In this document: positions 1 through 64,000 of the stretch, piece after piece
Layout of the letters: every line of letters begins with the position of its first letter
Position numbering within the stretch: the stretch's first letter is position 1
DNA from: Escherichia coli
Lineage (GTDB): Bacteria; Pseudomonadota; Gammaproteobacteria; Enterobacterales; Enterobacteriaceae
Assembly: GCF_030384885.1 (NCBI RefSeq)
Contig: NZ_CP128613.1
Direction: 5' to 3' (one strand)
DNA: 64,000 nucleotides
Made by a program: the position numbers and the translations under genes
The notes under the pieces: generated by a model
The model's input: the letters and a program-made list of their open reading frames with translations, nothing else
Database searches by the model: none
Told to the model about the DNA's origin: nothing

Positions 1-372
1 ATCGGCGTGGAGATAAAGCTGATACAGAAACTCATGTTGATAGAGTGTATCGCCGGTTGCTCCCGGAAAACTGTCATCAAAGGTCCAGCCGTTTTCCAGC
101 ATTAACGGGTTCACTACGGAAACGGAAATAAACGGTTCCAGTCCTTTGAGTTTACGCATGATCAGCGTGCGGTGCGCCCACGGGCAGGCGAGTGAAACAT
201 AGAGATGATAACGATCTTTCTCTGCGGCAAAACCGCCTTTGCCAGTGGGGCCTGGCGCGCCATCGGCAGTGAGCCAGTTACGAAATGCGGAAGCTGAACG
301 TTGAAATTTACCGCCGGTGGATTTGGTGTCGTACCAGGTGTCATGCCAGACGCCGTCAATCAGTTGACCCAT
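1..372 (-). CDS. yqjG: Glutathionyl-hydroquinone reductase YqjG, N-terminal 124 codons (gene continues beyond window start)
   Basis: Minus-strand translation from ATG at 370..372 reads MGQL... and ends ...TGDTLYQHEFLYQLYLHAD at position 1, matching remembered YqjG; the ORF-track 162..359 entry is an out-of-frame artefact. Confidence 0.85.
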   Translation of the reverse strand, partial: MGQLIDGVWHDTWYDTKSTGGKFQRSASAFRNWLTADGAPGPTGKGGFAAEKDRYHLYVSLACPWAHRTLIMRKLKGLEPFISVSVVNPLMLENGWTFDDSFPGATGDTLYQHEFLYQLYLHAD

Positions 373-442
373 TTTTCTCTCCTCGAATAGCAAAAACGAG
401 GAGCGTTTCTCCTCGTTTGAGACTGATGGCAAACGCAAAACT

Positions 443-541
443 GCCTGATGCGCTATGCTTATCAGGCCTACGAGGTTTCTGCAATGTATTGAATTTGCAT
501 GTTTTTGTAGGCCGGATAAGGCGTTCACGCCGAATCCGGCA
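443..541. repeat. REP/BIME palindromic units in the yqjG-yqjF intergenic region
   Basis: gcctgatgcg...cttatcaggcctac and gtaggccggataaggcgttcacgccgaatccggc are typical E. coli REP consensus palindromes. Confidence 0.7.
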
Positions 542-619
542 TGAACAACGCGCACTTTGTCAACAATCTGAAACGAGGAGTGTTCCCCCTCGTTTTTTAT
601 CGTTAAGTATAGCGCGTAC

Positions 620-1012
620 TTACCACTTTTTATTCAACAGACGGTCGATGCTATACGCGCCCGGACCGGTAATCGCCAGCAGCAGGAATCCGCCAGAAAT
701 AGTCAGGTTTTTCATAAACATCAGCGAGTTCATGCCTTCTGCAAAATTGCTGTGAAATAAAAATGCCGTCAGCAGCGTAAAGCCCGCAGTAAACAGGACA
801 GTGGTACGTGTCAGGAAACCGAACAGGATTGCCAGACCACCACCAAACTCAAGCAGAATCACCAGTGGCAACATAAAGCCAGGGACACCCATCGCTTCCA
901 TATATTGTTGCGTACCCGCGTAGCCAGTAATTTTTCCCCAACCTGCCGTAATAAACAGAATCGGCATTAAAATGCGTGCGACCAGTACCCCAACATCTTC
1001 TAATTTTTTCAT
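620..1012 (-). CDS. yqjF: DoxX-family inner membrane protein YqjF (130 aa)
   Basis: ORF 620..1102; internal Met (MKKLEDVGVLVARILMPILF...) gives the 130-aa protein; GGAGAG Shine-Dalgarno just upstream of ATG at 1010..1012. Confidence 0.9.
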   Translation of the reverse strand: MKKLEDVGVLVARILMPILFITAGWGKITGYAGTQQYMEAMGVPGFMLPLVILLEFGGGLAILFGFLTRTTVLFTAGFTLLTAFLFHSNFAEGMNSLMFMKNLTISGGFLLLAITGPGAYSIDRLLNKKW

Positions 1013-1198
1013 CTTACTCTCCACTGCGCCGCTCAGGCTGCTGATTGTTTTTTTGTGCAAGGGCGCGGTATTAGCGTCGTTGCTTTCGATGGAGAGAATC
1101 ATAAACGTGGCGAAGCGTGATTGTTAGCAAGTAAAACTGTCAAATATTTTCAAAAAATTTGAGGAATAAGGCCGGAATGTCTCCGGCCAGAAAGGAAG

Positions 1199-1498
1199 TT
1201 AACCGCGAAGCTGTTGTTGCTTGAGGGTTGTTTTCACCAGACGCCAGGCGCTCCATACACCAAAACCGCGTCTGGCCCAGCGGACCAGCATATTGGGATG
1301 ACGAATCGTCCAGATAGCCATCACACTACTGCCAACCAGCGCCCAGGAGCGCAGACTCAGCAGCATATTCCAGCGACGATCATAAGCGCCTGTCGCCTCC
1401 AGCCATTCACGACGACTGGCGGAAAGATCCAGCCGTTGTTGCTGGATCTGGCTAAGCAGTTGCGCCTTACGTCGTTCACGTTCGACTTTACTGCTCAC
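1199..1498 (-). CDS. yqjK: Small protein YqjK (99 aa, GTG start)
   Basis: ORF 1199..1636; in-frame GTG giving (V)SSKVERERRKAQLLSQIQQQR... 99 aa matches remembered YqjK; overlaps the yqjE stop by 11 nt. Confidence 0.75.
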   Translation of the reverse strand: MSSKVERERRKAQLLSQIQQQRLDLSASRREWLEATGAYDRRWNMLLSLRSWALVGSSVMAIWTIRHPNMLVRWARRGFGVWSAWRLVKTTLKQQQLRG

Positions 1499-1892
1499 GG
1501 GACTCCTCCTCGAGCAGTTGCCGATCGTTTGCCAGCTCATGGCGCGTATGGCGCAGTAAGGTGGATTTACGCGATTTACGTAACGTCCAGATACCGCCAA
1601 TGAGTGCCAGTAGCAGCAACACCACGGTGGTGGCAATCATCGCATTCAGGCGATATTGCGGATCAACCGCCCAGATAATCAGCACCATCAGGCTCATAAG
1701 ACCAAATGCAGCGAAAAGCATCGTCAGGCCCAGCATCAGTAAAAGCTGAAAGAGATTGGCTTTTTCCTCTTCCAGCTCCACCACCGCCAGCCGCAGACGT
1801 GTCTCCACCATTTCAACCATGATGGAAACAATTCGCTGCCCGATGCCCAGAACGCTTTTACCGGGCCCTTGCGCGTGATGAGTGTCCGCCAT
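1488..1892 (-). CDS. yqjE: Inner membrane protein YqjE (DUF1469, 134 aa)
   Basis: ORF 1488..1961; internal ATG at 1890..1892 gives MADTHHAQGPGKSVLGIGQRIVS... 134 aa. Confidence 0.85.
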   Translation of the reverse strand: MADTHHAQGPGKSVLGIGQRIVSIMVEMVETRLRLAVVELEEEKANLFQLLLMLGLTMLFAAFGLMSLMVLIIWAVDPQYRLNAMIATTVVLLLLALIGGIWTLRKSRKSTLLRHTRHELANDRQLLEEESREQ

Positions 1893-1894
1893 AA

Positions 1895-2200
1895 TTAACG
1901 ACGCGACAGCAGAACGCCGAGCACTACACCGATTGCAGCGCCAATGCCTACGCCCGTCCACGGATTTTCACGCACATACTCATCGGCACGCGCCGCCGCG
2001 ACACGGGTTTGTTTGGCAATGGCATCACCGGTTTCACCCAGGCGATAACGGCTCTGTTTCAGTGCCTGCTCCGCTTTGCTACGAATCTTACTCAACTCTT
2101 CTTTCGACTTCTCGCCAGATGAGCTAAGCACCTCTTCCAGCGTATCGGAAAGGGATTTCAACTCAGCACGCAGATGTTCCGTAGTGTGTTCTTTCGACAT
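1895..2200 (-). CDS. yqjD: Ribosome/membrane-associated protein YqjD (DUF883, 101 aa)
   Basis: ORF track 101 aa MSKEHTTEHLRAELKSLSDTLEEV... with C-terminal hydrophobic anchor. Confidence 0.9.
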   Translation of the reverse strand: MSKEHTTEHLRAELKSLSDTLEEVLSSSGEKSKEELSKIRSKAEQALKQSRYRLGETGDAIAKQTRVAAARADEYVRENPWTGVGIGAAIGVVLGVLLSRR

Positions 2201-2237
2201 AGTTTTCTCCAGGTGAGTAAGTAGTGACTATTGTGAG

Positions 2238-2606
2238 TTAGTAGTCGCGCGCTTCCAGCTTTTTCAGCTCTTCCTGCGCTTCTGCCAGTTTCCGTTCGCG
2301 TTTGGCAATCTTATCGGCATCGCCTTTTTGCTTCGCCTCGGCTAAATCTTGCTGGCGTTCCGCCACCTCATCTTTCTGCTTTGCGATTTTCTTCTGATGA
2401 TCGGCACGCAGCTGGCTATCTGAACAGTTGGCCCGGACTTCACTCAGGGCTTTATTCAGACCGTCAATACGATTCTGGTTTTGGTGTTTTTCGGCATAGC
2501 TGATCTCCTTAAGGATATTTTGCTCCTTTTCCTGACACAGGGTAGTGGCATAACTACCGGTACTAAGAGCAAAAAGAGAAACAGCTAAAGCGATGCGGTA
2601 TTTCAT
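2238..2606 (-). CDS. yqjC: Periplasmic protein YqjC (DUF1090, 122 aa)
   Basis: ORF 2238..2621; start taken at MKYRIALAVSLFALSTGSYA (signal peptide) giving 122 aa. Confidence 0.85.
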   Translation of the reverse strand: MKYRIALAVSLFALSTGSYATTLCQEKEQNILKEISYAEKHQNQNRIDGLNKALSEVRANCSDSQLRADHQKKIAKQKDEVAERQQDLAEAKQKGDADKIAKRERKLAEAQEELKKLEARDY

Positions 2607-2752
2607 TCTTGAACCTTCCATTGTGATTCGGACCTATTACAAAGGAACGATTGTCCAGACAACGAAGCGGTAGTGTTGACCACCGCCTCATTAATCATAG
2701 ACAGTTACGGTGAAATCACCAAAGTGAGTGATCTGTTTCGGATAACAGGAAG

Positions 2753-3136
2753 TTATCCGAAGCGATGAGAGTTATCCCGCAATCGGGTTAGCCACTGCAT
2801 AGCCTGACTATTATTGTCCTGCTGCGCAATGATGTAGCCATGGGGCAATGTTCTGTCGAGAACCGCTTTTGCTGCGGCACTCTGGTCGCTGGAGTCAAAC
2901 GTAATTAACAGAGTGTCGTTTTTAGGGGTGATGCTTTTGAAAGGAATGCCGTGAGCGTCAAGGTGATGCCAGATTGAAAAACCGTCTGGCATCGTTGTGC
3001 CTTGATGAACGGCACGAATCGCCAGCGTAGACTCTTGCTGGCGAACCGCGGACCAGGCCAGCAACAGCGTGCCGACCAGAAGTAAAACAGCGCCGGACCA
3101 GGTTAGCTGGCGAAGCGACATGCGAGGTATTTGCAT
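2753..3136 (-). CDS. mzrA: MzrA, modulator of EnvZ/OmpR (127 aa)
   Basis: ORF track 127 aa MQIPRMSLRQLTWSGAVLLLVG... matches remembered MzrA (YqjB). Confidence 0.9.
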   Translation of the reverse strand: MQIPRMSLRQLTWSGAVLLLVGTLLLAWSAVRQQESTLAIRAVHQGTTMPDGFSIWHHLDAHGIPFKSITPKNDTLLITFDSSDQSAAAKAVLDRTLPHGYIIAQQDNNSQAMQWLTRLRDNSHRFG

Positions 3137-3139
3137 CCC

Positions 3140-3802
3140 TTACCCCCGATTTCCATATTTCTTTTTCCATAACACGACCAGAGAACCTGCCAGGCCAAAC
3201 ACCAGCAGCACCACCGGGAGCAGCATCAGGCATGACATCAGCTGGTCCTCGTACTTTAAAAATACCGGCGTTTTGCCGAGCATGTAACCCAGAGTTGTCA
3301 GGATTAATACCCACAGCAGACCGCTCATCCAGTTGAAGAACTGAAAGCGCGCGTTATTCAGCCCTGATAACCCGGCAATCGTCGGCAGCAGTGTTCTGAC
3401 AAACGCAATAAAGCGACCAATTAACAGCGCCGATAAACCGTGTTTATGAAAAAGATGGTGTGCGCGTTGATGATAATGCGCGGGTAAATGAGATAGCCAG
3501 TTTTGTACGGTGCGGGTATTGCCCAGCCATCGCCCCTGAATATAGCTGACCCAGCAGCCGAGGCTGGCGGCAACGGTCAGAAGCAGAATCGTTTGCGGAT
3601 AGCCCATCGCGCCTTTCGCAATCAATACGCCGACCAACACCAGTAAACTGTCGCCCGGTAAAAAGGCCGCCGGAAGCAAGCCGTTTTCAAGGAACAAAAT
3701 TACAAATAAAACAAAATAGAGCATGCCAATCATCGACGGATTGGCCAGGGTTTCAAAATCCTGCGCCCACAGGGCTTGCAGCAATTGGGTCAAAAGTTCC
3801 AT
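3140..3802 (-). CDS. yqjA: DedA-family inner membrane protein YqjA (220 aa)
   Basis: ORF track 220 aa [30 protein letters not shown]...; multi-pass membrane protein. Confidence 0.9.
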
Positions 3803-4146
3803 TCATTATTCCTGGTGAATCGGTTAACGCCACGCTGGTTTTAAAAGATGCACTACCGCAATGTTATTGCTGTTTTGGTATGTTCTGCGGGTTTGATACA
3901 TCAACACAGCCTGAACTATTCCCTGTTAAATCGTGAGATAAGAAAGCATTCAAAAGCATAAATTCAAATTGAATCTAATTGTAACAAAGGTCAACGTTGT
4001 TCGTTATCAAAATTACATGTCCGTGGAGTCTGATTTTGCTGAATGCAGGGGAGGGTGGCGAGAGGATTTACACAGGCTGACACTTTATACTTTTCGCTTA
4101 CCGACGAGGCAAACAGGCGCGTCGTTGCGCCTGCCGAATGGGGATT

Positions 4147-4923
4147 TCATTTGCTGCCGCTGGTGGCCGTATCAAGATGCACAACGGGATTTTCGGCGAA
4201 CAGATAGCGGTCGGCATTGAACTCGAAATCGTCGCTGGTTTCGTTAAATAACATGATCTTGGTGTTTTCCAGATGCTGCCACATTGCCAGCTTCGCGGCA
4301 TGGGGATCTTTGCGAATTAACGCTTTGAGGATCTGATCGTGGTCATCGCACCAGTTATCGACAGTACGGGCATCAATATGCTCGTGCAGTTTTTTCCAGT
4401 ATGGGTTATGGCTACGTTGGGTCCACATTTTTTCAACGATGGCTGCCAGGGCGGAGTTCTGCGTCGCCAGGGCAACCTGAATATGGAACTGCAAATCCCA
4501 CTCGGAATCACGGAAGCATTGTTCGCCGCGCGCCTGCTCCTGGATGGCCATCAGTTTCATGATGTCCTGTTTGGTTACCTGGGTCGCTGCGAACTCGGCA
4601 ATATTACTTTCGATGAGCTGACGTGCCTGAAGCAGCTCAAACGGACCGTAATTGGCGAATTCCATATTAGTGTCAGCTGACTGCTGATGGCGCGGCTGGT
4701 TGGAAACCACATGAATACCCGAGCCTTTACGCACCTCTACATAGCCTTCAACTTCAAGCATGATGATGGCTTCACGAACCACGGTGCGACTGACGTTCTT
4801 TTCATCGGCAATAAAGCGTTCAGCAGGCAGTTTATCACCCACCAGATAGACGCCCTGTTCGATGCGCTCTTTCAGATCAGCGGCAAGTTGTTGATACAAA
4901 CGGCGTGGTTCAGTGATTTCCAT
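4147..4923 (-). CDS. exuR: ExuR, GntR-family repressor of the hexuronate regulon (258 aa)
   Basis: ORF 4147..4938; start at [24 protein letters not shown]... (ATG 4921..4923) gives 258 aa. Confidence 0.9.
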
Positions 4924-5052
4924 ATGCGCTCCAGGCATGATACGGCAGACTATATTTGTTATACCACTTTTGCGAGTTTAGCTCTACTCGCAGTGATGAA
5001 AAAGCCGCCTGAGAAGGCGGCTTTGAAGGGAAACTAAAACTTACACGAAGCC

Positions 5053-6351
5053 TTAATGTTGCGGTGCGGGATCGTTATGTGATTCCTGCGCCACCTCAAT
5101 AGCCGGTTTGTTCTGCAACACAGTCCAGATAACCAGCGCACCCAGCAGGTCGAATACTGCCAGAACTGCGAACAGCGGGCTGAAGCCGATGGTGTCAGCC
5201 AGTGCACCGACTACCAGTGCAAACAGCGTACTTGCCAGCCATGCGGACATCCCGGTTAAACCGTTCGCCGTCGCCACTTCGTTACGACCGAACACGTCAG
5301 AAGAGAGCGTAATCAGTGCGCCAGACAGGGCCTGGTGAGCAAAACCACCGATACACAGCAGCATAATCGCGACATACGGGTTAGTGAACAGACCGATCAT
5401 ACCTGGGCCAATCATCAGCACCGCACCCAGCGTTACTACCATCTTACGGGAAACGATCAGGTTCACGCCAAACCAACGCTGGAACAGCGGCGGCAGGTAA
5501 CCACCGAGGATACAACCAAGGTCAGCAAACAGCATCGGCATCCAGGCGAACATCGCGATCTCTTTCAGGTTAAAGCCGTAAACTTTAAACATGAACAGCG
5601 GGATCCACGCGTTAAAAGTACCCCAGGCCGGTTCAGCCAGGAAACGCGGTAGCGCGATACCCCAGAACTGACGGTTACGCAGGATCTGACCAACGGACAT
5701 TTTCTTCGCTGTGTCAACCTGGTGCTGGGCTTCCTGACCATTAATAATGTAGTCACGTTCTTCATCGGTCAGATGTTTCTGGTCGCGCGGATGCTTGTAG
5801 AAAATCAGCCATGCCATCGCCCAGATAAAGCTCAACGCACCGGAGATGATAAATGCCATCTGCCAGCTGTGCATCACGATTGCCCATACCACCAGCGGCG
5901 GCGCAATCATCGCACCAATCGAAGAACCTACGTTAAAGTAGCCGACCGCGATGGAACGCTCTTTTGCCGGGAACCATTCGGAACTGGCTTTCAGACCCGC
6001 CGGGATCATCGCCGCCTCTGCAGCACCTACCGCACCACGAGCAACCGCCAGGCCACCCCAGCTACCTGCCAGCGCGGTTGCGCCACAGAACACAGCCCAC
6101 AGTACAGCAAACATTGCGTAACCGATTTTCGTACCCAGCACATCCAGTACATAACCTGCTACCGGTTGCATGACCGTATAAGCAGCAGAATAGGCTGCGA
6201 TGATATAGGAATACTGTTGGGTGGAGATGTTTAACTCTTCCATCAGAGTTGGCGCAGCTGCCGCCACAGTGTTACGCGTCAGGTAACCAAGCACGGTGCC
6301 GAGCGTCACCAGTGCGATCATATACCAACGTAACCCTTTAATTTTACGCAT
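5053..6351 (-). CDS. exuT: ExuT hexuronate MFS transporter (432 aa)
   Basis: ORF 5053..6471; internal start MRKIKGLRWYMIALVTLG... (ATG 6349..6351) gives 432 aa. Confidence 0.9.
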   Translation of the reverse strand: MRKIKGLRWYMIALVTLGTVLGYLTRNTVAAAAPTLMEELNISTQQYSYIIAAYSAAYTVMQPVAGYVLDVLGTKIGYAMFAVLWAVFCGATALAGSWGGLAVARGAVGAAEAAMIPAGLKASSEWFPAKERSIAVGYFNVGSSIGAMIAPPLVVWAIVMHSWQMAFIISGALSFIWAMAWLIFYKHPRDQKHLTDEERDYIINGQEAQHQVDTAKKMSVGQILRNRQFWGIALPRFLAEPAWGTFNAWIPLFMFKVYGFNLKEIAMFAWMPMLFADLGCILGGYLPPLFQRWFGVNLIVSRKMVVTLGAVLMIGPGMIGLFTNPYVAIMLLCIGGFAHQALSGALITLSSDVFGRNEVATANGLTGMSAWLASTLFALVVGALADTIGFSPLFAVLAVFDLLGALVIWTVLQNKPAIEVAQESHNDPAPQH

Positions 6352-6731
6352 GTAAAACCTCATCGTTTTGTTATATCCGCAGGAAGCGCGGCCATCATCC
6401 CGCCAGAGGCTGAAGATGTTAGTTACGACCGGGTAACCGAAAAAAAACCGGCACGCCCCGAACGTTGCCATGAAAGTTTCGTGCTAATTCGGCTTCCGTA
6501 CCGGTTAACCCGATTCATCTAACAAATGAATGAATCGGCAATTTGCATTCCGTCGACTTATGATTTGCGACGGCAGAAAGATAACTTGTCATACAACTTT
6601 AAAAGGTGAGAGCCATCACAAATGTGGGAATATTTGTAGGGACATTACCTGATGACAGCGAGGCCAGTACTGGCGCGGCTTGCAGCGAGATTTACCACTT
6701 TGAGAGTAATTTTTTTAACTACGTTTATTGA

Positions 6732-8246
<1,515 letters not shown>

Positions 8247-8260
8247 GGTCTGGGGTTGAT

Positions 8261-9748
8261 ATGCAATACATCAAGATCCATGCGCTGGATAACGTCGCGG
8301 TTGCTTTAGCAGATTTGGCGGAAGGCACAGAAGTCAGTGTCGATAACCAGATTGTTACGCTGCGCCAGGATGTTGCTCGTGGACATAAATTTGCGTTAAC
8401 GGATATCGCAAAAGGGGCCAACGTCATTAAATATGGCCTGCCGATTGGTTATGCATTGGCGGATATTGCGGCGGGGGAACACGTTCACGCCCACAATACG
8501 CGCACGAATCTGAGCGATCTGGATCAGTATCGCTATCAACCTGATTTTCAGGATCTGCCTGCGCAAGCGGCAGATCGTGAAGTGCAGATCTATCGTCGCG
8601 CGAACGGCGATGTCGGGGTGCGTAATGAGCTGTGGATCCTGCCAACCGTGGGTTGTGTTAACGGCATCGCGCGGCAGATCCAGAACCGTTTCCTGAAAGA
8701 GACCAACAACGCCGAAGGTACTGACGGCGTGTTCCTCTTCAGCCACACCTACGGCTGCTCGCAGCTGGGCGACGATCACATCAATACCCGCACCATGCTG
8801 CAAAATATGGTGCGCCACCCGAACGCGGGCGCAGTGCTGGTGATTGGTCTGGGCTGTGAAAACAACCAGGTTGCCGCATTCCGTGAAACGCTGGGTGATA
8901 TCGATCCTGAACGCGTTCATTTCATGATCTGCCAACAGCAGGATGATGAGATCGAAGCCGGGATCGAGCATTTGCATCAGCTGTATAACGTGATGCGCAA
9001 CGACAAGCGTGAGCCAGGCAAACTCAGCGAACTGAAGTTTGGTCTGGAGTGCGGTGGTTCTGACGGTCTTTCTGGTATTACTGCTAACCCGATGCTGGGG
9101 CGTTTCTCTGACTACGTGATTGCTAACGGCGGTACTACCGTACTGACCGAAGTGCCGGAGATGTTTGGCGCAGAGCAGTTGCTGATGGACCATTGCCGCG
9201 ACGAAGCAACGTTTGAAAAACTGGTCACTATGGTCAACGACTTCAAACAGTACTTTATTGCCCATGACCAGCCGATCTATGAAAACCCATCGCCGGGGAA
9301 CAAAGCGGGCGGTATCACCACGCTGGAAGACAAATCACTTGGCTGTACCCAGAAAGCGGGTTCCAGCGTCGTGGTTGACGTGCTGCGTTACGGCGAGCGT
9401 CTGAAAACGCCGGGGCTGAACTTGTTAAGTGCGCCGGGTAACGATGCCGTAGCGACCAGCGCCCTGGCGGGTGCGGGCTGCCATATGGTGCTGTTCAGTA
9501 CTGGTCGTGGCACGCCGTATGGTGGATTTGTGCCGACGGTGAAAATCGCCACCAACAGTGAACTGGCGGCGAAGAAAAAACACTGGATCGACTTTGACGC
9601 GGGTCAGCTGATCCACGGTAAAGCGATGCCGCAGTTGCTGGAAGAATTTATCGACACCATCGTTGAGTTTGCCAATGGTAAACAAACCTGCAACGAGCGT
9701 AACGACTTCCGCGAACTGGCGATCTTTAAAAGCGGCGTAACGCTATAA
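8261..9748 (+). CDS. uxaA: Altronate dehydratase UxaA (495 aa)
   Basis: ORF track 495 aa MQYIKIHALDNVAVALADLAEGTEV...; immediately downstream of uxaC (operon). Confidence 0.95.
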   Translation: MQYIKIHALDNVAVALADLAEGTEVSVDNQIVTLRQDVARGHKFALTDIAKGANVIKYGLPIGYALADIAAGEHVHAHNTRTNLSDLDQYRYQPDFQDLPAQAADREVQIYRRANGDVGVRNELWILPTVGCVNGIARQIQNRFLKETNNAEGTDGVFLFSHTYGCSQLGDDHINTRTMLQNMVRHPNAGAVLVIGLGCENNQVAAFRETLGDIDPERVHFMICQQQDDEIEAGIEHLHQLYNVMRNDKREPGKLSELKFGLECGGSDGLSGITANPMLGRFSDYVIANGGTTVLTEVPEMFGAEQLLMDHCRDEATFEKLVTMVNDFKQYFIAHDQPIYENPSPGNKAGGITTLEDKSLGCTQKAGSSVVVDVLRYGERLKTPGLNLLSAPGNDAVATSALAGAGCHMVLFSTGRGTPYGGFVPTVKIATNSELAAKKKHWIDFDAGQLIHGKAMPQLLEEFIDTIVEFANGKQTCNERNDFRELAIFKSGVTL

Positions 9749-9772
9749 AGTCGAAATGAGTTGTTAATAAAA

Positions 9773-9808
9773 AACGGCGTTTCATAATGTGAAGCGCCGT
9801 TTGCTTTT
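9773..9808 (+). terminator. Rho-independent terminator after uxaA
   Basis: Hairpin aacggcgtttc/gaagcgccgtt with 7-nt loop, followed by tgcttttcc. Confidence 0.55.
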
Positions 9809-9830
9809 CCATACCTGCTAAGGATTTATC

Positions 9831-10382
9831 ATGACCGCGTATTGGCTGGCCCAGGGCGTGGGTGTCATCGCCTTTCTGATTGGTATCACAACATTTTTCA
9901 ATCGTGACGAACGTCGCTTCAAAAAGCAGCTTTCGGTCTATAGCGCCGTTATTGGCGTACATTTTTTTCTTCTGGGCACCTATCCCGCTGGTGCCAGTGC
10001 CATCCTTAATGCCATTCGTACGCTGATTACCTTACGCACGCGCAGCTTATGGATAATGGCGATCTTCATCGTGCTGACGGGAGGAGTTGGCCTGGCGAAG
10101 TTCCATCATCCCATGGAGCTGCTGCCGGTTATCGGCACGATTGTCAGTACCTGGGCGCTGTTCCGTTGTAAAGGGCTGACCATGCGCTGCGTGATGTGGT
10201 TTTCTACTTGTTGCTGGTTAACTCACAACATTTGGGCCGGGTCGATTGGTGGCACAATGATTGAAGGCAGTTTTCTGCTGATGAATGGCCTGAATATCAT
10301 TCGTTTTTGGCGTATGCAGAGAAGGGGAATTGATCCGTTTAAAGTGGAGAAAACCCCTTCCGCCGTAGACGAAAGGGGCTAA
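9831..10382 (+). CDS. ygjV: Inner membrane protein YgjV (183 aa)
   Basis: ORF track 183 aa MTAYWLAQGVGVIAFLIGITTFFNRDERRFKK...; hydrophobic multi-pass. Confidence 0.85.
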   Translation: MTAYWLAQGVGVIAFLIGITTFFNRDERRFKKQLSVYSAVIGVHFFLLGTYPAGASAILNAIRTLITLRTRSLWIMAIFIVLTGGVGLAKFHHPMELLPVIGTIVSTWALFRCKGLTMRCVMWFSTCCWLTHNIWAGSIGGTMIEGSFLLMNGLNIIRFWRMQRRGIDPFKVEKTPSAVDERG

Positions 10383-10385
10383 GTA

Positions 10386-11630
10386 TTAGTTACGCAGGGC
10401 GCTATTTGCCAGACGATCGTCTTCCGCCTGGCAAGCTGCTGCAGTGAACAGCACGTCAGTTGAAGAGTTCAGCGCGGTTTCGCAAGAGTCCTGCAATACG
10501 CCGATGATAAAGCCGACGGCAACCACCTGCATGGCGATATCGTTCGAAATACCGAACATATTACAGGCCAGCGGGATCAGCAGCAGAGAACCACCTGCCA
10601 CGCCGGACGCACCACAGGCGCACAGAGAAGCCACTACGCTCAACAGCAGCGCCGTTGGTAGATCCACCGGAATACCCAGCGTATTAACCGCAGCCAGCGT
10701 CAACACGGTAATGGTGATTGCTGCGCCCGCCATATTGATCGTTGCACCTAGCGGAATAGAAACGGAATAGGTATCACGATCCAGATTCAGCTTTTCACAC
10801 AGCGCCATATTCACCGGAATGTTCGCCGCAGAGCTGCGGGTGAAGAAGGCGTACACGCCGCTTTCGCGCAGGCACAGCAGCACCAGCGGGAACGGGTTAC
10901 GACGAATTTTCCACCACACCAGCAATGGGTTAACCACCAGCGCCACCAGTAACATACAGCCAACCAGCACGACCAGCAGTTGCGCGTAGCCCCACAGTGT
11001 GGAGAAACCGGTGGTAGCCAGGGTAGAAGAAACCAACCCAAAAATACCGATCGGTGCGAAGCGAATGACCAGTTTCACCATAAAGGTGACGGCATTCGAC
11101 ATATCGTTGATCAGGTTTTTGGTGGTCTCGTTACCATGACGCAGTGCGAAACCGAGGCCAATTGCCCACACCAGAATCCCGATGTAGTTACCTTTCAGCA
11201 GCGCGTCGATGGGGTTGGAAACCATGCTCATTACCAGCCCGCGCATCACTTCGACAATGCCTGACGGCGGCGAAATATCACCCGCGCTACTGGACAAGTG
11301 CAGGGTAGAAGGGAAGGCAAAGCTGAAGACTACTGCGGCCAGAGCAGCAGAGAAGGTGCCCAGTAGATAGAGGAACAAAATAGGACGGATATTGGTTTTC
11401 TGCCCGTGCTGGTGGTTAGCAATAGACGCCATTACCAGCATCAACACCAGGATGGGGGCAACGGCTTTCAGTGCGCCGACGAACAAAGTACCTAACAGAC
11501 CGACAGCTTCCGCCGCCGGTTTTGAGATCCATGCCAGAAGAATCCCCAGAACAAGGCCGACCAGGATTTGTTTTACCAGGCTGCCATGAGCCAGACGCCG
11601 GAATAGCCCCGGTGAACGTTGCGTAGTCAT
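10386..11630 (-). CDS. sstT: Serine/threonine:Na+ symporter SstT (414 aa)
   Basis: ORF track 414 aa [29 protein letters not shown]... matches remembered SstT. Confidence 0.95.
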
Positions 11631-12099
11631 TTTTCGATCCTTTCATTGTGTTGTCGCACATCCCTGGTGCGTTCTGTCGACGCATCTTTCAGGATGTAAC
11701 AAAGTGTTTGCAAGGTCGAGTATAAGGAAAGTTACAGCTTCGGGAAGCGAAAAATGCTGGATTTTAAAGAGATGTCATATTTTGCAACTTAATGGTTACA
11801 TTTGTTTGACATAAACAGAGGGAAGGACTGGCTGCTGAGACTGATTAGATAACATATAGGCAAAACTATTTGGCATATGAGAACTGTTGCGCTCCTGTGA
11901 TGTGCTATGCCATATAAAGTCACTGGCGCAGGGAGCGGCCAATCGCCGCTGCCCCGGCCTCCAGGGCACGCTTCGGTGATTTTGACGCCACTAACACCCA
12001 AGCGATCTTTTTGTAAAGAGCTATAAGTCGGTTACATACTTAATCGCTCATCTTTGTCTGGAATGAGTTATCACCCGTAGTGGCTTAATATACAGCGAA

Positions 12100-13065
12100 T
12101 TATCCCACCCGCTGCTTATCATGCCGATAATTCACCCAGGCGTTGATAATAAACGTCATCACCAGAATGCCAAACACCACGCCCAGCGAAACGGCGATCG
12201 GAATATGGTAGAAATCGACAATTAGCATCTTGATACCGATAAACACCAGAATCACCGCCAGACCATATTTGAGCATCGAGAAACGTTCTGCTACGCCCGC
12301 CAACAGGAAATACATCGCACGCAGGCCGAGGATCGCAAACAGGTTTGAGGTCAGCACAATAAACGGATCGGTGGTCACGGCGAAAATAGCCGGAATGCTA
12401 TCCACGGCGAAAATCACGTCGCTCAACTCCACCAGAATCAGTACCAGCATCAGCGGCGTGGCATACAACAAACCATTCTTACGCACAAAGAAATGCTCGT
12501 TGTCGATGGTGTCGGTCATGCGCAAATGACCGCGCAGCCAGCGCACCAGCGGCTTGTCACCAATACCTGATTCATCTTCATGAGCCAGCGCCATCTTCAC
12601 GCCAGTAAACAGCAGGAAGGCACCGAAGATATACAGGATCCAGTCGAACTGCGAAATCAGCCAGCTGCCAGTGAAGATCATGATGGTACGCAGAACAATC
12701 GCCCCGAGTACGCCATACACGAGCACGCGGCGTTGTAATGCCGCCGGAACAGAGAAATAGCTGAACAACATCAGCCAGACGAAGACGTTATCGACCGCCA
12801 GTGATTTCTCAATCAGATAACCCGTGAGGAAGGCCAATGCCTGAGGGTCCGCGACTTCGCGCCCCTGTGTCTGCGCCAGATACCACCAGAAAGCGGCATT
12901 AAACAATAACGACAGTGTCACCCAGACCAGCGACCAGGCCGCAGCCTGTTTCATGGTCATGGCATGTGCCCCGCGACGCCCCTGCAACAACAGGTCGATA
13001 GCCAGCATAATGACGACAACAACAGCGAATCCGCCCCATAGCAACGGCGTGCCGACAGTATTCAT
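12100..13065 (-). CDS. alx: TerC-family membrane protein Alx (321 aa)
   Basis: ORF track 321 aa [37 protein letters not shown]... Confidence 0.9.
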
Positions 13066-13300
13066 AGAAGTTCCTTACACATAAAAAAACGGCCAACGTC
13101 GGAAGACGTCAGCCGCTGCTTTTTATGCATAGACCTCGCCTTCCGGCAAGGTCTCACTTACAACAAAAAAGGAATACGTCTGCGTATTCCTTTCGGGTTG
13201 CCCGGTGACCGGATGTGGTTTTTCACACATCGTAATGACGATCGACCGGCAATGAAGTTACTCCCCTTTGCAGGTAACAAAGTATGACAGACCATTCGGT
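13066..13300 (-). promoter_or_regulatory. alx 5' leader carrying a yybP-ykoY-type (Mn2+/pH-responsive) riboswitch element
   Basis: Minus-strand leader contains the conserved AAAGGGGAGUA motif (complement of 13255..13270) plus several hairpins; sits between ygjR stop and alx start, as in the described alx PRE/SraF leader. Confidence 0.6.
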
Positions 13301-13347
13301 CAGTCAATGGTCTGTTACATACCTTTTACACTGTTTTACTTTGGCTA

Positions 13348-14334
13348 TTATAGTTTTACGCTATCTGCCGGAAAAATCACCCCGGTCTGGCGGCGGATCT
13401 CGGTCAGCAGCCTGGCGGTGATACGACTGACCGCCAGCCCTGGATGATCTACCAGATGTTCATCCACCAGGGTAGCGAACAGCTCTGCTTCGTACAGCAT
13501 GGTATTAATATGCTGCGGCTGGGTAAGATCCTGCATCTGGCTGCCGCGCGGCACATAGCAAACTTTCTGGCATTCAGACAGTTTTTCAATCACCAGCGAT
13601 CCCGCTTCGCCCTGAATCTCACTTGCCAGCACAGAATCACTGACCTTTGAGTGCTGCAAGGTAACGCTGAAATCACCGTAATCCATCACCACCACGCCGT
13701 GGGCATCCACACCACTTGCCAGCAAACTGGCGGTTGCCTGCACGCTTTTCGGTTCACCAAATAACGCCACCGCCGACGCCAGGCAGTAAAAGCCGATATC
13801 CATAATTGAACCGTTAGAGAATGCTGGATTAAAGGTGTTGGGATTCTCGCCGTCCAGATAACGCTGATATCGCGAGGAATACTGGCAATAGTTGAAAAAG
13901 ACTTTACGCAATTTGCCAACTTTCGGCAGTACCTGGCGTAACAAATGGAAATTCGGTAGGCTGGCGGTTTTAAATGCCTCAAACAGCACCACCTGATTTT
14001 CCCGCGCACAGGCAATGGCGGCATCCACTTCCGCCAGATTCGACGCCAGCGGTTTCTCGCAAATCACATGAATTTTATGGCTAAGGAAAAGTCGTGTCTG
14101 GGGAAAATGCAGGGCATTCGGGCTGGCAATATACACCGCGTCAATAGCATCACTTTCTGCCATCGCTTCCAGCGATGTAAACAGATGCTCGACAGAAAAA
14201 TCATTGGCGAAGTGCTGGGCCTGTTCAAGGCTGCGGGAATAGACAGCGGTTAACTTGTATTTACCGCTCTCATGGGCGGCCTCGACGAACTGGCGGGTGA
14301 TCCAGTTCGTGCCAATCACAGCGAAACGTATCAT
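13348..14334 (-). CDS. ygjR: Gfo/Idh/MocA-family NAD(P)-dependent oxidoreductase YgjR (328 aa)
   Basis: ORF 13348..14352; start at MIRFAVIGTNWITRQFVEAA (Rossmann N-terminus), ATG 14332..14334. Confidence 0.85.
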   Translation of the reverse strand: MIRFAVIGTNWITRQFVEAAHESGKYKLTAVYSRSLEQAQHFANDFSVEHLFTSLEAMAESDAIDAVYIASPNALHFPQTRLFLSHKIHVICEKPLASNLAEVDAAIACARENQVVLFEAFKTASLPNFHLLRQVLPKVGKLRKVFFNYCQYSSRYQRYLDGENPNTFNPAFSNGSIMDIGFYCLASAVALFGEPKSVQATASLLASGVDAHGVVVMDYGDFSVTLQHSKVSDSVLASEIQGEAGSLVIEKLSECQKVCYVPRGSQMQDLTQPQHINTMLYEAELFATLVDEHLVDHPGLAVSRITARLLTEIRRQTGVIFPADSVKL

Positions 14335-14412
14335 AACGCGTGGATACTCCATAAAGGGATTCTGCCGTCAATGTAGCACGCCTTTTTCATCTTCGACGTG
14401 CGCAGATACGCA

Positions 14413-15105
14413 TTATTCTTTCGCCGGACAGCCATGCTCGCTAAACGGCCCAATCATGACCGACGGCCCGAGATATTTCGGCTGTCGATGGAGGATTTTC
14501 GCGTCAATCACTGCGCTGACGCGAGCGAGTTTCTCCCGCAGCTGAGTATAAAAACCATGTTTCATATTCAGGTCTGGTGCGTTAAACCCGATGGCATCGA
14601 TGCCGTACTGTTTTGCCAGCCAGATGGCGCGTTGGTTATGAAATTCTTGCGAAATAATAGTGATATGGCTTTCACCAAACACCTTTTTGGCACGCACCAC
14701 CGAATCAAGCGTTGAGAATCCGGCATAGTCGCAGAAGATGACTTTTGCGGGTACGCCTTTAGCGATCAAAGCCTGCTGCATGCCTGAGGCTTCATCGTAA
14801 TTTTTACGTCCGTTATCGCCGCTCACTAGTAGCCATTTCACTTTTCCGGCGTGGTACAACTCTGCTGCGGTATCAATACGTCGGGTAAAGTAGCGATTAC
14901 CCGGCCTCGCCCCCAGCAATAAACCCACGTTACGCGCCGGAACGGCGTTGACATCGCTCCTGGTCAGCTGCTTGCTGGCGTTGACCATAACGCGATCGGC
15001 AATAAAAATGGTCGCTCCTGCTATAAGCAACAATAAACAGCCAAGCTTTAGAGTCCGGCGAGAAAAACAAATACGGAGAAGAAGGCGGGCAAAGGCGCGC
15101 AGCAT
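14413..15105 (-). CDS. ygjQ: DUF218-family protein YgjQ (230 aa)
   Basis: ORF track 230 aa [32 protein letters not shown]... with N-terminal membrane anchor. Confidence 0.85.
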
Positions 15106-15181
15106 GGTCGTTATCCTTAACGAAAGGGGGGAGGTCGATTTTAGGCGCTAAAGGAAGAAAAGATAACGCCTGATATCATTT

Positions 15182-15684
15182 TCAGATTTTGTCCTGCCCA
15201 AGCGACAACTGCGTTAGCCACAGACGAGTGTCGAATTCAAGCTGGTGGTACTGCGGCTCCATATGACAGCACAATTGATAGAACGCTTTGTTGTGCTCTT
15301 TCTCCTTCAGGTGCGCCAACTCGTGCACCACGATCATGCGCAAAAACGGTTCCGGCGCGTTGCGAAACACGGTAGCGACGCGGATCTCTGCTTTTGCTTT
15401 CAGCTTGCCGCCCTGCACACGCGAAACAGCGGTATGTAACCCGAGCGCGTTTTCAGCACATGGATCTTGTTGTCATACATCACTTTATTGATCGGCGGGG
15501 CATTGCGCAGAAACTGATTCTTCAGATCCTGAGTATATTGCCAGAGGGCTTTATCGGTGGCGTAGTCGTGCGTTCCTGGATAGCGTTTTGCCAGCACATC
15601 GCCCAGACGCTGTTCATTAATCAGCGTGCGCACCTGGGAAAGCAACTGTTCGGGATAACCCTGAAGATAAGTAAGATTGCTCAT
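15182..15684 (-). pseudogene. ygjP: ygjP (HEXXH metal-dependent hydrolase), split by a frameshift near 15433..15435
   Basis: N-terminal part ([28 protein letters not shown]...KTRSGY) is in ORF 15400..15720 and the C-terminal part ((V)QGGKLKAK...MIVVHELAHLKEKEHNK...) in ORF 15182..15418, in different frames overlapping by 19 nt; frames rejoin if 2 nt are removed from ggtATgtaacc. Confidence 0.7.
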
Positions 15685-15768
15685 AACCGCCCACGAAAAA
15701 GAGAAAAAGGGTATACTCACGCACCCTTTTCAGGGGCAACGTCGAAATTTTATCATTCAGGAGGGCCG

Positions 15769-16905
15769 ATGAGCCACTTAGACAACGGTTTCCGTTCACT
15801 GACACTACAACGTTTTCCGGCGACGGATGACGTTAACCCGCTACAGGCGTGGGAAGCGGCAGATGAATATTTGCTGCAACAGTTGGACGACACAGAAATC
15901 CGCGGCCCGGTGTTAATCCTGAATGATGCCTTTGGGGCGTTAAGTTGTGCGCTGGCGGAACATAAGCCGTACAGCATTGGCGACTCATACATCAGCGAAC
16001 TGGCGACGCGCGAGAATTTACGCCTCAACGGGATTGATGAATCGAGCGTGAAGTTTCTCGACAGCACCGCTGACTACCCGCAACAGCCGGGCGTGGTGCT
16101 GATCAAAGTGCCGAAAACACTGGCATTGCTGGAACAGCAACTGCGCGCATTGCGCAAAGTAGTCACGCCGGATACACGTATTATTGCTGGTGCTAAAGCC
16201 CGTGACATTCACACCTCCACGCTGGAACTGTTCGAAAAAGTGCTCGGCCCGACCACCACCACACTGGCATGGAAGAAAGCGCGCCTGATTAACTGCACTT
16301 TCAACGAGCCGCCGCTGGTTGATGCACCGCAGACCGTTAGCTGGAAGCTGGAGGGTACTGACTGGACTATCCACAACCATGCGAATGTCTTCTCACGCAC
16401 CGGGCTTGATATTGGCGCGCGCTTCTTTATGCAGCATCTGCCAGAGAATCTCGAGGGTGAGGTTGTCGATCTCGGTTGTGGTAACGGCGTTATTGGCCTG
16501 ACGCTGCTTGATAAAAACCCGCAGGCGAAAGTGGTGTTTGTCGATGAATCACCAATGGCGGTTGCTTCCAGCCGTTTGAATGTTGAAACCAACATGCCAG
16601 AGGCGTTGGATCGCTGCGAGTTTATGATCAACAACGCGCTCTCCGGCGTGGAGCCGTTCCGCTTTAATGCTGTGCTCTGCAACCCGCCGTTTCACCAGCA
16701 ACATGCACTGACCGATAACGTTGCCTGGGAAATGTTCCACCACGCGCGCCGCTGCCTGAAAATCAACGGCGAGCTGTATATCGTTGCCAACCGTCATCTG
16801 GATTACTTCCATAAACTGAAGAAAATTTTTGGCAACTGCACCACCATTGCTACGAATAATAAATTTGTGGTGCTGAAAGCGGTGAAACTGGGGCGTCGTC
16901 GGTAA
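15769..16905 (+). CDS. rlmG: 23S rRNA m2G1835 methyltransferase RlmG (378 aa)
   Basis: ORF 15394..16905; start at [21 protein letters not shown] with GGAGGG Shine-Dalgarno; SAM-methyltransferase motifs ([12 protein letters not shown]). Confidence 0.9.
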
Positions 16906-17100
16906 GTCTTGTTTGTAATGCCGGATTGCGGTTGAAATGCCCGATCCGGTAAATAAGTTCATCGCTATATCATTATTTCTAATCTATTTTTCAGAATAAA
17001 ATTGTTCTAAATACGAAAGGTCCGTTTAAGGACTTTTTTGTCAATTTGCTACTCTATATTATTAACAATCTTTTTCAGCATTACATCGAACGGAATAATT

Positions 17101-17898
17101 ATGGATAAATATACTTTGCTAGGACTTGCTGTTACTGTTCCTGTTGCTCTTACATGGGCTTGGTTAGATGTAAAAAGAAAACGTAAAAAAAGAGATAATG
17201 CTCCGTTGTTAAATGATACGATGCGATTTGTTAATGGAACGCACCTTGTAATCACTGTATTAAACGGCGGTGATTATCGGTTATTAGCGGGCCATGAGTA
17301 TAATAAAGATAACCGCCTTACTGCAAAAGGTCGTTGTAAACGCTTCTGGGGAGTAGAAGACATATCAGCGGGTATGGAGATGCTCCAGTCGCTTGTTGAT
17401 GGTCGACATAACGAACAATTTCTTCAAGAGCTTAAACACATAACTGAAAATGTCATAAATTTAGAGACAGAGCAAAACTGGCAAACATTATTCACAAATA
17501 TCACTGATAAAAAAATGCTTACTAAAATGAGAGTAATGCATGATGCGCATCTTGATTTTGGCAATAATGCGATTCTTGCATGGGATTTAAGTCGGGCAAA
17601 TCATTTATTAGCAGATTATTATTTGGCTGGGTGGATAGATGAACAACGTTATATAAAAGAAGTCTTTGATGTAACATCGAAAATTCAGAAAAATTTTTCT
17701 TCATGGGACGAGTTTAATAAAAGCTATTTATATGGTTATCTTTGGTGGAGTGGGGAAGATCAACAACATGATCTTAAAAAATTAGGCTGCTATCATAATA
17801 GGGTAATGATTATAAATAAACAGAAGGATGTGGCTAATAGTCCCTTTAAATTAGACTGGGATACACCATTAAAAATAGAAACGTCACCCTACGCTTGA
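17101..17898 (+). CDS. Hypothetical membrane-anchored protein (265 aa from ATG; 286 aa if TTG at 17038 is used), unknown function
   Basis: Long uninterrupted ORF in a visibly AT-rich segment; N-terminal hydrophobic helix LLGLAVTVPVALTWAWL followed by KRKRKKR; stop 21 nt before higA start; no match to any K-12 protein I recognise. Confidence 0.6.
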   Translation: MDKYTLLGLAVTVPVALTWAWLDVKRKRKKRDNAPLLNDTMRFVNGTHLVITVLNGGDYRLLAGHEYNKDNRLTAKGRCKRFWGVEDISAGMEMLQSLVDGRHNEQFLQELKHITENVINLETEQNWQTLFTNITDKKMLTKMRVMHDAHLDFGNNAILAWDLSRANHLLADYYLAGWIDEQRYIKEVFDVTSKIQKNFSSWDEFNKSYLYGYLWWSGEDQQHDLKKLGCYHNRVMIINKQKDVANSPFKLDWDTPLKIETSPYA

Positions 17899-17919
17899 GC
17901 CAATTACATAAGGGCGAAA

Positions 17920-18336
17920 ATGATTGTGATTTCCAACATTTTGCAAGAAGGAGAAAAAATAACCGTGGTGGCACCTTTTCTGGCGGGTATTCAGAACGAG
18001 GAACAATACACCCAGGCGCTGGAACTGGTAGATCATCTGCTGCTCAACGATCCTGAAAAACCCTTGCTGGATCTGGTGTGTGCCAAAATAACCGCGTGGG
18101 AAGAATCAGCGCCCGAATTTGCTGAATTTAATGCCATGGCTCAAGCCATGCCTGGCGGTATAGCTGTGATTCGTACCCTTATGGATCAATATGGTTTAAC
18201 CCTTTCCGATCTGCCGGAAATTGGCAGTAAATCGATGGTGTCACGCGTTTTGAGCGGGAAGAGGAAATTAACGCTGGAACACGCTAAAAAACTGGCAACG
18301 AGATTCGGCATTTCTCCCGCCTTGTTTATTGATTAA
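17920..18336 (+). CDS. higA: HigA-type HTH (XRE-family) antitoxin (138 aa)
   Basis: ORF track 138 aa; ...APFLAGIQNEEQYTQALELVDHLLLNDPE...SKSMVSRVLSGKRKLTLEHAKKLATRFGISPALFID matches remembered HigA (YgjM); AAGGG Shine-Dalgarno upstream. Confidence 0.85.
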   Translation: MIVISNILQEGEKITVVAPFLAGIQNEEQYTQALELVDHLLLNDPEKPLLDLVCAKITAWEESAPEFAEFNAMAQAMPGGIAVIRTLMDQYGLTLSDLPEIGSKSMVSRVLSGKRKLTLEHAKKLATRFGISPALFID

Positions 18337-18344
18337 CGCGACGT

Positions 18345-18365
18345 GCCGGATGCGGCGCATCCGGC
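18345..18365. repeat. REP-like perfect palindrome between convergent higA and fadH (possible bidirectional terminator)
   Basis: gccggatgcg-g-cgcatccggc: 10-bp inverted arms around one central base. Confidence 0.5.
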
Positions 18366-18380
18366 GCTTCAAACAACGAT

Positions 18381-20402
<2,022 letters not shown>

Positions 20403-20519
20403 TTATCCAGTATGTAAAATAATTGTTATGTGGTCGGATGAGTTCTAATTTAGCCGTCGCCGGGGAAAAGGGAAAAGGGGAATGCGGGGTTTGTGATGGG
20501 AATCAAAAAGAATAGGCTG

Positions 20520-21012
<493 letters not shown>

Positions 21013-21020
21013 GTTGCAAA

Positions 21021-26072
<5,052 letters not shown>

Positions 26073-26084
26073 ATGCCGCCGTAA

Positions 26085-30966
<4,882 letters not shown>

Positions 30967-30999
30967 TTTTTTGCTATAGTTTAGTAAAATTTTACTTGA

Positions 31000-31344
<345 letters not shown>

Positions 31345-31385
31345 AACAATCGGATGGCGACATCGTATCGCCATCCGATTTGATA

Positions 31386-32876
<1,491 letters not shown>

Positions 32877-33182
32877 TTACGCAATATTTAATGCTATTTG
32901 TTAACATTTGCTGTTATTTTGCACGGTCTATATTGGGTATGGATGTGGCGATCGCTGCGCAAATGCACGCTTTCAGGACAATAAATGCCTGATTTTTGGG
33001 CAAGATAATTAACGTTTTCGTATAGTAACAGAGTGAAAGTATTTTAAATCAAGGAATTAGATTTGTGCTTTAATCGCAAATTGCGATCTAAATCAAATTA
33101 ATCGGTTAAAGATAACCGCAGCGGGGCCGACATAAACTCTGACAAGAAGTTAACAACCATATAACCTGCACAGGACGCGAAC

Positions 33183-34703
33183 ATGTCTTCTCATCCGTAT
33201 GTCACCCAGCAAAATACCCCGCTGGCGGACGATACCACTCTGATGTCCACTACCGATCTGCAAAGCTATATCACTCATGCTAATGACACTTTTGTGCAGG
33301 TGAGCGGCTATACCTTGCAGGAGTTACAGGGGCAGCCGCACAATATGGTGCGTCATCCCGATATGCCAAAAGCGGCGTTTGCGGATATGTGGTTCACCCT
33401 GAAAAAAGGGGAGCCCTGGAGCGGCATCGTGAAAAATCGCCGCAAAAATGGCGACCATTATTGGGTGCGGGCCAATGCGGTACCGATGGTGCGCGAGGGA
33501 AAAATCAGTGGCTATATGTCGATTCGTACCCGGGCGACGGATGAAGAGATTGCGGCGGTGGAGCCACTGTACAAAGCGTTGAACGCCGGACGTACCAGTA
33601 AGCGTATTCATAAAGGCCTGGTGGTGCGTAAAGGCTGGCTGGGAAAACTGCCTTCATTGCCGCTTCGCTGGCGGGCGCGTGGAGTGATGACGCTGATGTT
33701 TATCTTGTTGGCGGCTATGCTTTGGTTTGTTGCTGCCCCGGTGGTGTCGTATTTCCTCTGTGCATTAGTGGTATTGTTAGTAAGCGCCTGTTTTGAATGG
33801 CAGATTGTGCGCCCGATAGAAAATGTCGCCCGTCAGGCACTGAAGGTGGCGACCGGAGAACGTAATAGTGTTGAGCATCTGAATCGCAGCGATGAGCTGG
33901 GGCTGACATTACGCGCGGTAGGGCAGCTTGGCCTGATGTGCCGTTGGCTAATTAACGATGTCTCGAGCCAGGTGTCCAGTGTCAGAAACGGCAGCGAGAC
34001 GCTGGCGAAAGGCACTGATGAACTGAACGAACATACCCAACAGACGGTTGATAATGTTCAGCAAACGGTGGCGACCATGAACCAGATGGCGGCGTCGGTG
34101 AAACAGAACTCTGCCACGGCGTCGGCTGCCGATAAACTTTCGATCACCGCCAGTAATGCGGCCGTGCAGGGCGGGGAGGCGATGTCCACGGTGATCAAAA
34201 CGATGGACGATATTGCTGACAGTACCCAGCGCATTGGCACCATTACTTCGCTGATTAACGATATTGCGTTTCAGACCAATATTCTCGCCCTGAATGCGGC
34301 GGTGGAAGCGGCGCGTGCCGGAGAACAAGGCAAAGGTTTTGCAGTGGTGGCAGGGGAAGTGCGTCATTTAGCCAGCCGCAGTGCTAATGCCGCCAACGAT
34401 ATTCGCAAGCTGATTGATGCCAGTGCTGATAAGGTGCAATCCGGTTCGCAGCAGGTACACGCCGCCGGACGGACGATGGAAGATATTGTGGCGCAGGTAA
34501 AAAACGTCACCCAGTTGATAGCTCAGATTAGCCATTCAACGCTGGAACAGGCCGATGGGCTTTCCAGCCTGACCCGTGCGGTGGATGAGCTTAACCTGAT
34601 CACCCAGAAAAACGCCGAGTTAGTGGAAGAGAGTGCGCAGGTGTCGGCGATGGTGAAACACCGCGCCAGCCGACTGGAAGACGCGGTGACGGTGCTGCAT
34701 TAA
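33183..34703 (+). CDS. aer: Aerotaxis receptor Aer (506 aa)
   Basis: ORF track 506 aa MSSHPYVTQQNTPLADDTTLMSTTDLQSYITHANDTF...; PAS domain plus MCP signalling domain. Confidence 0.95.
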   Translation: MSSHPYVTQQNTPLADDTTLMSTTDLQSYITHANDTFVQVSGYTLQELQGQPHNMVRHPDMPKAAFADMWFTLKKGEPWSGIVKNRRKNGDHYWVRANAVPMVREGKISGYMSIRTRATDEEIAAVEPLYKALNAGRTSKRIHKGLVVRKGWLGKLPSLPLRWRARGVMTLMFILLAAMLWFVAAPVVSYFLCALVVLLVSACFEWQIVRPIENVARQALKVATGERNSVEHLNRSDELGLTLRAVGQLGLMCRWLINDVSSQVSSVRNGSETLAKGTDELNEHTQQTVDNVQQTVATMNQMAASVKQNSATASAADKLSITASNAAVQGGEAMSTVIKTMDDIADSTQRIGTITSLINDIAFQTNILALNAAVEAARAGEQGKGFAVVAGEVRHLASRSANAANDIRKLIDASADKVQSGSQQVHAAGRTMEDIVAQVKNVTQLIAQISHSTLEQADGLSSLTRAVDELNLITQKNAELVEESAQVSAMVKHRASRLEDAVTVLH

Positions 34704-34710
34704 TCGATAT

Positions 34711-34819
34711 GCCGCATCCGGCGGTTGGCGAACAATGCCTGATGCGATGCTGGCGCATCTTATCAGGCCTACGGGGGCGTAGGCGGATACGGCGTTCATG
34801 CTGCATCCGGTGGTTGGCG
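34711..34819. repeat. REP elements between convergent aer and yqjI
   Basis: gccgcatccggcggttggcg...gcctgatgcgatgctggcgcatcttatcaggcctac...ctgcatccggtggttggcg REP-type palindromes. Confidence 0.7.
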
Positions 34820-34820
34820 A

Positions 34821-35444
34821 TTAATCCAGTTGGGTAATATCAAAAGCGGCGCGGTCGATCACCGCAATGATCTTTTTTATTTGTGCATCAGTGATATCGC
34901 TCTGGTTGACGCGTAAATCCAGCACCGCTTTAAAATTATCCAGCGCCCGCTTCATTTGCGGGTTCTGGCGCAGCGCAGCGCCAACGCAACGCGCTTTGAT
35001 GCGCTCTTCAATCATCTCCACCTGTTCGCGGTTTTCTTCCAGCCACTGCGCGCCTTGTTCGGTCAGCGCAATCTGCTTCTTACCACCTTCCTCTTCGCGG
35101 ATGGTAATCAGCGACTGCTCCTGCAGAAAATCCAGCGTCGGGTAGATGACGCCCGGGCTTGGGGTGTAATTTCCCTGGGTCAGATTTTCAATCGCTTTAA
35201 TCAATTCGTAACCGTGGCTGTCATCGCGCGAGAGAATATCCAGAATCACCAGACGCAATTCGCCGTGACCAAAGAAACGTTGCCGACGACCGCCGCCGCG
35301 ACCGTGGCGACCACCACAGCATTGACCGTGTTCATGCTGGTGACCGTGTCCACAGTGTTCATGTTCTGATTTCTCACCTTTGCAGCAGCCTTCATGGCGT
35401 GGCTGGCCTTCATGTTTACAACACCCTTCGTGATGATGGCTCAT
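34821..35444 (-). CDS. yqjI: PadR-family transcriptional regulator YqjI (207 aa)
   Basis: ORF track 207 aa MSHHHEGCCKHEGQPRHEGCCKGEKSEHEHCGHGHQHEH... (His/Cys-rich N-terminus, PadR HTH). Confidence 0.9.
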   Translation of the reverse strand: MSHHHEGCCKHEGQPRHEGCCKGEKSEHEHCGHGHQHEHGQCCGGRHGRGGGRRQRFFGHGELRLVILDILSRDDSHGYELIKAIENLTQGNYTPSPGVIYPTLDFLQEQSLITIREEEGGKKQIALTEQGAQWLEENREQVEMIEERIKARCVGAALRQNPQMKRALDNFKAVLDLRVNQSDITDAQIKKIIAVIDRAAFDITQLD

Positions 35445-35464
35445 ATCAGCCTCCTTTTGCTTAA

Positions 35465-35478
35465 TTAGATATATCTAA
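35465..35478. promoter_or_regulatory. Candidate YqjI operator (perfect palindrome TTAGATATATCTAA) at the yqjI promoter
   Basis: 14-bp perfect palindrome 20 bp upstream of the yqjI start; the same AGATATATCT core recurs before yqjH. Confidence 0.5.
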
Positions 35479-35544
35479 TTTATATCTGATGTAAGCATTA
35501 GTGCAAGTGTAAAAATGATTTTTAAACGTGGACTCATCTCACAC

Positions 35545-35620
35545 GTAGGCCGGATAAGGCGTTCACGCCGCATCCGGCGTTGAGTAATGATGCCTGAGAA
35601 GAGGCGGTTCGTCTTATCAG
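35545..35620. repeat. REP element inside the yqjI-yqjH divergent intergenic region
   Basis: gtaggccggataaggcgttcacgccgcatccggcg followed by gatgcctgaga...cgtcttatcag. Confidence 0.6.
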
Positions 35621-35694
35621 ACTATAGACATATCAGTTCTACAAATCGCTTGCATTTATCACGATTAACAATCATTATCATTTAATAATTTTAT

Positions 35695-35708
35695 TTAGAT
35701 ATATCTGA
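35695..35708. promoter_or_regulatory. Candidate YqjI operator (AGATATATCT core) at the yqjH promoter
   Basis: ttAGATATATCTga 24 bp upstream of the yqjH start; second copy of the palindrome seen at 35465. Confidence 0.5.
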
Positions 35709-35731
35709 TTATCATCACGAAGGCGATAACA

Positions 35732-36496
35732 ATGAATAACACCCCCAGCTACCCACAGCGCGTTCGCAATGATCTGCGCTTCCGTGAACTGACTGTGTTA
35801 CGCGTTGAGCGTATCAGTGCCGGTTTTCAGCGCATTGTCCTCGGCGGCGAGGCGCTGGACGGTTTTACATCGCGCGGCTTTGACGATCACAGCAAACTCT
35901 TCTTTCCTCAATCTGACGTTCACTTTGTGCCGCCAACGGTAACGGAAGAGGGGATCGTCTGGCCGGAAGGACCACGCCCACCGTCGCGTGACTATACGCC
36001 ACTGTATGACGAACAACGTCATGAACTGGCGATCGATTTCTTTATTCACGACGGCGGAGTCGCCAGCAGCTGGGCAATGCAGGCGCAACCGGGCGATAAA
36101 CTCACGGTGGCAGGTCCGCGCGGTTCGCTGGTGGTGCCGGAAGATTACGCGTATCAGGTGTATGTTTGCGATGAGTCCGGAATGCCGGCACTGCGCCGCC
36201 GCCTGGAAACGTTGAGTAAACTTGCCGTTAAACCGCAAGTTACCGCGCTGGTCAGCGTACAGGATAACGCCTGTCAGGATTATCTCGCGCACCTTGATGG
36301 TTTTAATATCGAATGGTTGGCGCATGATGAGCAGGCGGTAGACGCACGCCTGGCGCAGCTGCAAATCCCTGCCGATGATTACTTCATCTGGATAACCGGC
36401 GAAGGCAAAGTCGTTAAGAATTTAAGCAGCCGCTTTGAAGCGGAACAGTATGACCCACAGCGGGTACGCGCAGCGGCTTACTGGCACGAAAAGTAA
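35732..36496 (+). CDS. yqjH: NADPH-dependent ferric-siderophore reductase YqjH (254 aa)
   Basis: ORF track 254 aa MNNTPSYPQRVRNDLRFRELTVLRVERISAGFQRIVLGG... Confidence 0.9.
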   Translation: MNNTPSYPQRVRNDLRFRELTVLRVERISAGFQRIVLGGEALDGFTSRGFDDHSKLFFPQSDVHFVPPTVTEEGIVWPEGPRPPSRDYTPLYDEQRHELAIDFFIHDGGVASSWAMQAQPGDKLTVAGPRGSLVVPEDYAYQVYVCDESGMPALRRRLETLSKLAVKPQVTALVSVQDNACQDYLAHLDGFNIEWLAHDEQAVDARLAQLQIPADDYFIWITGEGKVVKNLSSRFEAEQYDPQRVRAAAYWHEK

Positions 36497-36515
36497 CTGA
36501 TATATAAAAAGAAAA

Positions 36516-36539
36516 AGGCTGACGATTTCTCGTCAGCCT
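36516..36539. terminator. Bidirectional rho-independent terminator (yqjH on + strand, tRNA on - strand)
   Basis: aggctgacg-atttct-cgtcagcct hairpin; T-run follows on the minus strand (after the tRNA 3' end) and ttgc on the plus strand. Confidence 0.6.
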
Positions 36540-36549
36540 TTGCTATATC

Positions 36550-36625
36550 TGGTGGCCCCTGCTGGACTTGAACCAGCGACCAAGCGATTATGAGTCGCCT
36601 GCTCTAACCACTGAGCTAAGGGGCC
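36550..36625 (-). tRNA. ileX: tRNA with CAU anticodon, ileX-type (tRNA-Ile2, lysidine-modified) including 3' CCA
   Basis: Reverse complement reads GGCCCCTTAGCTCAGTGGTTAGAGCAGGCGACTCATAATCGCTTGGTCGCTGGTTCAAGTCCAGCAGGGGCCACCA; cloverleaf with CTCATAA anticodon loop. Confidence 0.9.
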
Positions 36626-36749
36626 ATGGTAGCGGATTATAAAGTAACTCCGTGTCGCAATCCAGCCATTACCGCTCGCCTGCTGTTTTTATAAACAATG
36701 TATTTTCAATCCGTTATACTTTTCCTGGTGATGTTAGAAAGGAGTAAAT

Positions 36750-37256
36750 ATGGTTGAGGATATTTTGGCTCCAGGGTTACGGGTTGTGTTTTGCGGTATC
36801 AATCCTGGTCTTTCATCCGCCGGAACTGGTTTTCCCTTTGCTCATCCGGCAAATCGCTTCTGGAAGGTGATATATCAGGCTGGGTTTACCGACCGTCAGT
36901 TGAAGCCGCAGGAGGCACAGCATCTGCTGGATTATCGTTGTGGTGTCACCAAACTGGTAGACCGTCCAACGGTGCAAGCCAATGAAGTTTCAAAGCAGGA
37001 GCTGCACGCAGGCGGGCGTAAGCTGATTGAAAAAATTGAGGATTATCAACCACAAGCGTTGGCGATCCTCGGCAAACAGGCTTATGAGCAGGGCTTTAGC
37101 CAGCGCGGCACGCACTGGGGGAAACAAACGCTCACTATTGGTTCGACGCAGATTTGGGTACTGCCAAATCCCAGCGGTTTAAGTCGCGTTTCACTGGAGA
37201 AACTGGTTGAGGCGTATCGGGAACTGGACCAGGCGTTGGTAGTGCGTGGGCGATAA
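36750..37256 (+). CDS. mug: G/U mismatch-specific DNA glycosylase Mug (168 aa)
   Basis: ORF track 168 aa [39 protein letters not shown]... Confidence 0.9.
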
Positions 37257-37283
37257 AAAACGCCACCGAAAAGGTGGCGTTTG
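37255..37283. terminator. Bidirectional rho-independent terminator between convergent mug and rpoD
   Basis: aaaaaa-cgccaccgaaaaggtggcg-tttg: 7-bp GC-rich stem flanked by an A-run and T-run. Confidence 0.7.
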
Positions 37284-37334
37284 TGCAAAGGGAAAAGTGC
37301 CGGATGTGGCGTAACGCCTGATCCGACCTACCGA

Positions 37335-39176
37335 TTAATCGTCCAGGAAGCTACGCAGCACTTCAGAACGGCTCGGGTGACGCAGTTTACGCAGCGCCTT
37401 CGCTTCGATCTGACGGATACGTTCGCGGGTAACGTCGAACTGTTTACCCACTTCTTCCAGCGTGTGGTCGGTGTTCATGTCGATACCGAAACGCATACGC
37501 AGAACTTTCGCTTCACGCGCGGTCAGGCCAGCCAGCACGTCGTGCGTTGCCGCACGCAGGCTTTCAGTGGTCGCAGAATCCAGCGGCAGCTCGAGGGTGG
37601 TATCCTCGATGAAATCCCCCAGATGCGAATCTTCATCATCACCGATCGGCGTTTCCATGGAGATTGGCTCTTTGGCGATTTTCAGCACTTTGCGGATCTT
37701 GTCTTCCGGCATCAGCATACGTTCAGCCAGTTCTTCCGGCGTCGGCTCGCGGCCCATCTCTTGCAGCATCTGGCGAGAAATACGGTTGAGCTTGTTGATA
37801 GTCTCAATCATATGCACCGGAATACGGATGGTGCGCGCCTGATCCGCGATAGAGCGGGTGATCGCCTGACGGATCCACCAGGTTGCGTAGGTGGAGAACT
37901 TGTAACCACGGCGATATTCGAACTTATCTACCGCTTTCATCAGGCCGATGTTACCTTCCTGAATCAGGTCAAGGAACTGCAAGCCACGGTTGGTGTATTT
38001 CTTGGCGATAGAAATAACCAGACGTAAGTTCGCTTCAACCATCTCTTTCTTCGCACGGCGGGCTTTCGCTTCACCGATGGACATACGACGGTTGATATCT
38101 TTAACCTGCTCGATGGTCAGGCCTGTTTCTTCTTCAATCTGCTGCAGTTTCTGCAGGGCGCGATGCACTTCTTCAGAGACATCGTGCAGTTTTTCCGACC
38201 ACGGCTTGTTCATTGCAATTGCCGCGTTGAACCAGGTATCGCTGGTTTCGTTGCCGGTAAACAGGGTAATGAAGTTTTTCTTCGGCATTTTGCACTGTTC
38301 AACGCAGAGCTTCATGATCAGACGTTCTTGCGTACGAACGCGGTCCATCATGACGCGCATGCTGTTGACCAGGTAGTCAAACTGCTTCGGCACCAGGCGG
38401 AACTGTTTGAATACTTCAGACAGTTTCAGGATCTCTTCCTGAGCGGCAGCGTGACTGCGACCTTTCGCTTTGATGGTGTCACGCGTTACAACGTACTGAG
38501 CGCGCAGTTCCGCAAATTTTTCGCGAGCCAGTTCCGGGTCGATGCTGTTGTCATCATCGGCGCTATCGTCATCGCCATCTTCTTCGTCTTCATCTTCGTC
38601 ATCGTCCAGATCTTCCTGGGAAAGCTCAGAACCGACGTGAGTGGCGGTAGGTGCCAGATCTTCTTCTGCGTTCGGGTCAACAAAGCCGGTGATCAGATCG
38701 GACAGACGCGCTTCTTCTGCTTCAACACGATCGTACTGTTCCAGCAGATAGGTGATCGCTTCCGGATATTCAGCAACGGAGCATTGAACCTGGTTGATCC
38801 CGTCTTCAATGCGCTTAGCGATGTCAATTTCGCCTTCGCGGGTCAACAGTTCAACGGTGCCCATTTCACGCATGTACATGCGTACCGGGTCAGTCGTGCG
38901 CCCGATTTCAGATTCCACGCTGGAAAGCACCTGCGCGGCGGCTTCGGCAGCATCTTCGTCCGCGGTGTTTTCAGCCAGCATCAGATCATCGGCATCCGGT
39001 GCTTCTTCCATCACCTGAATGCCCATGTCGTTGATCATTTGGATGATGTCTTCGATCTGATCTGAATCGACGATATCTTCCGGCAGATGGTCATTGACCT
39101 CGGCATAGGTCAGATAGCCTTGCTCCTTACCACGGGTGACAAGAAGTTTCAGCTGTGACTGCGGGTTTTGCTCCAT
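37335..39176 (-). CDS. rpoD: RNA polymerase sigma-70 factor RpoD (613 aa)
   Basis: ORF track 613 aa [43 protein letters not shown]...; acidic region and conserved 2.4/4.2 regions. Confidence 0.97.
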
Positions 39177-39370
39177 AAGACGGTATCCACACTTATTTCA
39201 TGAGGTTGGTGTTGGGCGATTGACCCGCTGTCCTTCAGCCGTTAACGCTGAAATCCAACGGTTATTTACCGCCAACGATAATTACGAGGGCGTACTTATA
39301 TATTTGCCGCTGCCTCTCAGTGCGGCTGTCGGGGGCTTCCCGATCGCTCTTCGGCACTTAAGCCGTTAAA

Positions 39371-41116
39371 TTACTTTTTCGCCAGCTCTTGGTTTAATGT
39401 CCAGAGCTCCAGGCGTTCTTCGTTGCTTAAACCATGCGTGCGCTCACGAGCGATTAACTCTTCCTGGCGCAGTTCAAGCAGCGAATCAAACATATGGTTG
39501 AGTGAGTCGGTGAAGGTTTGCTCAGCAATATTCCTATCTGCTATATCGTCCCACATCGACAGTTTTTCAAGGGTGGCAGCATTATTTGTACCACGATAGT
39601 GCTCTAAAAGTTGCCCGGTGGTCAGACCTGGCTGAGAGAGACAAGTGTTGACCAGTTCTCTGAATAAGCCAAGTCCAGGGAGCTTATTTTCATCCAGATT
39701 CTCAAGCGGCGGGACCAACGTCGCTAATTCTGGATTTTGCACCAGCAACCCTATAAGTATACGCATGGTCGTGCGTTTTAGCTGTGGAACAGGGCGAGAA
39801 ACGCTGCTCTCCGCCGCTTTTGGCATTAATCGTTCAAGCTGGCTGTCATCAAGTATGCCTAATTTGTTGCCTAATTCCTGACGAAGATATATTCGCAGCG
39901 TTTCGCCCGGCACCTGCGATATCAATGGCAGTGCCAGCGTACTCAAACGTGCGCGCCCGTCAGGGGTACTCAGATCAACTTGCGGCATCAGACTGTTAAA
40001 CAGAAAAGCGGAGAGCGGCATCGCCTGCTCCATCCGCGCTTCAAACGCTTCTTTACCTTCTTTGCGCACCAGCGTGTCAGGGTCTTCGCCATCAGGCAAA
40101 AACATAAAACGTAGCTGCCGTCCGTCTGTCATGTAAGGCAACGCCGTTTCCAACGCTCGCCAGGCAGCATCGCGACCTGCACGGTCGCCGTCATAACAGC
40201 AAATGACATTGTTGGTCGCGCGGAACAACAACTGAATGTGATCGGCAGTGGTTGACGTGCCTAACGACGCGACAGCGTAATTAATGCCGTATTGCGCCAG
40301 CGCCACCACGTCCATATAGCCTTCGACCACAAGCAGACGATTGGGTTCAGCGTTATCCTGCTGCGCCTCATAAAGACCGTATAGCTGGCGGCCTTTATGG
40401 AAAATATCGGTTTCCGGCGAGTTCAGGTATTTGGGGGTATCGTTGCCCAGCACGCGCCCGCCAAAACCAATTACCCGACCGCGTTTATCGCGAATGGGGA
40501 ACATCACCCGCTCGCGGAAACGATCGTAACTACGCCCCTGATCGTTGGTGACCAACATGCCCGCATCAATCAATGACTGACGATTTTCTGGATTACCGCC
40601 AAACCGTTTCAGGACGTTGTCCCAGCCGGGGGGCGCAAAACCAATCGCAAAGCGGGCGATAACCTCGTGGCTTAGTCCGCGTTTTTCCAGATACTGGCGC
40701 GCAGACGTGGCAACAGGTTGCTGTAAAGATTGTTGGTAAAACGTATTCAGACCGTCCATCAACTGATAAAGCGTTTGCCGTTGATGGCGTTCGATCTGAC
40801 TGGGGCCGCTGCCTGCTTCAAATGGCACTTCAAGATTGTGCATTGCCGCCAGCTCTTCGACCGTTTCGACGAACTCGAGCTTGTCATAGTTCATCAGGAA
40901 GTCGATCGCGTTGCCGTGCGCGCCACATCCAAAGCAGTGGTAAAACTGTTTCTCACCGTTAACGGTGAATGACGGGGTTTTCTCGTTGTGGAATGGACAA
41001 CACGCGTGAAAATTCTTGCCCTGCTTTTTCAGCTTTACACGGGCATCGATCAGATCGACGATGTCAGTGCGTGCCAGCAGATCATTAATGAATACGCGTG
41101 GGATTCGTCCAGCCAT
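39371..41116 (-). CDS. dnaG: DNA primase DnaG (581 aa)
   Basis: ORF track 581 aa MAGRIPRVFINDLLARTDIVDLIDARVKLKKQGKNFHACCPFHNEKTPSF... (zinc-binding and TOPRIM domains). Confidence 0.97.
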   Translation of the reverse strand: MAGRIPRVFINDLLARTDIVDLIDARVKLKKQGKNFHACCPFHNEKTPSFTVNGEKQFYHCFGCGAHGNAIDFLMNYDKLEFVETVEELAAMHNLEVPFEAGSGPSQIERHQRQTLYQLMDGLNTFYQQSLQQPVATSARQYLEKRGLSHEVIARFAIGFAPPGWDNVLKRFGGNPENRQSLIDAGMLVTNDQGRSYDRFRERVMFPIRDKRGRVIGFGGRVLGNDTPKYLNSPETDIFHKGRQLYGLYEAQQDNAEPNRLLVVEGYMDVVALAQYGINYAVASLGTSTTADHIQLLFRATNNVICCYDGDRAGRDAAWRALETALPYMTDGRQLRFMFLPDGEDPDTLVRKEGKEAFEARMEQAMPLSAFLFNSLMPQVDLSTPDGRARLSTLALPLISQVPGETLRIYLRQELGNKLGILDDSQLERLMPKAAESSVSRPVPQLKRTTMRILIGLLVQNPELATLVPPLENLDENKLPGLGLFRELVNTCLSQPGLTTGQLLEHYRGTNNAATLEKLSMWDDIADRNIAEQTFTDSLNHMFDSLLELRQEELIARERTHGLSNEERLELWTLNQELAKK

Positions 41117-41226
41117 AGGCCCCGATTTTTAGCAATTCATAAACGAAAATAAGCCGCGCATTCCTTTCGGAAGCACGGCCTTACAACTACAACTCGGTCT
41201 GATCGGAGAGCAACGCTCTCGGGGAA

Positions 41227-41481
<255 letters not shown>

Positions 41482-41679
41482 TCAACGCCAGCTTATTTCA
41501 AAATGGTGCGGAATTTTACTGCAATTGCTGCTGCTTTGTAAAGCACCGCGGCCTTTTTTGAAAGGGACTTTTATAAGGGTGAGGAGTATACACGAGGCTT
41601 TCTCCAGGGGCGAACAAAGTTTTACATCAACCCGCATTGGTCCTACACTGCGCGGTAATAAAGCGAGGTAAAACAAGTC

Positions 41680-42693
41680 ATGCGTGTACTGGGTATTGAA
41701 ACTTCCTGCGATGAAACCGGCATCGCCATTTACGACGATGAAAAAGGTTTGTTAGCCAACCAATTGTATAGTCAGGTGAAATTGCACGCTGACTACGGCG
41801 GCGTCGTGCCTGAACTGGCCTCCCGCGATCACGTGCGTAAAACCGTACCGTTGATCCAGGCGGCGCTGAAAGAGTCCGGTTTAACGGCAAAAGACATTGA
41901 CGCCGTGGCCTATACTGCAGGCCCTGGATTAGTCGGTGCGCTGTTGGTTGGCGCAACGGTCGGGCGTTCGCTGGCATTTGCCTGGGGCGCTCCGGCGATC
42001 CCGGTACACCATATGGAAGGGCATCTGTTAGCGCCGATGCTGGAAGATAACCCACCGGAATTTCCGTTTGTCGCGCTGCTGGTTTCCGGCGGTCATACGC
42101 AGTTAATCAGCGTGACTGGCATTGGTCAGTACGAGCTGCTCGGCGAGTCTATCGATGATGCCGCCGGGGAAGCGTTTGATAAAACCGCGAAGCTGCTGGG
42201 GCTGGATTATCCTGGCGGGCCATTACTGTCGAAAATGGCGGCTCAGGGTACTGCCGGGCGCTTTGTCTTCCCGCGTCCGATGACCGACCGTCCGGGGCTG
42301 GATTTCAGCTTTTCTGGTCTGAAAACCTTCGCGGCAAATACCATTCGTGATAACGGCACCGACGACCAGACGCGTGCTGATATCGCCCGCGCCTTTGAAG
42401 ATGCGGTGGTCGATACGTTGATGATTAAGTGTAAGCGAGCGCTGGATCAGACAGGCTTTAAGCGACTGGTAATGGCAGGCGGCGTGAGTGCTAACCGCAC
42501 GTTACGGGCGAAGCTGGCTGAAATGATGAAAAAACGCCGTGGCGAAGTGTTCTACGCGCGTCCGGAATTTTGTACTGATAACGGCGCGATGATCGCCTAT
42601 GCCGGAATGGTGCGGTTTAAAGCAGGCGCGACGGCGGATCTCGGCGTTAGCGTGCGTCCGCGCTGGCCGCTGGCAGAGTTACCGGCCGCGTAA
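41680..42693 (+). CDS. tsaD: tRNA N6-threonylcarbamoyladenosine synthase TsaD (YgjD, 337 aa)
   Basis: ORF track 337 aa [45 protein letters not shown]... Confidence 0.95.
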
Positions 42694-42735
42694 AACTATT
42701 AGGTGCCGGAGAGTCACTTCCGGCACCGTCCTCAC

Positions 42736-44199
42736 TTAAAGCAACACCACGGGCATCCACAGTAAGCCGGTAATCACCAGCAACACGAGGAATATCAGCC
42801 CAAAAATTGCACCCAGTCGCCAGTAATCCACCGTTGGCAGATAACCACTACCGTAGTAAATCGGACTGGGTCCGGTGGCGTATGGTGTAAGAATGCTCCC
42901 CAGACCAATGGCCGCGCCAACCATCAGGCAGAACACGGGAAGCGGGATTTCCGGCATCGCCAGCGCGGCGGCAATCATCATCGGCGCGAGAGCGGAGGTA
43001 TACGCCGTGGCGCTGGCAAAGAAGTAGCGTAGCAGATAAAAGACCACAATCAACGCCACCATCACCATCGTTGGCGAATAACCGCTTAAGCTGCCTGCTA
43101 ACAGTTTGCCAAACCAGCTAATAAAACCGGTGTTGTTGAGTCCGGTAGCGAGGGTGATAAGCGAGGCCAGCCAGAAGAAAACGTTCCACGCCGCTTTATT
43201 ACTGACAATATCGTCCCAGCAGATAATGCGCAGAAGCAGCATCAGTGCCACCACGCTGTAACCGACCATCGCGGCATCGATATAATCACCGCCGAAAATC
43301 CACAGCATCAGTGCGCCTACCATCAGCCCCAGCATCCGTTTTTCACGAGAACAGAGCGGGCCCATTGCGTGCAGTTCCGTCTCTGCCCAGCGCGGCACCT
43401 GATCACCAGACTTCAGTACCGGCGAGTACAGCACGTAAGCCAGCCAGGGAACCAGCAGAACCAGTAAAATGCTGAGCGGCAACATGCCGAGAAACCAGTC
43501 GCCCCAACTCAGCGTGGCGTGAGATGCGCTTTTCATCAGTCCAATTAACAGCAAGTTTGGTGCCATCGCCGTCAGGAAAATGGCGCTGGTCACGCAGTCG
43601 GCAACAATCCCCATCCACATGATGTACGAGCCAATGCTGCGCGAACTGCTGTCGTTTGGTTGTGATTGATAGAGCGGTGGCAGGTTACGGATGATGGGAT
43701 AGATAATCCCCGCACCGCGCGCCGAGTTGGACGGTGTTACAGGTGCCAGGATCAGCTCGGAGAACATCACCGCATAGCCGAGAAACAGCGTACGATGCCC
43801 CATTTTTTTCACCAGAATCAGCGCGATACGTCGCCCCAGCCCGGTTTTTTCATAGCCTGTGCCAAACATAAAGGCGGCGAAAATCAGCCAGATAACCGAA
43901 TTAGAAAAACCAGAAACCGCCCAGGAGAGGGATTTGGCGGTGAACTTAAAACCTGGCTGGGCGAGCTGCTCCGGGCTAAACAGCAGCCACGGCGAGAGAA
44001 TGGCGATAATGGAGATACCCACCATCGCCACCACGGCACCCGGCACGGGTTCGAGGATCAGTCCAACGATCACGCCAGTAAAAACGGCAAAGTAGAGCCA
44101 GGTATGACTCTCCAGCCCTGCGGGAACCGGAATTAGAGCAATAATGGCGATGACCGCCAGCGGCGCAAGGTATCGCCACCATTCAGTGGAAGGTTTCAT
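42736..44199 (-). CDS. ttdT: L-tartrate/succinate antiporter TtdT (487 aa)
   Basis: ORF track 487 aa MKPSTEWWRYLAPLAVIAIIALIPVPAGLESHTWLYF...; DASS-family transporter. Confidence 0.9.
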   Translation of the reverse strand: MKPSTEWWRYLAPLAVIAIIALIPVPAGLESHTWLYFAVFTGVIVGLILEPVPGAVVAMVGISIIAILSPWLLFSPEQLAQPGFKFTAKSLSWAVSGFSNSVIWLIFAAFMFGTGYEKTGLGRRIALILVKKMGHRTLFLGYAVMFSELILAPVTPSNSARGAGIIYPIIRNLPPLYQSQPNDSSSRSIGSYIMWMGIVADCVTSAIFLTAMAPNLLLIGLMKSASHATLSWGDWFLGMLPLSILLVLLVPWLAYVLYSPVLKSGDQVPRWAETELHAMGPLCSREKRMLGLMVGALMLWIFGGDYIDAAMVGYSVVALMLLLRIICWDDIVSNKAAWNVFFWLASLITLATGLNNTGFISWFGKLLAGSLSGYSPTMVMVALIVVFYLLRYFFASATAYTSALAPMMIAAALAMPEIPLPVFCLMVGAAIGLGSILTPYATGPSPIYYGSGYLPTVDYWRLGAIFGLIFLVLLVITGLLWMPVVLL

Positions 44200-44247
44200 C
44201 GTGTTATGCCTGCGAAAAAGGAGAGGGGGTGAGCCTCTCCGGGAGGG

Positions 44248-44853
44248 TTATTTGATGTAGTGGACGTGCTCGCAAATCTCTTCCACGATGGGATCGCGGC
44301 GTTCGGCGAACAGCTTTTTGTTTTCGGCTATCAGGTTGTTGCCGTGGGTATCAATAGAGACAATCAGCGGACCGAACTCTTTGACCCGGCAGACCCACAG
44401 CGACTCCGGCATCCCGAGTTCTGTCCAGTGCACCTCTTCAATCTCTTCCACCTGGGTTGCCGCCAGTACTGCGCAGCCTGCCGGGAAAATCACATGCAGC
44501 GCCTTGAATTTCTGGCAGCCTTCTTCGGTCAGCGGCCCCATTCCGCCTTTGCCGACCACCAGTTTCACGCCGGTCTGTTCGATAAATTCACGTTCAAAAC
44601 TTTCCATACGCATACTGGTTGTCGGGCCGACGGATACCATCTCCCATTTGTCGCCGTTTTTGCGCACGATGGGGCCAGCGTGGAAAATCGCTTTGCCGTT
44701 GAGATCGTAAGGGATCGGACGTTTGAGTTCGATCAAGCGACGGTGACAAACGTCACGGCAGGTTACCAGCGTACCGGTCAGGTAGATCACATCGCCGACG
44801 CGAATATCTTGCAGATCTTCAGCTTTGATCGGGGTTGTCAGGATCTTTTTCAT
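44248..44853 (-). CDS. ttdB: L(+)-tartrate dehydratase beta subunit TtdB (201 aa)
   Basis: ORF track 201 aa [40 protein letters not shown]...; overlaps ttdA stop by 4 nt. Confidence 0.9.
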
Positions 44854-45761
44854 AACGCGCTCCGGGTGTGAGACAGATTTTCAAAGGTGAGATCGGCATG
44901 AACCAGCAGTGTGCCGCGACGATGCGCCCAGCAGCCGGTAGAAACAGCAACGCCGATGGTTGACGGATGGCGGGCGGCAGATTCGATATGTACGCCCATC
45001 ACTGAACTGTTGCCAGTCAGCCCCTGTGGACCAATCCCCAGACGGTTGAGTCCTTCTTCCAGGCGTAGTTCCAGCTCTGCCGCTTTTGGATTGGGATGGC
45101 GGCTGCCAATCGGGCGCAAAATGGCTTTACGTGAGAGCACAGCGGCGGTTTCCACCGAGGTGGCGATGCCCACGCCTACCAGTACCGGTGGACAGGCGTT
45201 TACGGCGAGGGTGGAGATATTTTCGAAGACGAATTTCACTACGCCTTCGTAGCCTTCCGACGGCATTAACACTTTCGAACGACCAGGCAACGTGCAGCCG
45301 CCGCCTGCCATGTAAACTTCGATTTCCGCATCGTCACCGTCGGGGACGATATCCCAGGTGACCCACGGTACGCCGCTGCCGGTATTTTTGCCGGTGTTCA
45401 CTTCGTCAAAAATTTCTACCGCATTGTGACGCAGTGGCGCTTTGACGGTTGCCTCTTCCACGGCTTGCTTAAGAATGCTTTGCAGCTCGCCAAGCAGTGG
45501 GAAACGGGAACCAACCTTAACAAAAAACATGATTTCGCCGGTGTCCTGACAGGCAGGACGATTCAGGTCGATTGCTTTTTGCATGTTGTCGAACATCGTG
45601 TGGTAGATGATTTTCCCCATCGACGACGTTTCGGCATCCTTTAGCTGTTTTAGTTTGTCCACCACGTCATCGGGCATTCGGGTAGAAATCATGGCGGTAA
45701 AGTTAGCGACAATCTCCGTCAACTTATTCACTGCCTGTTGCTTATTACTTTCGCTCATCAT
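44850..45761 (-). CDS. ttdA: L(+)-tartrate dehydratase alpha subunit TtdA (303 aa)
   Basis: ORF track 303 aa [40 protein letters not shown]... (Fe-S hydro-lyase). Confidence 0.9.
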
Positions 45762-45967
45762 GGCAACTCCAGTTTATGTATTTGTCTGGAAAAATTCACC
45801 GCCACAAACTACCACTAAAAATGTGGTTTTATATTTTTTGCCGCCGTGAATATGTAATTCACAGTTCGTGAATCAACGCGAAAATAAGAATGAATATTGC
45901 GCCAGAGCAGGGAATGGCAATGTTTTGCGAAATACACTGCGCTTATCACAACTGCGGATAATTAACG

Positions 45968-46900
45968 ATGCTGAATAGCTGGCCTTTAGCCAAAGATTTG
46001 CAGGTACTGGTAGAAATCGTCCACAGCGGGAGTTTTAGTGCTGCAGCGGCGACGCTTGGGCAAACGCCTGCATTTGTCACCAAGCGGATCCAAATCCTTG
46101 AAAATACGCTGGCAACAACGCTGCTGAACCGCTCCGCCCGCGGCGTGGCGCTGACTGAAAGTGGCCAACGTTGTTACGAGCATGCGCTGGAAATCCTCAC
46201 CCAATATCAGCGACTGGTCGATGACGTCACGCAAATCAAAACGCGCCCGGAGGGGATGATTCGTATTGGCTGTAGTTTTGGTTTTGGGCGCAGCCATATT
46301 GCGCCAGCTATTACCGAACTGATGCGCAATTATCCTGAGTTACAGGTGCATTTTGAATTGTTCGATCGGCAAATTGATTTAGTGCAGGATAATATTGATC
46401 TGGATATTCGTATTAATGACGAAATTCCTGATTATTATATTGCGCATCTTTTGACAAAAAATAAACGAATATTATGTGCAGCACCTGAGTATCTGCAAAA
46501 ATATCCGCAGCCACTATCCTTGCAGGAATTAAGTCGTCATGACTGTCTTGTGACCAAAGAGCGTGATATGACCCACGGAATATGGGAGTTGGGGAACGGT
46601 CAGGAGAAAAAATCGGTGAAGGTAAGCGGGCACCTTTCCTCCAATAGCGGCGAGATTGTGCTGCAATGGGCGCTGGAAGGAAAAGGAATTATGCTGCGTT
46701 CTGAGTGGGATGTTTTACCGTTTCTGGAGAGTGGCAAACTGGTGCGAGTATTGCCGGAGTATGCACAAAGCGCCAATATCTGGGCTGTTTACCGGGAGCC
46801 GCTCTATCGCAGCATGAAATTACGTGTCTGCGTGGAATTTCTGGCGGCATGGTGCCAGCAGCGGCTAGGCAAGCCCGACGAAGGCTATCAGGTTATGTAG
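45968..46900 (+). CDS. ttdR: LysR-family activator TtdR (310 aa)
   Basis: ORF track 310 aa [46 protein letters not shown]...; divergent from ttdA. Confidence 0.9.
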
Positions 46901-46912
46901 ACTCGCGAAAAA

Positions 46913-47530
46913 TCACTCAGGATCCTTTTCGCGCTTTCTTTTGAATTTCGTCCAGATTTTTGTCTCCTGACGACGCCACAGACGCTGGATGTTGTCATGA
47001 TGGCGCAGCAGGATCAGGCATGAGAGCATCGAAACCGGGAAGGTGAATTGTGGCTTAAACCACCAGACGTAAAATGGAGCAATCAGTGCGCTGACAATCG
47101 CTCCCAGCGACGAGTATCCGCTCAATAGCACGGTCAGTAACCAGGTTCCCGCCATTACTCCGGTGAGATCCCAGCCAATTGGTGCGATGGCACCAAAAGC
47201 GGTAGCAACGCCTTTTCCTCCTTTAAAACCGAAGAAAACGGGCCAGATGTGTCCAAGGCAGGCGGCGATGGCAATTAAGCCTAGCCAGAAGGGGCTGACA
47301 CCTAATTCATACGCGCCCCAGACGGGCAACATTCCTTTCAGAACGTCGAAAATCAGTACTGCTACGGCTGCTCCCTTGCCACCGATACGTAACACATTGG
47401 TTGCGCCAGGATTACCGGAGCCGCTGGTTCGCGGATCGGGCAGCCCACACAAGCGGCAAACCAGAATGGCACTGGAAATGGAGCCGCAGAGGTACGCGAT
47501 GAGGATCATTCCAGGCGCGATTGCACTCAT
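46913..47530 (-). CDS. plsY: Glycerol-3-phosphate acyltransferase PlsY (205 aa)
   Basis: ORF track 205 aa [48 protein letters not shown]... Confidence 0.9.
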
Positions 47531-47634
47531 AAGCTGTTCCGTTTTGAAAATTCGTGTTCAACGATGAATCTGTGGATAATACGCACATTTCGCCGGAAGT
47601 GGTATCCGGTTAGCCAAAAAGCAGGCAGGACGTG

Positions 47635-48003
47635 ATGGATATTGTATTTATAGAGCAACTTTCGGTAATCACCACTATTGGTGTTTACGACTGGGAACAG
47701 ACCATCGAACAGAAGTTAGTGTTCGATATCGAAATGGCGTGGGATAACCGTAAAGCGGCGAAAAGTGATGATGTGGCGGATTGCCTCAGTTACGCTGACA
47801 TTGCAGAAACGGTAGTCAGCCACGTCGAGGGCGCGCGTTTTGCGCTGGTGGAACGTGTGGCGGAAGAGGTGGCGGAGCTGCTGTTAGCACGCTTCAACTC
47901 GCCGTGGGTGCGTATCAAACTCAGCAAGCCAGGCGCAGTGGCGCGGGCGGCGAATGTTGGCGTCATCATTGAGCGTGGCAATAATCTGAAAGAAAATAAT
48001 TAA
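47635..48003 (+). CDS. folB: Dihydroneopterin aldolase FolB (122 aa)
   Basis: ORF 47632..48003; start at second Met MDIVFIEQLSVITTIGVYDWEQTIEQKLVFDIEMAWD... Confidence 0.9.
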   Translation: MDIVFIEQLSVITTIGVYDWEQTIEQKLVFDIEMAWDNRKAAKSDDVADCLSYADIAETVVSHVEGARFALVERVAEEVAELLLARFNSPWVRIKLSKPGAVARAANVGVIIERGNNLKENN

Positions 48004-48093
48004 TTTTACAGCTGTTAAACCAAACGGTTATAACCTGGTCATACTGCAGTAGTTTGGACAAGCGTTACATTTTTATAATTTAGGGGTTTATTG

Positions 48094-48915
48094 ATGAGCG
48101 ATATGCACTCGCTGCTGATAGCGGCAATATTGGGTGTGGTCGAAGGATTGACAGAATTTCTGCCGGTATCCAGCACGGGCCATATGATTATTGTCGGTCA
48201 CTTGTTGGGATTTGAGGGCGACACGGCGAAAACCTTTGAAGTCGTGATCCAGTTAGGATCAATTCTGGCGGTAGTAGTGATGTTCTGGCGGCGTCTGTTT
48301 GGCCTGATTGGCATTCACTTTGGTCGTCCGCTGCAACACGAAGGAGAAAGCAAAGGCCGTTTAACGCTGATCCACATTCTGCTTGGCATGATCCCAGCGG
48401 TAGTACTGGGGCTGTTGTTCCACGACACGATTAAGTCGTTGTTTAATCCAATAAATGTGATGTATGCGCTGGTCGTTGGCGGTCTGTTGCTGATTGCCGC
48501 CGAATGCCTGAAACCAAAAGAACCGCGTGCGCCGGGTCTCGATGATATGACCTATCGTCAGGCGTTTATGATTGGCTGCTTCCAGTGTCTGGCGCTGTGG
48601 CCAGGTTTCTCCCGTTCCGGGGCGACCATTTCAGGTGGGATGCTGATGGGTGTGAGCCGTTATGCGGCTTCTGAGTTCTCGTTCCTGCTGGCGGTGCCGA
48701 TGATGATGGGCGCAACGGCGCTCGATCTCTACAAAAGCTGGGACTTCCTGACAACCGGCGATATCCCGATGTTTGCCGTTGGGTTTATCACCGCTTTTGT
48801 GGTGGCGCTGATAGCGATTAAAACCTTCCTGCAATTGATTAAGCGCATTTCGTTTATCCCTTTCGCCATTTATCGCTTTATTGTGGCGGCTGCGGTGTAT
48901 GTCGTGTTCTTTTGA
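48094..48915 (+). CDS. uppP: Undecaprenyl-diphosphatase UppP/BacA (273 aa)
   Basis: ORF 48091..48915; [33 protein letters not shown]... Confidence 0.9.
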
Positions 48916-48927
48916 TTGAGGAATAGT

Positions 48928-48960
48928 GTCGGATATGACGCTTGTGCGTCTTATCCGACC
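48928..48960. repeat. REP-like palindrome after uppP
   Basis: gtcggatatgacgcttgtgcgtcttatccgacc. Confidence 0.5.
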
Positions 48961-48995
48961 TGGCCGGTGTTTGCAATAAATTGAAATTCAAGTGC

Positions 48996-50234
48996 TTAAT
49001 CAGGCTTTGGACAACGTTGTTCCTTCCAGCTGGCTACCGCCGCAATCCGCCGTCGGGTCAGCTCCTCGCGAATCTCCACACCTTTAAATCCCGCTTCAAC
49101 GACGGCTTTTGTCGGCACTGACTGTGCCACTTCCCAGGCTTCGCGCAACCAGCGGCCTTGCGGGTAGTCCGCTGATTCAAAACCGGTTCTGCCGCGCACA
49201 TCAGCCTCGCTGGTCAGCGCCAGTTGCTCGACACGCTGCGGTTTACGCCAGGCGTCGATGGAATCAAATAGTTTGACGATGGTTTTTGGGTTCAGCATTG
49301 GGAAGGTGTGGATGAGATCGTGAAACTCAGCCACCAGTCTGGCTAAATCGCGAATTTCATTTGGCACGCGCAGACGCTGGCATAGTTGTTCCACTAACTT
49401 CACACCCGCCGGGCCATGACCATGATGACGCGGCCAAAGTTCTGGCGGCGTCAGTCCTTTACCGAGATCGTGGCATAGCGTTGCGAAACGGACATCGACC
49501 TGCGGACTTAGCATCGCCGCCATTGAGAGCGTCATTAAGGTGTGAATACCGGTGTCGATTTCCGGATGCCACTTGGCAGGGGCCGGAACGCCAAACAGGG
49601 CGTCAATTTCCGGGAATAAAACGCGCAGTGCGCCGCAATCGCGCAGTACCTGGAAGAACACCTGGGGATTGCGGGTAGTGAGGGCGCTTTCCGTCTCTTT
49701 CCACACCCGTTCAGGCGTCAGGTGTTCCAGTTCACCCGCGTGGGTCATCTCGCGCATCAGCGCCAGCGTTTCATCGGCAATACGAAAACCGAGGTGGGCA
49801 TAACGCGCAGCAAAACGCGCCACGCGCAGTACGCGTAACGGATCTTCGCCAAAAGCGGGGGAAACATGGCGCAACAGACGATTTTGCAGATCGCCCAGAC
49901 CGTTGTACGGGTCGATAATCTCGCCGTTATCGTCCTGGGCCAGCGCATTAATGGTCAGATCGCGCCGCTTAAGATCATCTTCCAGCGTGACATCCGGTGC
50001 GGCATAGCAGGTAAAACCGGTGTAACCGGAACCGGATTTCCGTTCGGTACGTGCCAGCGCATACTCTTCATGCGTTTGCGGATGCAGAAAAACAGGAAAA
50101 TCGCGGCCTACCTGCTGGTAGCCCGCGTCGAGCATCTCCTGTGGCGTACTACCGACTACCACCCAATCTCTGTCTTTGACCGGTAGCCCTAACAATGCAT
50201 CCCGAACAGCACCACCGACCAGATAAATCTTCAC
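48996..50234 (-). CDS. cca: tRNA nucleotidyltransferase (CCA-adding enzyme) Cca (412 aa)
   Basis: ORF track 412 aa [66 protein letters not shown]... Confidence 0.9.
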
Positions 50235-50297
50235 GCCATCATCCCTTCGTCAAATACACAATTCCTAATAATAAGACAGTGCAACGAAGAAGGCGAT

Positions 50298-50918
50298 TTA
50301 GTTCATCCAGCGATCTTTACGTTTGCGCGTTGGGATCAGGTGCGGCAGTACCAGACCGAGCAGCAAGCCAAGCCCCAGCACGCCGCCACCATACATAAAC
50401 CACTGCATGATGATGGTGCGCTGTTTGTCATCCAGCTGTACGCTGGCGGCATCGACCTTTTTCTGCGCGACAATCAGCTCGTTTTTCAGTTTCTGATTTT
50501 CTTCTTTTAACCCGTTGATCACGCTGTCGCTCTGCGCCACTTTTTGCTGCATTTCTGCGGTGCGCTGATTCCAGGTGTTATCGATATTGGTGAGCTTATC
50601 GGTCAGGGTTTTGACCTGATTTTCCAGATCTGGCACACGGGAGCGCAGGCTTGGCTCTGTGCTAAGTTGTTTCAACGGGATCCAGGCGGTACGGCCAGAG
50701 CTGTCTTTCACCTGGGCATAATTGGTGTTGGCATCAGTTTGTAATAAGGTCACTTCCTCGCCGGCGTTAACCGTGCCCACGAGGCGATAATGGTCTCCCG
50801 GACCGCTACGGACCCAGGTATTCAGTTCGTCGGAAACATAGCGCGTTTCTTCAGCGTGTGAGACGGCAGTCGCGCTAAGTGCGAGTAAAGTTAATCCGAT
50901 CAGGCGTAATTTTGGCAT
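50298..50918 (-). CDS. ygiM: SH3-domain membrane protein YgiM (206 aa)
   Basis: ORF track 206 aa MPKLRLIGLTLLALSATAVSHAEETRYVSDELNTWVRSGPGDHYRLVGTVNAGEEV...; signal peptide, SH3b, coiled coil, C-terminal TM. Confidence 0.85.
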   Translation of the reverse strand: MPKLRLIGLTLLALSATAVSHAEETRYVSDELNTWVRSGPGDHYRLVGTVNAGEEVTLLQTDANTNYAQVKDSSGRTAWIPLKQLSTEPSLRSRVPDLENQVKTLTDKLTNIDNTWNQRTAEMQQKVAQSDSVINGLKEENQKLKNELIVAQKKVDAASVQLDDKQRTIIMQWFMYGGGVLGLGLLLGLVLPHLIPTRKRKDRWMN

Positions 50919-51260
50919 CAGGCTGTCGTTATTGTCATGGAAAGTGGAACGATAGTAGTGGCATCAGTGTCGCTACGCAAAGCATTCGACATCAATCGGA
51001 ATCCTCTGTGTCAGGTCTTGCCACTGCTTCAAACTTTTACGCCCGTCAAATTGCCCGTTGCATGGCAATTTGGCGCAAAATACTATCTACTGACAAAAAA
51101 GATCGCATTAAGTTCGCCGTTCATCGTCACTTATGTGACATAACCGATAAGTAAAGGCTTTGACATCCTCCCCCACCTTCGCGCAAAGCGACTCAGGAGG
51201 GGGATTCCCTTGTCAGGGTAGCAATACGTTGCCGCATTGCCCGGTTCCTCGCTCGACGGC

Positions 51261-52466
51261 TTACGCCGCCTTACGGGCGCGTCCTTTACGGACTGACGGC
51301 AATATTTGTCCTGCCGCCATGACTTCAAAACCTGCTGTTAATATATTTCGAGCGCCGTTTACATCGGCGTTTGCCGTATAGCCGCACGCGGTACAGATAA
51401 AGCTCGCCTGCGCCCTGCGGTTAATTTTCGATGTATGCCCACAACATGCGCATTTCTGACTGGTGTACGCCGGATTAATCGCCAGCACATCACCGCCGCG
51501 CCATGCCTGCTTATATTCGAGCTGGCGGCGCATTTCTGCCCAGCCCTGATCCAGTATCGCTCGGTTAAGACCTGATTTTGCCGCGACGTTGCGCCCCGGC
51601 TGGTCTACCGTACCCGCTGCTGATTTTGACATGTTCGAAACCTTTAAATCCTCAATGACTATCATCGCGTGGTTTTTGCTGATCGTCGTCGTGGTTTTAT
51701 GAAGGTAATCGCGGCGGATGTTTGCGATATGAGAGTGGAAACGGGAAATCTTCGCTTTCTGCTTTTTCCAGTTGGCGGAGAATTTAACCTTCCGGGCCAG
51801 ATGGCGCTGTAAGCGAGCCAGCTTATCCTGATTTTTTTTAAAGCTGTTTACCGGTTCAAAGATCGTGCCGTCTGAAAGTGTTGCCAGCTTCGTTATACCT
51901 GCATCCAGGCCTATTGCGCTGGTCGATGCGTGAATCGGATCGGTAACAGCTAATTCGACCTGAAAAGACACATACCAGTGTCCGGCATGCTGGCTGATGG
52001 TGCAATTTTTAATGACGCCTTCAATCTTCCGGGACTGACGAAATTTAACCCAGCCCAGTCCTGACGGGAGTTTCACACGGCCATAATCCAGCCCACAATA
52101 TTTGCTGAAATTGACGAACCGGATAGAGTCGCAGCCTTTGGTTTTCTTTTTGAAAACGGGCTTTTCAGCCGTCAGGGATTTATCAAAACAGCGATCCCAT
52201 GCGCTCCGCAGGTCTTTCAGTTTCTGCTGGAGGTTGTCAGTGTAACCCTCAGCAAGAAAGGCCAGCTCAGGGAGTTTTTTCCAGCCCGTAAGTCGTTTAT
52301 TCAGGTCGAAAGCTGACGGAATTTTTCCGCCCGCGTCATGAATGCTCAGTGTTTCATTCAGTGCATAGTTCCAGACAAAGCGAGCGCAACCGCACAACTG
52401 ACGCAACCTTTGCGCCTGCTGGTCAGTGGGGTAGAGCCTGTATTTATATGCTTTCTGGATTAACAT
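51261..52466 (-). CDS. tnpB: TnpB (IS200/IS605 OrfB; RuvC-like RNA-guided endonuclease, 401 aa)
   Basis: ORF track 401 aa MLIQKAYKYRLYPTDQQAQRLRQLCGCARFVWNYALN...; RuvC motifs (IGLDAGI, VIEDLKV, NADVNGARNI) and CxxC...CxxC zinc finger (CACCGHTSKINRRAQASFICTACGY). Confidence 0.85.
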   Translation of the reverse strand: MLIQKAYKYRLYPTDQQAQRLRQLCGCARFVWNYALNETLSIHDAGGKIPSAFDLNKRLTGWKKLPELAFLAEGYTDNLQQKLKDLRSAWDRCFDKSLTAEKPVFKKKTKGCDSIRFVNFSKYCGLDYGRVKLPSGLGWVKFRQSRKIEGVIKNCTISQHAGHWYVSFQVELAVTDPIHASTSAIGLDAGITKLATLSDGTIFEPVNSFKKNQDKLARLQRHLARKVKFSANWKKQKAKISRFHSHIANIRRDYLHKTTTTISKNHAMIVIEDLKVSNMSKSAAGTVDQPGRNVAAKSGLNRAILDQGWAEMRRQLEYKQAWRGGDVLAINPAYTSQKCACCGHTSKINRRAQASFICTACGYTANADVNGARNILTAGFEVMAAGQILPSVRKGRARKAA

Positions 52467-52532
52467 TTTGCATTCAGTATGTGGTTATTTAGAATGTACA
52501 ATATATCCACATTTTTTTGGGAGGATCAATAC

Positions 52533-52931
52533 GTGTGCGAAATCAATCGTTCACGCTATTCAGCTTACCTGTTGCATGTTCACGTTGTTTTTATGACAAA
52601 ATACCGCCGTCCAGTTTTTGGTGAATTGCATCATGCAAACATGCGTCAGTATGTAGCGGAGGTATGCGCGGACTTTGGCGCCGAGTTAAAGGAATGTGAC
52701 GGCGAGGCAGATCATGTTCACATGCTGATTGAATACCCACCGTTGGTGCAACTCACAAAGCTGGTAAACAGCCTTAAGTCCGTTACCAGTAGGCGGCTGC
52801 GGAATGATTTTATTGATTTGCGCGCCGCGTATTCAAAGCCCGTACTCTGGTCACGCTCTTATTTCATCGGTTCATGTGGTGGAGCACCGCTGGAAGTTGT
52901 GAAAAAGTATATTCAGAATCAGCGTGGCTGA
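52533..52931 (+). CDS. tnpA: TnpA, IS200-type Y1 HUH transposase (about 132 aa from GTG; ORF-track ATG at 52479 gives 150 aa)
   Basis: HUH motif ADHVHMLIEY and catalytic Tyr region LWSRSYFIGSCGG; strong GGGAGGA Shine-Dalgarno 7 nt before in-frame GTG at 52533. Confidence 0.8.
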   Translation: MCEINRSRYSAYLLHVHVVFMTKYRRPVFGELHHANMRQYVAEVCADFGAELKECDGEADHVHMLIEYPPLVQLTKLVNSLKSVTSRRLRNDFIDLRAAYSKPVLWSRSYFIGSCGGAPLEVVKKYIQNQRG

Positions 52932-53001
52932 TAAACTGCGGGCTTAACAGCCCAAATTCCCCTCCCGCCTACGTTGGGGGGGAGTACCCAGTGGAGGAAG
53001 G

Positions 53002-54303
53002 ATGGCTCAGGAAATCGAATTAAAGTTTATTGTTAATCACAGTGCCGTTGAGGCGTTGCGTGACCATCTCAATACGCTGGGCGGCGAGCACCATGACCCC
53101 GTGCAGTTGCTGAATATTTACTACGAAACGCCGGATAACTGGTTGCGTGAACACGATATGGGCTTACGTATTCGTGGCGAAAACGGCCGCTATGAGATGA
53201 CCATGAAAGTCGCTGGAAGAGTGACTGGCGGTTTACACCAGCGCCCGGAATATAACGTGGCGTTGAGCGAACCGACGCTCGACCTGGCGCAGTTACCGAC
53301 GGAAGTCTGGCCGAACGGCGAATTGCCTGCCGATCTCGCTTCCCGCGTACAACCGCTGTTCAGCACCGATTTTTATCGCGAAAAGTGGCTGGTGGAACTC
53401 GATGGCAGCCGAATTGAAATCGCTCTCGATCAGGGCGAGGTGAAGGCGGGCGAATTTGCTGAGCCTATCTGCGAGCTGGAACTGGAGCTGCTTAGCGGCG
53501 ACACGCGCGCGGTGCTGAAACTGGCGAACCAACTGGTATCGCAAACCGGATTACGCCAGGGCAGCCTGAGCAAAGCGGCGCGTGGCTATCATCTGGCGCA
53601 GGGCAATCCCGCGCGTGAAATCAAACCCACCACCATTTTGCATGTTGCGGCAAAAGCTGATGTGGAACAGGGGCTGGAAGCGGCGCTCGAGCTGGCGTTA
53701 GCGCAATGGCAGTATCATGAAGAACTCTGGGTCCGCGGCAACGATGCGGCGAAAGAGCAAGTGCTGGCTGCCATTGGCCTGGTCCGTCATACGCTGATGC
53801 TGTTCGGTGGCATTGTGCCGCGTAAAGCGAGCACTCACTTACGTGACCTGCTGACTCAATGCGAAGCGACCATCGCATCTGCGGTATCTGCCGTGACGGC
53901 GGTCTACTCTACCGAAACGGCGATGGCGAAGCTGGCGTTGACCGAATGGCTGGTAAGCAAAGCCTGGCAGCCGTTTTTAGATGCCAAAGCGCAGGGCAAA
54001 ATCAGCGATTCCTTCAAACGCTTTGCCGATATCCATCTTTCCCGCCATGCCGCTGAACTGAAAAGCGTTTTCTGCCAGCCGTTGGGCGATCGCTACCGTG
54101 ACCAGCTGCCACGCCTGACGCGTGACATTGACTCAATATTGTTGCTGGCGGGTTACTACGATCCTCTTGTCGCGCAAGCCTGGCTGGAGAACTGGCAGGG
54201 ACTGCGTCATGCCATTGCGACCGGGCAACGCATTGAAATTGAACATTTCCGTAATGAGGCAAACAATCAGGAACCGTTCTGGTTGCACAGCGGAAAACGT
54301 TAA
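53002..54303 (+). CDS. ygiF: Inorganic triphosphatase YgiF (CYTH domain, 433 aa)
   Basis: ORF track 433 aa [45 protein letters not shown]...; GGAGGAAGG Shine-Dalgarno. Confidence 0.9.
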
Positions 54304-54325
54304 TCAGCCAAGGATAAAATCGCTT

Positions 54326-57166
54326 ATGAAGCCGCTCTCTTCACCGTTACAGCAGTACTGGCAGACCGTTGTTGAGCGGCTGCCAGCGCCTTTAGCCGAG
54401 GAATCACTTAGCGCACAGGCGAAGTTAGTACTTACTTTTAGTGATTTTGTGCAGGACAGCGTAATTGCGCATCCAGAGTGGCTGACGGAACTGGAAAGCC
54501 AGCCGCCGCAGGCCGACGAATGGCAGCATTACGCTGCATGGTTGCAGAAGGCGCTCAGTGATGTAAGCGACGAAGCAGGGTTAATGCGCGAGCTGCGTCT
54601 GTTCCGGCGGCGCATTATGGTGCGCATTGCCTGGGCGCAAACGCTGGCACTGGTTACTGAAGAGAGCATATTGCAGCAGCTCAGCCATCTGGCGGAGACA
54701 TTGATTGTCGCCGCGCGTGACTGGCTGTATGAGGCCTGCTGTCGCGAGTGGGGAACGCCGTGCAATGCGCAGGGTGAAGCGCAACCGCTGCTGATTTTAG
54801 GCATGGGTAAACTGGGCGGCGGGGAGCTGAATTTTTCCTCAGATATCGATCTGATTTTTGTCTGGCCGGAACATGGTTGCACGCAGGGCGGACGCAGGGA
54901 ACTGGATAACGCTCAGTTCTTTACCCGCATGGGTCAGCGGCTGATTAAAGTGCTGGATCAACCAACGCAGGATGGTTTTGTTTATCGCGTGGATATGCGA
55001 CTGCGTCCGTTTGGCGAAAGTGGCCCGCTGGTGCTGAGCTTTGCGGCACTGGAAGACTATTACCAGGAGCAGGGGCGCGACTGGGAGCGATACGCCATGG
55101 TCAAGGCGCGGATTATGGGCGATAGCGACGGCGTCTATGCTAACGAGTTGCGTGCGATGCTGCGCCCGTTTGTTTTCCGCCGTTACATCGATTTCAGCGT
55201 CATCCAGTCGCTGCGCAACATGAAAGGGATGATTGCCCGTGAAGTACGTCGTCGTGGTTTGACCGATAACATCAAACTTGGCGCGGGTGGCATTCGCGAA
55301 ATTGAATTTATCGTTCAGGTGTTCCAGCTCATTCGCGGTGGGCGCGAGCCGTCGCTGCAATCCCGCTCTTTACTACCCACTCTCAGCACCATTGCCGAGC
55401 TGCATCTGCTTTCTGAAAACGATGCCGAACAATTGCGAGTGGCGTATCTCTTCCTGCGGCGTCTGGAAAATCTGCTGCAAAGCATTAACGACGAACAAAC
55501 TCAGACGCTTCCTTCTGATGAGCTTAACCGTGCGCGGCTGGCGTGGGCGATGGACTTTGCTGACTGGCCGCAACTGACCGGGGCGCTGACCGTACATATG
55601 ACCAATGTGCGCCGGGTGTTTAATGAATTGATTGGCGACGACGAAAGCGAAACTCAGGAAGAGTCGCTGTCGGAACAGTGGCGTGAGCTGTGGCAGGATG
55701 CGTTGCAGGAAGATGACACTACGCCAGTGCTGGCGCATCTTAGCGAAGATGATCGCAAACAGGTGCTGACGCTGATTGCTGATTTCCGCAAAGAGCTGGA
55801 TAAGCGCACTATTGGGCCGCGAGGACGTCAGGTGCTCGACCATCTGATGCCGCATCTGCTAAGTGATGTCTGTGCGCGTGAAGACGCTGCTGTCACGTTG
55901 TCGCGCATTACCGCCTTGCTGGTGGGGATTGTCACCCGTACGACCTATCTTGAACTGCTTAGTGAATTCCCTGCGGCGCTTAAACATTTGATTTCGCTGT
56001 GCGCCGCATCGCCGATGATTGCCAGCCAACTGGCGCGTTATCCGTTATTACTGGATGAACTGCTCGATCCAAACACTCTCTACCAGCCGACGGCGACCGA
56101 TGCTTACCGTGATGAGTTGCGCCAGTATTTGCTGCGCGTGCCGGAAGATGACGAAGAACAACAGCTTGAGGCGCTGCGTCAGTTTAAACAGGCGCAACTG
56201 TTACGTATTGCGGCAGCGGATATTGCGGGTACGCTGCCGGTAATGAAAGTGAGCGATCACTTAACCTGGCTGGCAGAAGCCATGATAGATGCTGTCGTAC
56301 AACAGGCATGGGTTCAAATGGTTGCCCGCTACGGTAAGCCAAATCACCTGAACGAACGCGAAGGGCGTGGTTTTGCGGTGGTCGGCTACGGCAAGCTGGG
56401 CGGCTGGGAGTTAGGCTACAGTTCCGATCTTGACCTGATCTTCCTCCATGATTGCCCAATGGATGCGATGACTGACGGCGAGCGGGAAATCGACGGGCGA
56501 CAGTTTTATCTGCGTCTGGCGCAACGCATTATGCATCTGTTCAGTACGCGAACCTCTTCCGGCATTTTGTATGAAGTGGATGCTCGACTGCGTCCGTCCG
56601 GGGCGGCGGGAATGCTGGTCACCTCTGCAGAAGCGTTTTCCGATTATCAGAAAAACGAGGCCTGGACGTGGGAACATCAGGCGCTGGTGCGTGCGCGTGT
56701 AGTGTACGGCGATCCGCAGCTCACCGCGCACTTTGACGCGGTGCGTCGCGAGATTATGACGCTGCCGCGTGAAGGTAAAACTCTGCAAACGGAAGTGCGG
56801 GAAATGCGCGAGAAAATGCGCGCTCATCTCGGCAATAAACATCGCGATCGCTTTGATATCAAAGCCGATGAAGGCGGAATTACCGATATCGAATTTATTA
56901 CCCAATATCTGGTGTTGCGCTACGCTCATGAAAAACCGAAGTTAACGCGCTGGTCAGACAACGTGCGTATTCTGGAGCTGCTGGCGCAAAACGACATTAT
57001 GGAAGAGCAGGAAGCGATGGTGCTGACCCGTGCTTACACTACGCTGCGCGATGAACTTCATCATCTGGCATTACAGGAATTGCCGGGCCATGTGTCGGAG
57101 GATTGCTTCACCGCAGAGCGTGATCTGGTGCGGGCAAGCTGGCAGAAGTGGCTGGTGGAAGAATGA
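54326..57166 (+). CDS. glnE: Glutamine synthetase adenylyltransferase GlnE (946 aa)
   Basis: ORF 54122..57166; start at [28 protein letters not shown] (ATG 54326) gives 946 aa; two nucleotidyltransferase domains. Confidence 0.95.
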
Positions 57167-57213
57167 AGTATGGTATTATCGCGCGCAAATTTTGAATCTC
57201 TCAGGAGACAGGA

Positions 57214-58647
57214 ATGAAAGTAACGCTGCCAGAGTTTGAACGTGCAGGAGTGATGGTGGTTGGTGATGTGATGCTGGATCGTTACTGGTACGGTCCCACC
57301 AGCCGTATCTCGCCGGAAGCGCCGGTGCCCGTGGTTAAAGTGAATACCATCGAAGAACGTCCGGGCGGCGCGGCTAACGTGGCGATGAATATCGCTTCTC
57401 TCGGTGCTAATGCACGCCTGGTCGGGTTGACGGGCATTGACGATGCGGCGCGCGCGCTGAGTAAATCTCTGGCCGACGTCAACGTCAAATGCGACTTCGT
57501 TTCTGTACCGACGCATCCGACCATCACCAAATTACGGGTACTTTCCCGCAACCAACAGCTGATCCGTCTGGATTTTGAAGAAGGTTTCGAAGGGGTTGAT
57601 CCGCAGCCGCTGCACGAGCGGATTAATCAGGCGCTGAGTTCGATTGGCGCGCTGGTGCTCTCTGACTACGCGAAAGGTGCGCTGGCAAGCGTGCAGCAGA
57701 TGATCCAACTGGCGCGTAAAGCGGGCGTTCCGGTGCTGATTGATCCAAAAGGCACCGATTTTGAGCGCTACCGCGGCGCTACGCTGTTAACGCCGAATCT
57801 CTCGGAATTTGAAGCTGTTGTCGGTAAATGTAAGACCGAAGAAGAGATTGTTGAGCGCGGAATGAAACTGATTGCCGATTACGAACTCTCGGCTCTGTTG
57901 GTGACCCGTTCCGAACAAGGGATGACCCTGCTGCAACCGGGTAAAGCGCCGCTGCATATGCCAACCCAGGCGCAGGAAGTGTATGACGTTACCGGTGCGG
58001 GCGACACGGTGATTGGTGTGCTGGCGGCAACGCTGGCTGCGGGTAATTCGCTGGAAGAAGCCTGCTTCTTTGCCAATGCGGCGGCAGGCGTGGTGGTCGG
58101 CAAACTGGGGACATCCACGGTTTCGCCGATCGAGCTGGAAAATGCAGTACGTGGACGTGCAGATACCGGCTTTGGTGTGATGACCGAAGAGGAACTGAAG
58201 CTTGCTGTAGCGGCGGCGCGTAAACGCGGTGAAAAAGTGGTGATGACCAACGGCGTCTTCGACATCCTGCACGCCGGGCATGTCTCCTATCTGGCAAACG
58301 CCCGTAAACTGGGTGACCGTTTGATTGTCGCCGTCAACAGCGACGCCTCCACCAAACGGCTGAAAGGGGATTCCCGCCCCGTTAACCCTCTCGAACAGCG
58401 TATGATTGTGCTGGGGGCACTGGAAGCGGTCGACTGGGTGGTGTCGTTTGAAGAAGACACGCCGCAGCGCTTGATTGCCGGGATCTTGCCAGATCTGCTG
58501 GTGAAAGGCGGCGACTATAAACCAGAAGAGATTGCCGGGAGTAAAGAAGTCTGGGCCAACGGTGGCGAAGTGTTGGTGCTCAACTTTGAAGACGGTTGCT
58601 CAACGACCAACATCATCAAGAAGATCCAACAGGATAAAAAAGGCTAA
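57214..58647 (+). CDS. hldE: Bifunctional heptose 7-phosphate kinase / heptose 1-phosphate adenylyltransferase HldE (477 aa)
   Basis: ORF track 477 aa [43 protein letters not shown]... Confidence 0.95.
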
Positions 58648-58724
58648 CCGGAAAGCGGTTCACAGATCTCGCTTCGAACCAGGCAGGCCTATTGACGCTG
58701 TTGTTTTTTCAACCTAAAGTAAAG

Positions 58725-58872
58725 GAACAAGGGTAAGGGAGGATTTCTCCCCCCTCTGAATTGGTTGTTAATAAGCCTGGAAACTTACTAGTAACAACAC
58801 AATCAGTATGATGACGAACTTCATCATAACCCTTTCCTTATGCAAGGCCCCTTCCTCGGGAGGGGCTTTCCC
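58725..58872 (+). ncRNA. sibE: Sib-type antisense sRNA (antitoxin of Ibs toxin), unit nearest hldE; 5' end approximate
   Basis: Plus-strand region fully antisense to the ibs ORF, ending in hairpin gcccct-tcctcggg-aggggc followed by tttcccgttt; plus-strand ORFs here (MMTNFIITLS...) are not taken as coding. Confidence 0.45.
58768..58827 (-). CDS. ibsE: Ibs-family type I toxin, 19-aa hydrophobic peptide MMKFVIILIVLLLVSFQAY
   Basis: Hand-translated minus-strand ORF (ATG ATG AAG TTC ... TAT TAA); typical Ibs sequence; symbol assigned from proximity to hldE and may be swapped with ibsD. Confidence 0.7.
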   Translation of the reverse strand: MMKFVIILIVLLLVSFQAY

Positions 58873-59101
58873 GTTTCAGCCCCTTGCTGGCTCCCCGATT
58901 GTTGATGAGCGCCGGACCCCGCGCAATGCTTTCCCTGATGCAGTTTTCTCTTCCCCGAGTCGGCTCGCAAAACGCTGTAACAACCTGATCATTTGCAGTT
59001 TTTTGTGGAACACAGATATAAAAAATCCCCGGTTTTTTGGGCCAGGGATATGTGTTAATGAAACCTTCTTGACGCTGATTTTTTTTCAACCTAAAGTAAA
59101 G

Positions 59102-59249
59102 GAACAAGGGTAAGGGAGGATTTCTCCCCCCTCTGAATTGGTTGTTAGTAAGTCGGGAAACTTAACAGTAACAACACAATCAGTATGATGACGAACTTCA
59201 TCATAACCCTTTCCTTATGCAAGGCCCCTTCCTCGGGAGGGGCTTTCCC
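59102..59249 (+). ncRNA. sibD: Sib-type antisense sRNA, second unit; 5' end approximate
   Basis: Second copy of the repeat; same terminator hairpin at 59224..59243. Confidence 0.45.
59145..59204 (-). CDS. ibsD: Ibs-family type I toxin, 19-aa peptide MMKFVIILIVLLLLSFPTY
   Basis: Hand-translated minus-strand ORF in the second repeat unit; differs from the first copy at four residues. Confidence 0.7.
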   Translation of the reverse strand: MMKFVIILIVLLLLSFPTY

Positions 59250-59392
59250 GTTTCAGCCCCTTGCTGATTCCCCGATTGTTGATGAGCGCCAGACCCCGCG
59301 CAATGCTTTCTCTTATGCAGTTTTCTCTTCCCCGAGTTGGCTCGCAAAACGCTGTAACAACCTGATCATTTGTACTTTTTAGCGGAACGCAG

Positions 59393-64000: not shown

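Follow-up and report, generated by a model that had tools for sequence, protein, structure and literature searches.

The 469 bp that separate alx from sstT in the Escherichia coli chromosome stretch studied here (64,000 nucleotides, hereafter the window) are best explained, with a probability of about 0.8, as a functional sstT control region joined to unrelated strain-variable DNA that contains the relic of a dispersed repeat. alx occupies positions 12100..13065 and sstT positions 10386..11630, both on the minus strand. The intergenic gap is 11631..12099 and, in the direction of transcription, begins after the alx stop (12100) and ends before the sstT ATG (11630). These gene coordinates agree with the 469 bp given by a first-pass annotation, made from the sequence alone, which considered the gap long for a simple terminator plus promoter and suggested that it may hold a long sstT 5′ UTR or an unannotated small RNA. 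All features of the gap described below are on the minus strand. The gap consists of two parts, i.e., an sstT-side part (11631-11815, ~185 bp, ~40% of the gap) and an alx-side part (11816-12099, ~284 bp); this anatomy is read directly from the sequence.

The polymorphism of the gap is also observed directly. A 611-bp query across the gap matched 5,419 of the 5,426 complete E. coli genomes, with a query coverage of at least 80% in only 1,666 of these 5,419. Four gap sizes are found among the E. coli representatives that were fetched: 323, 398, 469 and 615 bp, the 398-bp allele being that of K-12 MG1655. The 469-bp allele, i.e., the window type, is present in 7 genomes out of 5,426; strains 2013C-4282 and R32_14_1F are examples of its carriers. 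The 615-bp allele is carried by ~31% of the 5,419 genomes (~1,659 besides the carriers of the 469-bp allele), and ~69% of them, K-12 included, have unrelated sequence in place of 11816-12099. The alignment of the alleles (alignment A1) shows that 11631-11815 is near-invariant in all four classes, with scattered single-base differences only, and that, in the 398- and 323-bp alleles, an unrelated sequence stands where the window has 11816-12099. The closest complete genome to the window is that of E. coli strain 2013C-4282 (99.2% identity over 20 kb). No match to the variable segment exists among 50,697 phage records. Matches to plasmids were discarded: all of them are chromosomal fragments filed as plasmids.

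The extra length of the gap is due to these ~284 bp of strain-variable DNA, repeat relic included. On both sides of the relic the DNA is allele-specific. The spacer placed right after the alx stop (12024..12099) is found only in the 469- and 615-bp alleles (A1), has no matches at other loci and is unstructured (fold z = +0.33). The spacer between the relic and the conserved sstT block (11816..11883; A1) has a fold z of +0.50. E. coli is already known for alternative intergenic alleles between conserved genes: switched or replaced intergenic regions of this kind were reportedly described by Oren et al. 2014 and Thorpe et al. 2018. The present case resembles them by its conserved flanking genes and by unrelated alternative alleles segregating in the species, but here the replacement ends before the promoter, and the sstT control region is thus untouched. 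The alx-side 284 bp would be dispensable strain-variable DNA, probably non-functional.

The functional part of the gap is already known from K-12. According to the sstT entries of supplement file 3 of Mendoza-Vargas et al. (PMC2760140), a transcription start site (TSS) is mapped in K-12 83 nt upstream of the ATG. The study reports two sstT TSSs, among which the −83 start is the one used here; the −10 box is given as 'tttcCTTATACTcgac' / 'CTTATACT' and the −35 region as 'CGCTTCCCG'. The promoter boxes and the 83-nt leader are identical in the window and in K-12 (A1). The −35 region CGCTTCCCG is localized at 11741..11749 and the −10 hexamer TATACT at 11719..11724, within a conserved promoter and upstream region that spans 11714..11815 (columns about 506-610 of A1). 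When the K-12 mapping is transferred via this sequence identity, the sstT TSS is placed at 11713 and the 5′ UTR (83 nt) at 11631..11713, with the limit that the TSS comes from a strain whose upstream sequence differs beyond −185. More precisely, the window and K-12 are near-identical from the ATG to about −185 (boxes, TSS position, CA-rich site and Shine-Dalgarno sequence), whereas they are wholly different upstream of about −185.

The leader contains, from its 5′ side: (i) a predicted stem-loop (CAUCC...GGGAUG, 11659..11696, from the fold centroid), not significant alone (z = −1.52); (ii) a CA-rich stretch, GCGACAACACAAUG, at 11644..11657; (iii) a Shine-Dalgarno sequence, AAGGA, at 11638..11642, 7 nt ahead of the sstT ATG. 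An Rfam «Zeta-pan» match at 11659-11696 was rejected as a chance match to the leader hairpin (18.5 bits for a gathering score of 56.7). The R1 region of GcvB prefers C/A-rich targets, and for this reason the CA-rich stretch is read as a GcvB site. Inside this stretch, ACAACACAA (11646-11654, near the ribosome-binding site) is presumably complementary to GcvB R1. The likely GcvB R1 pairing site is 11644-11657, just upstream of the ribosome-binding site; we infer the exact pairing from the sequence. sstT is a verified GcvB R1 target (PMC9299463), and the GcvB site on its mRNA is located in the 5′ UTR (PMC11347164). It moreover ranks among the strongest verified GcvB targets, its mRNA being more prone to decay by RNase E once GcvB is bound (PMC9299463, PMC11347164, PMC7059120).

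The window therefore has, in a form identical to K-12, a promoter and a TSS yielding a 5′ UTR with a GcvB site. The conserved sigma-70 promoter of sstT itself would drive its transcription, with a start at ~11713, and GcvB, with Hfq, would pair in the 83-nt leader, so that translation would be blocked and the mRNA exposed to RNase E. The GcvB control, as the TSS, is taken from the K-12 literature via sequence identity. As to the long sstT 5′ UTR proposed in the first-pass annotation, a leader does exist in the gap, as expected from the K-12 TSS at −83, but it extends over 11631-11713 only, i.e., 18% of the gap, and thus does not account for the gap length.

The question of a longer sstT leader comes back with the 3′ end of alx. 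In the K-12 allele, two hairpins with T-runs on the alx strand resemble terminators; they sit just ahead of the conserved block (L026, 3695-3756). No terminator-like site is found on the alx strand in either the window allele or the 615-bp allele. For this reason, alx 3′-end formation may differ between strains. The K-12 gap allele is also the one that contains hairpin/G-quadruplex (HPGQ) repeats nos. 34 and 35 (PMC5100583). In the window, a crude pattern scan gives 0 intrinsic terminators inside 11631-12099 on either strand; the GC-rich hairpin described below (11925-11959) is followed by GUGACUUUAUAUGG, without U-run, and is not of the kind expected for an alx intrinsic terminator.

Since the terminator-like hairpins of K-12 are absent here, read-through may give a longer sstT-containing transcript: alx and sstT would be partly co-transcribed in the 469-bp allele, through the variable segment, and some sstT mRNA would have a leader of ~470 nt including the relic. 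This explanation, to which the hairpin without U-tract also lends weight, is the most serious rival and is compatible with the main one, but it is judged rather unlikely: the conserved sigma-70 promoter is intact, with a TSS mapped at −83; the terminator scan is crude, and Rho-dependent termination is beyond judgement from sequence. Moreover, alx expression is gated by its own leader, so that read-through would usually be low. This E. coli alx leader is usually counted in the yybP-ykoY family (manganese riboswitch); the region upstream of alx (13066-13347) has no Rfam match to this family, even at E ≤ 10.

Promoter and terminator scans bear also on the unannotated small RNA suggested for the gap. 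No sigma-70-like promoter pattern was found by the scan inside 11631-12099 on either strand. Two promoter-like matches sit at the alx 3′ end, and their number equals the shuffle expectation. The gap thus contains no pair formed by an own promoter and a Rho-independent terminator, on either strand. The Rfam scan, put forward as a check in the first-pass annotation, gives nothing credible in the gap (E-value scan of 9000-14500, gap at E ≤ 10, whole window at the gathering threshold). Over its full length, the gap has a fold of no more than chance stability (z = −1.69). The suggestion of a small RNA is therefore not retained, the hairpin that accompanied it being part of a deletion-damaged repeat, as described now.

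A blastn search with 11822-12099 alone as query gives matches at 15,973 places in 5,425 genomes (median 3, maximum 8 per genome). The part shared by the matches is 11884-12023 (query 77-216). The segment 11884..12023 (140 bp) is a truncated, «short-form» copy of this dispersed repeat: it has 76-92% identity to the dusC-yohP and aqpZ-lysO copies (local BLAST), the aligned length being 100 nt or more. BLAST of the 64-kb window reveals no second copy in it. The GC-rich hairpin that had been noticed at about 11929..11955 is real and slightly larger, i.e., 11925..11959. It is stable with reference to shuffled sequences (−27.7 kcal/mol, z = −4.15, 0 of 200 shuffles equally stable). The helices closest to it are P4 helices of the Escherichia repeat; its homologue there is the GGGGGCGGC...GCCGCCCCC helix, with compensatory changes among other copies (columns 206-231 of the consensus fold). 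On this homology, the hairpin is the shortened GC helix of the relic, i.e., the remnant of the fourth helix (P4) of the repeat.

Two deletions are directly seen when the relic is aligned with the 615-bp allele (L002). The first one, internal, is of 135 bp; its junction is at 11955..11956, and GGGGC direct repeats flank it in the long allele. Both GGA-loop hairpins were lost with it, as was one strand (3′) of the closing stem, so that the other one (5′), GGCGUCAAAAUCACCGAAGCG, is kept in the window without partner. The second one is of 11 bp, with a junction at 11937..11938 between CCCTGCGC direct repeats (pairwise alignment). A deletion of equal length at the 11-bp site occurs independently in another repeat copy (L023), and by eye the short aqpZ-lysO copy (L006) gives the same reading at this site. 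From the complete set of helices, only the GC hairpin and the sequences of the 3′ helix survive in the window. The hairpin targeted by an insertion sequence (see below) is also lost. The large-deletion junctions appear different by eye, i.e., CCGGGG|GTGCAGG in the short form at aqpZ-lysO and GGGGC|AGCGGC in the window, and for this reason the short forms at alx-sstT and aqpZ-lysO are probably independent decay events. The reverse reading, in which the 146 extra bases of the 615-bp allele would be an insertion, was rejected on two grounds: orphan half-stems persist in the short form, and the short forms at the two loci have apparently different junctions, flanked by short direct repeats.

Judged by its sequence, the window copy is thus a relic and not an intact member of the repeat. 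In the window lineage, slippage between short direct repeats rich in G/C would have produced the deletions of 135 bp and 11 bp, which left the GC hairpin and unpaired half-stems of a ~290-bp repeat. The relic is most likely inert. At most, with no canonical alx terminator in this allele, its hairpin may shield the 3′ end of alx or slow down read-through; we infer this lack of function, as well as any terminator or stabiliser role, from the sequence features described above. Nevertheless, the relic 11884-12023 folds better than shuffled sequences (z = −2.77), which leaves room for a residual role at the RNA level.

The intact form of the repeat is ~290 bp long. Besides alx-sstT, copies are found in the dusC-yohP, aqpZ-lysO, copA-ybaP and efeU-putP intergenic regions. 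A further copy lies downstream of a gene with TerC, CBS and CorC domains, near a gene with an AsmA domain; this locus is probably yegH-asmA. K-12 has copies at dusC-yohP and aqpZ-lysO and none at alx-sstT; its two copies, located at MG1655 2229119-2229406 and about 915019-915283, carry no annotation in the record of that strain. A pattern scan of one genome per species recovers intact copies from E. coli, E. albertii, E. whittamii, further Escherichia lineages and Pseudescherichia vulneris; as the scan pattern is strict, this distribution is a lower bound. In the literature searched, nothing usable was found on a published name for the repeat, on dusC-yohP or on CsrA CLIP data there.

The structure of the repeat and its covariation are shown by folding and alignment. 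The long-form K-12 dusC-yohP copy has a folding energy of −151.8 kcal/mol (z = −4.43). The consensus fold of 12 repeat copies (alignment A2) has 75 predicted base pairs, 13 of them with compensatory double changes, e.g., GGCGGCGGC/GCCGCC vs. GGAGGAGGC/GTCCTCC in the GC hairpin and CCCAC/GTGGG vs. CGCGC/GCGCG in the first hairpin. The architecture comprises: (i) a closing stem of ~22 bp; (ii) two adjacent hairpins enclosed by this stem, with loops CAUGGAUG and ACAGGGAY; (iii) on the 3′ side, the GC hairpin; (iv) one more helix.

Within the same intergenic region, copies are found in opposite orientations and with different flanks, at dusC-yohP (L005 vs. L010) as well as at aqpZ-lysO (L030 and L031 vs. 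L007 and L037). The K-12 aqpZ-lysO copy is antisense to both flanking genes. From such arrangements the repeat copies appear recombinationally active or mobile. It must also be mentioned that a contig filed under «Bacillus sp.» (NZ_JABWSY010000051.1, L025, 583 bp, coverage 0.72) carries the Escherichia repeat; this is almost certainly a contamination.

The repeat shares with REP/BIME elements and with HPGQ repeats its short, GC-rich, hairpin-forming, intergenic, multi-copy character and its variable presence between strains. It differs from REP/BIME by its copy number, ~3 per genome and not hundreds. It has no apparent resemblance to the REP consensus, an imperfect palindrome of 35-40 nt. Matches to naRNA4, a REP-derived Rfam family, are found in the window at 20580-20959 and none in the gap.

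A closer likeness is with the TwoAYGGAY RNA (RF01731). This motif consists of two hairpins with AYGGAY loops, closed by an often very long P1 stem (Weinberg et al. 2010, PMC2864571, supplements). Several dispersed copies from Psychromonas ingrahamii, a gamma-proteobacterium, are part of its alignment; their loops are ACAUGGAUGU and ACAGGGACGU (PMC2864571). The GGA loops of the motif have led to the proposal that it binds CsrA (PMC4333381). Five copies of the Escherichia repeat, at different loci, match the full-length Rfam model on the same strand, with 30.9-36.9 bits and E = 0.007-0.17; the intact copies thus score below the gathering score of 43 bits. They share with TwoAYGGAY the long closing stem, the two adjacent hairpins and the several dispersed copies per genome. 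They differ from it by the second loop, which is AGGGAY instead of AYGGAY (the first one is AUGGAU), by two extra 3′ helices and by their score (31-37 bits vs. 43). The E. coli loops seem to resemble the CsrA SELEX consensus, RUACARGGAUGU. Because of full-length matches at five loci with scores under the threshold, the Escherichia element is a probable divergent relative of TwoAYGGAY rather than a demonstrated member, as far as model scores can tell. On the contrary, the gap of the window has no match to TwoAYGGAY, even at E ≤ 10: both AYGGAY-type hairpins lie inside the 135-bp deletion, and the long P1 stem has lost its 3′ strand. The relic is a new, though damaged, copy of a repeat of a known kind, i.e., small structured intergenic repeats, probably of the TwoAYGGAY type.

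That the relic, or its opposite strand, encodes an independent small RNA is very unlikely. The idea draws on the folding of the relic (z = −2.77), on the resemblance of its intact relatives to TwoAYGGAY together with their covariation, and on the antisense reads observed in the sstT 5′ UTR in an EHEC study (PMC7486766). The EHEC strain background may lack the 469-bp allele, since a sampled ~5.5-Mb genome of possible O157 type shows the pattern of the 398-bp gap, i.e., of K-12 size. Against this idea, promoter-like and terminator-like signals are lacking inside the gap, there is no Rfam match there even at E ≤ 10, and the two hairpins and the closing stem that define the motif are deleted in the window. 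Moreover, only 7 of 5,426 genomes carry the 469-bp allele, and the segment as such is absent from most strains.

The only open reading frame listed in the gap (11789..12001, 70 aa) had been considered unconvincing by the first-pass annotation, rightly so: its start codon is TTG, and no Shine-Dalgarno-like sequence precedes it. Its frame is uninterrupted over 70 codons in the window, which is the first argument for a real small protein encoded by it or by another small ORF of the gap. The second one is that the RefSeq annotation (PGAP) places a 100-aa «hypothetical protein», WP_001426202.1, over the repeat of the 615-bp allele in many genomes (e.g., L008, 709-1011). But stops break the 70-aa frame in the 615-bp allele (L002) and in other repeat copies (L005, L006, L007); it is neither conserved nor preceded by a ribosome-binding site. 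Furthermore, neither the 70-aa ORF nor the 100-aa protein has a Pfam match, and the ORF spans a non-coding repeat and exists solely through the deletions. It is thus extremely improbable that a small protein is encoded there, and the 70-aa ORF is judged, from the sequence comparison, to be a spurious by-product of deletions in the repeat. As to WP_001426202.1, the absence of a Pfam match and its position on a non-coding structured repeat make it probably a false gene call. More generally, pipelines sometimes annotate a hypothetical protein over the repeat, and such calls are probably false.

Intact copies of the repeat are also associated with an insertion sequence. In strain N3, at copA-ybaP (L013, 2828-4214), a 1,386-bp IS110-family element is inserted in the loop of the second hairpin of the repeat. 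The insertion point is ACAGGGAT|IS|GTTACC, for a target ACAGGGAT|GTTACCTC. The element encodes a 341-aa transposase (WP_000868863.1) with a 275-nt non-coding tail 3′ of the gene, and it has sub-terminal inverted repeats, ATGGACGCTCC/GGAGCGTCCAT. The repeat-IS junction is present in 174 of 5,426 E. coli genomes. The position of insertion is identical in 10 of the 10 sampled places that encode this transposase, in at least four different repeat copies; as the same point is used at all of them, the intact repeat looks like a specific target of this IS110-family element. REP is the target of IS621. The two cases are alike in that a small repeat serves as the specific target of an IS110-family element.

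In the non-coding tail of the element, a 9-mer, GAGGTAACA, is complementary to the right target flank TGTTACCTC, and a 7-mer, CGTTTTA, is identical to the left target flank. This complementarity is only suggestive of a guide of the bridge/seek-RNA type, since a chance match of 9 nt has a probability of ~0.06 (rough estimate). Hybrid junctions, i.e., lysO|IS|yohP and dusC|IS|aqpZ, are observed in several genomes (L027, L035, L036, L038, L040). They imply that ~1.3 Mb have been inverted between the repeat/IS copies located near 915 kb and 2,229 kb (K-12 coordinates), two sites that are roughly symmetrical about the replication terminus. Judging from these junctions, large chromosomal inversions seem to use the repeat as a substrate.

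Elsewhere in the window, the Rfam matches above the gathering threshold correspond to the ES036 sRNA, four tandem naRNA4 (REP-derived) units, a tRNA, two Sib antitoxin RNAs and an FMN riboswitch (464-504, 20580-20959, 36553-36625, 58692-59219 and 62686-62834). All of them are expected in this part of the E. coli chromosome.

The comparison of the gap with these known systems leads to the conclusion that it is ordinary and that no new gene is needed, since its functional part is known, its repeat is of a known kind and its allele pattern is known in E. coli. For the window itself the finding is of little importance: a known sstT control region and a decaying repeat in swappable intergenic DNA. 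A broader view of the family may be proposed, though it is improbable: the repeats would form an unrecognised Escherichia branch of TwoAYGGAY, transcribed as 3′-UTR or stand-alone RNAs, with GGA hairpins binding CsrA, and would serve in addition as the dedicated landing site of an IS1111-type, bridge-RNA-guided element of the IS110 family, the window relic keeping a residual effect. If this were true, the presence, absence or decay of a repeat copy between alx and sstT would alter alx 3′-end formation and sstT expression between strains. Apart from this view, an Escherichia repeat of low copy number and conserved structure, akin to the orphan TwoAYGGAY motif, provides a tractable handle, in E. 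coli, on that RNA motif, and also a handle on target choice by IS110-family recombinases.

Follow-up and report, generated by a model that had tools for sequence, protein, structure and literature searches.

The alx leader (PRE/SraF) of Escherichia coli read as a pH-tuned Mn2+ riboswitch with two alternative conformers

The leader of the alx gene described here is almost certainly the PRE/SraF element, a cis-acting Mn2+ riboswitch that is tuned by alkaline pH and raises expression of the TerC-family exporter Alx. It is an already known feature, and the comparative results agree with the published models in each helix. Its discovery as the small RNA SraF came before its description as the pH-responsive element PRE, and its pauses and terminators have been characterized (PMC9472077). 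An initial annotation of this DNA had read the interval as the alx leader with a Mn2+/pH-responsive riboswitch; that reading finds support in the L1 strands, an L3-like loop, the alternative hairpins, covariation, the TerC gene, and the literature. The present analysis demonstrates the motifs, the aptamer helices, the TerC gene, the hairpins that resemble terminators, and, through covariation, both conformers. Mn2+ binding, the effect of pH, the translational readout, and the termination efficiencies are taken from the literature.

Published work has established the biology, and the alx leader serves as a model system for how one RNA integrates metal and pH signals. The aptamer has been described as a three-way junction that lacks P2, carries a terminator in P4, and has a distinct L3, with terminators at 110 and 190 nt (PMC12153347). 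Mn2+ stabilizes the docked three-way junction as judged by smFRET, and a crystal structure is available (PDB 9JGM; PMC12934788). Mn-dependent changes in structure probing and induction of reporters have also been reported (PMC12153347, PMC10197570). Translational alx fusions are induced 68-fold by alkaline pH and 21-fold by Mn in a PRE-dependent way, with transcription changing ~2-fold (PMC10197570). In the published work, alx-like riboswitches are reported from the Enterobacterales only (PMC12153347, PMC9472077, PMC12934788).

The locus, its promoter, and the regulated gene

The window, meaning the whole 64-kb stretch of E. coli DNA that was analyzed, carries the leader on its minus strand. 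Upstream lies ygjR, a 328/334-codon gene for a Gfo/Idh/MocA oxidoreductase whose coding sequence ends at 13348, and downstream lies alx, whose ATG occupies 13065–13063. These coordinates bear out the placement of the leader between the two genes. Its length had been given as ~230 nt, which does not hold, as the noncoding gap is 282 nt (13066–13347) and the transcribed leader is ~207 nt (transcription start ~13272). The interval first singled out, 13066–13300, cuts across the alx promoter and leaves the −35 box outside. The point that the long ygjR–alx gap is no missing gene was well taken, given that the gap is a regulatory RNA. The 501-nt ygjR–alx stretch was found in 5419 of 5426 complete E. 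coli genomes at 95–99.8% identity. The promoter features and the regulated gene are as follows.

13302–13307, minus strand: putative −35 box of the alx promoter, TTGACT; most of the 72 distinct orthologue sequences keep TTGAC at constant spacing before the aptamer
13279–13284, minus strand: putative −10 box of the alx promoter, TACTTT, after a 17-nt spacer and within a conserved TGnnATAYTTTG block
13272, minus strand: predicted transcription start of alx (+1 = U), placed by the fit of published positions
12100–13065, minus strand: alx coding sequence, the regulated gene; 321 codons, PF03741 TerC (E = 1.3e-53), RefSeq name alx, RefSeq product name "Mn(2+) exporter Alx"

The likely transcription start comes from comparing positions published in PMC12153347, PMC9472077, and PMC12934788 with the window sequence. 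With +1 at 13272, A11 (in L1), A37 (in L3), U18.A114, and C19.G23 all fall on matching bases, and the −10 box sits 7 nt upstream. The pauses at C36, C58, and C73/A74 and the terminators at ~108/110 and ~190 nt fit this numbering as well. As this is the sole numbering that places all of the published landmarks on the right bases, 13272 is taken as the start.

The alx −35 box lies within an inverted repeat (CAGACCAUU..AAUGGUCUG) at 13288–13314 on the minus strand, after which comes the T-rich −10 region. Its positions are 67% paired in the 72 distinct orthologue sequences, with more than one or two kinds of pair at each position, and slid controls reach 31–41%. The repeat is probably the intrinsic terminator of ygjR, overlapping the alx promoter. 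A promoter-like site on the plus strand at 13325–13354 was set aside; it is antisense within the 3′ end of ygjR, and the count of such matches is near the shuffle level.

The yybP-ykoY-type core that had been noticed in the leader is present as AAAGGGGAGTA at 13259–13269 on the minus strand and is unique in the window (1 copy in 64 kb, with 0.00 expected from 100 shuffles). The multiple hairpins were also borne out, with two terminator-like hairpins at 13194–13167 and 13117–13088. The alternative structures that had been suggested take the form of two mutually exclusive downstream conformers, each with covariation. The sense strand of the leader folds at −95.1 kcal/mol (z = −8.67), which none of 200 shuffles equals, and the opposite strand gives z = −4.09. 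Given the unique motif, the hairpins, and the sense-strand z score, the leader observation is real and well beyond chance.

The ~190-nt SraF RNA could instead be mainly an independent trans-acting small RNA and not a cis leader. It was discovered in a small-RNA screen and ends at a canonical terminator (PMC9472077). However, SraF is always found directly upstream of alx, in 75+ species, and its switch strand is coupled to the ribosome-binding site in cis. To our knowledge, SraF also has no target. Deletion of PRE abolishes regulation in cis (PMC10197570). A mainly trans-acting SraF is very unlikely; some trans activity on top of the cis function is possible. The cis-acting leader is the reading followed below.

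A three-way-junction aptamer outside the reach of RF00080

A total of 80 alx orthologue loci were fetched, ranging from Escherichia to Yersinia, Serratia, Pantoea, Erwinia, and Mixta. The motif GGGGAGTA lies upstream of alx in 73 of the 80, with an L3-like GTCA..TAC at a fixed distance of ~27 nt downstream of it. GAGACC is found in 78 of the 80 loci, ~90–100 nt before the alx ATG, and the distance from L1 to GAGACC ranges from ~80 to 140 nt. An explicit three-way-junction structure was scored on an alignment of 72 Enterobacterales aptamers, where 97.7% of cells are paired, versus 20–44% when the partners are slid. Changes on both sides are seen at 14 pairs, and none of 500 shuffles scores as high. 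The helices that covary are P3.1, P3.2, and the base of P4, with examples such as GCCGGU/ACCGgGC versus GCUGAU/AUCAgGC and CAAC/GUUG versus CGUC/GACG. P1.1 and P1.2 are invariant within the alx class and for this reason have no covariation support of their own. The parts of the aptamer map to the window as follows.

13146–13271, minus strand: Mn2+ aptamer of the three-way-junction type, nt 2–127, comprising P1.1, L1, P1.2, L2, P3.1, L3, P3.2, and P4
13259–13271, minus strand: 5′ strands of P1.1 (GCAAAGG) and L1 (GGAGUA); contains the AAAGGGGAGUA motif of the initial annotation, unique in the window and invariant in 69 distinct orthologues
13250–13254, minus strand: L2 junction loop C19–G23, with 3–5 nt between P1.2 and P3.1 in all sequences, taking the place of the P2 hairpin
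13232–13239, minus strand: putative L3 metal-binding loop GUCAUUAC, with A37 at 13236; CGUCA..ACG is invariant and flanked by the covarying P3.1 and P3.2
13146–13159, minus strand: 3′ strands of P1.2, L1, and P1.1 (AAGUGAGACCUUGC), invariant (in part through sequence selection); the switch strand, common to P5

With transcription starting near 13272, nt 2–127 would form a yybP-ykoY aptamer of the three-way-junction type. P1.1/L1/P1.2 would make up one leg and P3.1/L3/P3.2 the other, with the metal site predicted to lie between L1 and L3. A short L2 loop would stand in the place of P2, the variable P4 arm would hold the first intrinsic terminator, and the 3′ strand of P1.1 (CCUUGC) would act as the switch.

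The conserved L1 5′ strand GGGGAGUA, which follows the 5′ strand of P1.1, has an exact match at 13259–13266, within AAAGGGGAGTA, and its core is the same in mntP and the consensus of RF00080. L2 reads CAUUG and variants of it, the P2 hairpin is absent in all 69 distinct sequences, and PMC12934788 names the C19–G23 loop the "L2 capping loop." The 69 distinct sequences show no variation in the two L1 strands or in the L3 core CGUCA..ACG, an invariance that for the GAGACCUUGCC anchor is partly due to how sequences were selected. The L3 loop differs from the ACAUACU consensus of the RF00080 family, and the equivalence of A37 to the conserved metal-contacting adenosine is literature based (PMC12153347, with the chimera PDB 6CC1; PMC12934788, with PDB 9JGM). 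The alx-type L3 consensus is UCAUUAC (PMC12153347). The features of the alx-type three-way-junction subclass, i.e., the L2 loop, L3 UCAUUAC, P4 placed between P3 and the L1 3′ strand, and a P5/P6 platform upstream of alx, are all present in the window.

A covariance model built from the alx alignment, R1, gives one match in the 64-kb window, at 13145–13274 with 116.9 bits, as expected by construction. R1 also recovers intact aptamers in five held-out orthologues at 66–100 bits despite insertions of 60–160 nt in P4 or P3.2.

The leader admits open reading frames of 31, 35, and 49 codons, as ribosome-mediated attenuation through a small leader peptide would need. The frame that opens at the ATG in P3.2 was rejected, as it spans 4 to 56 codons in the orthologues with no conserved peptide. 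Indels in P4 also shift the frame, and conservation of the ATG is due to its place in the P3.2 stem. Leader-peptide attenuation has a negligible probability next to the aptamer reading.

Several orthologue loci carry insertions or deletions in the aptamer. REP/BIME-like or ERIC-like elements of ~130–270 nt are inserted in the P4 arm in three loci, those of Escherichia albertii (L005, ~815–1121), Siccibacter (L014, 848–1118), and Franconibacter (L035, ~730–1117). These loci keep L1, L3, and P1 intact (R1 66–99 bits), and P4 looks like an insertion-tolerant hot spot. Two further loci are natural loss variants. In Atlantibacter sp. RC6 (L029, 1089–1115), a clean deletion joins L1 to the P5 strand (GGGGAGUCACUUCCUUGCCGGAAGGCGAG), and P3, L3, and P4 are lost. 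In Rouxiella aceris (L078, upstream of 1201), no aptamer precedes alx, and what is left there is the P6 hairpin and its U-run alone.

The initial annotation had offered an Rfam scan with the yybP-ykoY model as its check, with the lack of a significant match in the interval to count against the riboswitch; no RF00080 match was found there. RF00080 (Rfam 15) gave no match over the whole window at the gathering threshold and none at E ≤ 10 on a 601-nt slice or on a 151-nt aptamer slice. It also gave no match at E ≤ 1 on 20 diverse orthologue loci. The positive control, the mntP leader of E. coli K-12 (matched at 1962–2058 of locus L003), reached 41.6 bits (E = 7.6e-10), with the gathering cutoff at 45 bits. 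Because RF00080 is built on a four-way junction, misses 20 of 20 alx-type leaders, and leaves mntP below the cutoff, it is the Rfam test that is unsound, not the reading. The alx leader is missed owing to its lack of a P2 hairpin, its divergent L3 (UCAUUAC, not ACAUACU), and its long and variable P4. Weak Rfam matches to STnc370, STnc240, Spy392987, and miRNA families were rejected as fits to generic terminator hairpins only.

The lack of an Rfam match does not exclude a riboswitch, as RF00080 misses the whole three-way-junction alx class. No riboswitch feature is annotated upstream of alx in the PGAP RefSeq record or the MG1655 record, and none is annotated at mntP in the MG1655 record. Annotation pipelines apply the Rfam gathering cutoff, which neither E. 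coli Mn riboswitch reaches, and the gaps in RF00080 leave thousands of RefSeq E. coli genomes with no riboswitch annotation at alx or mntP.

The same whole-window scan did detect other RNAs elsewhere in the window: SIB, FMN, naRNA4, tRNA, and ES036. Two tandem SIB RNA antitoxin genes lie at 58692–58842 and 59069–59219 on the plus strand (RF00113, 143 and 142.7 bits) and are presumably a pair of Sib/Ibs type I toxin–antitoxin loci. An FMN riboswitch aptamer at 62686–62834 on the plus strand (RF00050, 120.9 bits) is presumably the ribB leader. Four naRNA4/CssrE matches stand in tandem at 20580–20959 on the plus strand, ~100 nt apart (RF02564, 64–74 bits), as a REP/BIME-type repeat array. A tRNA gene is found at 36553–36625 on the minus strand (73.1 bits), and a marginal match to the ES036/CssrF sRNA at 464–504 on the minus strand (38.4 bits with a cutoff of 37.6).

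Alternative conformers and the output of the switch

The region from GAGACC to the start codon was aligned in 71 orthologues for analysis of the expression platform. Its elements, together with the P4 terminator and the ribosome-binding region, are given below.

13161–13194, minus strand: inner P4 hairpin and U-run, a predicted terminator-like site corresponding to intrinsic terminator B, with transcripts of ~108–110 nt
13131–13154, minus strand: P5 hairpin AGACCUUGCC-GGAA-GGCGAGGUCU, an OFF-state element that sequesters the P1.1 3′ strand; 91.3% of cells paired
13081–13117, minus strand: P6 hairpin and U-run, corresponding to intrinsic terminator D, with transcripts of ~190 nt (SraF RNA); 95.5% of cells paired
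13137–13145, minus strand: 5′ strand CGGAAGGCG of the alternative ON-state P5/P6 helix, pairing with 13100–13108
13100–13108, minus strand: 3′ strand CGUCUUCCG of the alternative ON-state P5/P6 helix, whose formation excludes the P6 hairpin
13063–13076, minus strand: ribosome-binding region, with the Shine–Dalgarno AAGGAA at 13071–13076, the spacer ACUUCU, and the AUG at 13063–13065

Without Mn2+, a downstream strand would capture CCUUGC to form P5, after which P6, the second terminator hairpin, would form. In this OFF state in E. coli, the freed L1/P1.2 strand would pair with the Shine–Dalgarno region. With Mn2+ bound, P1.1 would be kept in the aptamer, and the 3′ half of P5 (CGGAAGGCG) would pair with the 5′ half of P6 (CGUCUUCCG). 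The ON state would then have neither P5 nor P6, allowing the mRNA to be read through and translated. This scheme follows the published P5/P6 models, in which Mn binding favors an alternative "P5/P6" helix and a free ribosome-binding site (PMC12153347).

Both conformers are seen in the alignment. P5 and P6 of the OFF conformer are jointly 93.7% paired, the 6-bp core of P5 is in the minimum free energy (MFE) fold of 68 of 72 orthologues, and the P6 hairpin at 13117–13088 has 2 pairs with double changes. The alternative P5/P6 helix is paired in 99.4% of cells and has 3 covarying pairs, 2 of which link bases of the P5 and P6 tetraloops of the OFF state. In Citrobacter, for example, GGAA changes to GAAU together with a change of UUCC to AUUC. 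Covariation between two loops has no reason unless the alternative helix forms, and it supports the ON conformer. This covariation provides independent evolutionary support for the proposed ON-state helix.

When the two states are enforced, the mean energy is −95.6 kcal/mol for OFF and −66.4 kcal/mol for ON, making the OFF fold ~29 kcal/mol more stable. This large difference suggests that the ON state must be captured kinetically during transcription, in agreement with the published kinetic model. A need for kinetic control would also favor the original PRE model, which has a purely pH-responsive RNA where alkaline pH alters RNA polymerase pausing and folding, no ligand takes part, and the likeness to a Mn riboswitch is vestigial (the historical model cited in PMC9472077). 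However, neither the two L1 strands nor the L3 core vary in the 69 distinct sequences across the order, unlike a vestigial site, and the gene under control exports Mn. Published experiments found that alkaline pH does not lengthen pausing (PMC9472077), that the pH response requires Mn binding (PMC12153347), and that cytoplasmic Mn rises upon alkalinization (PMC10197570). Mutants of the metal site lose the pH response (PMC12934788). A ligand-free element is extremely unlikely, the model having been largely refuted already, and the Mn2+ riboswitch tuned by pH is the reading that is kept.

The initial annotation had described the control of alx as translational. This holds for E. coli according to the literature but is incomplete, as two intrinsic terminators in the leader also contribute. 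Inner P4, which holds terminator B, differs from genus to genus in both length and sequence, and the P4 base covaries. Termination in vitro is ~46% at terminator B and ~13% at terminator D, whose ~190-nt product is SraF (PMC9472077).

In E. coli, the MFE fold pairs AAG and ACUUCU of the ribosome-binding region with C16–U18 and G8–U13 of the freed L1/P1.2 strand, as published. The L1–RBS pairing is found in the MFE folds of only 24 of 72 orthologues, and the z score of the L1–RBS duplex has a median of −0.45 in the orthologues versus −2.7 in E. coli. Modeled accessibility of the Shine–Dalgarno sequence in the enforced states is 0.49 for OFF versus 0.54 for ON, with ON higher in 35 and lower in 22. 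Duplex and MFE analysis and constrained partition-function accessibilities in the orthologues thus gave no robust signal of conserved RBS sequestration outside Escherichia. With these data, it becomes questionable whether L1 also occludes the RBS in genera other than Escherichia.

One answer would be that the output across the Enterobacterales is Mn2+-dependent antitermination at P6, with RBS occlusion by L1 as an addition in Escherichia and its close relatives; we consider this unlikely. The P6 stem, the U-run, and the anti-P6 helix are near-universal and covarying, and the L1–RBS pairing is limited, with a weak duplex z score and a small change in Shine–Dalgarno accessibility. Many yybP-ykoY riboswitches outside the Enterobacterales work by a terminator/antiterminator choice. 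The ~190-nt terminated product SraF is present in vivo (PMC9472077). However, E. coli transcriptional fusions respond ~2-fold versus 68-fold for translational fusions (PMC10197570), and termination at site D is only ~10–13% in vitro and nearly pH independent (PMC9472077). Equilibrium folding models miss kinetic or tertiary effects on the RBS, and the extended P6 stem ends 1–2 nt before the Shine–Dalgarno sequence and could block the RBS sterically.

Since P6, its U-run, and the anti-P6 helix are conserved but RBS pairing is weak, the ancestral output was possibly attenuation or a steric effect at P6. In a related reading, what selection maintains across the Enterobacterales would be a switch between the P6 terminator and the anti-P6 helix, acting through attenuation or through steric hindrance of the RBS by P6. 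The L1–SD pairing on which the published "translational" model is based would then be specific to the Escherichia lineage, and pH coupling may be lineage restricted. Such an output at P6 is rated as doubtful because termination at P6 in E. coli is weak and barely condition dependent (PMC9472077).

The pH coupling bears on position 19 of the leader. A C19.A114+ wobble was proposed for pH sensing in a 2026 preprint. At C19 (window 13254), 55 of the 69 distinct orthologue sequences have C, 12 have G, and 2 have U, and A114 and G23 are invariant in all of them. The C19G variants are concentrated in Pantoea, Mixta, Pluralibacter, and related loci. As C19 is not universal, pH coupling may be limited to some lineages.

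Two loci have ERIC-like insertions of ~130 nt in the platform. In Erwinia persicina (L036), the insertion is within the P6 region, and in Phytobacter diazotrophicus (L034), it is between the P6 U-run and the RBS. These insertions put extra sequence between the switch and the start codon, and regulation may be changed or uncoupled as a result.

Comparison with known manganese riboswitches

The closest known system is the E. coli alx leader PRE/SraF itself (PDB 9JGM). The window element is that element, and all of the published landmarks fit. The window copy comes from a non-K-12 lineage (best matches 99.8%) and shows no difference of substance.

The mntP (yebN) leader of E. coli is a relative with many of the same parts. 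The L1 5′ strand GGGGAGUA is common to both, with 13259–13271 of alx matching UUGGGGAGUAG in mntP. Both also have the L1 3′ strand GAGACC plus a P1.1 switch helix, where AAGUGAGACCUUGC in alx matches GGCGAGACCAUAUG in mntP, and the 3′ L1/P1.1 strands read GUGAGACCUUGC in alx versus GCGAGACCAUAUG in mntP. Compensatory differences are found in P1.1 (GCAAAGG/CCUUGC in alx versus CAUUUGG/CCAUAUG in mntP) and in P1.2 (ACU/AGU versus GCC/GGC). Each has an L3-like loop of GUCA..UAC type between two helices (GUCAUUAC in alx versus GUCAACAUAC in mntP), and each is an ON switch with a Mn exporter gene downstream.

The two leaders also differ. The mntP aptamer is a four-way junction with a 6-bp P2 hairpin (AUUUCC/GGAAAU), whereas alx has an L2 loop of 3–5 nt, and L3 is ACAUACU in mntP versus UCAUUAC in alx. 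In alx, a long P4 holds one terminator, and the platform contains a second. Unlike alx, mntP is not pH-responsive on its own (PMC10197570). With default filters, the alx-type model R1 gave no match on the mntP leader. With filters off, its best match falls exactly on the mntP aptamer but extends over the outer P1.1/L1/P1.2 frame only; at 6.7 bits (E = 0.088), it agrees in position but is too weak to serve as statistical proof of homology.

Compared with the wider yybP-ykoY/RF00080 family, the alx leader has the L1 strands, the dual-use 3′ strand of P1.1, and a Mn-efflux gene downstream. The link between the leader and the TerC gene is kept in 75+ species. The family traits absent in alx are the four-way junction with P2 and a score of at least 45 bits. 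The transcriptional yybP-ykoY switches, i.e., yybP/ykoY of B. subtilis, yoaB of L. lactis, and that of X. oryzae, have a P1.1 3′ strand that is common to the platform hairpin, as in alx (general background and PMC12153347). In these Firmicutes and Xanthomonas switches, metal binding prevents the terminator, and the choice in alx between P5/P6 and the alternative helix follows the same logic (general background and PMC12153347). Their aptamers are four-way junctions that act mainly through transcription termination, whereas E. coli alx is reported to be mainly translational, with weak termination at P6.

Follow-up and report, generated by a model that had tools for sequence, protein, structure and literature searches.

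The closest described counterpart of the locus reported here is ygjP of Escherichia coli K-12 (b3085, NP_417556.2), annotated as a "putative metal-dependent hydrolase", which agrees with it in chromosomal locus, synteny, PF01863 membership and HEXXH motif. The encoded protein carries the RefSeq name "M48 metallopeptidase family protein", and UniProt credits YgjP with a UTP pyrophosphatase activity, weak and in vitro, that came out of a metabolomics screen. The intact allele matches PF01863 (YgjP-like, formerly DUF45) with 43.5 bits at a gathering cutoff of 26 and also resembles the WLM and SprT-like zincin families, though more weakly and below threshold; no NCBIfam model matches the protein, and a PDB sequence search detected no relative of solved structure. 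The AF2 model of intact YgjP, made with an eight-sequence E. coli/Salmonella alignment, had a mean pLDDT of 63.8, too poor for a fold comparison. Searches of the literature returned nothing on the function of ygjP or on the present frameshift, and nothing relevant for UTP pyrophosphatase, DUF45 or PF01863. The gene is dispensable, since it lies inside a 15.5-kb deletion in the viable reduced-genome strain DGF-298 (PMC10652928).

As to the way in which the reading frame is broken, the ordinary homopolymer-slippage pseudogenes of enterobacteria are alike in having a single-base indel in a mononucleotide run and a premature stop, in a non-essential gene that is intact in close relatives, and no material difference from them was found here. 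The dnaX gene (A AAA AAG) is also alike in that the frame changes at an A run of lysine codons, but the present locus differs from genes of the dnaX type in having no heptamer, stimulatory structure, Shine-Dalgarno (SD) sequence or conserved split state. In the strain studied, ygjP is very probably an ordinary, strain-level frameshift pseudogene of an already known kind, the allele of which is already present in public data.

The window, by which the whole stretch of 64,000 nt of E. coli DNA analysed is meant (contig NZ_CP128613.1), includes the region from yqjG to ribB in an orientation reversed with respect to K-12, with rlmG, ygjP, ygjQ and ygjR in the K-12 arrangement. By position and sequence, the gene is the orthologue of E. 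coli ygjP. After repair, the protein shares 99% identity with K-12 YgjP, whereas the gene as it stands is one A short in comparison with K-12 and its ORF is split. The features of the locus are as follows.

15769-16905, plus strand: rlmG.
15182-15684, minus strand: ygjP pseudogene, from the annotated ATG at 15684 to the native stop at 15182, 503 nt against the normal 504, aligned end to end with three intact alleles.
15400-15684, minus strand: N-terminal fragment ORF of 94 aa, native residues 1-78 followed by 16 out-of-frame residues and the stop TGA 15400-15402.
15182-15418, minus strand: C-terminal fragment ORF of 78 aa, which corresponds to native residues 90-167 and takes the GTG codon of V90 as its start.
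15450-15453, minus strand: the lesion in codons K78/N79, A4 when read on the coding strand (plus strand, TTTT), against A5 in the intact alleles of the lineage; the sole gap in the alignment.
15433-15435, minus strand: site first proposed for a 2-bp insertion, the columns of which are the same as in the intact alleles; no lesion.
15293-15325, minus strand: zinc-binding motif HELAHLKEKEH, residues 121-131, read from the sequence and invariant in the E. coli/Salmonella alignment.
14413-15105, minus strand: ygjQ.

The initial annotation had described ygjP as split by a frameshift, and this description is borne out: the two ORFs (15400..15720 and 15182..15418) occupy different frames of the minus strand with an overlap of 19 nt, and the translations quoted for both frames were reproduced. 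The first of them counts 106 aa from its GTG and 94 aa from the annotated ATG. The intact YgjP of the closest complete genome, when compared with the window by tblastn, gave two HSPs, one in frame -2 (aa 1-82) and the other in frame -1 (aa 78-167), with an E value of 1.6e-94; it is therefore a real gene that is split, and the two ORFs are not paired by chance. The N-terminal fragment ends, as had been claimed, before the HEXXH motif (HELAH, residues 121-125, at 15311-15325, followed six residues later by another His at 15293-15295), which lies downstream of the premature TGA.

The nature of the lesion proved to be other than supposed. Alignment with the ygjP alleles of three complete E. coli genomes, a comparison with intact genes that the initial annotation had itself proposed, revealed one length difference only, of 1 nt, inside the mononucleotide A run: the intact CTGAAAAACGCG has become CTGAAAACGCG in the window by the loss of one A from the A5 run, so that CTG-AAAACGCG stands against CTGAAAAACGCG in all three intact alleles, with no second, compensating indel. 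Adding one A rebuilds a YgjP that is identical to WP_001295542.1 at 167 of 167 residues. The gene had instead been thought to be split by the insertion of AT at 15434-15435, and, indeed, taking out both bases also yields a single ORF, since this removal is equivalent in reading frame; however, the product then has 166 aa, 162 of them identical in an alignment of 167 columns, and TRSG-Y takes the place of NALGLH. The string ggtatgtaacc is located at 15431-15441 as reported, but all of these positions match the intact alleles, and the true lesion is found 15-20 nt away. The sole gap in the A run and the full identity after the one-A repair make the lesion a 1-nt deletion, and a 2-bp insertion, which is refuted by the alignments with the intact alleles and with an intact sibling contig described below, retains next to no probability.

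Whether such a change is a genuine pseudogenisation or a sequencing error was aptly posed as the choice from the beginning, and the evidence favours a true and very recent event. An error, in which the strain would truly have A5 and an intact ygjP with one homopolymer base under-called, is made conceivable by the lesion site being a homopolymer, and by the same run (A6 in most E. coli) being one short in many public assemblies that also split rlmG, ygjQ or ygjR. The window, however, shows nothing of this kind: 57 of the 58 reference genes are full length and gapless in it by tblastn, ygjP alone being split, and the comparison with the closest complete genome, MFDS1022581, contains a single indel in 16,907 aligned columns, the ygjP deletion itself. 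Moreover, the Logan contig ERR2987533_121, assembled independently from run ERR2987533, is 100% identical to the window over 12400-18684 (6.3 kb), including the deletion, and carries the exact 94-aa product, which is already present in the public protein collection; this contig is recorded for five samples (independent isolates or one culture resequenced), with six further similar places. The gene is, on the other hand, intact in sibling contigs, found through the DUF1266 protein encoded beside rlmG. The contig DAFGMO010000005.1 of GCA_021047425.1 (L044), aligned with the window at 13602-21398 over 7,798 nt, differs solely by one extra T in the run and encodes an intact YgjP of 167 aa, and there are 13 similar places besides, so that 14 places of the same lineage read A5. 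The sequence context therefore does not force a systematic miscall, and a sub-clone with A4 among siblings with A5 that are otherwise the same over 7.8 kb fits a very recent real mutation and not a context-driven miscall. The deletion is very probably real, and a base-calling error is regarded as improbable.

Judged by these contigs, A5 is the normal state of the lineage and A4 is confined to a sub-clone; the mutation, on the same comparison, arose in a sub-clone of an uncommon E. coli lineage, the closest sequenced siblings of which are intact. The source strain appears to belong to a lineage unrepresented among the complete genomes searched: the window is about 96% identical to K-12 (93.6-97.7% per 4-kb block), and for positions 9000-20800 (11.8 kb) identity reaches 98.8% in the best of the complete E. 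coli genomes and is 90-95% in most. A match to ygjP for a 601-nt region was found in 5,419 of 5,426 complete E. coli genomes, each match listed covering 602 record bases, and none of the 5,426 contained an exact match to the deletion allele of the window or to its equivalent on the common background. This rarity rests on a 61-nt probe and on the top-ranked matches of 99-nt probes, all spanning 100 record bases; for the latter, the band of ">=99%" is unfit for counting exact matches because one gap per 100 columns equals 99.0%.

The DUF1266 gene used for finding the siblings (PF06889, E 2e-24; 17038-18333, plus strand) occupies the place of the higB toxin gene of K-12 and of the closest complete genome, and is followed directly by an HTH_3 antitoxin gene resembling higA, the product of which shares 94% aa identity with HigA. 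This arrangement is fully covered in only one of the 5,426 complete E. coli genomes (2013C-4282), and in other lineages (contigs L017-L020) the HTH_3 gene directly follows rlmG, with neither higB nor the DUF1266 gene. The higBA locus thus has three states, with DUF1266, higB or neither beside the HTH_3 gene.

In K-12, the run reads CTA AAA AAC (A6), as against CTG followed by A5 in the lineage of the window, and at least 3,199 complete genomes match the probe of the A6 background save for one single-base gap. Other split pairs of 94 aa and 78 aa are present in the public data, namely, the N-terminal products P0012 (on 45 contigs) and P0015 (on 15), each with the C-terminal product P0017, and in them the same run is one base short and the out-of-frame tail the same as in the window; a further split allele of 51 aa (P0016) has a Shigella dysenteriae protein among its source names. 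These public alleles have the A6 (CTA) background and are 94-95% identical to the window, and they are independent of its allele. Most contigs of the P0012 and P0015 types are also split in rlmG, ygjQ or ygjR, and ygjP itself bears another indel in several of them; the splitting of neighbouring genes is the signature of noisy assemblies, and most of the other public split alleles are likely errors. A few contigs with full-length neighbours (among them L008, L020 and L021) may represent independent real events. The run being so often mis-called in noisy assemblies, the caution first expressed over a split ygjP was reasonable, and a split ygjP elsewhere is not to be trusted unchecked.

We are accordingly fairly confident that ygjP here is a recent loss-of-function pseudogene, formed when the run of five A in codons 78-79 was shortened by one. 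Such a change is typical of replication slippage at a short homopolymer, which is the most probable mechanism. Translation from the native start then loses the frame after Lys78, adds 16 wrong residues and stops at the TGA, 43 codons before HEXXH. The break is situated where the protein is best conserved: residues 56-98 do not vary between the E. coli and Salmonella proteins, the overall identity of which is 86-88%. Neither a Pfam match nor HEXXH is present in the N-terminal fragment.

The 78-codon ORF keeps the catalytic motif but neither the conserved N-terminal half nor a ribosome-binding site, and for these reasons there is probably little or no synthesis of its product. Upstream of its GTG nothing resembling an SD sequence was detected, the best anti-SD duplex there having +1.3 kcal/mol, against -6.4 kcal/mol at the native ygjP start. 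A gene that is split and yet working, with the HEXXH-bearing ORF translated by termination-reinitiation and active alone or together with the N-terminal fragment, would agree with the spacing of the two ORFs, since the GTG of the second precedes the stop of the first by 16 nt, an arrangement in which reinitiation can occur, and with the retention of the whole Pfam match in the C-terminal fragment (44.9 bits). However, besides the missing SD, the GTG is simply the native codon of V90; the N-terminal half is strongly conserved, which suggests that it is needed; and the change is one mutation old, so that nothing has been shaped by selection. Reinitiation at this GTG is unlikely on such grounds, and a functional split protein is very unlikely indeed. 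No terminator-like site was found in the 76-nt gap between ygjP and ygjQ, and some polarity of the frameshift on ygjQ and ygjR is therefore conceivable.

Programmed recoding, in which a functional full-length YgjP would be restored at the A run by ribosomes shifting frame by -1 or by slippage during transcription, was also weighed. If tRNA-Lys slipped by -1 on G AAA A, the native ...K-N-A-L... would be rebuilt, and a low level of spontaneous slippage is possible. Transcriptional slippage, however, is seen at long A/T runs, far longer than A4, and the sequence here is G CUG AAA ACG, with four A only and without an X XXY YYZ heptamer; there is no SD-like stimulator upstream, and the downstream 80 nt fold no better than their shuffles (z +1.30). 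The split state is not conserved among orthologues either, all of the roughly 5,400 complete genomes with the gene, and the siblings of the lineage, having one ORF, in agreement with the earlier opinion that a programmed frameshift in the orthologues was unlikely. Programmed recoding was therefore rejected and keeps only a minute chance of being correct. A phase-variable contingency locus was rejected as well, the tract being of just 4-6 nt and the off state not being found in the 5,426 complete genomes.

Genome decay of the Shigella type does not describe the window, the 64-kb region being otherwise intact, with no other broken gene among the 58 checked. Some further features of the region were recorded. 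Between fadH and ygjK (20526-21010), a 99-nt unit is repeated in tandem 4.9 times with 92% matching; the units resemble, on visual inspection, palindromic elements of the REP/BIME type, and their copy number varies among relatives. An element of the IS200/IS605 type (ISEc41 tnpA and tnpB), common to MFDS1022581 and absent from K-12, is found between ygiM and ygiF (51264-52928). A repeat of about 358 nt, present twice at 58692-59426, is the counterpart of two type I toxin-antitoxin loci of K-12, ibsD/sibD and ibsE/sibE. At 62261-62334, glgS and ubiK are adjacent, the fimbrial cluster ygiL-yqiGHI that stands between them in K-12, and which includes the IS2-disrupted yqiG, being absent.

In two contigs of other lineages with full-length neighbouring genes, ygjP bears deletions of 38 nt (L028; nt 222-259) and 13 nt (L037; nt 221-233), which adjoin or cover the A run (ygjP nt 221-259 correspond to about 15426-15464 of the window); deletions may be locally frequent at this spot. 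The shortening of the A run, seen on two allelic backgrounds, could also be read, together with the 13-nt and 38-nt deletions, as a sign that the loss of ygjP is selected and not neutral, with codons ~74-87 as a recurrent target of inactivation. Little credence is given to this reading, and ascertainment is the likelier cause of the clustering, the contigs having been retrieved by the exact 78-aa downstream ORF. If selection were nevertheless involved, YgjP would carry a cost in some niches.

The correct annotation of the locus is "ygjP, frameshifted pseudogene (1-nt deletion in an A5 run)", and not a 2-bp insertion. The deletion supplies a single-base marker that tells the sub-clone from siblings otherwise the same over 7.8 kb. 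For the biology of the organism, one strain-level lineage of E. coli has recently lost a small, conserved, dispensable putative hydrolase, a loss of little biological weight.

Follow-up and report, generated by a model that had tools for sequence, protein, structure and literature searches.

Two matching palindromes at the divergent nfeR and nfeF promoters of Escherichia coli as probable operators of the PadR-family regulator NfeR (YqjI)

PadR-family repressors are winged helix-turn-helix (wHTH) dimers that are encoded beside their target, bind a dyad operator over its promoter and are released by a ligand. The operators of PadR in B. subtilis and of LmrR in L. lactis read ATGT-N8-ACAT. The NfeR (YqjI) system resembles these repressors in its general plan but differs from them in several respects: its predicted operator, TTAGATATATCTAA, is unrelated to ATGT-N8-ACAT; its ligand is a metal, sensed via a His/Cys-rich N-terminal extension that typical PadR proteins do not have; and it has two operators, located at divergent promoters, with an extra phased half-site at one of them. 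A second type of comparable system combines Fur with another local repressor. There, as at the locus described here, a Fur box over the -10 element is followed by a second operator and derepression is of the AND type, whereas here the second input is nickel, acting via a PadR protein.

Two studies, Wang et al. 2011 (J Bacteriol 193:563) and 2014 (J Bacteriol 196:3199), reportedly present YqjI as a repressor of both yqjH (nfeF) and itself, acting via two sites in the spacer between these genes. The 2011 paper names Fur as a regulator of yqjH in its title, and the title of the 2014 paper speaks of binding sites and target promoters in the plural, with reference to this spacer. According to papers citing Wang et al., NfeR represses the adjoining nfeF gene and nickel lifts this repression. 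Deletion of nfeR in Klebsiella increased nfeF expression 85-fold, and nfeR itself is nickel-induced (PMC9508795), as would be expected under autorepression. A search of papers other than the primary NfeR studies returned no match to the palindrome motif analysed below. Similarly, a structure search found no solved NfeR structure, returning only distant PadR proteins (E 6e-9 or weaker), and NCBIfam contains no NfeR-specific model.

We analysed a 64-kb stretch of E. coli chromosomal DNA (hereafter the window), in which positions 35445-35731 are exactly the 287-bp spacer (36% G+C) between the divergently oriented nfeR and nfeF genes (Table 1). The start codon of yqjI appears as CAT at 35442-35444 on the plus strand, and yqjH begins with ATG at 35732. 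The preliminary description had identified yqjI as a PadR regulator gene and yqjH as a siderophore reductase gene, and both Pfam domains and RefSeq annotation agree with it. The NfeR protein (WP_000018005.1) contains the PadR wHTH domain, and its position equals that of b3071 in K-12. A 1.9-kb query was 100% identical to E. coli strain 2013C-4282, and a search of 5426 complete E. coli genomes recovered the locus in 5422.

Gene order (aer-nfeR<>nfeF-ileX-mug-rpoD) is common to the window and K-12. The tRNA-Ile gene between nfeF and mug, which corresponds to ileX in K-12 (anticodon CAU), is located at 36553-36625 on the minus strand. Spacer length, both palindromes and the REP element are identical in the two strains and the Fur box is the same. 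The differences lie in the six nucleotides that separate the Fur box from site I (AATAAT at 35684-35689 in the window versus GCGAGT in K-12), in the yqjH leader at 35712 (ATC versus ACC) and in the yqjI -35 region (TTGCAC versus TTGCAA); all of these are strain-level substitutions only. The yqjH promoter allele of the window is rare, with 11 of the 5426 complete E. coli genomes showing at least 99% identity over 35660-35734.

Table 1. Positions of genes and of predicted regulatory elements at the nfeR-nfeF locus of the window.
Feature	Position	Strand	Sequence, basis or remark
nfeR (yqjI)	34821..35444	-	ORF; Pfam PadR E=2.5e-15; RefSeq NfeR; PadR-family repressor, His/Cys-rich N-terminus MSHHHEGCCKHEGQPRHEGCC...
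Site II main operator (predicted)	35463..35480		18-bp perfect palindrome AATTAGATATATCTAATT; core GATATATC at 35468-35475; over predicted yqjI transcription start
yqjI sigma-70 promoter (predicted)	35479..35506	-	-35 TTGCAC (35506-35501), 16-nt spacer, -10 TATAAA (35484-35479); read from sequence
Site II extra half-site (predicted)	35481..35490		TATATCTGAT; AGATATA in yqjI direction; overlaps yqjI -10
REP, canonical Y-type	35545..35578	-	0 mismatches to REP consensus; hairpin
yqjH promoter, best-conserved candidate	35650..35678	+	-35 TTGCAT (35650-35655), 17-nt spacer, -10 CATTAT (35673-35678)
Fur-box-like region	35661..35685		13/19 to GATAATGATAATCATTATC on both strands: 35661-35679 (+) and 35667-35685 (-), overlapping
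yqjH promoter, alternative	35665-35670, 35689-35694	+	TTAACA-18-TTTTAT (PMC3946193)
Site I operator (predicted)	35695..35708		TTAGATATATCTGA; core GATATATC at 35698-35705
nfeF (yqjH)	35732..36496	+	ORF; Pfam FAD_binding_9 1e-36, SIP 7.6e-26; RefSeq; NADPH-dependent ferric-chelate (siderophore) reductase

Matching palindromes, TTAGATATATCTAA and TTAGATATATCTGA, had previously been described at 35465-35478 and 35695-35708, just upstream of the two start codons and with a REP element between them. This description proved accurate in each part: the coordinates are exact, the palindromes are separated from the start codons by 20 nt (yqjI) and 23 nt (yqjH), and a perfect match to the canonical REP lies between them. 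The left copy is a 14-mer contained within the longer palindrome of site II, while the right copy, site I, is symmetric but for one outer pair. The exact 10-mer AGATATATCT occurs at these two places only within the 64 kb. When each site is read towards the gene that it precedes, an oriented 11-mer, TTAGATATATC, is common to both.

The comparison across genera is the strongest evidence against a chance origin of these palindromes. The comparative set comprised 32 related loci (one genome per species) together with K-12, Salmonella and Phytobacter; with the window, 35 spacers were available from eight genera, namely Escherichia, Citrobacter, Salmonella, Enterobacter, Lelliottia, Superficieibacter, Raoultella and Phytobacter. 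The divergent yqjH<>yqjI pair is kept in 33 of the 33 loci with both genes; these come from 34 loci found by protein, one of which ends at its contig edge. Not one of the 35 loci departs from the core GATATATC at either promoter (100% invariant), and TTTaGATATATC at site I is conserved in the same set. An alignment-free 8-mer comparison of the spacer against the 28 non-Escherichia spacers revealed three main conserved islands, which correspond to site II (35465-35487), to the Fur box together with the -10 element (35669-35683) and to site I (35693-35706). Positions 35708-35715 also score, but only because this short run repeats the Fur-box word ATTATCAT. No other conserved island was detected in the spacer by this footprint, and beyond the palindromes and the Fur box/-10 region hardly any of the sequence has been kept. 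Depending on the locus, the two sites lie between 96 and 230 bp apart, with neither a conserved length nor a conserved helical phase. In ten Enterobacter and Lelliottia loci the entire spacer is only ~145 bp long and the operators are 96-97 bp apart.

Site II is more complex than a single palindrome. The sequence TATATCT at 35481-35487 repeats the palindrome half-site 11 bp away, and in the yqjI direction the site as a whole reads T.AGATATA..TTAGATATATC. Each position of the AGATATA in this extra half-site is 97-100% conserved among the 35 loci, and the 11-bp spacing is kept. In Enterobacter and Lelliottia, site II comprises three 11-bp-phased units (TGATATATCTAA-ACTATATCTAA-GATATATTCAG) at spacer positions ~19-55. 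The K-12 yqjI promoter, given as TTGCAA-16-TATAAA (PMC3946193), has its counterpart in the TTGCAC-16-TATAAA that we read in the window. From these promoter positions it follows that the -10 element would overlap the extra half-site and that transcription would be expected to start at the palindrome centre. A stricter scan with consensus promoters recovered neither the yqjI nor the yqjH promoter. Its sole match was a weak antisense promoter, ATGATA-16-TAAAAT at 35715-35688 on the minus strand, spanning site I in the direction of yqjI and at chance level. The YqjI footprint at the yqjI promoter is reportedly an extended one, for which the extra half-site at site II would account.

Two candidate promoters can be considered for yqjH. 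The pair TTAACA-18-TTTTAT is poorly conserved outside Escherichia, whereas TTGCAT-17-CATTAT is much better conserved: CTTGCA and CATTAT are kept in nearly all 35 loci and, with few exceptions, exactly 19 nt separate CATTAT from the site I core. In the K-12 assignments of PMC3946193, the -10 hexamers abut the palindrome at both promoters. Site I would be placed at +1 by TTAACA-18-TTTTAT and at approximately +10 to +23 by TTGCAT-17-CATTAT, and either promoter would leave it inside the stretch that RNA polymerase covers. The Fur-box region contains AATCATTATCATT in 25-28 of the 28 non-Escherichia spacers.

A conserved A-tract, CTATCAAAAAA, is found ~10 bp upstream of CTTGCA in 19 loci (Citrobacter, Salmonella and Raoultella), and this tract, adjoining the putative yqjH -35 element, looks like an UP element. 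This position is occupied by AGACATATCA...ACAAATCG in E. coli and by AGATATATCA, a copy of the palindrome with one mismatch, in E. albertii. Whether AGACATATCA (35626-35635) might be one more NfeR half-site, ahead of the yqjH -35, was considered and rejected, since other genera conserve the A-tract and not TATATC.

The REP element is present in Escherichia loci only. A degenerate second REP-like arm, CGTCTTATCAG in both the window and K-12, runs to ~35623. The Rfam model naRNA4, which is REP-derived, scores 46.5 bits at 35548-35623, under its gathering threshold of 59.5 bits; the region is a REP relative and not a member of naRNA4 (REP325-derived RNA). Within Escherichia, positions 35579-35625 (in the region of alignment columns 137-190 including the REP, 35545-35625) are highly variable, carrying numerous substitutions besides an 11-bp indel. 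Two further REP copies are found in the window, at 507-540 (1 mismatch) and 20975-21008 (3 mismatches), and the 1.9-kb query matches each E. coli genome at a median of 30 places. Regulation is reportedly disturbed when the spacer is shortened or the REP mutated, and full repression reportedly needs both sites intact.

Taken together, the conservation of the two palindromes, their identity in K-12 and the literature on the system make it very probable that they are the NfeR (YqjI) operators. From this conservation and the published studies, YqjI is predicted to contact exactly these bases. At the yqjI promoter, a metal-free NfeR dimer (or higher oligomer) would occupy the 18-bp palindrome together with the half-site located 11 bp from it, covering the -10 element and the transcription start, so that RNA polymerase would be excluded and nfeR would repress itself. 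At the yqjH promoter, NfeR would bind TTAGATATATCTGA directly downstream of the Fur box that overlaps the -10 element; with site I lying beside a separate Fur box, Fe-Fur and NfeR would repress yqjH independently. Nickel bound to the His/Cys-rich N-terminus MSHHHEGCCKHEGQPRHEGCC would then lower the affinity for DNA and derepress both genes. The repression and the nickel response in this scheme are taken from the literature, whereas the promoter positions and the occlusion of polymerase are our predictions. In eleven loci assigned to Enterobacter and Lelliottia, the NfeR N-terminus begins MRHEHEGGGRRPRFFGHG... and contains none of the Cys-rich HEGCC repeats seen in NfeR of E. coli and Citrobacter, so that nickel may be sensed differently there.

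A variant of this scheme, which we put forward only tentatively and regard as rather unlikely, is that NfeR assembles on a phased 11-bp AGATATA array (two units in most genera, three in Enterobacter and Lelliottia) and does not bind a palindrome as a simple dimer. The communication between the two sites reported for E. coli would then be a lineage-specific elaboration. The REP is limited to Escherichia, the inter-site distance, at 96-230 bp, has no conserved helical phase, and gSELEX makes PepA a possible architectural partner.

Among the alternatives to NfeR operators, the one that survives best, while still very improbable, is that another protein, either an extended Fur array or PepA as an architectural factor, occupies the palindromes and that NfeR binds elsewhere in the spacer. 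The AT-rich palindrome does resemble promoter -10 and Fur hexamers, which counts against the operator reading. Fur-like hexamers cluster at 35661-35716, positions 35698-35716 match the Fur consensus at 12 of 19 positions, and part of the palindrome conservation could reflect promoter or Fur constraints. However, the canonical Fur box forms a separate conserved island, no Fur box adjoins site II at the yqjI promoter, and the spacer offers NfeR no further conserved island. Moreover, one and the same oriented 11-mer at the promoters of a repressor and of its target gene is the classic mark of a locally encoded regulator. As for PepA, the nfeF/nfeR spacer was its only K-12 genomic target in gSELEX (PMC8249747), but this result stands without follow-up, and it is conceivable, as a speculation, that His-rich NfeR co-purified on Ni-NTA.

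Less probable still is that no regulator acts specifically through the palindromes, which would be either products of chance in AT-rich DNA or ordinary promoter elements (-10-like TATAT). Within the 64 kb, three matches to the 10-mer with at most one mismatch were found versus 0.86 expected, an excess that is marginal, with 5 of 100 shuffles reaching three, and weak when taken alone. For the 14-mer with at most two mismatches there were four strand-matches versus 0.22 expected, a number equalled in 0 of 100 shuffles. The spacer is AT-rich and was therefore also shuffled by itself. Palindromes of 10 bp are fairly common in such dinucleotide shuffles (mean 0.53 per shuffle), but an identical 10-bp palindrome was present twice in just 14 of 5000, and a repeat of at least 12 nt was seen in 23 of 5000. 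Furthermore, the core at both sites has stayed invariant while flanks and spacing diverged, and promoter hexamers alone do not demand an identical 11-mer at two promoters. The third near-match to the 10-mer, AGATAAATCT at 50221-50230, is a one-mismatch copy of the palindrome at the 5' end of a 412-aa ORF. It was rejected as a further site because it lies within an ORF and the number of matches fits the chance expectation.

Finally, a function of the palindromes at the RNA level, as 5'-leader hairpins for translation or stability, can practically be dismissed: a 5-bp A/U-rich hairpin can arise from each palindrome within its predicted leader, but the folds of these leaders do not surpass those of shuffled sequences (z = -0.20 and -1.26), and a start inside the yqjI palindrome (and likewise inside that of yqjH if TTAACA-18-TTTTAT is used) would leave the full hairpin untranscribed.

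A different repeat connects the two transcripts. A 13-nt perfect inverted repeat is formed by CCTTCGTGATGAT (35425-35437, yqjI codons 3-7) and ATCATCACGAAGG (35711-35723, yqjH Shine-Dalgarno region), so that AUCAUCACGAAGG would stand in both the yqjI mRNA and the yqjH leader. We rejected a shared sRNA target based on AUCAUCACGAAGG, since the repeat has a length of 11 nt in K-12 and of 10-11 nt among the remaining Escherichia, and elsewhere it is lost or moved to a different HEG repeat. It probably represents His-Glu-Gly codons coinciding with the ribosome-binding site CACGAAGG.

With NfeR as the probable occupant of both palindromes, the arrangement corresponds to that proposed in the preliminary description, in which YqjI represses both itself and yqjH; cross-genus conservation, identity with K-12 and the literature on nfeF repression and nickel all support it. 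The NfeR system is already known from K-12; our analysis confirms the palindromes as described and supports their interpretation. Not obviously covered by the known literature are the phased multi-unit structure of site II, the limitation of the REP to Escherichia, the lack of a fixed distance or helical phase between the sites and the missing Cys-rich N-terminal segment in Enterobacter and Lelliottia, all of which are modest refinements.

The biological interest of this system, which has been characterised in E. coli K-12, is that it ties nickel stress to the release of siderophore iron. Our analysis refines the definition of its operator, which comprises an invariant core and an oriented 11-mer common to both sites, with one more phased half-site at the promoter of nfeR itself. 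Neither the REP nor the distance between the sites, both of which have been linked to regulation in E. coli, is conserved across the system.

Follow-up and report, generated by a model that had tools for sequence, protein, structure and literature searches.

The window analyzed here is a 64,000-nucleotide stretch of the Escherichia coli chromosome. Between ygiM (50298-50918, minus strand) and ygiF (53002-54303, plus strand) it carries an insertion sequence with two divergent genes: tnpB (51261..52466, minus strand), which encodes a 401-residue predicted RNA-guided nuclease of the TnpB family, and tnpA, which encodes a Y1 HUH transposase. Comparison of occupied with empty sites places the limits of the element at 51160-53001 (1842 bp, minus strand). 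The active 'top' strand corresponds to the minus strand of the window and runs from a left end (LE) at 53001 to a right end (RE) at 51160. A preliminary description had recognized an IS200/IS605 element with an intact TnpB at this location, and the open reading frames, profile matches and neighbors all bear this out. Its extent of 51130-52995 located the element properly but began 30 bp outside RE and stopped 6 bp short of LE. Both reading frames are full length and both ends are present. The insertion is also strain specific, as had been supposed, since K-12 MG1655 has an empty 241-bp intergenic site.

RefSeq annotates the locus as 'IS200/IS605-like element ISEc41 family transposase' and 'RNA-guided endonuclease InsQ/TnpB family protein'. 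We found this naming in strain 2013C-4282 (100 % identical to the window), CFT073, Nissle 1917, ATCC 25922 and others; the ISEc41 label as used here is the PGAP product name for TnpA WP_000266196.1. The element is thus already catalogued, in well-known strains, and is no new kind of system. It is very probably an insertion sequence of ISEc41 type, complete in structure, that belongs to the IS605 group of the IS200/IS605 family. Our literature search returned ISEc41 only in passing mentions in three papers, with no characterizing paper, and no paper that pairs TnpB with ygiF or TnpB with a CCAT target-adjacent motif (TAM).

tnpA and the divergent control region

The tnpA reading frame spans 52479-52931 (plus strand), and its product matches NCBIfam NF033573 with 139.9 bits (cutoff 55). 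In 150-residue numbering, the key residues are H79 and H81 of the HUH motif, Tyr144 and Gln148. In an alignment with IS608 TnpA, HVH falls on H64/H66 and KKYIQNQ on Y127/Q131. The HUH motif and catalytic tyrosine are thus retained, as originally proposed, together with the glutamine; the tyrosine lies in KKYIQNQ and not in an SRSYF motif.

RefSeq starts TnpA at ATG 52479 (150 aa), and an in-frame GTG at 52533 would give a protein of 132 aa (52533..52931). The GTG, also the earlier choice, is the more likely start judging from the N-termini of homologues, the start positions in relatives, a GGGAGGA Shine-Dalgarno sequence (52519-52525, plus strand) and a promoter-like site whose -10 element lies downstream of ATG 52479. 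With this start, the two genes flank a 66-bp control region (52467..52532), as first described; with the RefSeq start the spacer is 12 bp. The layout is of the divergent IS605 type with either start. The region shows conservation and contains two promoter-like sites, recognized by consensus matches only: TTTGCA-17-TAGAAT for tnpA (52467-52495, plus strand) and TTGATC-18-TATATT for tnpB (52529-52500, minus strand). No obvious Shine-Dalgarno sequence precedes tnpB.

Ends, target and hairpins

Empty sites read ...gtaaaggc[c/t] followed directly by ATGGCTCAGG, and the insertion point falls between the two. In occupied sites, TTGACATCC...GGAGGAAGG separates these halves, with no target-site duplication. 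Comparison with the uninterrupted ygiM-ygiF region thereby defines both the insertion site and the target motif, as had been suggested. The element sits 3' of 5'-CCAT-3' (53002..53005, minus strand), which is also the predicted TAM; on the opposite strand it reads ATGG, the start codon of ygiF followed by G. CCAT immediately precedes LE in five of five independent insertions of the close clade (the window, L006, L007, L009 and L010). A preference of this clade for gene starts was considered and rejected: in the four other insertions ATGG opens only 9-37 codons (one flank being too short to judge), so the position at the ygiF start codon is a coincidence.

Alignment with relatives delimits LE at 52932..53001 (minus strand). 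It contains a guide tetranucleotide G_L GGTA (52985-52988) and an imperfect hairpin, CTCCCcCC(c)-AACGTA-GGcGGGAG (52962-52984), the foot of which is 17 nt away from the terminus. Position by position, GGTA complements CCAT, the relation that AAAG has to TTAC in IS608 (PMC5934647). Target and guide also covary in a distant clade, where G_L AAAG occurs with TTAC and AAAA with TTAT.

The RE core (51160..51207, minus strand; DNA fold z = -4.6) contains G_R GAAT (51204-51207), an imperfect hairpin CCCCCtCC...GGtGGGGG (51170-51203) and a terminus, AGGATGTCAA, that ends in the cleavage site TCAA (51160-51163). In 24 RE copies at other loci, the terminus GGAGGATGTCAA (GGAGGGTGTCAA in L011) is followed by unrelated flanks. 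The element has no terminal inverted repeats. Its two subterminal hairpins share the minus strand and are both interrupted by a central mismatch, and stems covary among relatives. The guide/cleavage pairs GGTA/CCAT at LE and GAAT/TCAA at RE, with spacings of 17 and 10 nt, resemble those of IS608, in which 19 nt separate TTAC from the left hairpin on its 5' side and 10 nt separate TCAA from the right hairpin on its 3' side, with guides G_L AAAG and G_R GAAT (PMC3201880, PMC5934647).

TnpB and its predicted omega-RNA

TnpB matches NCBIfam NF040570 with 355 bits (cutoff 100). Alignment to ISDra2 TnpB upholds the earlier reading of a full-length protein with three RuvC motifs and a zinc finger: the catalytic triad (D188, E272, D368) is kept, as are the zinc-finger cysteines C339/C342/C358/C361 (CxxC...CxxC). 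Both tnpA and tnpB are unbroken in all copies examined. The E. coli tnpB contains a 21-nt in-frame insertion (residues 377-383, window 51318-51338) that relatives do not have.

The 3' end of tnpB together with RE (51160..51350, minus strand; 5' limit approximate) is the predicted scaffold of an omega-RNA (reRNA). The window sequence alone folds with z = -4.9. A consensus structure from 22 relatives has 37 pairs, with 96.4 % of cells paired compared with 42-54 % in slid controls. Compensatory changes occur at 11 pairs, and the covariation score is 0.248 versus 0.05-0.085. Part of this signal is shared, as the hairpins also serve TnpA as DNA. Such a conserved, covarying structure is as expected of an omega-RNA. 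A scan of 50800-53200 against Rfam (E <= 1) gave zero matches. We considered and rejected decay of helix 3 in the window copy, which proved to be an alignment artefact: the 21-nt in-frame insertion causes the apparent break, and the hairpin is present 21 nt downstream.

By the TnpB/reRNA family rule (Karvelis 2021, PMC8612924), the guide would be the 16 nt of flank just outside RE, AGCCTTTACTTATCGG (51144..51159, minus strand). A junction SNP falls at 51159, with t in the window and c in the other IS-bearing strains examined. On the top strand the empty site reads CCAT + [A/G]GCCTTTACTTATCGG, a geometry that fits the flank-guide/TAM rule.

Insertion against the ygiF start codon

LE lies immediately against the ATG of ygiF, and 1.8 kb of inserted DNA now separates the gene from its native 5' region. 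The outer tip of LE, GGAGGAAGG (52993..53001, plus strand), resembles a Shine-Dalgarno sequence and stands directly before ATG 53002. In the empty site, ygiF is preceded by only AAAGG, 2 nt from the ATG, and relatives of the element have GGAGTAAAG or GAGACAAAAG at the position of the tip. LE probably supplies GGAGGAAGG as a new ribosome-binding site for ygiF. A consensus scan found no terminator-like site between tnpA and ygiF, and transcription that starts at tnpA probably reads through into ygiF. These promoter and read-through statements derive from consensus scans only. Expression of ygiF, and perhaps of the downstream glnE, is likely to differ between carriers and K-12.

Distribution among genomes

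We identified the element in 148 of 5426 complete E. coli genomes, in one copy each and always splitting the same flanks. The flanks are contiguous in 5279 of the 5426, as an empty site or a 63-bp remnant. The remnant, present in ~8 genomes, keeps the exact LE tip before the ygiF ATG. In the 5426 genomes the element occurred at no other site and never in a second copy, and 72,556 plasmids gave no full-length match above ~77 % identity. A metagenome scan for the LE pattern gave 8 matches, all at the ygiF site, with a strict pattern that matched only the C6 variant. Among 100,044 species representatives there was no close copy, and the best TnpB relative was 81 % identical.

The preliminary description had suggested that the element may be mobile. 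The population data lend this no support, since it is single copy and single site everywhere, and its current mobility is unproven. Relatives in other species are multicopy, with six REs at different flanks in Buttiauxella, and an Aeromonas relative occupies a contig equal to the insertion sequence. The multicopy relatives point to activity of those relatives.

We found no evidence of precise excision within ST73, where the closest IS-less flanks are 99.7 % identical. Simulated empty-site queries likewise returned no IS-less genome with flanks identical to those of the window or CFT073 (best matches 98.1 % and 99.7 %, respectively). Recent excision was rejected on these grounds.

Divergence and origin of the element

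The element diverges by 0.05-0.81 %, against 3.5-5.6 % for the flanks when ST73 is set beside the other carriers. Divergence of at most 0.8 % between lineages whose flanks differ by 3-5 % argues for horizontal spread to the same site. On this sequence evidence, the element is much more recent than its host lineages and arrived horizontally at the same site via conserved flanks. Eight carriers were compared over the 241-bp intergenic region and are 100 % identical there, one SNP excepted; nearly all other E. coli genomes match it at 99-100 %. Both carrier comparisons made show zero differences over the first ~95-130 bp of ygiF. The nearest flank differences are 96-131 bp inside ygiF and 328-427 bp away on the ygiM side, and the region around the element is a recombination mosaic. 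Among E. coli copies, non-synonymous changes in tnpB outnumber synonymous ones (7 vs 3, and 4 vs 2), a hint of relaxed selection from small counts.

If the element follows the mechanism of the IS200/IS605 family, from which these steps are taken, TnpA would cut out the top strand, which would circularize as single-stranded DNA, and paste it 3' of CCAT ('peel and paste'). Processing of the tnpB mRNA would yield an omega-RNA that ends in ~16 nt (AGCCUUUACUUAUCGG) copied from the flank on the ygiM side. TnpB would then cut the empty joint (CCAT plus ygiM-side flank) left by excision, and repair of the cut joint by recombination from a sister copy would restore the element.

How the element reached its single site can be read in several ways. 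An ancient insertion, inherited vertically and lost from most E. coli by precise excision, would explain why all carriers share site and orientation, and losses in a precisely excising family would be scarless. Nevertheless, when ST73 is set beside the other carriers, divergence of the element is 4-10x lower than that of either flank, and near-neutral substitution in tnpB should speed its divergence, not slow it. We consider vertical inheritance very improbable and rejected it on the contrast between element and flanks. That same contrast agrees with a reading to which we give an even chance: transferred DNA recombined by the ordinary homologous route, crossing over in the conserved flanks, and needed no help from the element's own proteins. 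The near-invariant intergenic region, in the eight carriers and in nearly all other E. coli, and the identical start of ygiF in two comparisons would be good crossover substrates, and the surrounding mosaic is visible. Yet no comparison revealed a co-transferred flank polymorphism, which would call for a short tract at every transfer, or for flanks that eroded afterwards. Recent horizontal arrival with very short co-converted flanks is also what a single-locus 'homing' element would produce. When element-bearing DNA entered a cell with an empty site, TnpB with its flank guide would cut CCAT + GCCTTTACTTATCGG, a target conserved in nearly all E. coli, and the incoming copy would repair the break and install the element; meanwhile the host would come to rely on LE as the ygiF ribosome-binding site and a promoter source. 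If true, this would account at once for a young element, one site, deeply diverged lineages and the missing co-transferred flank, but we regard it as unlikely.

A further question is whether the element still moves. It may be a fixed, effectively immobile insertion that looks intact, no longer transposes and is kept by the host through dependence of ygiF (possibly also glnE) on its promoter and ribosome-binding site. Such a reading fits the single site and single copy in all data sets, the near-neutral look of the tnpB substitutions and the lack of any ST73 haplotype without the element. It also fits the LE tip, since GGAGGAAGG occurs only in the E. coli copy, where relatives have weaker versions, and the 63-bp remnant keeps exactly this tip before the ATG. 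Against it, the genes are unbroken in all examined copies and the ends and catalytic residues are intact, whereas an unselected 1.8-kb element would be expected to gather frameshifts. Low divergence also means youth, and intactness may reflect age alone, which weakens the immobile and active readings equally. On balance we hold immobility to be possible but somewhat doubtful.

The anatomy gained here comprises exact ends, a predicted target and TAM (CCAT) and a predicted 16-nt guide for an E. coli-native TnpB; our literature search found no report of the ends, TAM or guide of the E. coli element. TnpB-assisted retention or homing could be studied in this natural setting, with a young insertion sequence at one site in diverged lineages and 63-bp remnants in some genomes.

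Comparison with known systems

RefSeq/PGAP applies the ISEc41 name to the window locus, a likeness by product name alone. The closest mechanistic parallels are with IS608/IS605 of Helicobacter pylori. TnpA aligns with its IS608 counterpart across the whole catalytic core, with the HUH, Tyr and Gln residues conserved. Both elements have imperfect subterminal hairpins on one strand, an LE guide complementary to the target and no target duplication, and G_R GAAT and TCAA 10 nt 3' of the right hairpin are identical. The divergent gene order is that of IS605, whereas tnpA and tnpB are codirectional in IS608. The E. coli element further differs from IS608 in its target and guide (CCAT/GGTA compared with TTAC/AAAG) and in LE spacing (17 compared with 19 nt).

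TnpB resembles ISDra2 TnpB of Deinococcus radiodurans over aligned residues 2-379 (E = 7e-49), with equivalents of D191/E278/D361 and the zinc finger kept. In both systems a structured region covers the tnpB 3' end and RE, and the flank follows immediately on a 3' motif that does not vary. The two differ in TAM (TTGAT in ISDra2, predicted CCAT here), in a 15-residue insertion after RuvC-II and in the C-terminal tail.

Related IS605-type elements, carried by plasmids of Klebsiella and Citrobacter or present in Aeromonas and Xenorhabdus, share the layout, CCAT and the RE terminus, with 70-83 % TnpB identity but DNA identity of only 74-77 %. Some of these relatives occur in several copies or on plasmids, in contrast to the E. 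coli element with its single chromosomal site.

Limits and target of the insertion

The ISEc41-type insertion in this E. coli window lies between ygiM and ygiF, in the gene order cca (48996-50234, minus strand), ygiM (50298-50918, minus strand), insertion, ygiF (53002-54303, plus strand) and glnE. Window region 50919-53001 is 100 % identical to E. coli strain 2013C-4282 (NZ_CP027579). With this region as the query, the first 240-244 bases alone matched in most E. coli genomes, and K-12 MG1655 likewise contains the 241-bp ygiM-ygiF spacer without an insertion. Two empty sites (junctions without the IS) read ...gataagtaaaggc[c/t]|ATGGCTCAGG. This comparison places the insertion at 51160-53001 (1842 bp), without target duplication; it directly abuts the ygiF start codon. 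The preliminary description had correctly recognized an element here but set its limits at 51130-52995, which overshoots the lower boundary by 30 bp and stops 6 bp before the upper one.

tnpB is oriented towards 51160, so the top strand of the family corresponds to the window minus strand. On this strand, the left-end junction reads ...GAGCCAT|CCTTCCTCCACTGGG and the right-end junction ...GGGGGAGGATGTCAA|AGCCTTTACTTATCGG. Unrelated DNA followed by CCAT and the left end was found at four more independent insertions (Citrobacter plasmid L006, Klebsiella plasmid L007, Rhodocyclaceae MAG L009 and Xenorhabdus L010), and an Aeromonas media contig that is essentially the IS alone (L008) also begins with CCAT. 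GGAGGATGTCAA is the terminus of 24 right-end copies from other loci in the wider clade (one locus, L011, has GGAGGGTGTCAA), and the flanks beyond these copies, where available, are unrelated to one another. The relatives' junctions thus fix both ends independently. Judged from these sequences, the target, and hence by the family rule the predicted TnpB TAM, is CCAT, which at the present insertion is the reverse complement of ygiF's ATGG. A preference of the clade for gene starts was considered and rejected, as its other insertions are not at gene starts.

Both ORFs proposed in the preliminary description are real: tnpB (401 aa, 51261-52466, minus strand) and tnpA (52479-52931, plus strand, containing GTG 52533 in frame). 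Their products match the NCBIfam models 'RNA-guided endonuclease TnpB family' (NF040570, 355 bits, cutoff 100) and 'IS200/IS605 family transposase' (NF033573, 140 bits, cutoff 55), respectively. RefSeq names them 'RNA-guided endonuclease InsQ/TnpB family protein' and 'IS200/IS605-like element ISEc41 family transposase'. The IS was thus already known and annotated, which leaves it little novelty; the earlier statements about it were correct on essentially every point.

Distribution and horizontal spread

We identified the full element in 148 of 5426 complete E. coli genomes, including CFT073, Nissle 1917, ABU 83972 and ATCC 25922. Simulated empty-site queries found contiguous flanks in 5279 genomes and exactly 148 places beyond one per genome, which implies one copy, at the ygiM-ygiF site, in every carrier. 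No copy above ~77 % DNA identity was detected in 72,556 plasmids, and a metagenome scan with a left-end pattern returned eight matches, all at the ygiF site and none at a new site. These single-site, single-copy population data thus give no sign of the element transposing and weigh against any recent transposition. The closest TnpB relative among 100,044 species representatives has 81 % identity.

Approximately eight genomes (e.g. RM14723, L004 2483-2545) carry a 63-bp remnant at the ygiM-ygiF site that joins 45 bp from the right end to the left-end tip via a shared GGGGGA. The remnant forms a single hybrid hairpin and retains CCAT, GGTA, TCAA and the GGAGGAAGG before the ygiF ATG.

Pairwise divergence among eight carriers is 0.05-0.81 % in the IS, compared to up to 4.1 % on the bacA-cca-ygiM side, up to 5.2 % in ygiF and up to 5.6 % in the 5' part of glnE. 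CFT073 differs from the seven other carriers by 0.5-0.8 % in the IS and 3.5-5.6 % in the flanks. Strong constraint does not explain the low IS divergence, since tnpB substitutions are mostly non-synonymous (7 vs 3, and 4 vs 2). To judge from these divergences, the element postdates the separation of its host lineages and, being less diverged than its flanks, must have arrived horizontally at the same site in the carrier lineages.

The 241-bp spacer (50919-51159) is 100 % identical in the eight carriers, with the window junction SNP at 51159 as the sole exception, and has a 99-100 % match in almost every one of the ~5400 complete E. coli genomes. In two carrier comparisons, no difference falls within the first ~95-130 bp of ygiF. 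Because the spacer and ygiF start are so conserved, recombination through these flanks is the simplest route of spread; cutting of empty sites by TnpB may contribute to it. The closest IS-less flanks to CFT073, those of LF82, are 99.7 % identical rather than identical, and so do not point to a recent precise excision within ST73.

Most sampled genomes are 100 % identical across the spacer. Between these strains, the genes on either side differ by up to 4-5 %. No Rfam family matches the spacer. An unusually high, mosaic polymorphism marks window region 53002-56001 (ygiF plus the beginning of glnE), which differs by 1.2-4.3 % between strains that are only 0.2-0.7 % apart on the bacA-cca-ygiM side. 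With a 1400-bp flank query, the window ygiF 5' allele has at most 98.1 % identity to any IS-less genome.

Effect on ygiF

The insertion shifts the native ygiF 5' region away by 1.84 kb. Its left-end tip places GGAGGAAGG directly 5' of the ygiF ATG, where the empty site has AAAGG only; the left-end tips of relatives are weaker versions of this sequence. As tnpA and ygiF are co-directional and a sequence scan found no terminator-like site between them, transcription read-through from tnpA into ygiF is plausible. Only two aspects might merit further work: the horizontal spread to a single site and the possible reliance of ygiF on the left end.

TnpB, TnpA and the predicted omega-RNA

TnpB aligns to ISDra2 TnpB (8BF8/8EXA/8H1J) over residues 2-379 (E = 7e-49), with D188, E272 and D368 falling on the ISDra2 RuvC residues. 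These residues and the zinc-finger cysteines (C339/C342/C358/C361) are invariant in 7/7 relatives. Alignment of TnpA to IS608 TnpA (2A6M) places HVH on H64/H66 and KKYIQNQ on Y127...Q131; the catalytic Tyr thus lies in the C-terminal helix, not in SRSYF.

For tnpA, several agreeing features favour the GTG at 52533, the start chosen in the preliminary description, over the annotated ATG at 52479. The N-termini of solved homologues match residues 21-29 of the 150-aa TnpA version. Relatives' tnpA starts lie one to four codons 5' of a conserved E-I-N motif, upstream of which these relatives show no protein conservation. GGGAGGA is located 7 nt 5' of the GTG, and a promoter-like site (TTTGCA-17-TAGAAT, 52467-52495, consensus match only) would, if used, start the transcript downstream of the ATG.

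The 240 nt ending 20 nt past the right end have a fold z of -4.9, and an alignment of 22 right-end regions yields a consensus of 37 pairs. Across these regions, 96.4 % of consensus cells are paired (42-54 % with partners slid), 11 pairs have compensatory changes (1-6 in controls) and the covariation score is 0.248 (0.05-0.085 in controls), part of this signal being common to two functions because TnpA, too, uses the terminal hairpin, in DNA form. No Rfam family matches the predicted omega-RNA region. An apparently broken helix in the window copy was rejected as an alignment artefact of a 21-nt in-frame insertion; the hairpin is just downstream. This insertion (51318-51338, tnpB aa 377-383, TAGFEVM) is absent from all relatives. 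It resembles a diverged duplication of the adjacent AAGHAVL codons near the tnpB 3' end and falls within the predicted omega-RNA scaffold.

On the ISDra2 TnpB/reRNA model (PMC8612924), the predicted guide would be AGCCUUUACUUAUCGG, and its predicted target would be the empty site, CCAT + [A/G]GCCTTTACTTATCGG. The base immediately beyond the right end (51159), which would be the first of the predicted guide, is t in the window strain and c in all seven of the other carriers compared; empty sites include both alleles. The element anatomy is fully consistent with a functional TnpA/TnpB/omega-RNA unit.

End architecture and comparison with IS608

As single-stranded DNA, the right end folds at -21.7 kcal/mol (z = -4.6 against shuffled sequence). 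Its imperfect hairpin, CCCCCtCC...GGtGGGGG (51170-51203), has GAAT on the 5' side and AGGATGTCAA on the 3' side. The left-end hairpin, CTCCCcCC(c)AACGTAGGcGGGAG (52962-52984), is preceded by GGTA and has its foot 17 nt from the end. It was assigned from sequence and conservation among relatives; in isolation, the left-end segment is no more stably folded than shuffled sequence (z = -0.28).

E. coli and Klebsiella plasmids (L005 and L007) encode a tnpB-only derivative (~79 % protein identity, without tnpA) that retains the same right end as well as the conserved stretch preceding the tnpB start. It adjoins further nested elements of the IS605 type and a toxin-antitoxin pair (RelE/Phd). In a sister clade from Yersinia, Morganella, Serratia and Buttiauxella (L013-L019, L025, L032, L037-L041; ~59 % TnpB identity), the right-end terminus is likewise GGAGGATGTCAA, the target is TTAT/TTAC, and the left-end guide (AAAA or AAAG) covaries with this target. 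Buttiauxella warmboldiae has at least six sister-clade copies, each with different flanks, indicating that this clade has transposed.

In Yersinia, Morganella and Serratia members of this more distant clade, the guides AAAG and AAAA are found beside TTAC and TTAT flanks, respectively, a guide-target covariation that supports the proposed left-end guide. In IS608, TTAC precedes the left hairpin by 19 nt and TCAA follows the right hairpin after 10 nt; the left (G_L) and right (G_R) guide tetranucleotides are AAAG and GAAT (PMC3201880, PMC5934647). The right end of the present element has the identical guide, cleavage site and spacing. At the left end, GGTA complements CCAT position by position, as the IS608 AAAG does TTAC.

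Follow-up and report, generated by a model that had tools for sequence, protein, structure and literature searches.

A predicted TnpB guide RNA scaffold overlapping the right end of an ISEc41-like element in Escherichia coli

The window analyzed here, a 64 kb stretch of Escherichia coli DNA (contig NZ_CP128613.1), carries an ISEc41-like element of the IS200/IS605 family between ygiM (50298-50918, minus strand) and ygiF (53002-54303, plus strand). The whole element occupies positions 51160..53001 (1842 bp) and, read on the minus strand, consists of the left end (LE), tnpA in antisense orientation, tnpB, and the right end (RE). The tnpA gene (52479..52931, plus strand) is divergent from tnpB (51261..52466, minus strand), and its product is labeled in RefSeq/NCBI as 'IS200/IS605-like element ISEc41 family transposase'. 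Over the 2151 bp tested, the window is 100% identical to strain 2013C-4282. The three papers found to mention ISEc41 do not deal with its RNA, and a literature search with the terminal 12-mer retrieved unrelated primers and no relevant paper.

Both proteins characteristic of IS605-type elements are encoded, namely a Y1 HUH transposase TnpA (Pfam Y1_Tnp, E = 1.4e-39; HVHML and SYF motifs in the translation) and a TnpB with the OrfB_IS605 RuvC domain and a zinc ribbon. Three Pfam domains, OrfB_IS605, Cas12f1-like_TNB (the zinc ribbon), and HTH_OrfB_IS605, were detected in the 401-aa TnpB, all above the cut-offs. This protein aligns with the ISDra2 TnpB structures over residues 2-379 (E = 7e-49) with the D-E-D residues kept, and its active site is intact, with D188, E272, and D368 of RuvC and the CxxC...CxxC zinc ribbon all present. 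A promoter-like site was found upstream of tnpB at 52529-52500 and no sigma-70-like promoter inside the 3' part of the gene, and thus expression of any RNA from this part would depend on transcription of tnpB.

The genome of K-12, where the site is empty, aligns to the window up to position 51158 and again from 53002, with one junction base different. We also rebuilt the empty site by joining the left and right flanks (...GAGCCAT|AGCCTTTAC..., an 80-mer on the minus strand). This reconstructed site, CCAT|AGCC at the junction, is present with 80/80 identity in many E. coli genomes, among them that of the type strain. Together, the two comparisons fix the element at 51160..53001, although a preliminary description of the region, made from the window alone, had regarded the boundary as impossible to fix from sequence, which indeed holds for a single copy. 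Comparison of the occupied and empty sites demonstrates that the element integrated exactly 3' of CCAT (minus strand), neither duplicating nor deleting target sequence; as in other IS605-type elements, the insertion follows a short specific sequence and generates neither target duplication nor terminal inverted repeats. An imprecise insertion, considered because the junction base is G in K-12 and A in the window, was rejected, as both alleles occur in empty sites and in carriers. The empty ygiM-ygiF site exists in most E. coli genomes, and the element is single-copy, being found at one chromosomal site in 148 of 5426 genomes. No further copies of the RE were detected within the window, where matches with two mismatches occur at chance level.

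According to the LE alignment, the left end spans 52940..53001 on the minus strand and comprises the terminus CCTTCCTCC, the tetranucleotide GGTA (52988-52985), an imperfect palindrome (52959-52984), and a second hairpin (52940-52953); the DNA fold of the LE alone is not significant (z = -0.28). Directly 5' of the LE lies the target CCAT (53002..53005, minus strand), the reverse complement of ATGG at the ygiF start, which reads CCAT|A/GGCC in the empty site. In the subfamily, five insertion sites have CCAT immediately before the LE, and from these LE flanks we infer that it would also serve as the TAM of TnpB. Each position of the GGTA tetranucleotide, which lies on the 5' side of the LE hairpin, pairs with the corresponding position of CCAT, in the manner of the pairing between tetranucleotides and cleavage sites that is familiar from IS608.

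At the opposite end, 36 relatives and 120 metagenome copies have sequence in common only as far as ...GGAGGATGTCAA (51160), and the sequences beyond it are unrelated. In particular, all 36 loci with related TnpBs (47-84% amino acid identity) end with GG(A/G)TGTCAA, after which similarity ceases, and the terminus GGATGTCAA, with which all relatives end, is common to the 36 genome loci, 120 distinct metagenome cores, and plasmid copies, each with unrelated flanks. In the window, the RE tail AGGAUGUCAA (51160..51169, minus strand) contains the TnpA cleavage site TCAA at 51163-51160. The alignment of IS copies, which the preliminary description had proposed as a way to find the end of conservation, thus places this end at 51160. 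It also answers the objection raised there that the RE could follow the tnpB stop directly: the terminus lies 101 nt past the stop, with a structured tail between them.

Since the copies are unrelated beyond 51160, the guide is placed from position 51159 onward and would begin with AGCCTTTACTTATCGG.... The predicted guide AGCCUUUACUUAUCGG(UUAU) at 51140..51159 (minus strand) is host DNA adjoining the RE and is present in K-12; its length of 16-20 nt is an assumption taken from other TnpBs. The flanks following TCAA are unrelated in about 150 copies, and so the flank differs in every copy, in agreement with the earlier suggestion that the guide is taken from the flanking sequence. At 51159 the window has A, and five other carriers and one metagenome copy have G, as expected of a flank-derived sequence. 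One match reaching 13 nt into the flank (H83) proved on reading the sequence to be a chance similarity. A near-palindrome at 51131..51143, ttatgtgacataa, which had been counted among the structures of the element, does exist, but it belongs to host DNA outside the element, and the ygiM-ygiF intergenic region of K-12, which lacks the IS, contains it too; a guide of 20 nt would overlap it only at the guide's far end.

Both ends of the element thus have the organization of IS605-type elements, in which subterminal imperfect palindromes are each preceded on the 5' side by a tetranucleotide matching the cleavage site: GAAT...hairpin...TCAA at the RE and CCAT|...GGTA-hairpin at the LE. The TnpA mechanism has reportedly been worked out for IS608 of Helicobacter pylori. 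That element is likewise said to insert 3' of a tetranucleotide without duplication and to carry subterminal imperfect hairpins at both ends, and its RE cleavage site TCAA and the GAAT 5' of the hairpin are identical to those found here. IS608 reportedly differs in its target, TTAC and not CCAT, and in gene order and orientation; AAAG is said to pair with TTAC there, whereas GGTA pairs with CCAT here, where the assignment is based on sequence.

The tail of tnpB and the RE together form a chain of helices and single-stranded motifs that constitutes the predicted scaffold, 51316-51160 on the minus strand (~157 nt). As defined for omega-RNAs, the guide RNAs of TnpB proteins, it overlaps the 3' end of tnpB (stop at 51261) and ends at the RE boundary. 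The likely 5' region of the scaffold is stem a (51297..51316, CGGCA-GGACAAAUAU-UGCCG), which lies inside the tnpB coding sequence and is predicted by the minimum free energy (MFE) fold; the homologous helix of the family has compensatory changes in 5/5 pairs. It is followed by a small hairpin, GUCC-GUAAA-GGAC (51281..51293), also present in the MFE fold, which is a shortened version of GUCCGGG-AUUAAC-CCCGGAC of the Klebsiella relatives. Stem b, GGCGGC-GUAA-GCCGUC (51255..51270), likewise appears in the MFE fold, has a family homologue with 6/6 compensatory pairs, and holds the tnpB stop codon UAA (51263-51261) in its GNRA loop.

Further toward the RE, the single-stranded motif GGAACC (51243..51248) is invariant in alignments A1-A4 and served as an anchor in the 120 metagenome copies. 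Hairpin c (51221..51240, GCAAUGCG-GCAA-CGUAUUGC) demonstrates compensatory changes in 8/8 pairs, 95% of its cells being paired, and its loop is of the GNRA type in nearly all copies (GCAA, GUAA, or GCGA in relatives). In hairpin d (51207..51218, CCCU-GACA-AGGG), two of the four pairs are compensatory and 94% are paired; the last G of this hairpin opens the GAAU(CC) motif (51207-51202), which as GGAATCC is nearly invariant. The last helix, hairpin e (51170..51203), forms the RE's subterminal imperfect palindrome (CCCCCUCC...GGUGGGGG), which contains a CGC/GCG inner stem and a conserved U-U mismatch. Of 14 sequences, 12 retain this mismatch (column 60:83), and six of the nine pairs are compensatory in the family. 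Hairpin e is the TnpA recognition hairpin as DNA and, in the predicted RNA, the last helix of the scaffold.

Two of these structures, the gcaat...attgc hairpin at 51221-51240 (hairpin c) and a G/C-rich repeat placed at about 51165..51210, had been noted before; both are real and lie within the element, the latter at 51170-51203 with the sequence CCCCCTCC...GGTGGGGG and its inner CGC/GCG stem. Hairpin d, stem b, the small hairpin at 51281-51293, and stem a are additions to that description. Its proposal of an omega-RNA region at 51100-51300 is supported by the conserved covarying fold, but the scaffold begins near 51316, beyond that range.

The RNA fold of 51160-51420 (minus strand) has z = -4.07, with 0 of 200 shuffles folding as well, and the MFE fold, without any comparative input, reproduces helices a, b, the small hairpin, c, d, and e. 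For the last 66 nt folded as DNA, z = -3.3. Automatic alignment by MAFFT with RNAalifold on mixed subfamilies misaligned both the length-variable middle hairpin and the 5' part of the window sequence, and therefore a subfamily alignment with a hand-set structure was used (A4; 14 sequences, window excluded). In A4, the structure is 89% paired, as compared with 36-50% when the partners are slid; compensatory changes occur in 11 pairs, and the covariation score is attained by 0 of 500 shuffles. The family alignment A3 (45 sequences) gives 91% paired, with compensatory changes in 20 of 27 pairs and again 0 of 500 shuffles; slid-partner controls of both alignments taken together range from 36 to 55% against 89-91% for the real structure. 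The secondary structure is thus conserved with covariation, which is typical of omega-RNAs. Stems a and b covary inside tnpB codons in A3, so that pairing is kept while the protein sequence changes. Finally, mini copies of the element lacking tnpB retain the ~150-nt scaffold.

A covariance model, R1, built from 14 other sequences with the window excluded, finds a single strong full-length match in the 64 kb window, at 51160-51256 on the minus strand (96.9 bits, E = 4e-26). Elsewhere, R1 gives 90.8 bits both for the copy of strain Nissle and for a metagenome copy, and 16-40 bits for more distant members of the family; no match was found in the empty locus of K-12 or in the ISDra2-like locus L168. 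In contrast, an Rfam cmscan of 50000-54000 returned 0 matches at E <= 10, and the gathering thresholds of IS605-orfB-I and IS605-orfB-II (RF03065, RF02998), the curated RNA motifs of tnpB (orfB), were not reached. The covariance-model search recommended in the preliminary description is thus positive with our own model and negative with the Rfam IS605 models. The latter result agrees with the remark that only a small fraction of TnpB omega-RNAs falls under RF03065 and RF02998 (Meers 2023, 10.1101/2023.03.14.532601). The widespread omega-RNA family GGAACC...GGAAUCC...GGAGGAUGUCAA is unmatched in the Rfam copy searched and will therefore escape annotation pipelines built on Rfam.

Among the closest known systems is the TnpB-omega-RNA (reRNA) of ISDra2 from Deinococcus radiodurans (PMC8612924; structures 8BF8, 8EXA, and 8H1J), in which the RNA likewise extends over the tnpB 3' end and the RE and takes its guide from the flank. 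The RE of the ISDra2-like locus, GAGAATCAC-hairpin-TGAGGTTCAA, has the same terminal layout as GGAATCC-hairpin-GGAGGATGTCAA here. This GAATC-hairpin-GAGG..TCAA layout is all that is common to the two when the sequences of R1 and L168 are compared; the scaffold sequence and helix pattern differ from those of ISDra2, and the element is thus outside the ISDra2 scaffold type. The target and TAM differ as well (TTGAT in ISDra2, PMC8612924, versus the predicted CCAT), as does the divergent orientation of tnpA and tnpB. The omega-RNAs for which Meers 2023 (10.1101/2023.03.14.532601) built generic and Geobacillus covariance models, by the method applied here, are also defined in the same way, as a noncoding RNA that overlaps the tnpB ORF and continues to the RE boundary; the boundary is likewise set where conservation between copies stops, and mini elements without tnpB also keep the scaffold. 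Those elements come from Geobacillus, unlike the E. coli element considered in this study.

Taken together, these comparisons suggest that the minus-strand region 51316..51160 is the constant scaffold of a TnpB guide RNA, fused to and partly identical with the RE of the ISEc41-like element, a reading to which we assign a probability of about 0.78. The comparative evidence for the omega-RNA identity is strong. If the element works as proposed, transcription, probably initiated at the promoter-like site (52529-52500), would proceed through tnpB and on across the RE into the host DNA. The 3' part of this transcript would then be excised, probably through processing by TnpB, which has been reported for ISDra2 (Nety 2023, PMC10278001), leaving a scaffold of ~157 nt with 16-20 nt of flank (AGCCUUUACUUAUCGG...) at its 3' end. 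By the guide-target logic established for other TnpBs, in which a TAM is combined with the RE flank (Karvelis 2021, PMC8612924; Meers 2023, 10.1101/2023.03.14.532601), RNA-loaded TnpB could recognize CCAT together with the flank sequence, that is, the empty ygiM-ygiF site left after excision by TnpA. We propose that TnpB would cut this empty site and that recombination with the sister copy would consequently restore the IS. The last ~48 nt would in addition serve TnpA as single-stranded DNA, with GAAT, the imperfect hairpin, and TCAA.

The hairpins could instead be single-stranded DNA structures used by TnpA at the RE, with no function as RNA. The GAAT-hairpin e-TCAA arrangement, which matches the RE of IS608, the similar palindrome in the LE, and the conserved T-T mismatch typical of such imperfect palindromes are all in line with this, and covariation of hairpin e alone fits a DNA or an RNA role alike. 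However, TnpA is not known to need more than the subterminal hairpin and about 50 nt. The covarying helices reach to ~157 nt from the end, the loops are GNRA tetraloops, the covariation continues within tnpB codons at the cost of amino acid changes, and tnpB-less mini elements keep the whole ~150-nt scaffold, all of which argues for an RNA and makes a purely DNA-level role very improbable. Least credible of all is an intrinsic terminator or an mRNA-stabilizing 3' structure of tnpB. The stable GC-rich hairpins just past the stop codon could suggest such a role, but hairpin e is not followed by a T-run, a scan of 51100-51300 finds no terminator on the minus strand, and the exact terminus at the transposon end and the invariant single-stranded motifs are conserved, neither of which a terminator would need.

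The alternative that deserves most attention is that the omega-RNA module retains its sequence and fold by descent, while TnpB and its RNA no longer work in this E. coli lineage. The element is vertically inherited in a subset of genomes as a single copy at one chromosomal site, and nonsynonymous changes in tnpB outnumber synonymous ones about 2:1 between carriers. In addition, strain 1105 has a frameshift, some carriers have helix-breaking substitutions (at 51239 in Nissle and L118, and at 51260 in 2020CK), and TnpB of the window has I348 where other carriers have N. By these signs of relaxed constraint, the E. coli element looks like a slowly decaying passenger. On the other hand, the window encodes a full-length TnpB that retains both CxxC pairs as well as D188, E272, and D368, all scaffold helices of the window are intact, with an R1 score of 96.9 bits compared with 90.8 for the Nissle copy, and tnpA is identical in four of five carriers compared. 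We therefore consider the loss of function unlikely, if far less so than the two preceding explanations.

Under the preferred reading, that of a guide RNA scaffold, the structured tail becomes a specified prediction, with exact ends, a scaffold of ~157 nt with named helices, a guide, the TAM CCAT, and a natural target. The prediction concerns a common E. coli lineage that includes Nissle 1917, ATCC 25922, and their relatives, and its natural target, the empty ygiM-ygiF site, is found in thousands of genomes. The predicted RNA is an uncurated, ordinary addition to the TnpB omega-RNAs, of an already known kind, and the known biology of TnpB is unchanged by it.

In its 5' half, the scaffold of the window and of its Klebsiella relatives departs from the family consensus, as GCCUGUGGAG and the closing helix CCUG:CAGG are both absent. 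In the few copies compared, this half is nearly identical, and because of this near-identity it has no covariation support of its own. Conceivably, this sub-lineage has acquired a swapped 5' module, in which both the C-terminus of TnpB and the scaffold's 5' half were replaced, the stop moved 50-58 nt upstream into the GNRA loop, and the CCUG:CAGG helix was lost, yielding a working variant omega-RNA with a CCAT TAM that is not T-rich, together with an LE that supplies ygiF with a ribosome-binding site and transcription; we hold this combination to be rather doubtful.

As the target CCAT corresponds to ATGG of ygiF and the LE carries GGAG, targeting of start codons by the IS was also considered, and it was rejected because none of the other four insertions lies at the start of a gene. 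Under the doubtful reading given above, the element may have been retained in E. coli because the LE would provide ygiF with a ribosome-binding site (GGAGGAAGG|ATG) and with transcription.

The IS200/IS605 element of the window, an ISEc41-like copy at 51160..53001 on the minus strand, is inserted between ygiM and ygiF, and its left end directly adjoins the ygiF start codon with zero gap (window 52985-53005, plus strand). Therefore the native 5' UTR and promoter of ygiF have been lost, and the gene may now rely on tnpA read-through. Read on the plus strand, the junction is GGAGGAAGG followed by ATG, the part before ATG being contributed by the left end; in relatives, the corresponding position reads GGAGTAAAG or GGAGAAAAAG. 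In the Nissle and 1105 copies (loci L172 and L173) the C-run of the left-end hairpin is 1 nt shorter by deletion (window 52976).

On the opposite side, the near-palindrome ttatgtgacataa (51131-51143), counted among the right-end hairpins in the preliminary description, lies outside the element and is native E. coli DNA from the ygiM-ygiF divergent promoter region. The first base past the right end, position 51159, is A on the minus strand of the window; five further E. coli that carry the IS, and the metagenome copy L118, have G there. Since A and G each also occur among the empty sites, recombination or recurrent change at this junction is suggested by the sequence comparison.

Changes among the E. 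coli carriers (window positions 51239, 51260, and 51840; loci L171-L173) include a pair-breaking substitution in the predicted omega-RNA scaffold at 51239 in Nissle and strain 1105, another at 51260 in 2020CK, and a tnpB frameshift in strain 1105. The tnpB differences between carriers have a nonsynonymous to synonymous ratio of about 2:1.

Many metagenome copies (L047-L051, L055, L065, L089, L102, and others) contain no tnpB coding sequence in the roughly 110 nt that precede the matches, yet retain the scaffold of about 150 nt with its GGAGGATGTCAA end. Judged from sequence, they look like small non-autonomous elements with a guide-RNA module as their only cargo. In another locus, L069, the right-end terminus ...GGGAGGATGTCAA is immediately followed by a second scaffold, making two modules in tandem (upstream of 5148-5294, minus strand). 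Finally, Klebsiella plasmids carry two IS variants that differ clearly from each other (L040:2721-2842 and L164:366-488), one with a window-type and the other with a typical 5' scaffold, and both have a common flank past the right end, GTAGCTGAACATTTCCAGGAA; either a single site has served for two insertions, or recombination has swapped the IS body.

Follow-up and report, generated by a model that had tools for sequence, protein, structure and literature searches.

A complete 1842-bp element of the IS200/IS605 family (51160..53001, minus strand) parts ygiF from its native upstream region in the Escherichia coli window analysed here, which comprises 64,000 nucleotides of contig NZ_CP128613.1 (RefSeq assembly GCF_030384885.1) and to which all coordinates refer. 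Comparison of empty and filled sites shows the element inserted, without target-site duplication, exactly between GGCC and the ygiF start codon or, read on its own top strand, just 3' of ...GCCAT. By the same alignment, the native promoter, 5' UTR and weak Shine-Dalgarno sequence of ygiF are shown to lie 1842 bp upstream, with the IS tip GGAGGAAGG and the ATG making up the new initiation region; an insertion at position -1 exchanges the ribosome-binding site as well as the promoter. An earlier note on this DNA had proposed displacement of the native promoter, which the alignment bears out for the full 241-bp upstream region, but had overlooked the exchange of the ribosome-binding site. Insertion, exchange of expression signals, transcription of ygiF-glnE as the distal part of a tnpA transcript and retention aided by TnpB together form what we consider the best joint explanation of the locus, and a somewhat probable one.

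Insertion site

In the ancestral arrangement, ygiM is divergent from ygiF. The minus strand of the window carries cca (48996-50234; ORF list, RefSeq annotation and sequence) and ygiM, which encodes an SH3-domain protein (50298..50918; ORF list, Pfam SH3_3 and the RefSeq annotation of strain 2013C-4282, to which window positions 50800-53200 are 100% identical). The native ygiM-ygiF intergenic region of 241 bp (50919..51159) follows, colinear with empty sites up to ...GTAAAGGCC and parted from ygiF by the IS. Within the IS are tnpB (51261..52466, minus strand, 401 aa; Pfam and alignment with PDB 8H1J/8EXA), a predicted divergent promoter region for tnpA and tnpB (52467..52529; consensus and PWM scans) and tnpA, encoding a Y1 HUH transposase (52479..52931, plus strand, with TGA at 52929-52931; Pfam Y1_Tnp and alignment with ISHp608 TnpA, 2A6M). 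Downstream lie ygiF (53002..54303, plus strand), an intact gene for a CYTH/CHAD inorganic triphosphatase of 433 aa with Pfam matches to both CYTH and CHAD, and glnE (54326..57166, plus strand), encoding glutamine synthetase adenylyltransferase (Pfam GlnE, annotation and sequence). Translation of glnE starts 22 nt past the ygiF stop codon, the two genes are co-directional and scans found neither terminator nor promoter in the gap between them, the layout expected of an operon. E. coli K-12 has the same gene order, with cca-ygiM divergent from ygiF-glnE, the same 22-nt gap and likewise intact ORFs; in K-12-like strains, however, ygiF follows 241 bp of intergenic DNA, whereas here it follows 1842 bp of IS ending exactly at the start codon.

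The boundaries were read by aligning the window to five genomes with an empty site and to seven more with a filled one. With a slash marking the junction, the five empty sites read ...GATAAGTAAAGGCC/ATGGCTCAG, i.e. ...GTAAAGGCC/ATGGCT, and the eight filled sites read ...GTAAAGGCC/TTGACATCC...(IS)...GTGGAGGAAGG/ATGGCTCAG, giving the junctions GGCC/TTGACATCC and GTGGAGGAAGG/ATGGCT. Between empty GGCC/ATG and filled GGCC/IS/ATG not one base is duplicated, and the IS has no inverted repeat at its ends, TTGACATCC... and ...GGAGGAAGG. The top strand of the IS is the minus strand of the window, so that its right end (RE) lies at 51160 and its left end (LE) at 53001. Nine further IS-bearing or empty loci compared at their flanks had the same boundaries. 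The ORF list and the sequence confirmed the coordinates given in the earlier note for the end of tnpA (52931), the ygiF ATG (53002) and the 70-bp gap between them (52932..53001, plus strand), and the whole of that gap is IS left end. The same note had put the IS end within about 60 bp of the ATG, which was right as to an IS end being there and too cautious as to the distance: with the boundary at 53001, it is 0 bp.

An in-frame extension of ygiF into the IS was considered and ruled out, the ORF beginning at 53002 with the N-terminus MAQEIELKF. This N-terminus carries the ExExK motif of CYTH enzymes, and the start of ygiF therefore cannot lie elsewhere. At 51159, the base flanking the RE, the window has T in place of the C found in all 12 other genomes read at the junction; strain 2013C-4282 also has T.

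The element and its relatives

The family of the element is catalogued and the element itself is already annotated in public genomes, RefSeq labelling it 'IS200/IS605-like element ISEc41 family'. Membership in IS200/IS605 fits the lack of a duplication, the non-inverted ends, the subterminal hairpins and the Y1 TnpA. The tnpA product matches Pfam PF01797 (Y1_Tnp) at 1.4e-39 and is closest to ISHp608 TnpA (2A6M; 1.5e-20), with the HUH motif HVHML and the catalytic Tyr in VKKYIQNQ aligned. The tnpB product matches Pfam OrfB_IS605, Cas12f1-like_TNB and HTH_OrfB, and aligns over residues 2-379 with ISDra2 TnpB (PDB 8H1J/8EXA; E = 7e-49), including the zinc-finger region and, through GLDAG, IEDL and NADVNGA, the RuvC Asp-Glu-Asp residues. 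Both TnpA and TnpB are apparently intact. The start annotated for tnpA, ATG 52479, precedes the predicted -10 box. Given the position of the predicted tnpA promoter, a transcript would begin downstream of this ATG, and GTG 52533 is the more likely start, giving a TnpA of 132 aa; it is preceded by GGAGGA (52520-52525) at a 7-nt spacing, with an anti-Shine-Dalgarno duplex of -10.2 kcal/mol.

At the RE (51160..51204, minus strand), which on the top strand finishes in ...GGATGTCAA, a subterminal hairpin at 51166-51204 has a DNA fold of -15.3 kcal/mol (z = -2.8 to -3.0 against shuffles); the terminal TTGACATCC sequence is conserved in two plasmid relatives, and a change in the stem is compensated in a relative. 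The LE consists of a small hairpin (52940-52953), a subterminal hairpin (52956-52985) and an 18-nt tip, GTACCCAGTGGAGGAAGG (52984-53001). The GC-rich sequence that the earlier note quoted as a hairpin typical of an IS end is 52959-52984. It does belong to an IS end, as shown by the empty-site comparison, by a homologous left end in the plasmid-borne relative L008 and by the matching RE hairpin. The fold itself is no proof of this: as RNA, the sequence folds into an imperfect hairpin at about -18.5 kcal/mol, and dinucleotide shuffles do as well (z = 0.05-0.10 for RNA, -0.7 to -1.1 for DNA), so that position and homology, and not folding, identify the end. Both the RE and LE hairpins are conserved in L008 with compensated changes. 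The G-run of the LE hairpin (52976-52982) varies, with seven G in the window and six in CFT073, which gives IS lengths of 1842 and 1841 bp; in strain MS1494 the copy measures 1840 bp and its tnpB is frameshifted.

The plasmid relatives (L008 2501-3450 and L009 2350-3640) are about 78-79% identical to the ygiF-site element and are carried by large E. coli plasmids, where Klebsiella-type gene sets are their neighbours. One relative has an internal deletion and adjoins a type IV (Csf) CRISPR array, and its LE flank shares GCCAT with the ygiF site. On the top strand, GCCAT stands directly 5' of the LE both in the ygiF-site element and in L008, two junctions in all, with the L008 boundary tentative; the shared motif hints at a target or TAM of the element.

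With IS605/ISHp608 of Helicobacter pylori the element shares a Y1 HUH transposase accompanied by TnpB, the absence of both terminal inverted repeats and target duplication, and subterminal hairpins at both ends; the divergent tnpA and tnpB are as in IS605, and a right end finishing in TCAA is as in IS608. It differs from IS605/ISHp608 in its target, apparently ...(G)CCAT from the two junctions and not TTAC, and in an LE tip that happens to read as a Shine-Dalgarno sequence on the opposite strand. It differs further in its distribution, the ygiF-site element being single-copy at one site in 5426 E. coli genomes. The ygiF case changes nothing in the known workings of IS200/IS605 elements.

Distribution and remnant

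The IS lies at the ygiF ATG in 146 out of 5426 complete E. coli genomes, and with the same query nearly all others give an 'empty' match of 559 bp. The IS is covered to at least 80% in 148 genomes, with the LE/ygiF junction present in 146. Carriers include the ST73 strains CFT073, Nissle 1917 and ATCC 25922, and also 'clone D'; a second, separate group of human, bovine and other isolates includes the window. In the Nissle 1917 record NZ_CP058217.1 the IS spans 694948-696788, followed by ygiF at 696789-698090. At the same site, ten complete genomes have a 63-bp remnant made up of the first 45 nt of the RE and the 18-nt LE tip joined at a GGGGGA microhomology; in strain RM14723, for example, the remnant (L004 1501-1563) corresponds to window 51160-51204 plus 52984-53001. 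In the remnant genomes GGAGGAAGG still adjoins the ygiF ATG, and the native promoter is no more than 63 bp farther from the gene than at empty sites. ygiF is intact in all eight filled genomes and in the remnant genome examined.

The window holds a single IS copy, and the 5426 genomes show no sign of mobility in the form of extra copies or sites, all 146 full LE junctions and the ten remnants being at the ygiF ATG. A search for the LE tip in about 100,000 species-representative genomes gave only two hits, both in unrelated MAGs, where an 18-mer would be expected about nine times by chance in 298 Gb. With the tip thus absent elsewhere, the element is single-copy and single-site.

Translation initiation

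The native Shine-Dalgarno sequence of ygiF is AAAGG (51153-51157), 2 nt from the ATG at empty sites, with an anti-Shine-Dalgarno duplex of -3.5 kcal/mol. At filled sites, the tip GTACCCAGTGGAGGAAGG sets GGAGG 4 nt before the ygiF ATG, with a predicted pairing to the 16S 3' end of -9.3 kcal/mol; this IS-derived Shine-Dalgarno sequence is the last 9 nt of the tip (52993-53001, GGAGGAAGG) and is unpaired in the predicted mRNA fold. The motif is not conserved in the left-end tip of L008, GAGACAAAAG, so that it either arose by chance in this element or was acquired later as an adaptation.

Transcription of ygiF and glnE

Promoters were sought with a consensus scan and a PWM scan, whose matches mark candidates and are not evidence of function. 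Between ygiM and ygiF, the only strong plus-strand candidates were at 51319, 52467 and 51058. The best native candidate for ygiF by PWM is TTGCAT-17-TACTAT (51058-51086, plus strand; score 9.2). A candidate for tnpA, TTTGCA-17-TAGAAT (52467-52495, plus strand; score 11.1), is the second-best plus-strand PWM site in the whole interval, and it overlaps a candidate for tnpB, TTGATC-18-TATATT (52529-52500, minus strand). Neither scan gave a sigma-70-like plus-strand site in 52503-53001, which takes in the tnpA coding sequence and the 70-bp gap, nor did scans give any promoter- or terminator-like site in 53002-54400 (ygiF and the ygiF-glnE gap) or any terminator-like site between tnpA and ygiF. The LE hairpin was considered as an intrinsic terminator and rejected, as it has no U-tract and the terminator scan was empty between tnpA and ygiF.

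The earlier note had left open whether ygiF is served by an IS-borne promoter or by read-through from tnpA. With no promoter-like site in the gap or in the tnpA coding sequence and no terminator-like site between tnpA and ygiF, read-through is favoured over a promoter at the IS end, and we infer it to be the best-supported route to ygiF. A tnpA-ygiF-glnE transcript would start from the predicted tnpA promoter at about 52502, cross the LE hairpin, which lacks a U-tract, and then use the IS Shine-Dalgarno sequence for ygiF. Counting against this explanation, GGAGG stands only 4 nt from the ATG, a short spacing, and IS200-type tnpA promoters are generally weak. A need for the tnpA promoter is also put in question by the ten remnant genomes, which lack it and have ygiF intact; the locus thus tolerates, or works with, the native promoter combined with the IS Shine-Dalgarno sequence.

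These remnant genomes, in which the native promoter must serve ygiF, bring up the possibility that the displaced native promoter (candidate 51058-51086) still drives ygiF-glnE through the entire 1.84-kb IS in full carriers as well. Carriers keep the native intergenic region whole and almost unchanged, and the plus-strand path through the IS holds no strong terminator, just a weak 5-bp stem at 51408-51420. Such a transcript, however, would run untranslated for 1.2 kb antisense to tnpB, a stretch in which Rho could readily terminate it, and would meet tnpB and omega-RNA transcription head-on, and the native candidate scores below the tnpA promoter (9.2 vs 11.1); we regard transcription by this route as unlikely. 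We assign a similarly low probability to the view that ygiF is poorly or not expressed in carriers and that glnE is transcribed mainly from its own promoter in the 3' part of ygiF, which would make the insertion nearly neutral for nitrogen regulation. In K-12, SELEX and ChIP work maps the binding of RNA polymerase and RutR to the 3' part of ygiF, ahead of glnE: a minor-sigma holoenzyme gives a genomic SELEX peak about 240 bp upstream of glnE, and RutR has a site at -373.5; both positions fall within ygiF (PMC5493296, PMC2475637). Transcription of glnE may therefore not depend wholly on the ygiF promoter. Against a separate glnE promoter, scans gave no sigma-70-like promoter in 53002-54400 and the 22-nt ygiF-glnE gap has no terminator; the cited RutR study, moreover, reported no RutR-dependent transcription at the ygiF target. 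Poor expression of ygiF sits badly with a gene that is intact and whose differences are mostly synonymous, though most of that divergence predates the IS.

A promoter within the LE itself (52932-53001), directed outward into ygiF, would be one form of the IS-borne promoter that the earlier note suggested, and IS ends are generally known to supply outward or hybrid promoters in some cases. Here we hold it to be highly improbable: neither scan found a plus-strand site in the LE, and the best pair found by hand, TTAACA/TACGTT, has a 20-bp spacer. A hybrid promoter combining an IS -35 with a flanking -10 would start transcription inside the coding sequence, since the IS reaches right up to the ATG.

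An IS standing between a gene and its expression signals is a well-known phenomenon, of which the ygiF case is a clean and widespread example. As in classical IS activation (IS1/IS5 at bgl; the outward promoters of IS2, IS3 and IS10), the IS lies between the gene and its promoter, and expression hangs on IS-borne signals or on read-through; unlike in those cases, no outward promoter is predicted at the ygiF-side IS end, and the ribosome-binding site has been replaced too. If the tnpA promoter does drive ygiF-glnE, then the widely used strains CFT073, Nissle 1917 and ATCC 25922 would express glutamine synthetase adenylyltransferase and the YgiF triphosphatase under IS control, and their ygiF translation initiation region would also differ from that of K-12, which is relevant when regulatory knowledge is transferred from K-12 or Nissle is engineered. 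The coupling of nitrogen regulation to IS expression that the earlier note envisaged is speculation. Our literature search on ygiF transcription start sites, ISEc41 and a link between ygiF and an IS found no paper, and none on an effect of the IS on ygiF or glnE.

Divergence and retention

Between the window and CFT073, the IS differs at 15 of 1842 positions (0.8%), ygiM at 15 of 621 (2.4%) and ygiF at 57 of 1302 (4.4%, with seven amino-acid changes). Among carriers generally, the IS diverges by 0.2-0.8% and the adjacent ygiF by 2.5-4.5%; strains EC42405 and E400634 have one difference in 1400 bp of left flank, four in the IS and 56 in ygiF. The ygiF genes of CFT073 and of NC101, a B2 strain with an empty site, differ by only 7 nt. 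As the IS is far less diverged than ygiF, and as the CFT073 ygiF is close to that of NC101, the IS appears younger than the flanking ygiF haplotypes. Either recombination, possibly with help from TnpB cutting empty sites, moved the IS between backgrounds, or the DNA on its sides was replaced. The high ygiF diversity among carriers need not stem from the IS, ygiF being polymorphic across the whole species (95-99% identity).

A possible means of retaining the IS is suggested by the architecture of characterised TnpB systems, by which a presumed omega-RNA scaffold would be made up of the tnpB 3' end and the RE (51160..51400, minus strand; extent estimated). Over 51120-51270 the identity to L008 is 86%, compared with about 79% for the element overall. 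A scan of 50800-53200 against Rfam at E <= 1 gave no match, whether to an omega-RNA or to an IS200-type RNA family. As its guide, the RNA would use the flank next to the RE, GGCCTTTACTTATCGG... (minus strand, descending from 51159); by analogy with characterised systems, this guide would match the empty site and so favour retention of the IS at the locus. The C>T change at 51159 would be the first base of this presumed guide. Like the ISDra2 TnpB-omega RNA system, the element has the RuvC Asp/Glu/Asp residues, the zinc-finger region and a conserved tnpB 3' end-RE segment, as expected of an omega-RNA scaffold, together with a presumed guide that would consist of RE-flanking DNA and therefore match the empty site; unlike it, the ygiF-site element has no Rfam omega-RNA match, and TTGAT is the TAM of ISDra2.

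It would go further to suppose that, in ST73 and in an unrelated non-B2 group alike, ygiF-glnE forms the distal part of a transposase operon, is translated from an IS ribosome-binding site and belongs to an allele spread or kept by TnpB/omega-RNA cleavage; this scenario as a whole strikes us as quite improbable. The three natural allelic states (empty, full IS and 63-bp remnant) offer a ready-made experiment on IS200/IS605 insertion at -1; with them one could also ask whether a single-copy IS is maintained in natural populations by TnpB homing.

The ygiF allele of the window is itself unusual: a match of at least 99% is found only in 2013C-4282, the next best of 5425 genomes reaching 97.7%, and the differences are mostly synonymous.
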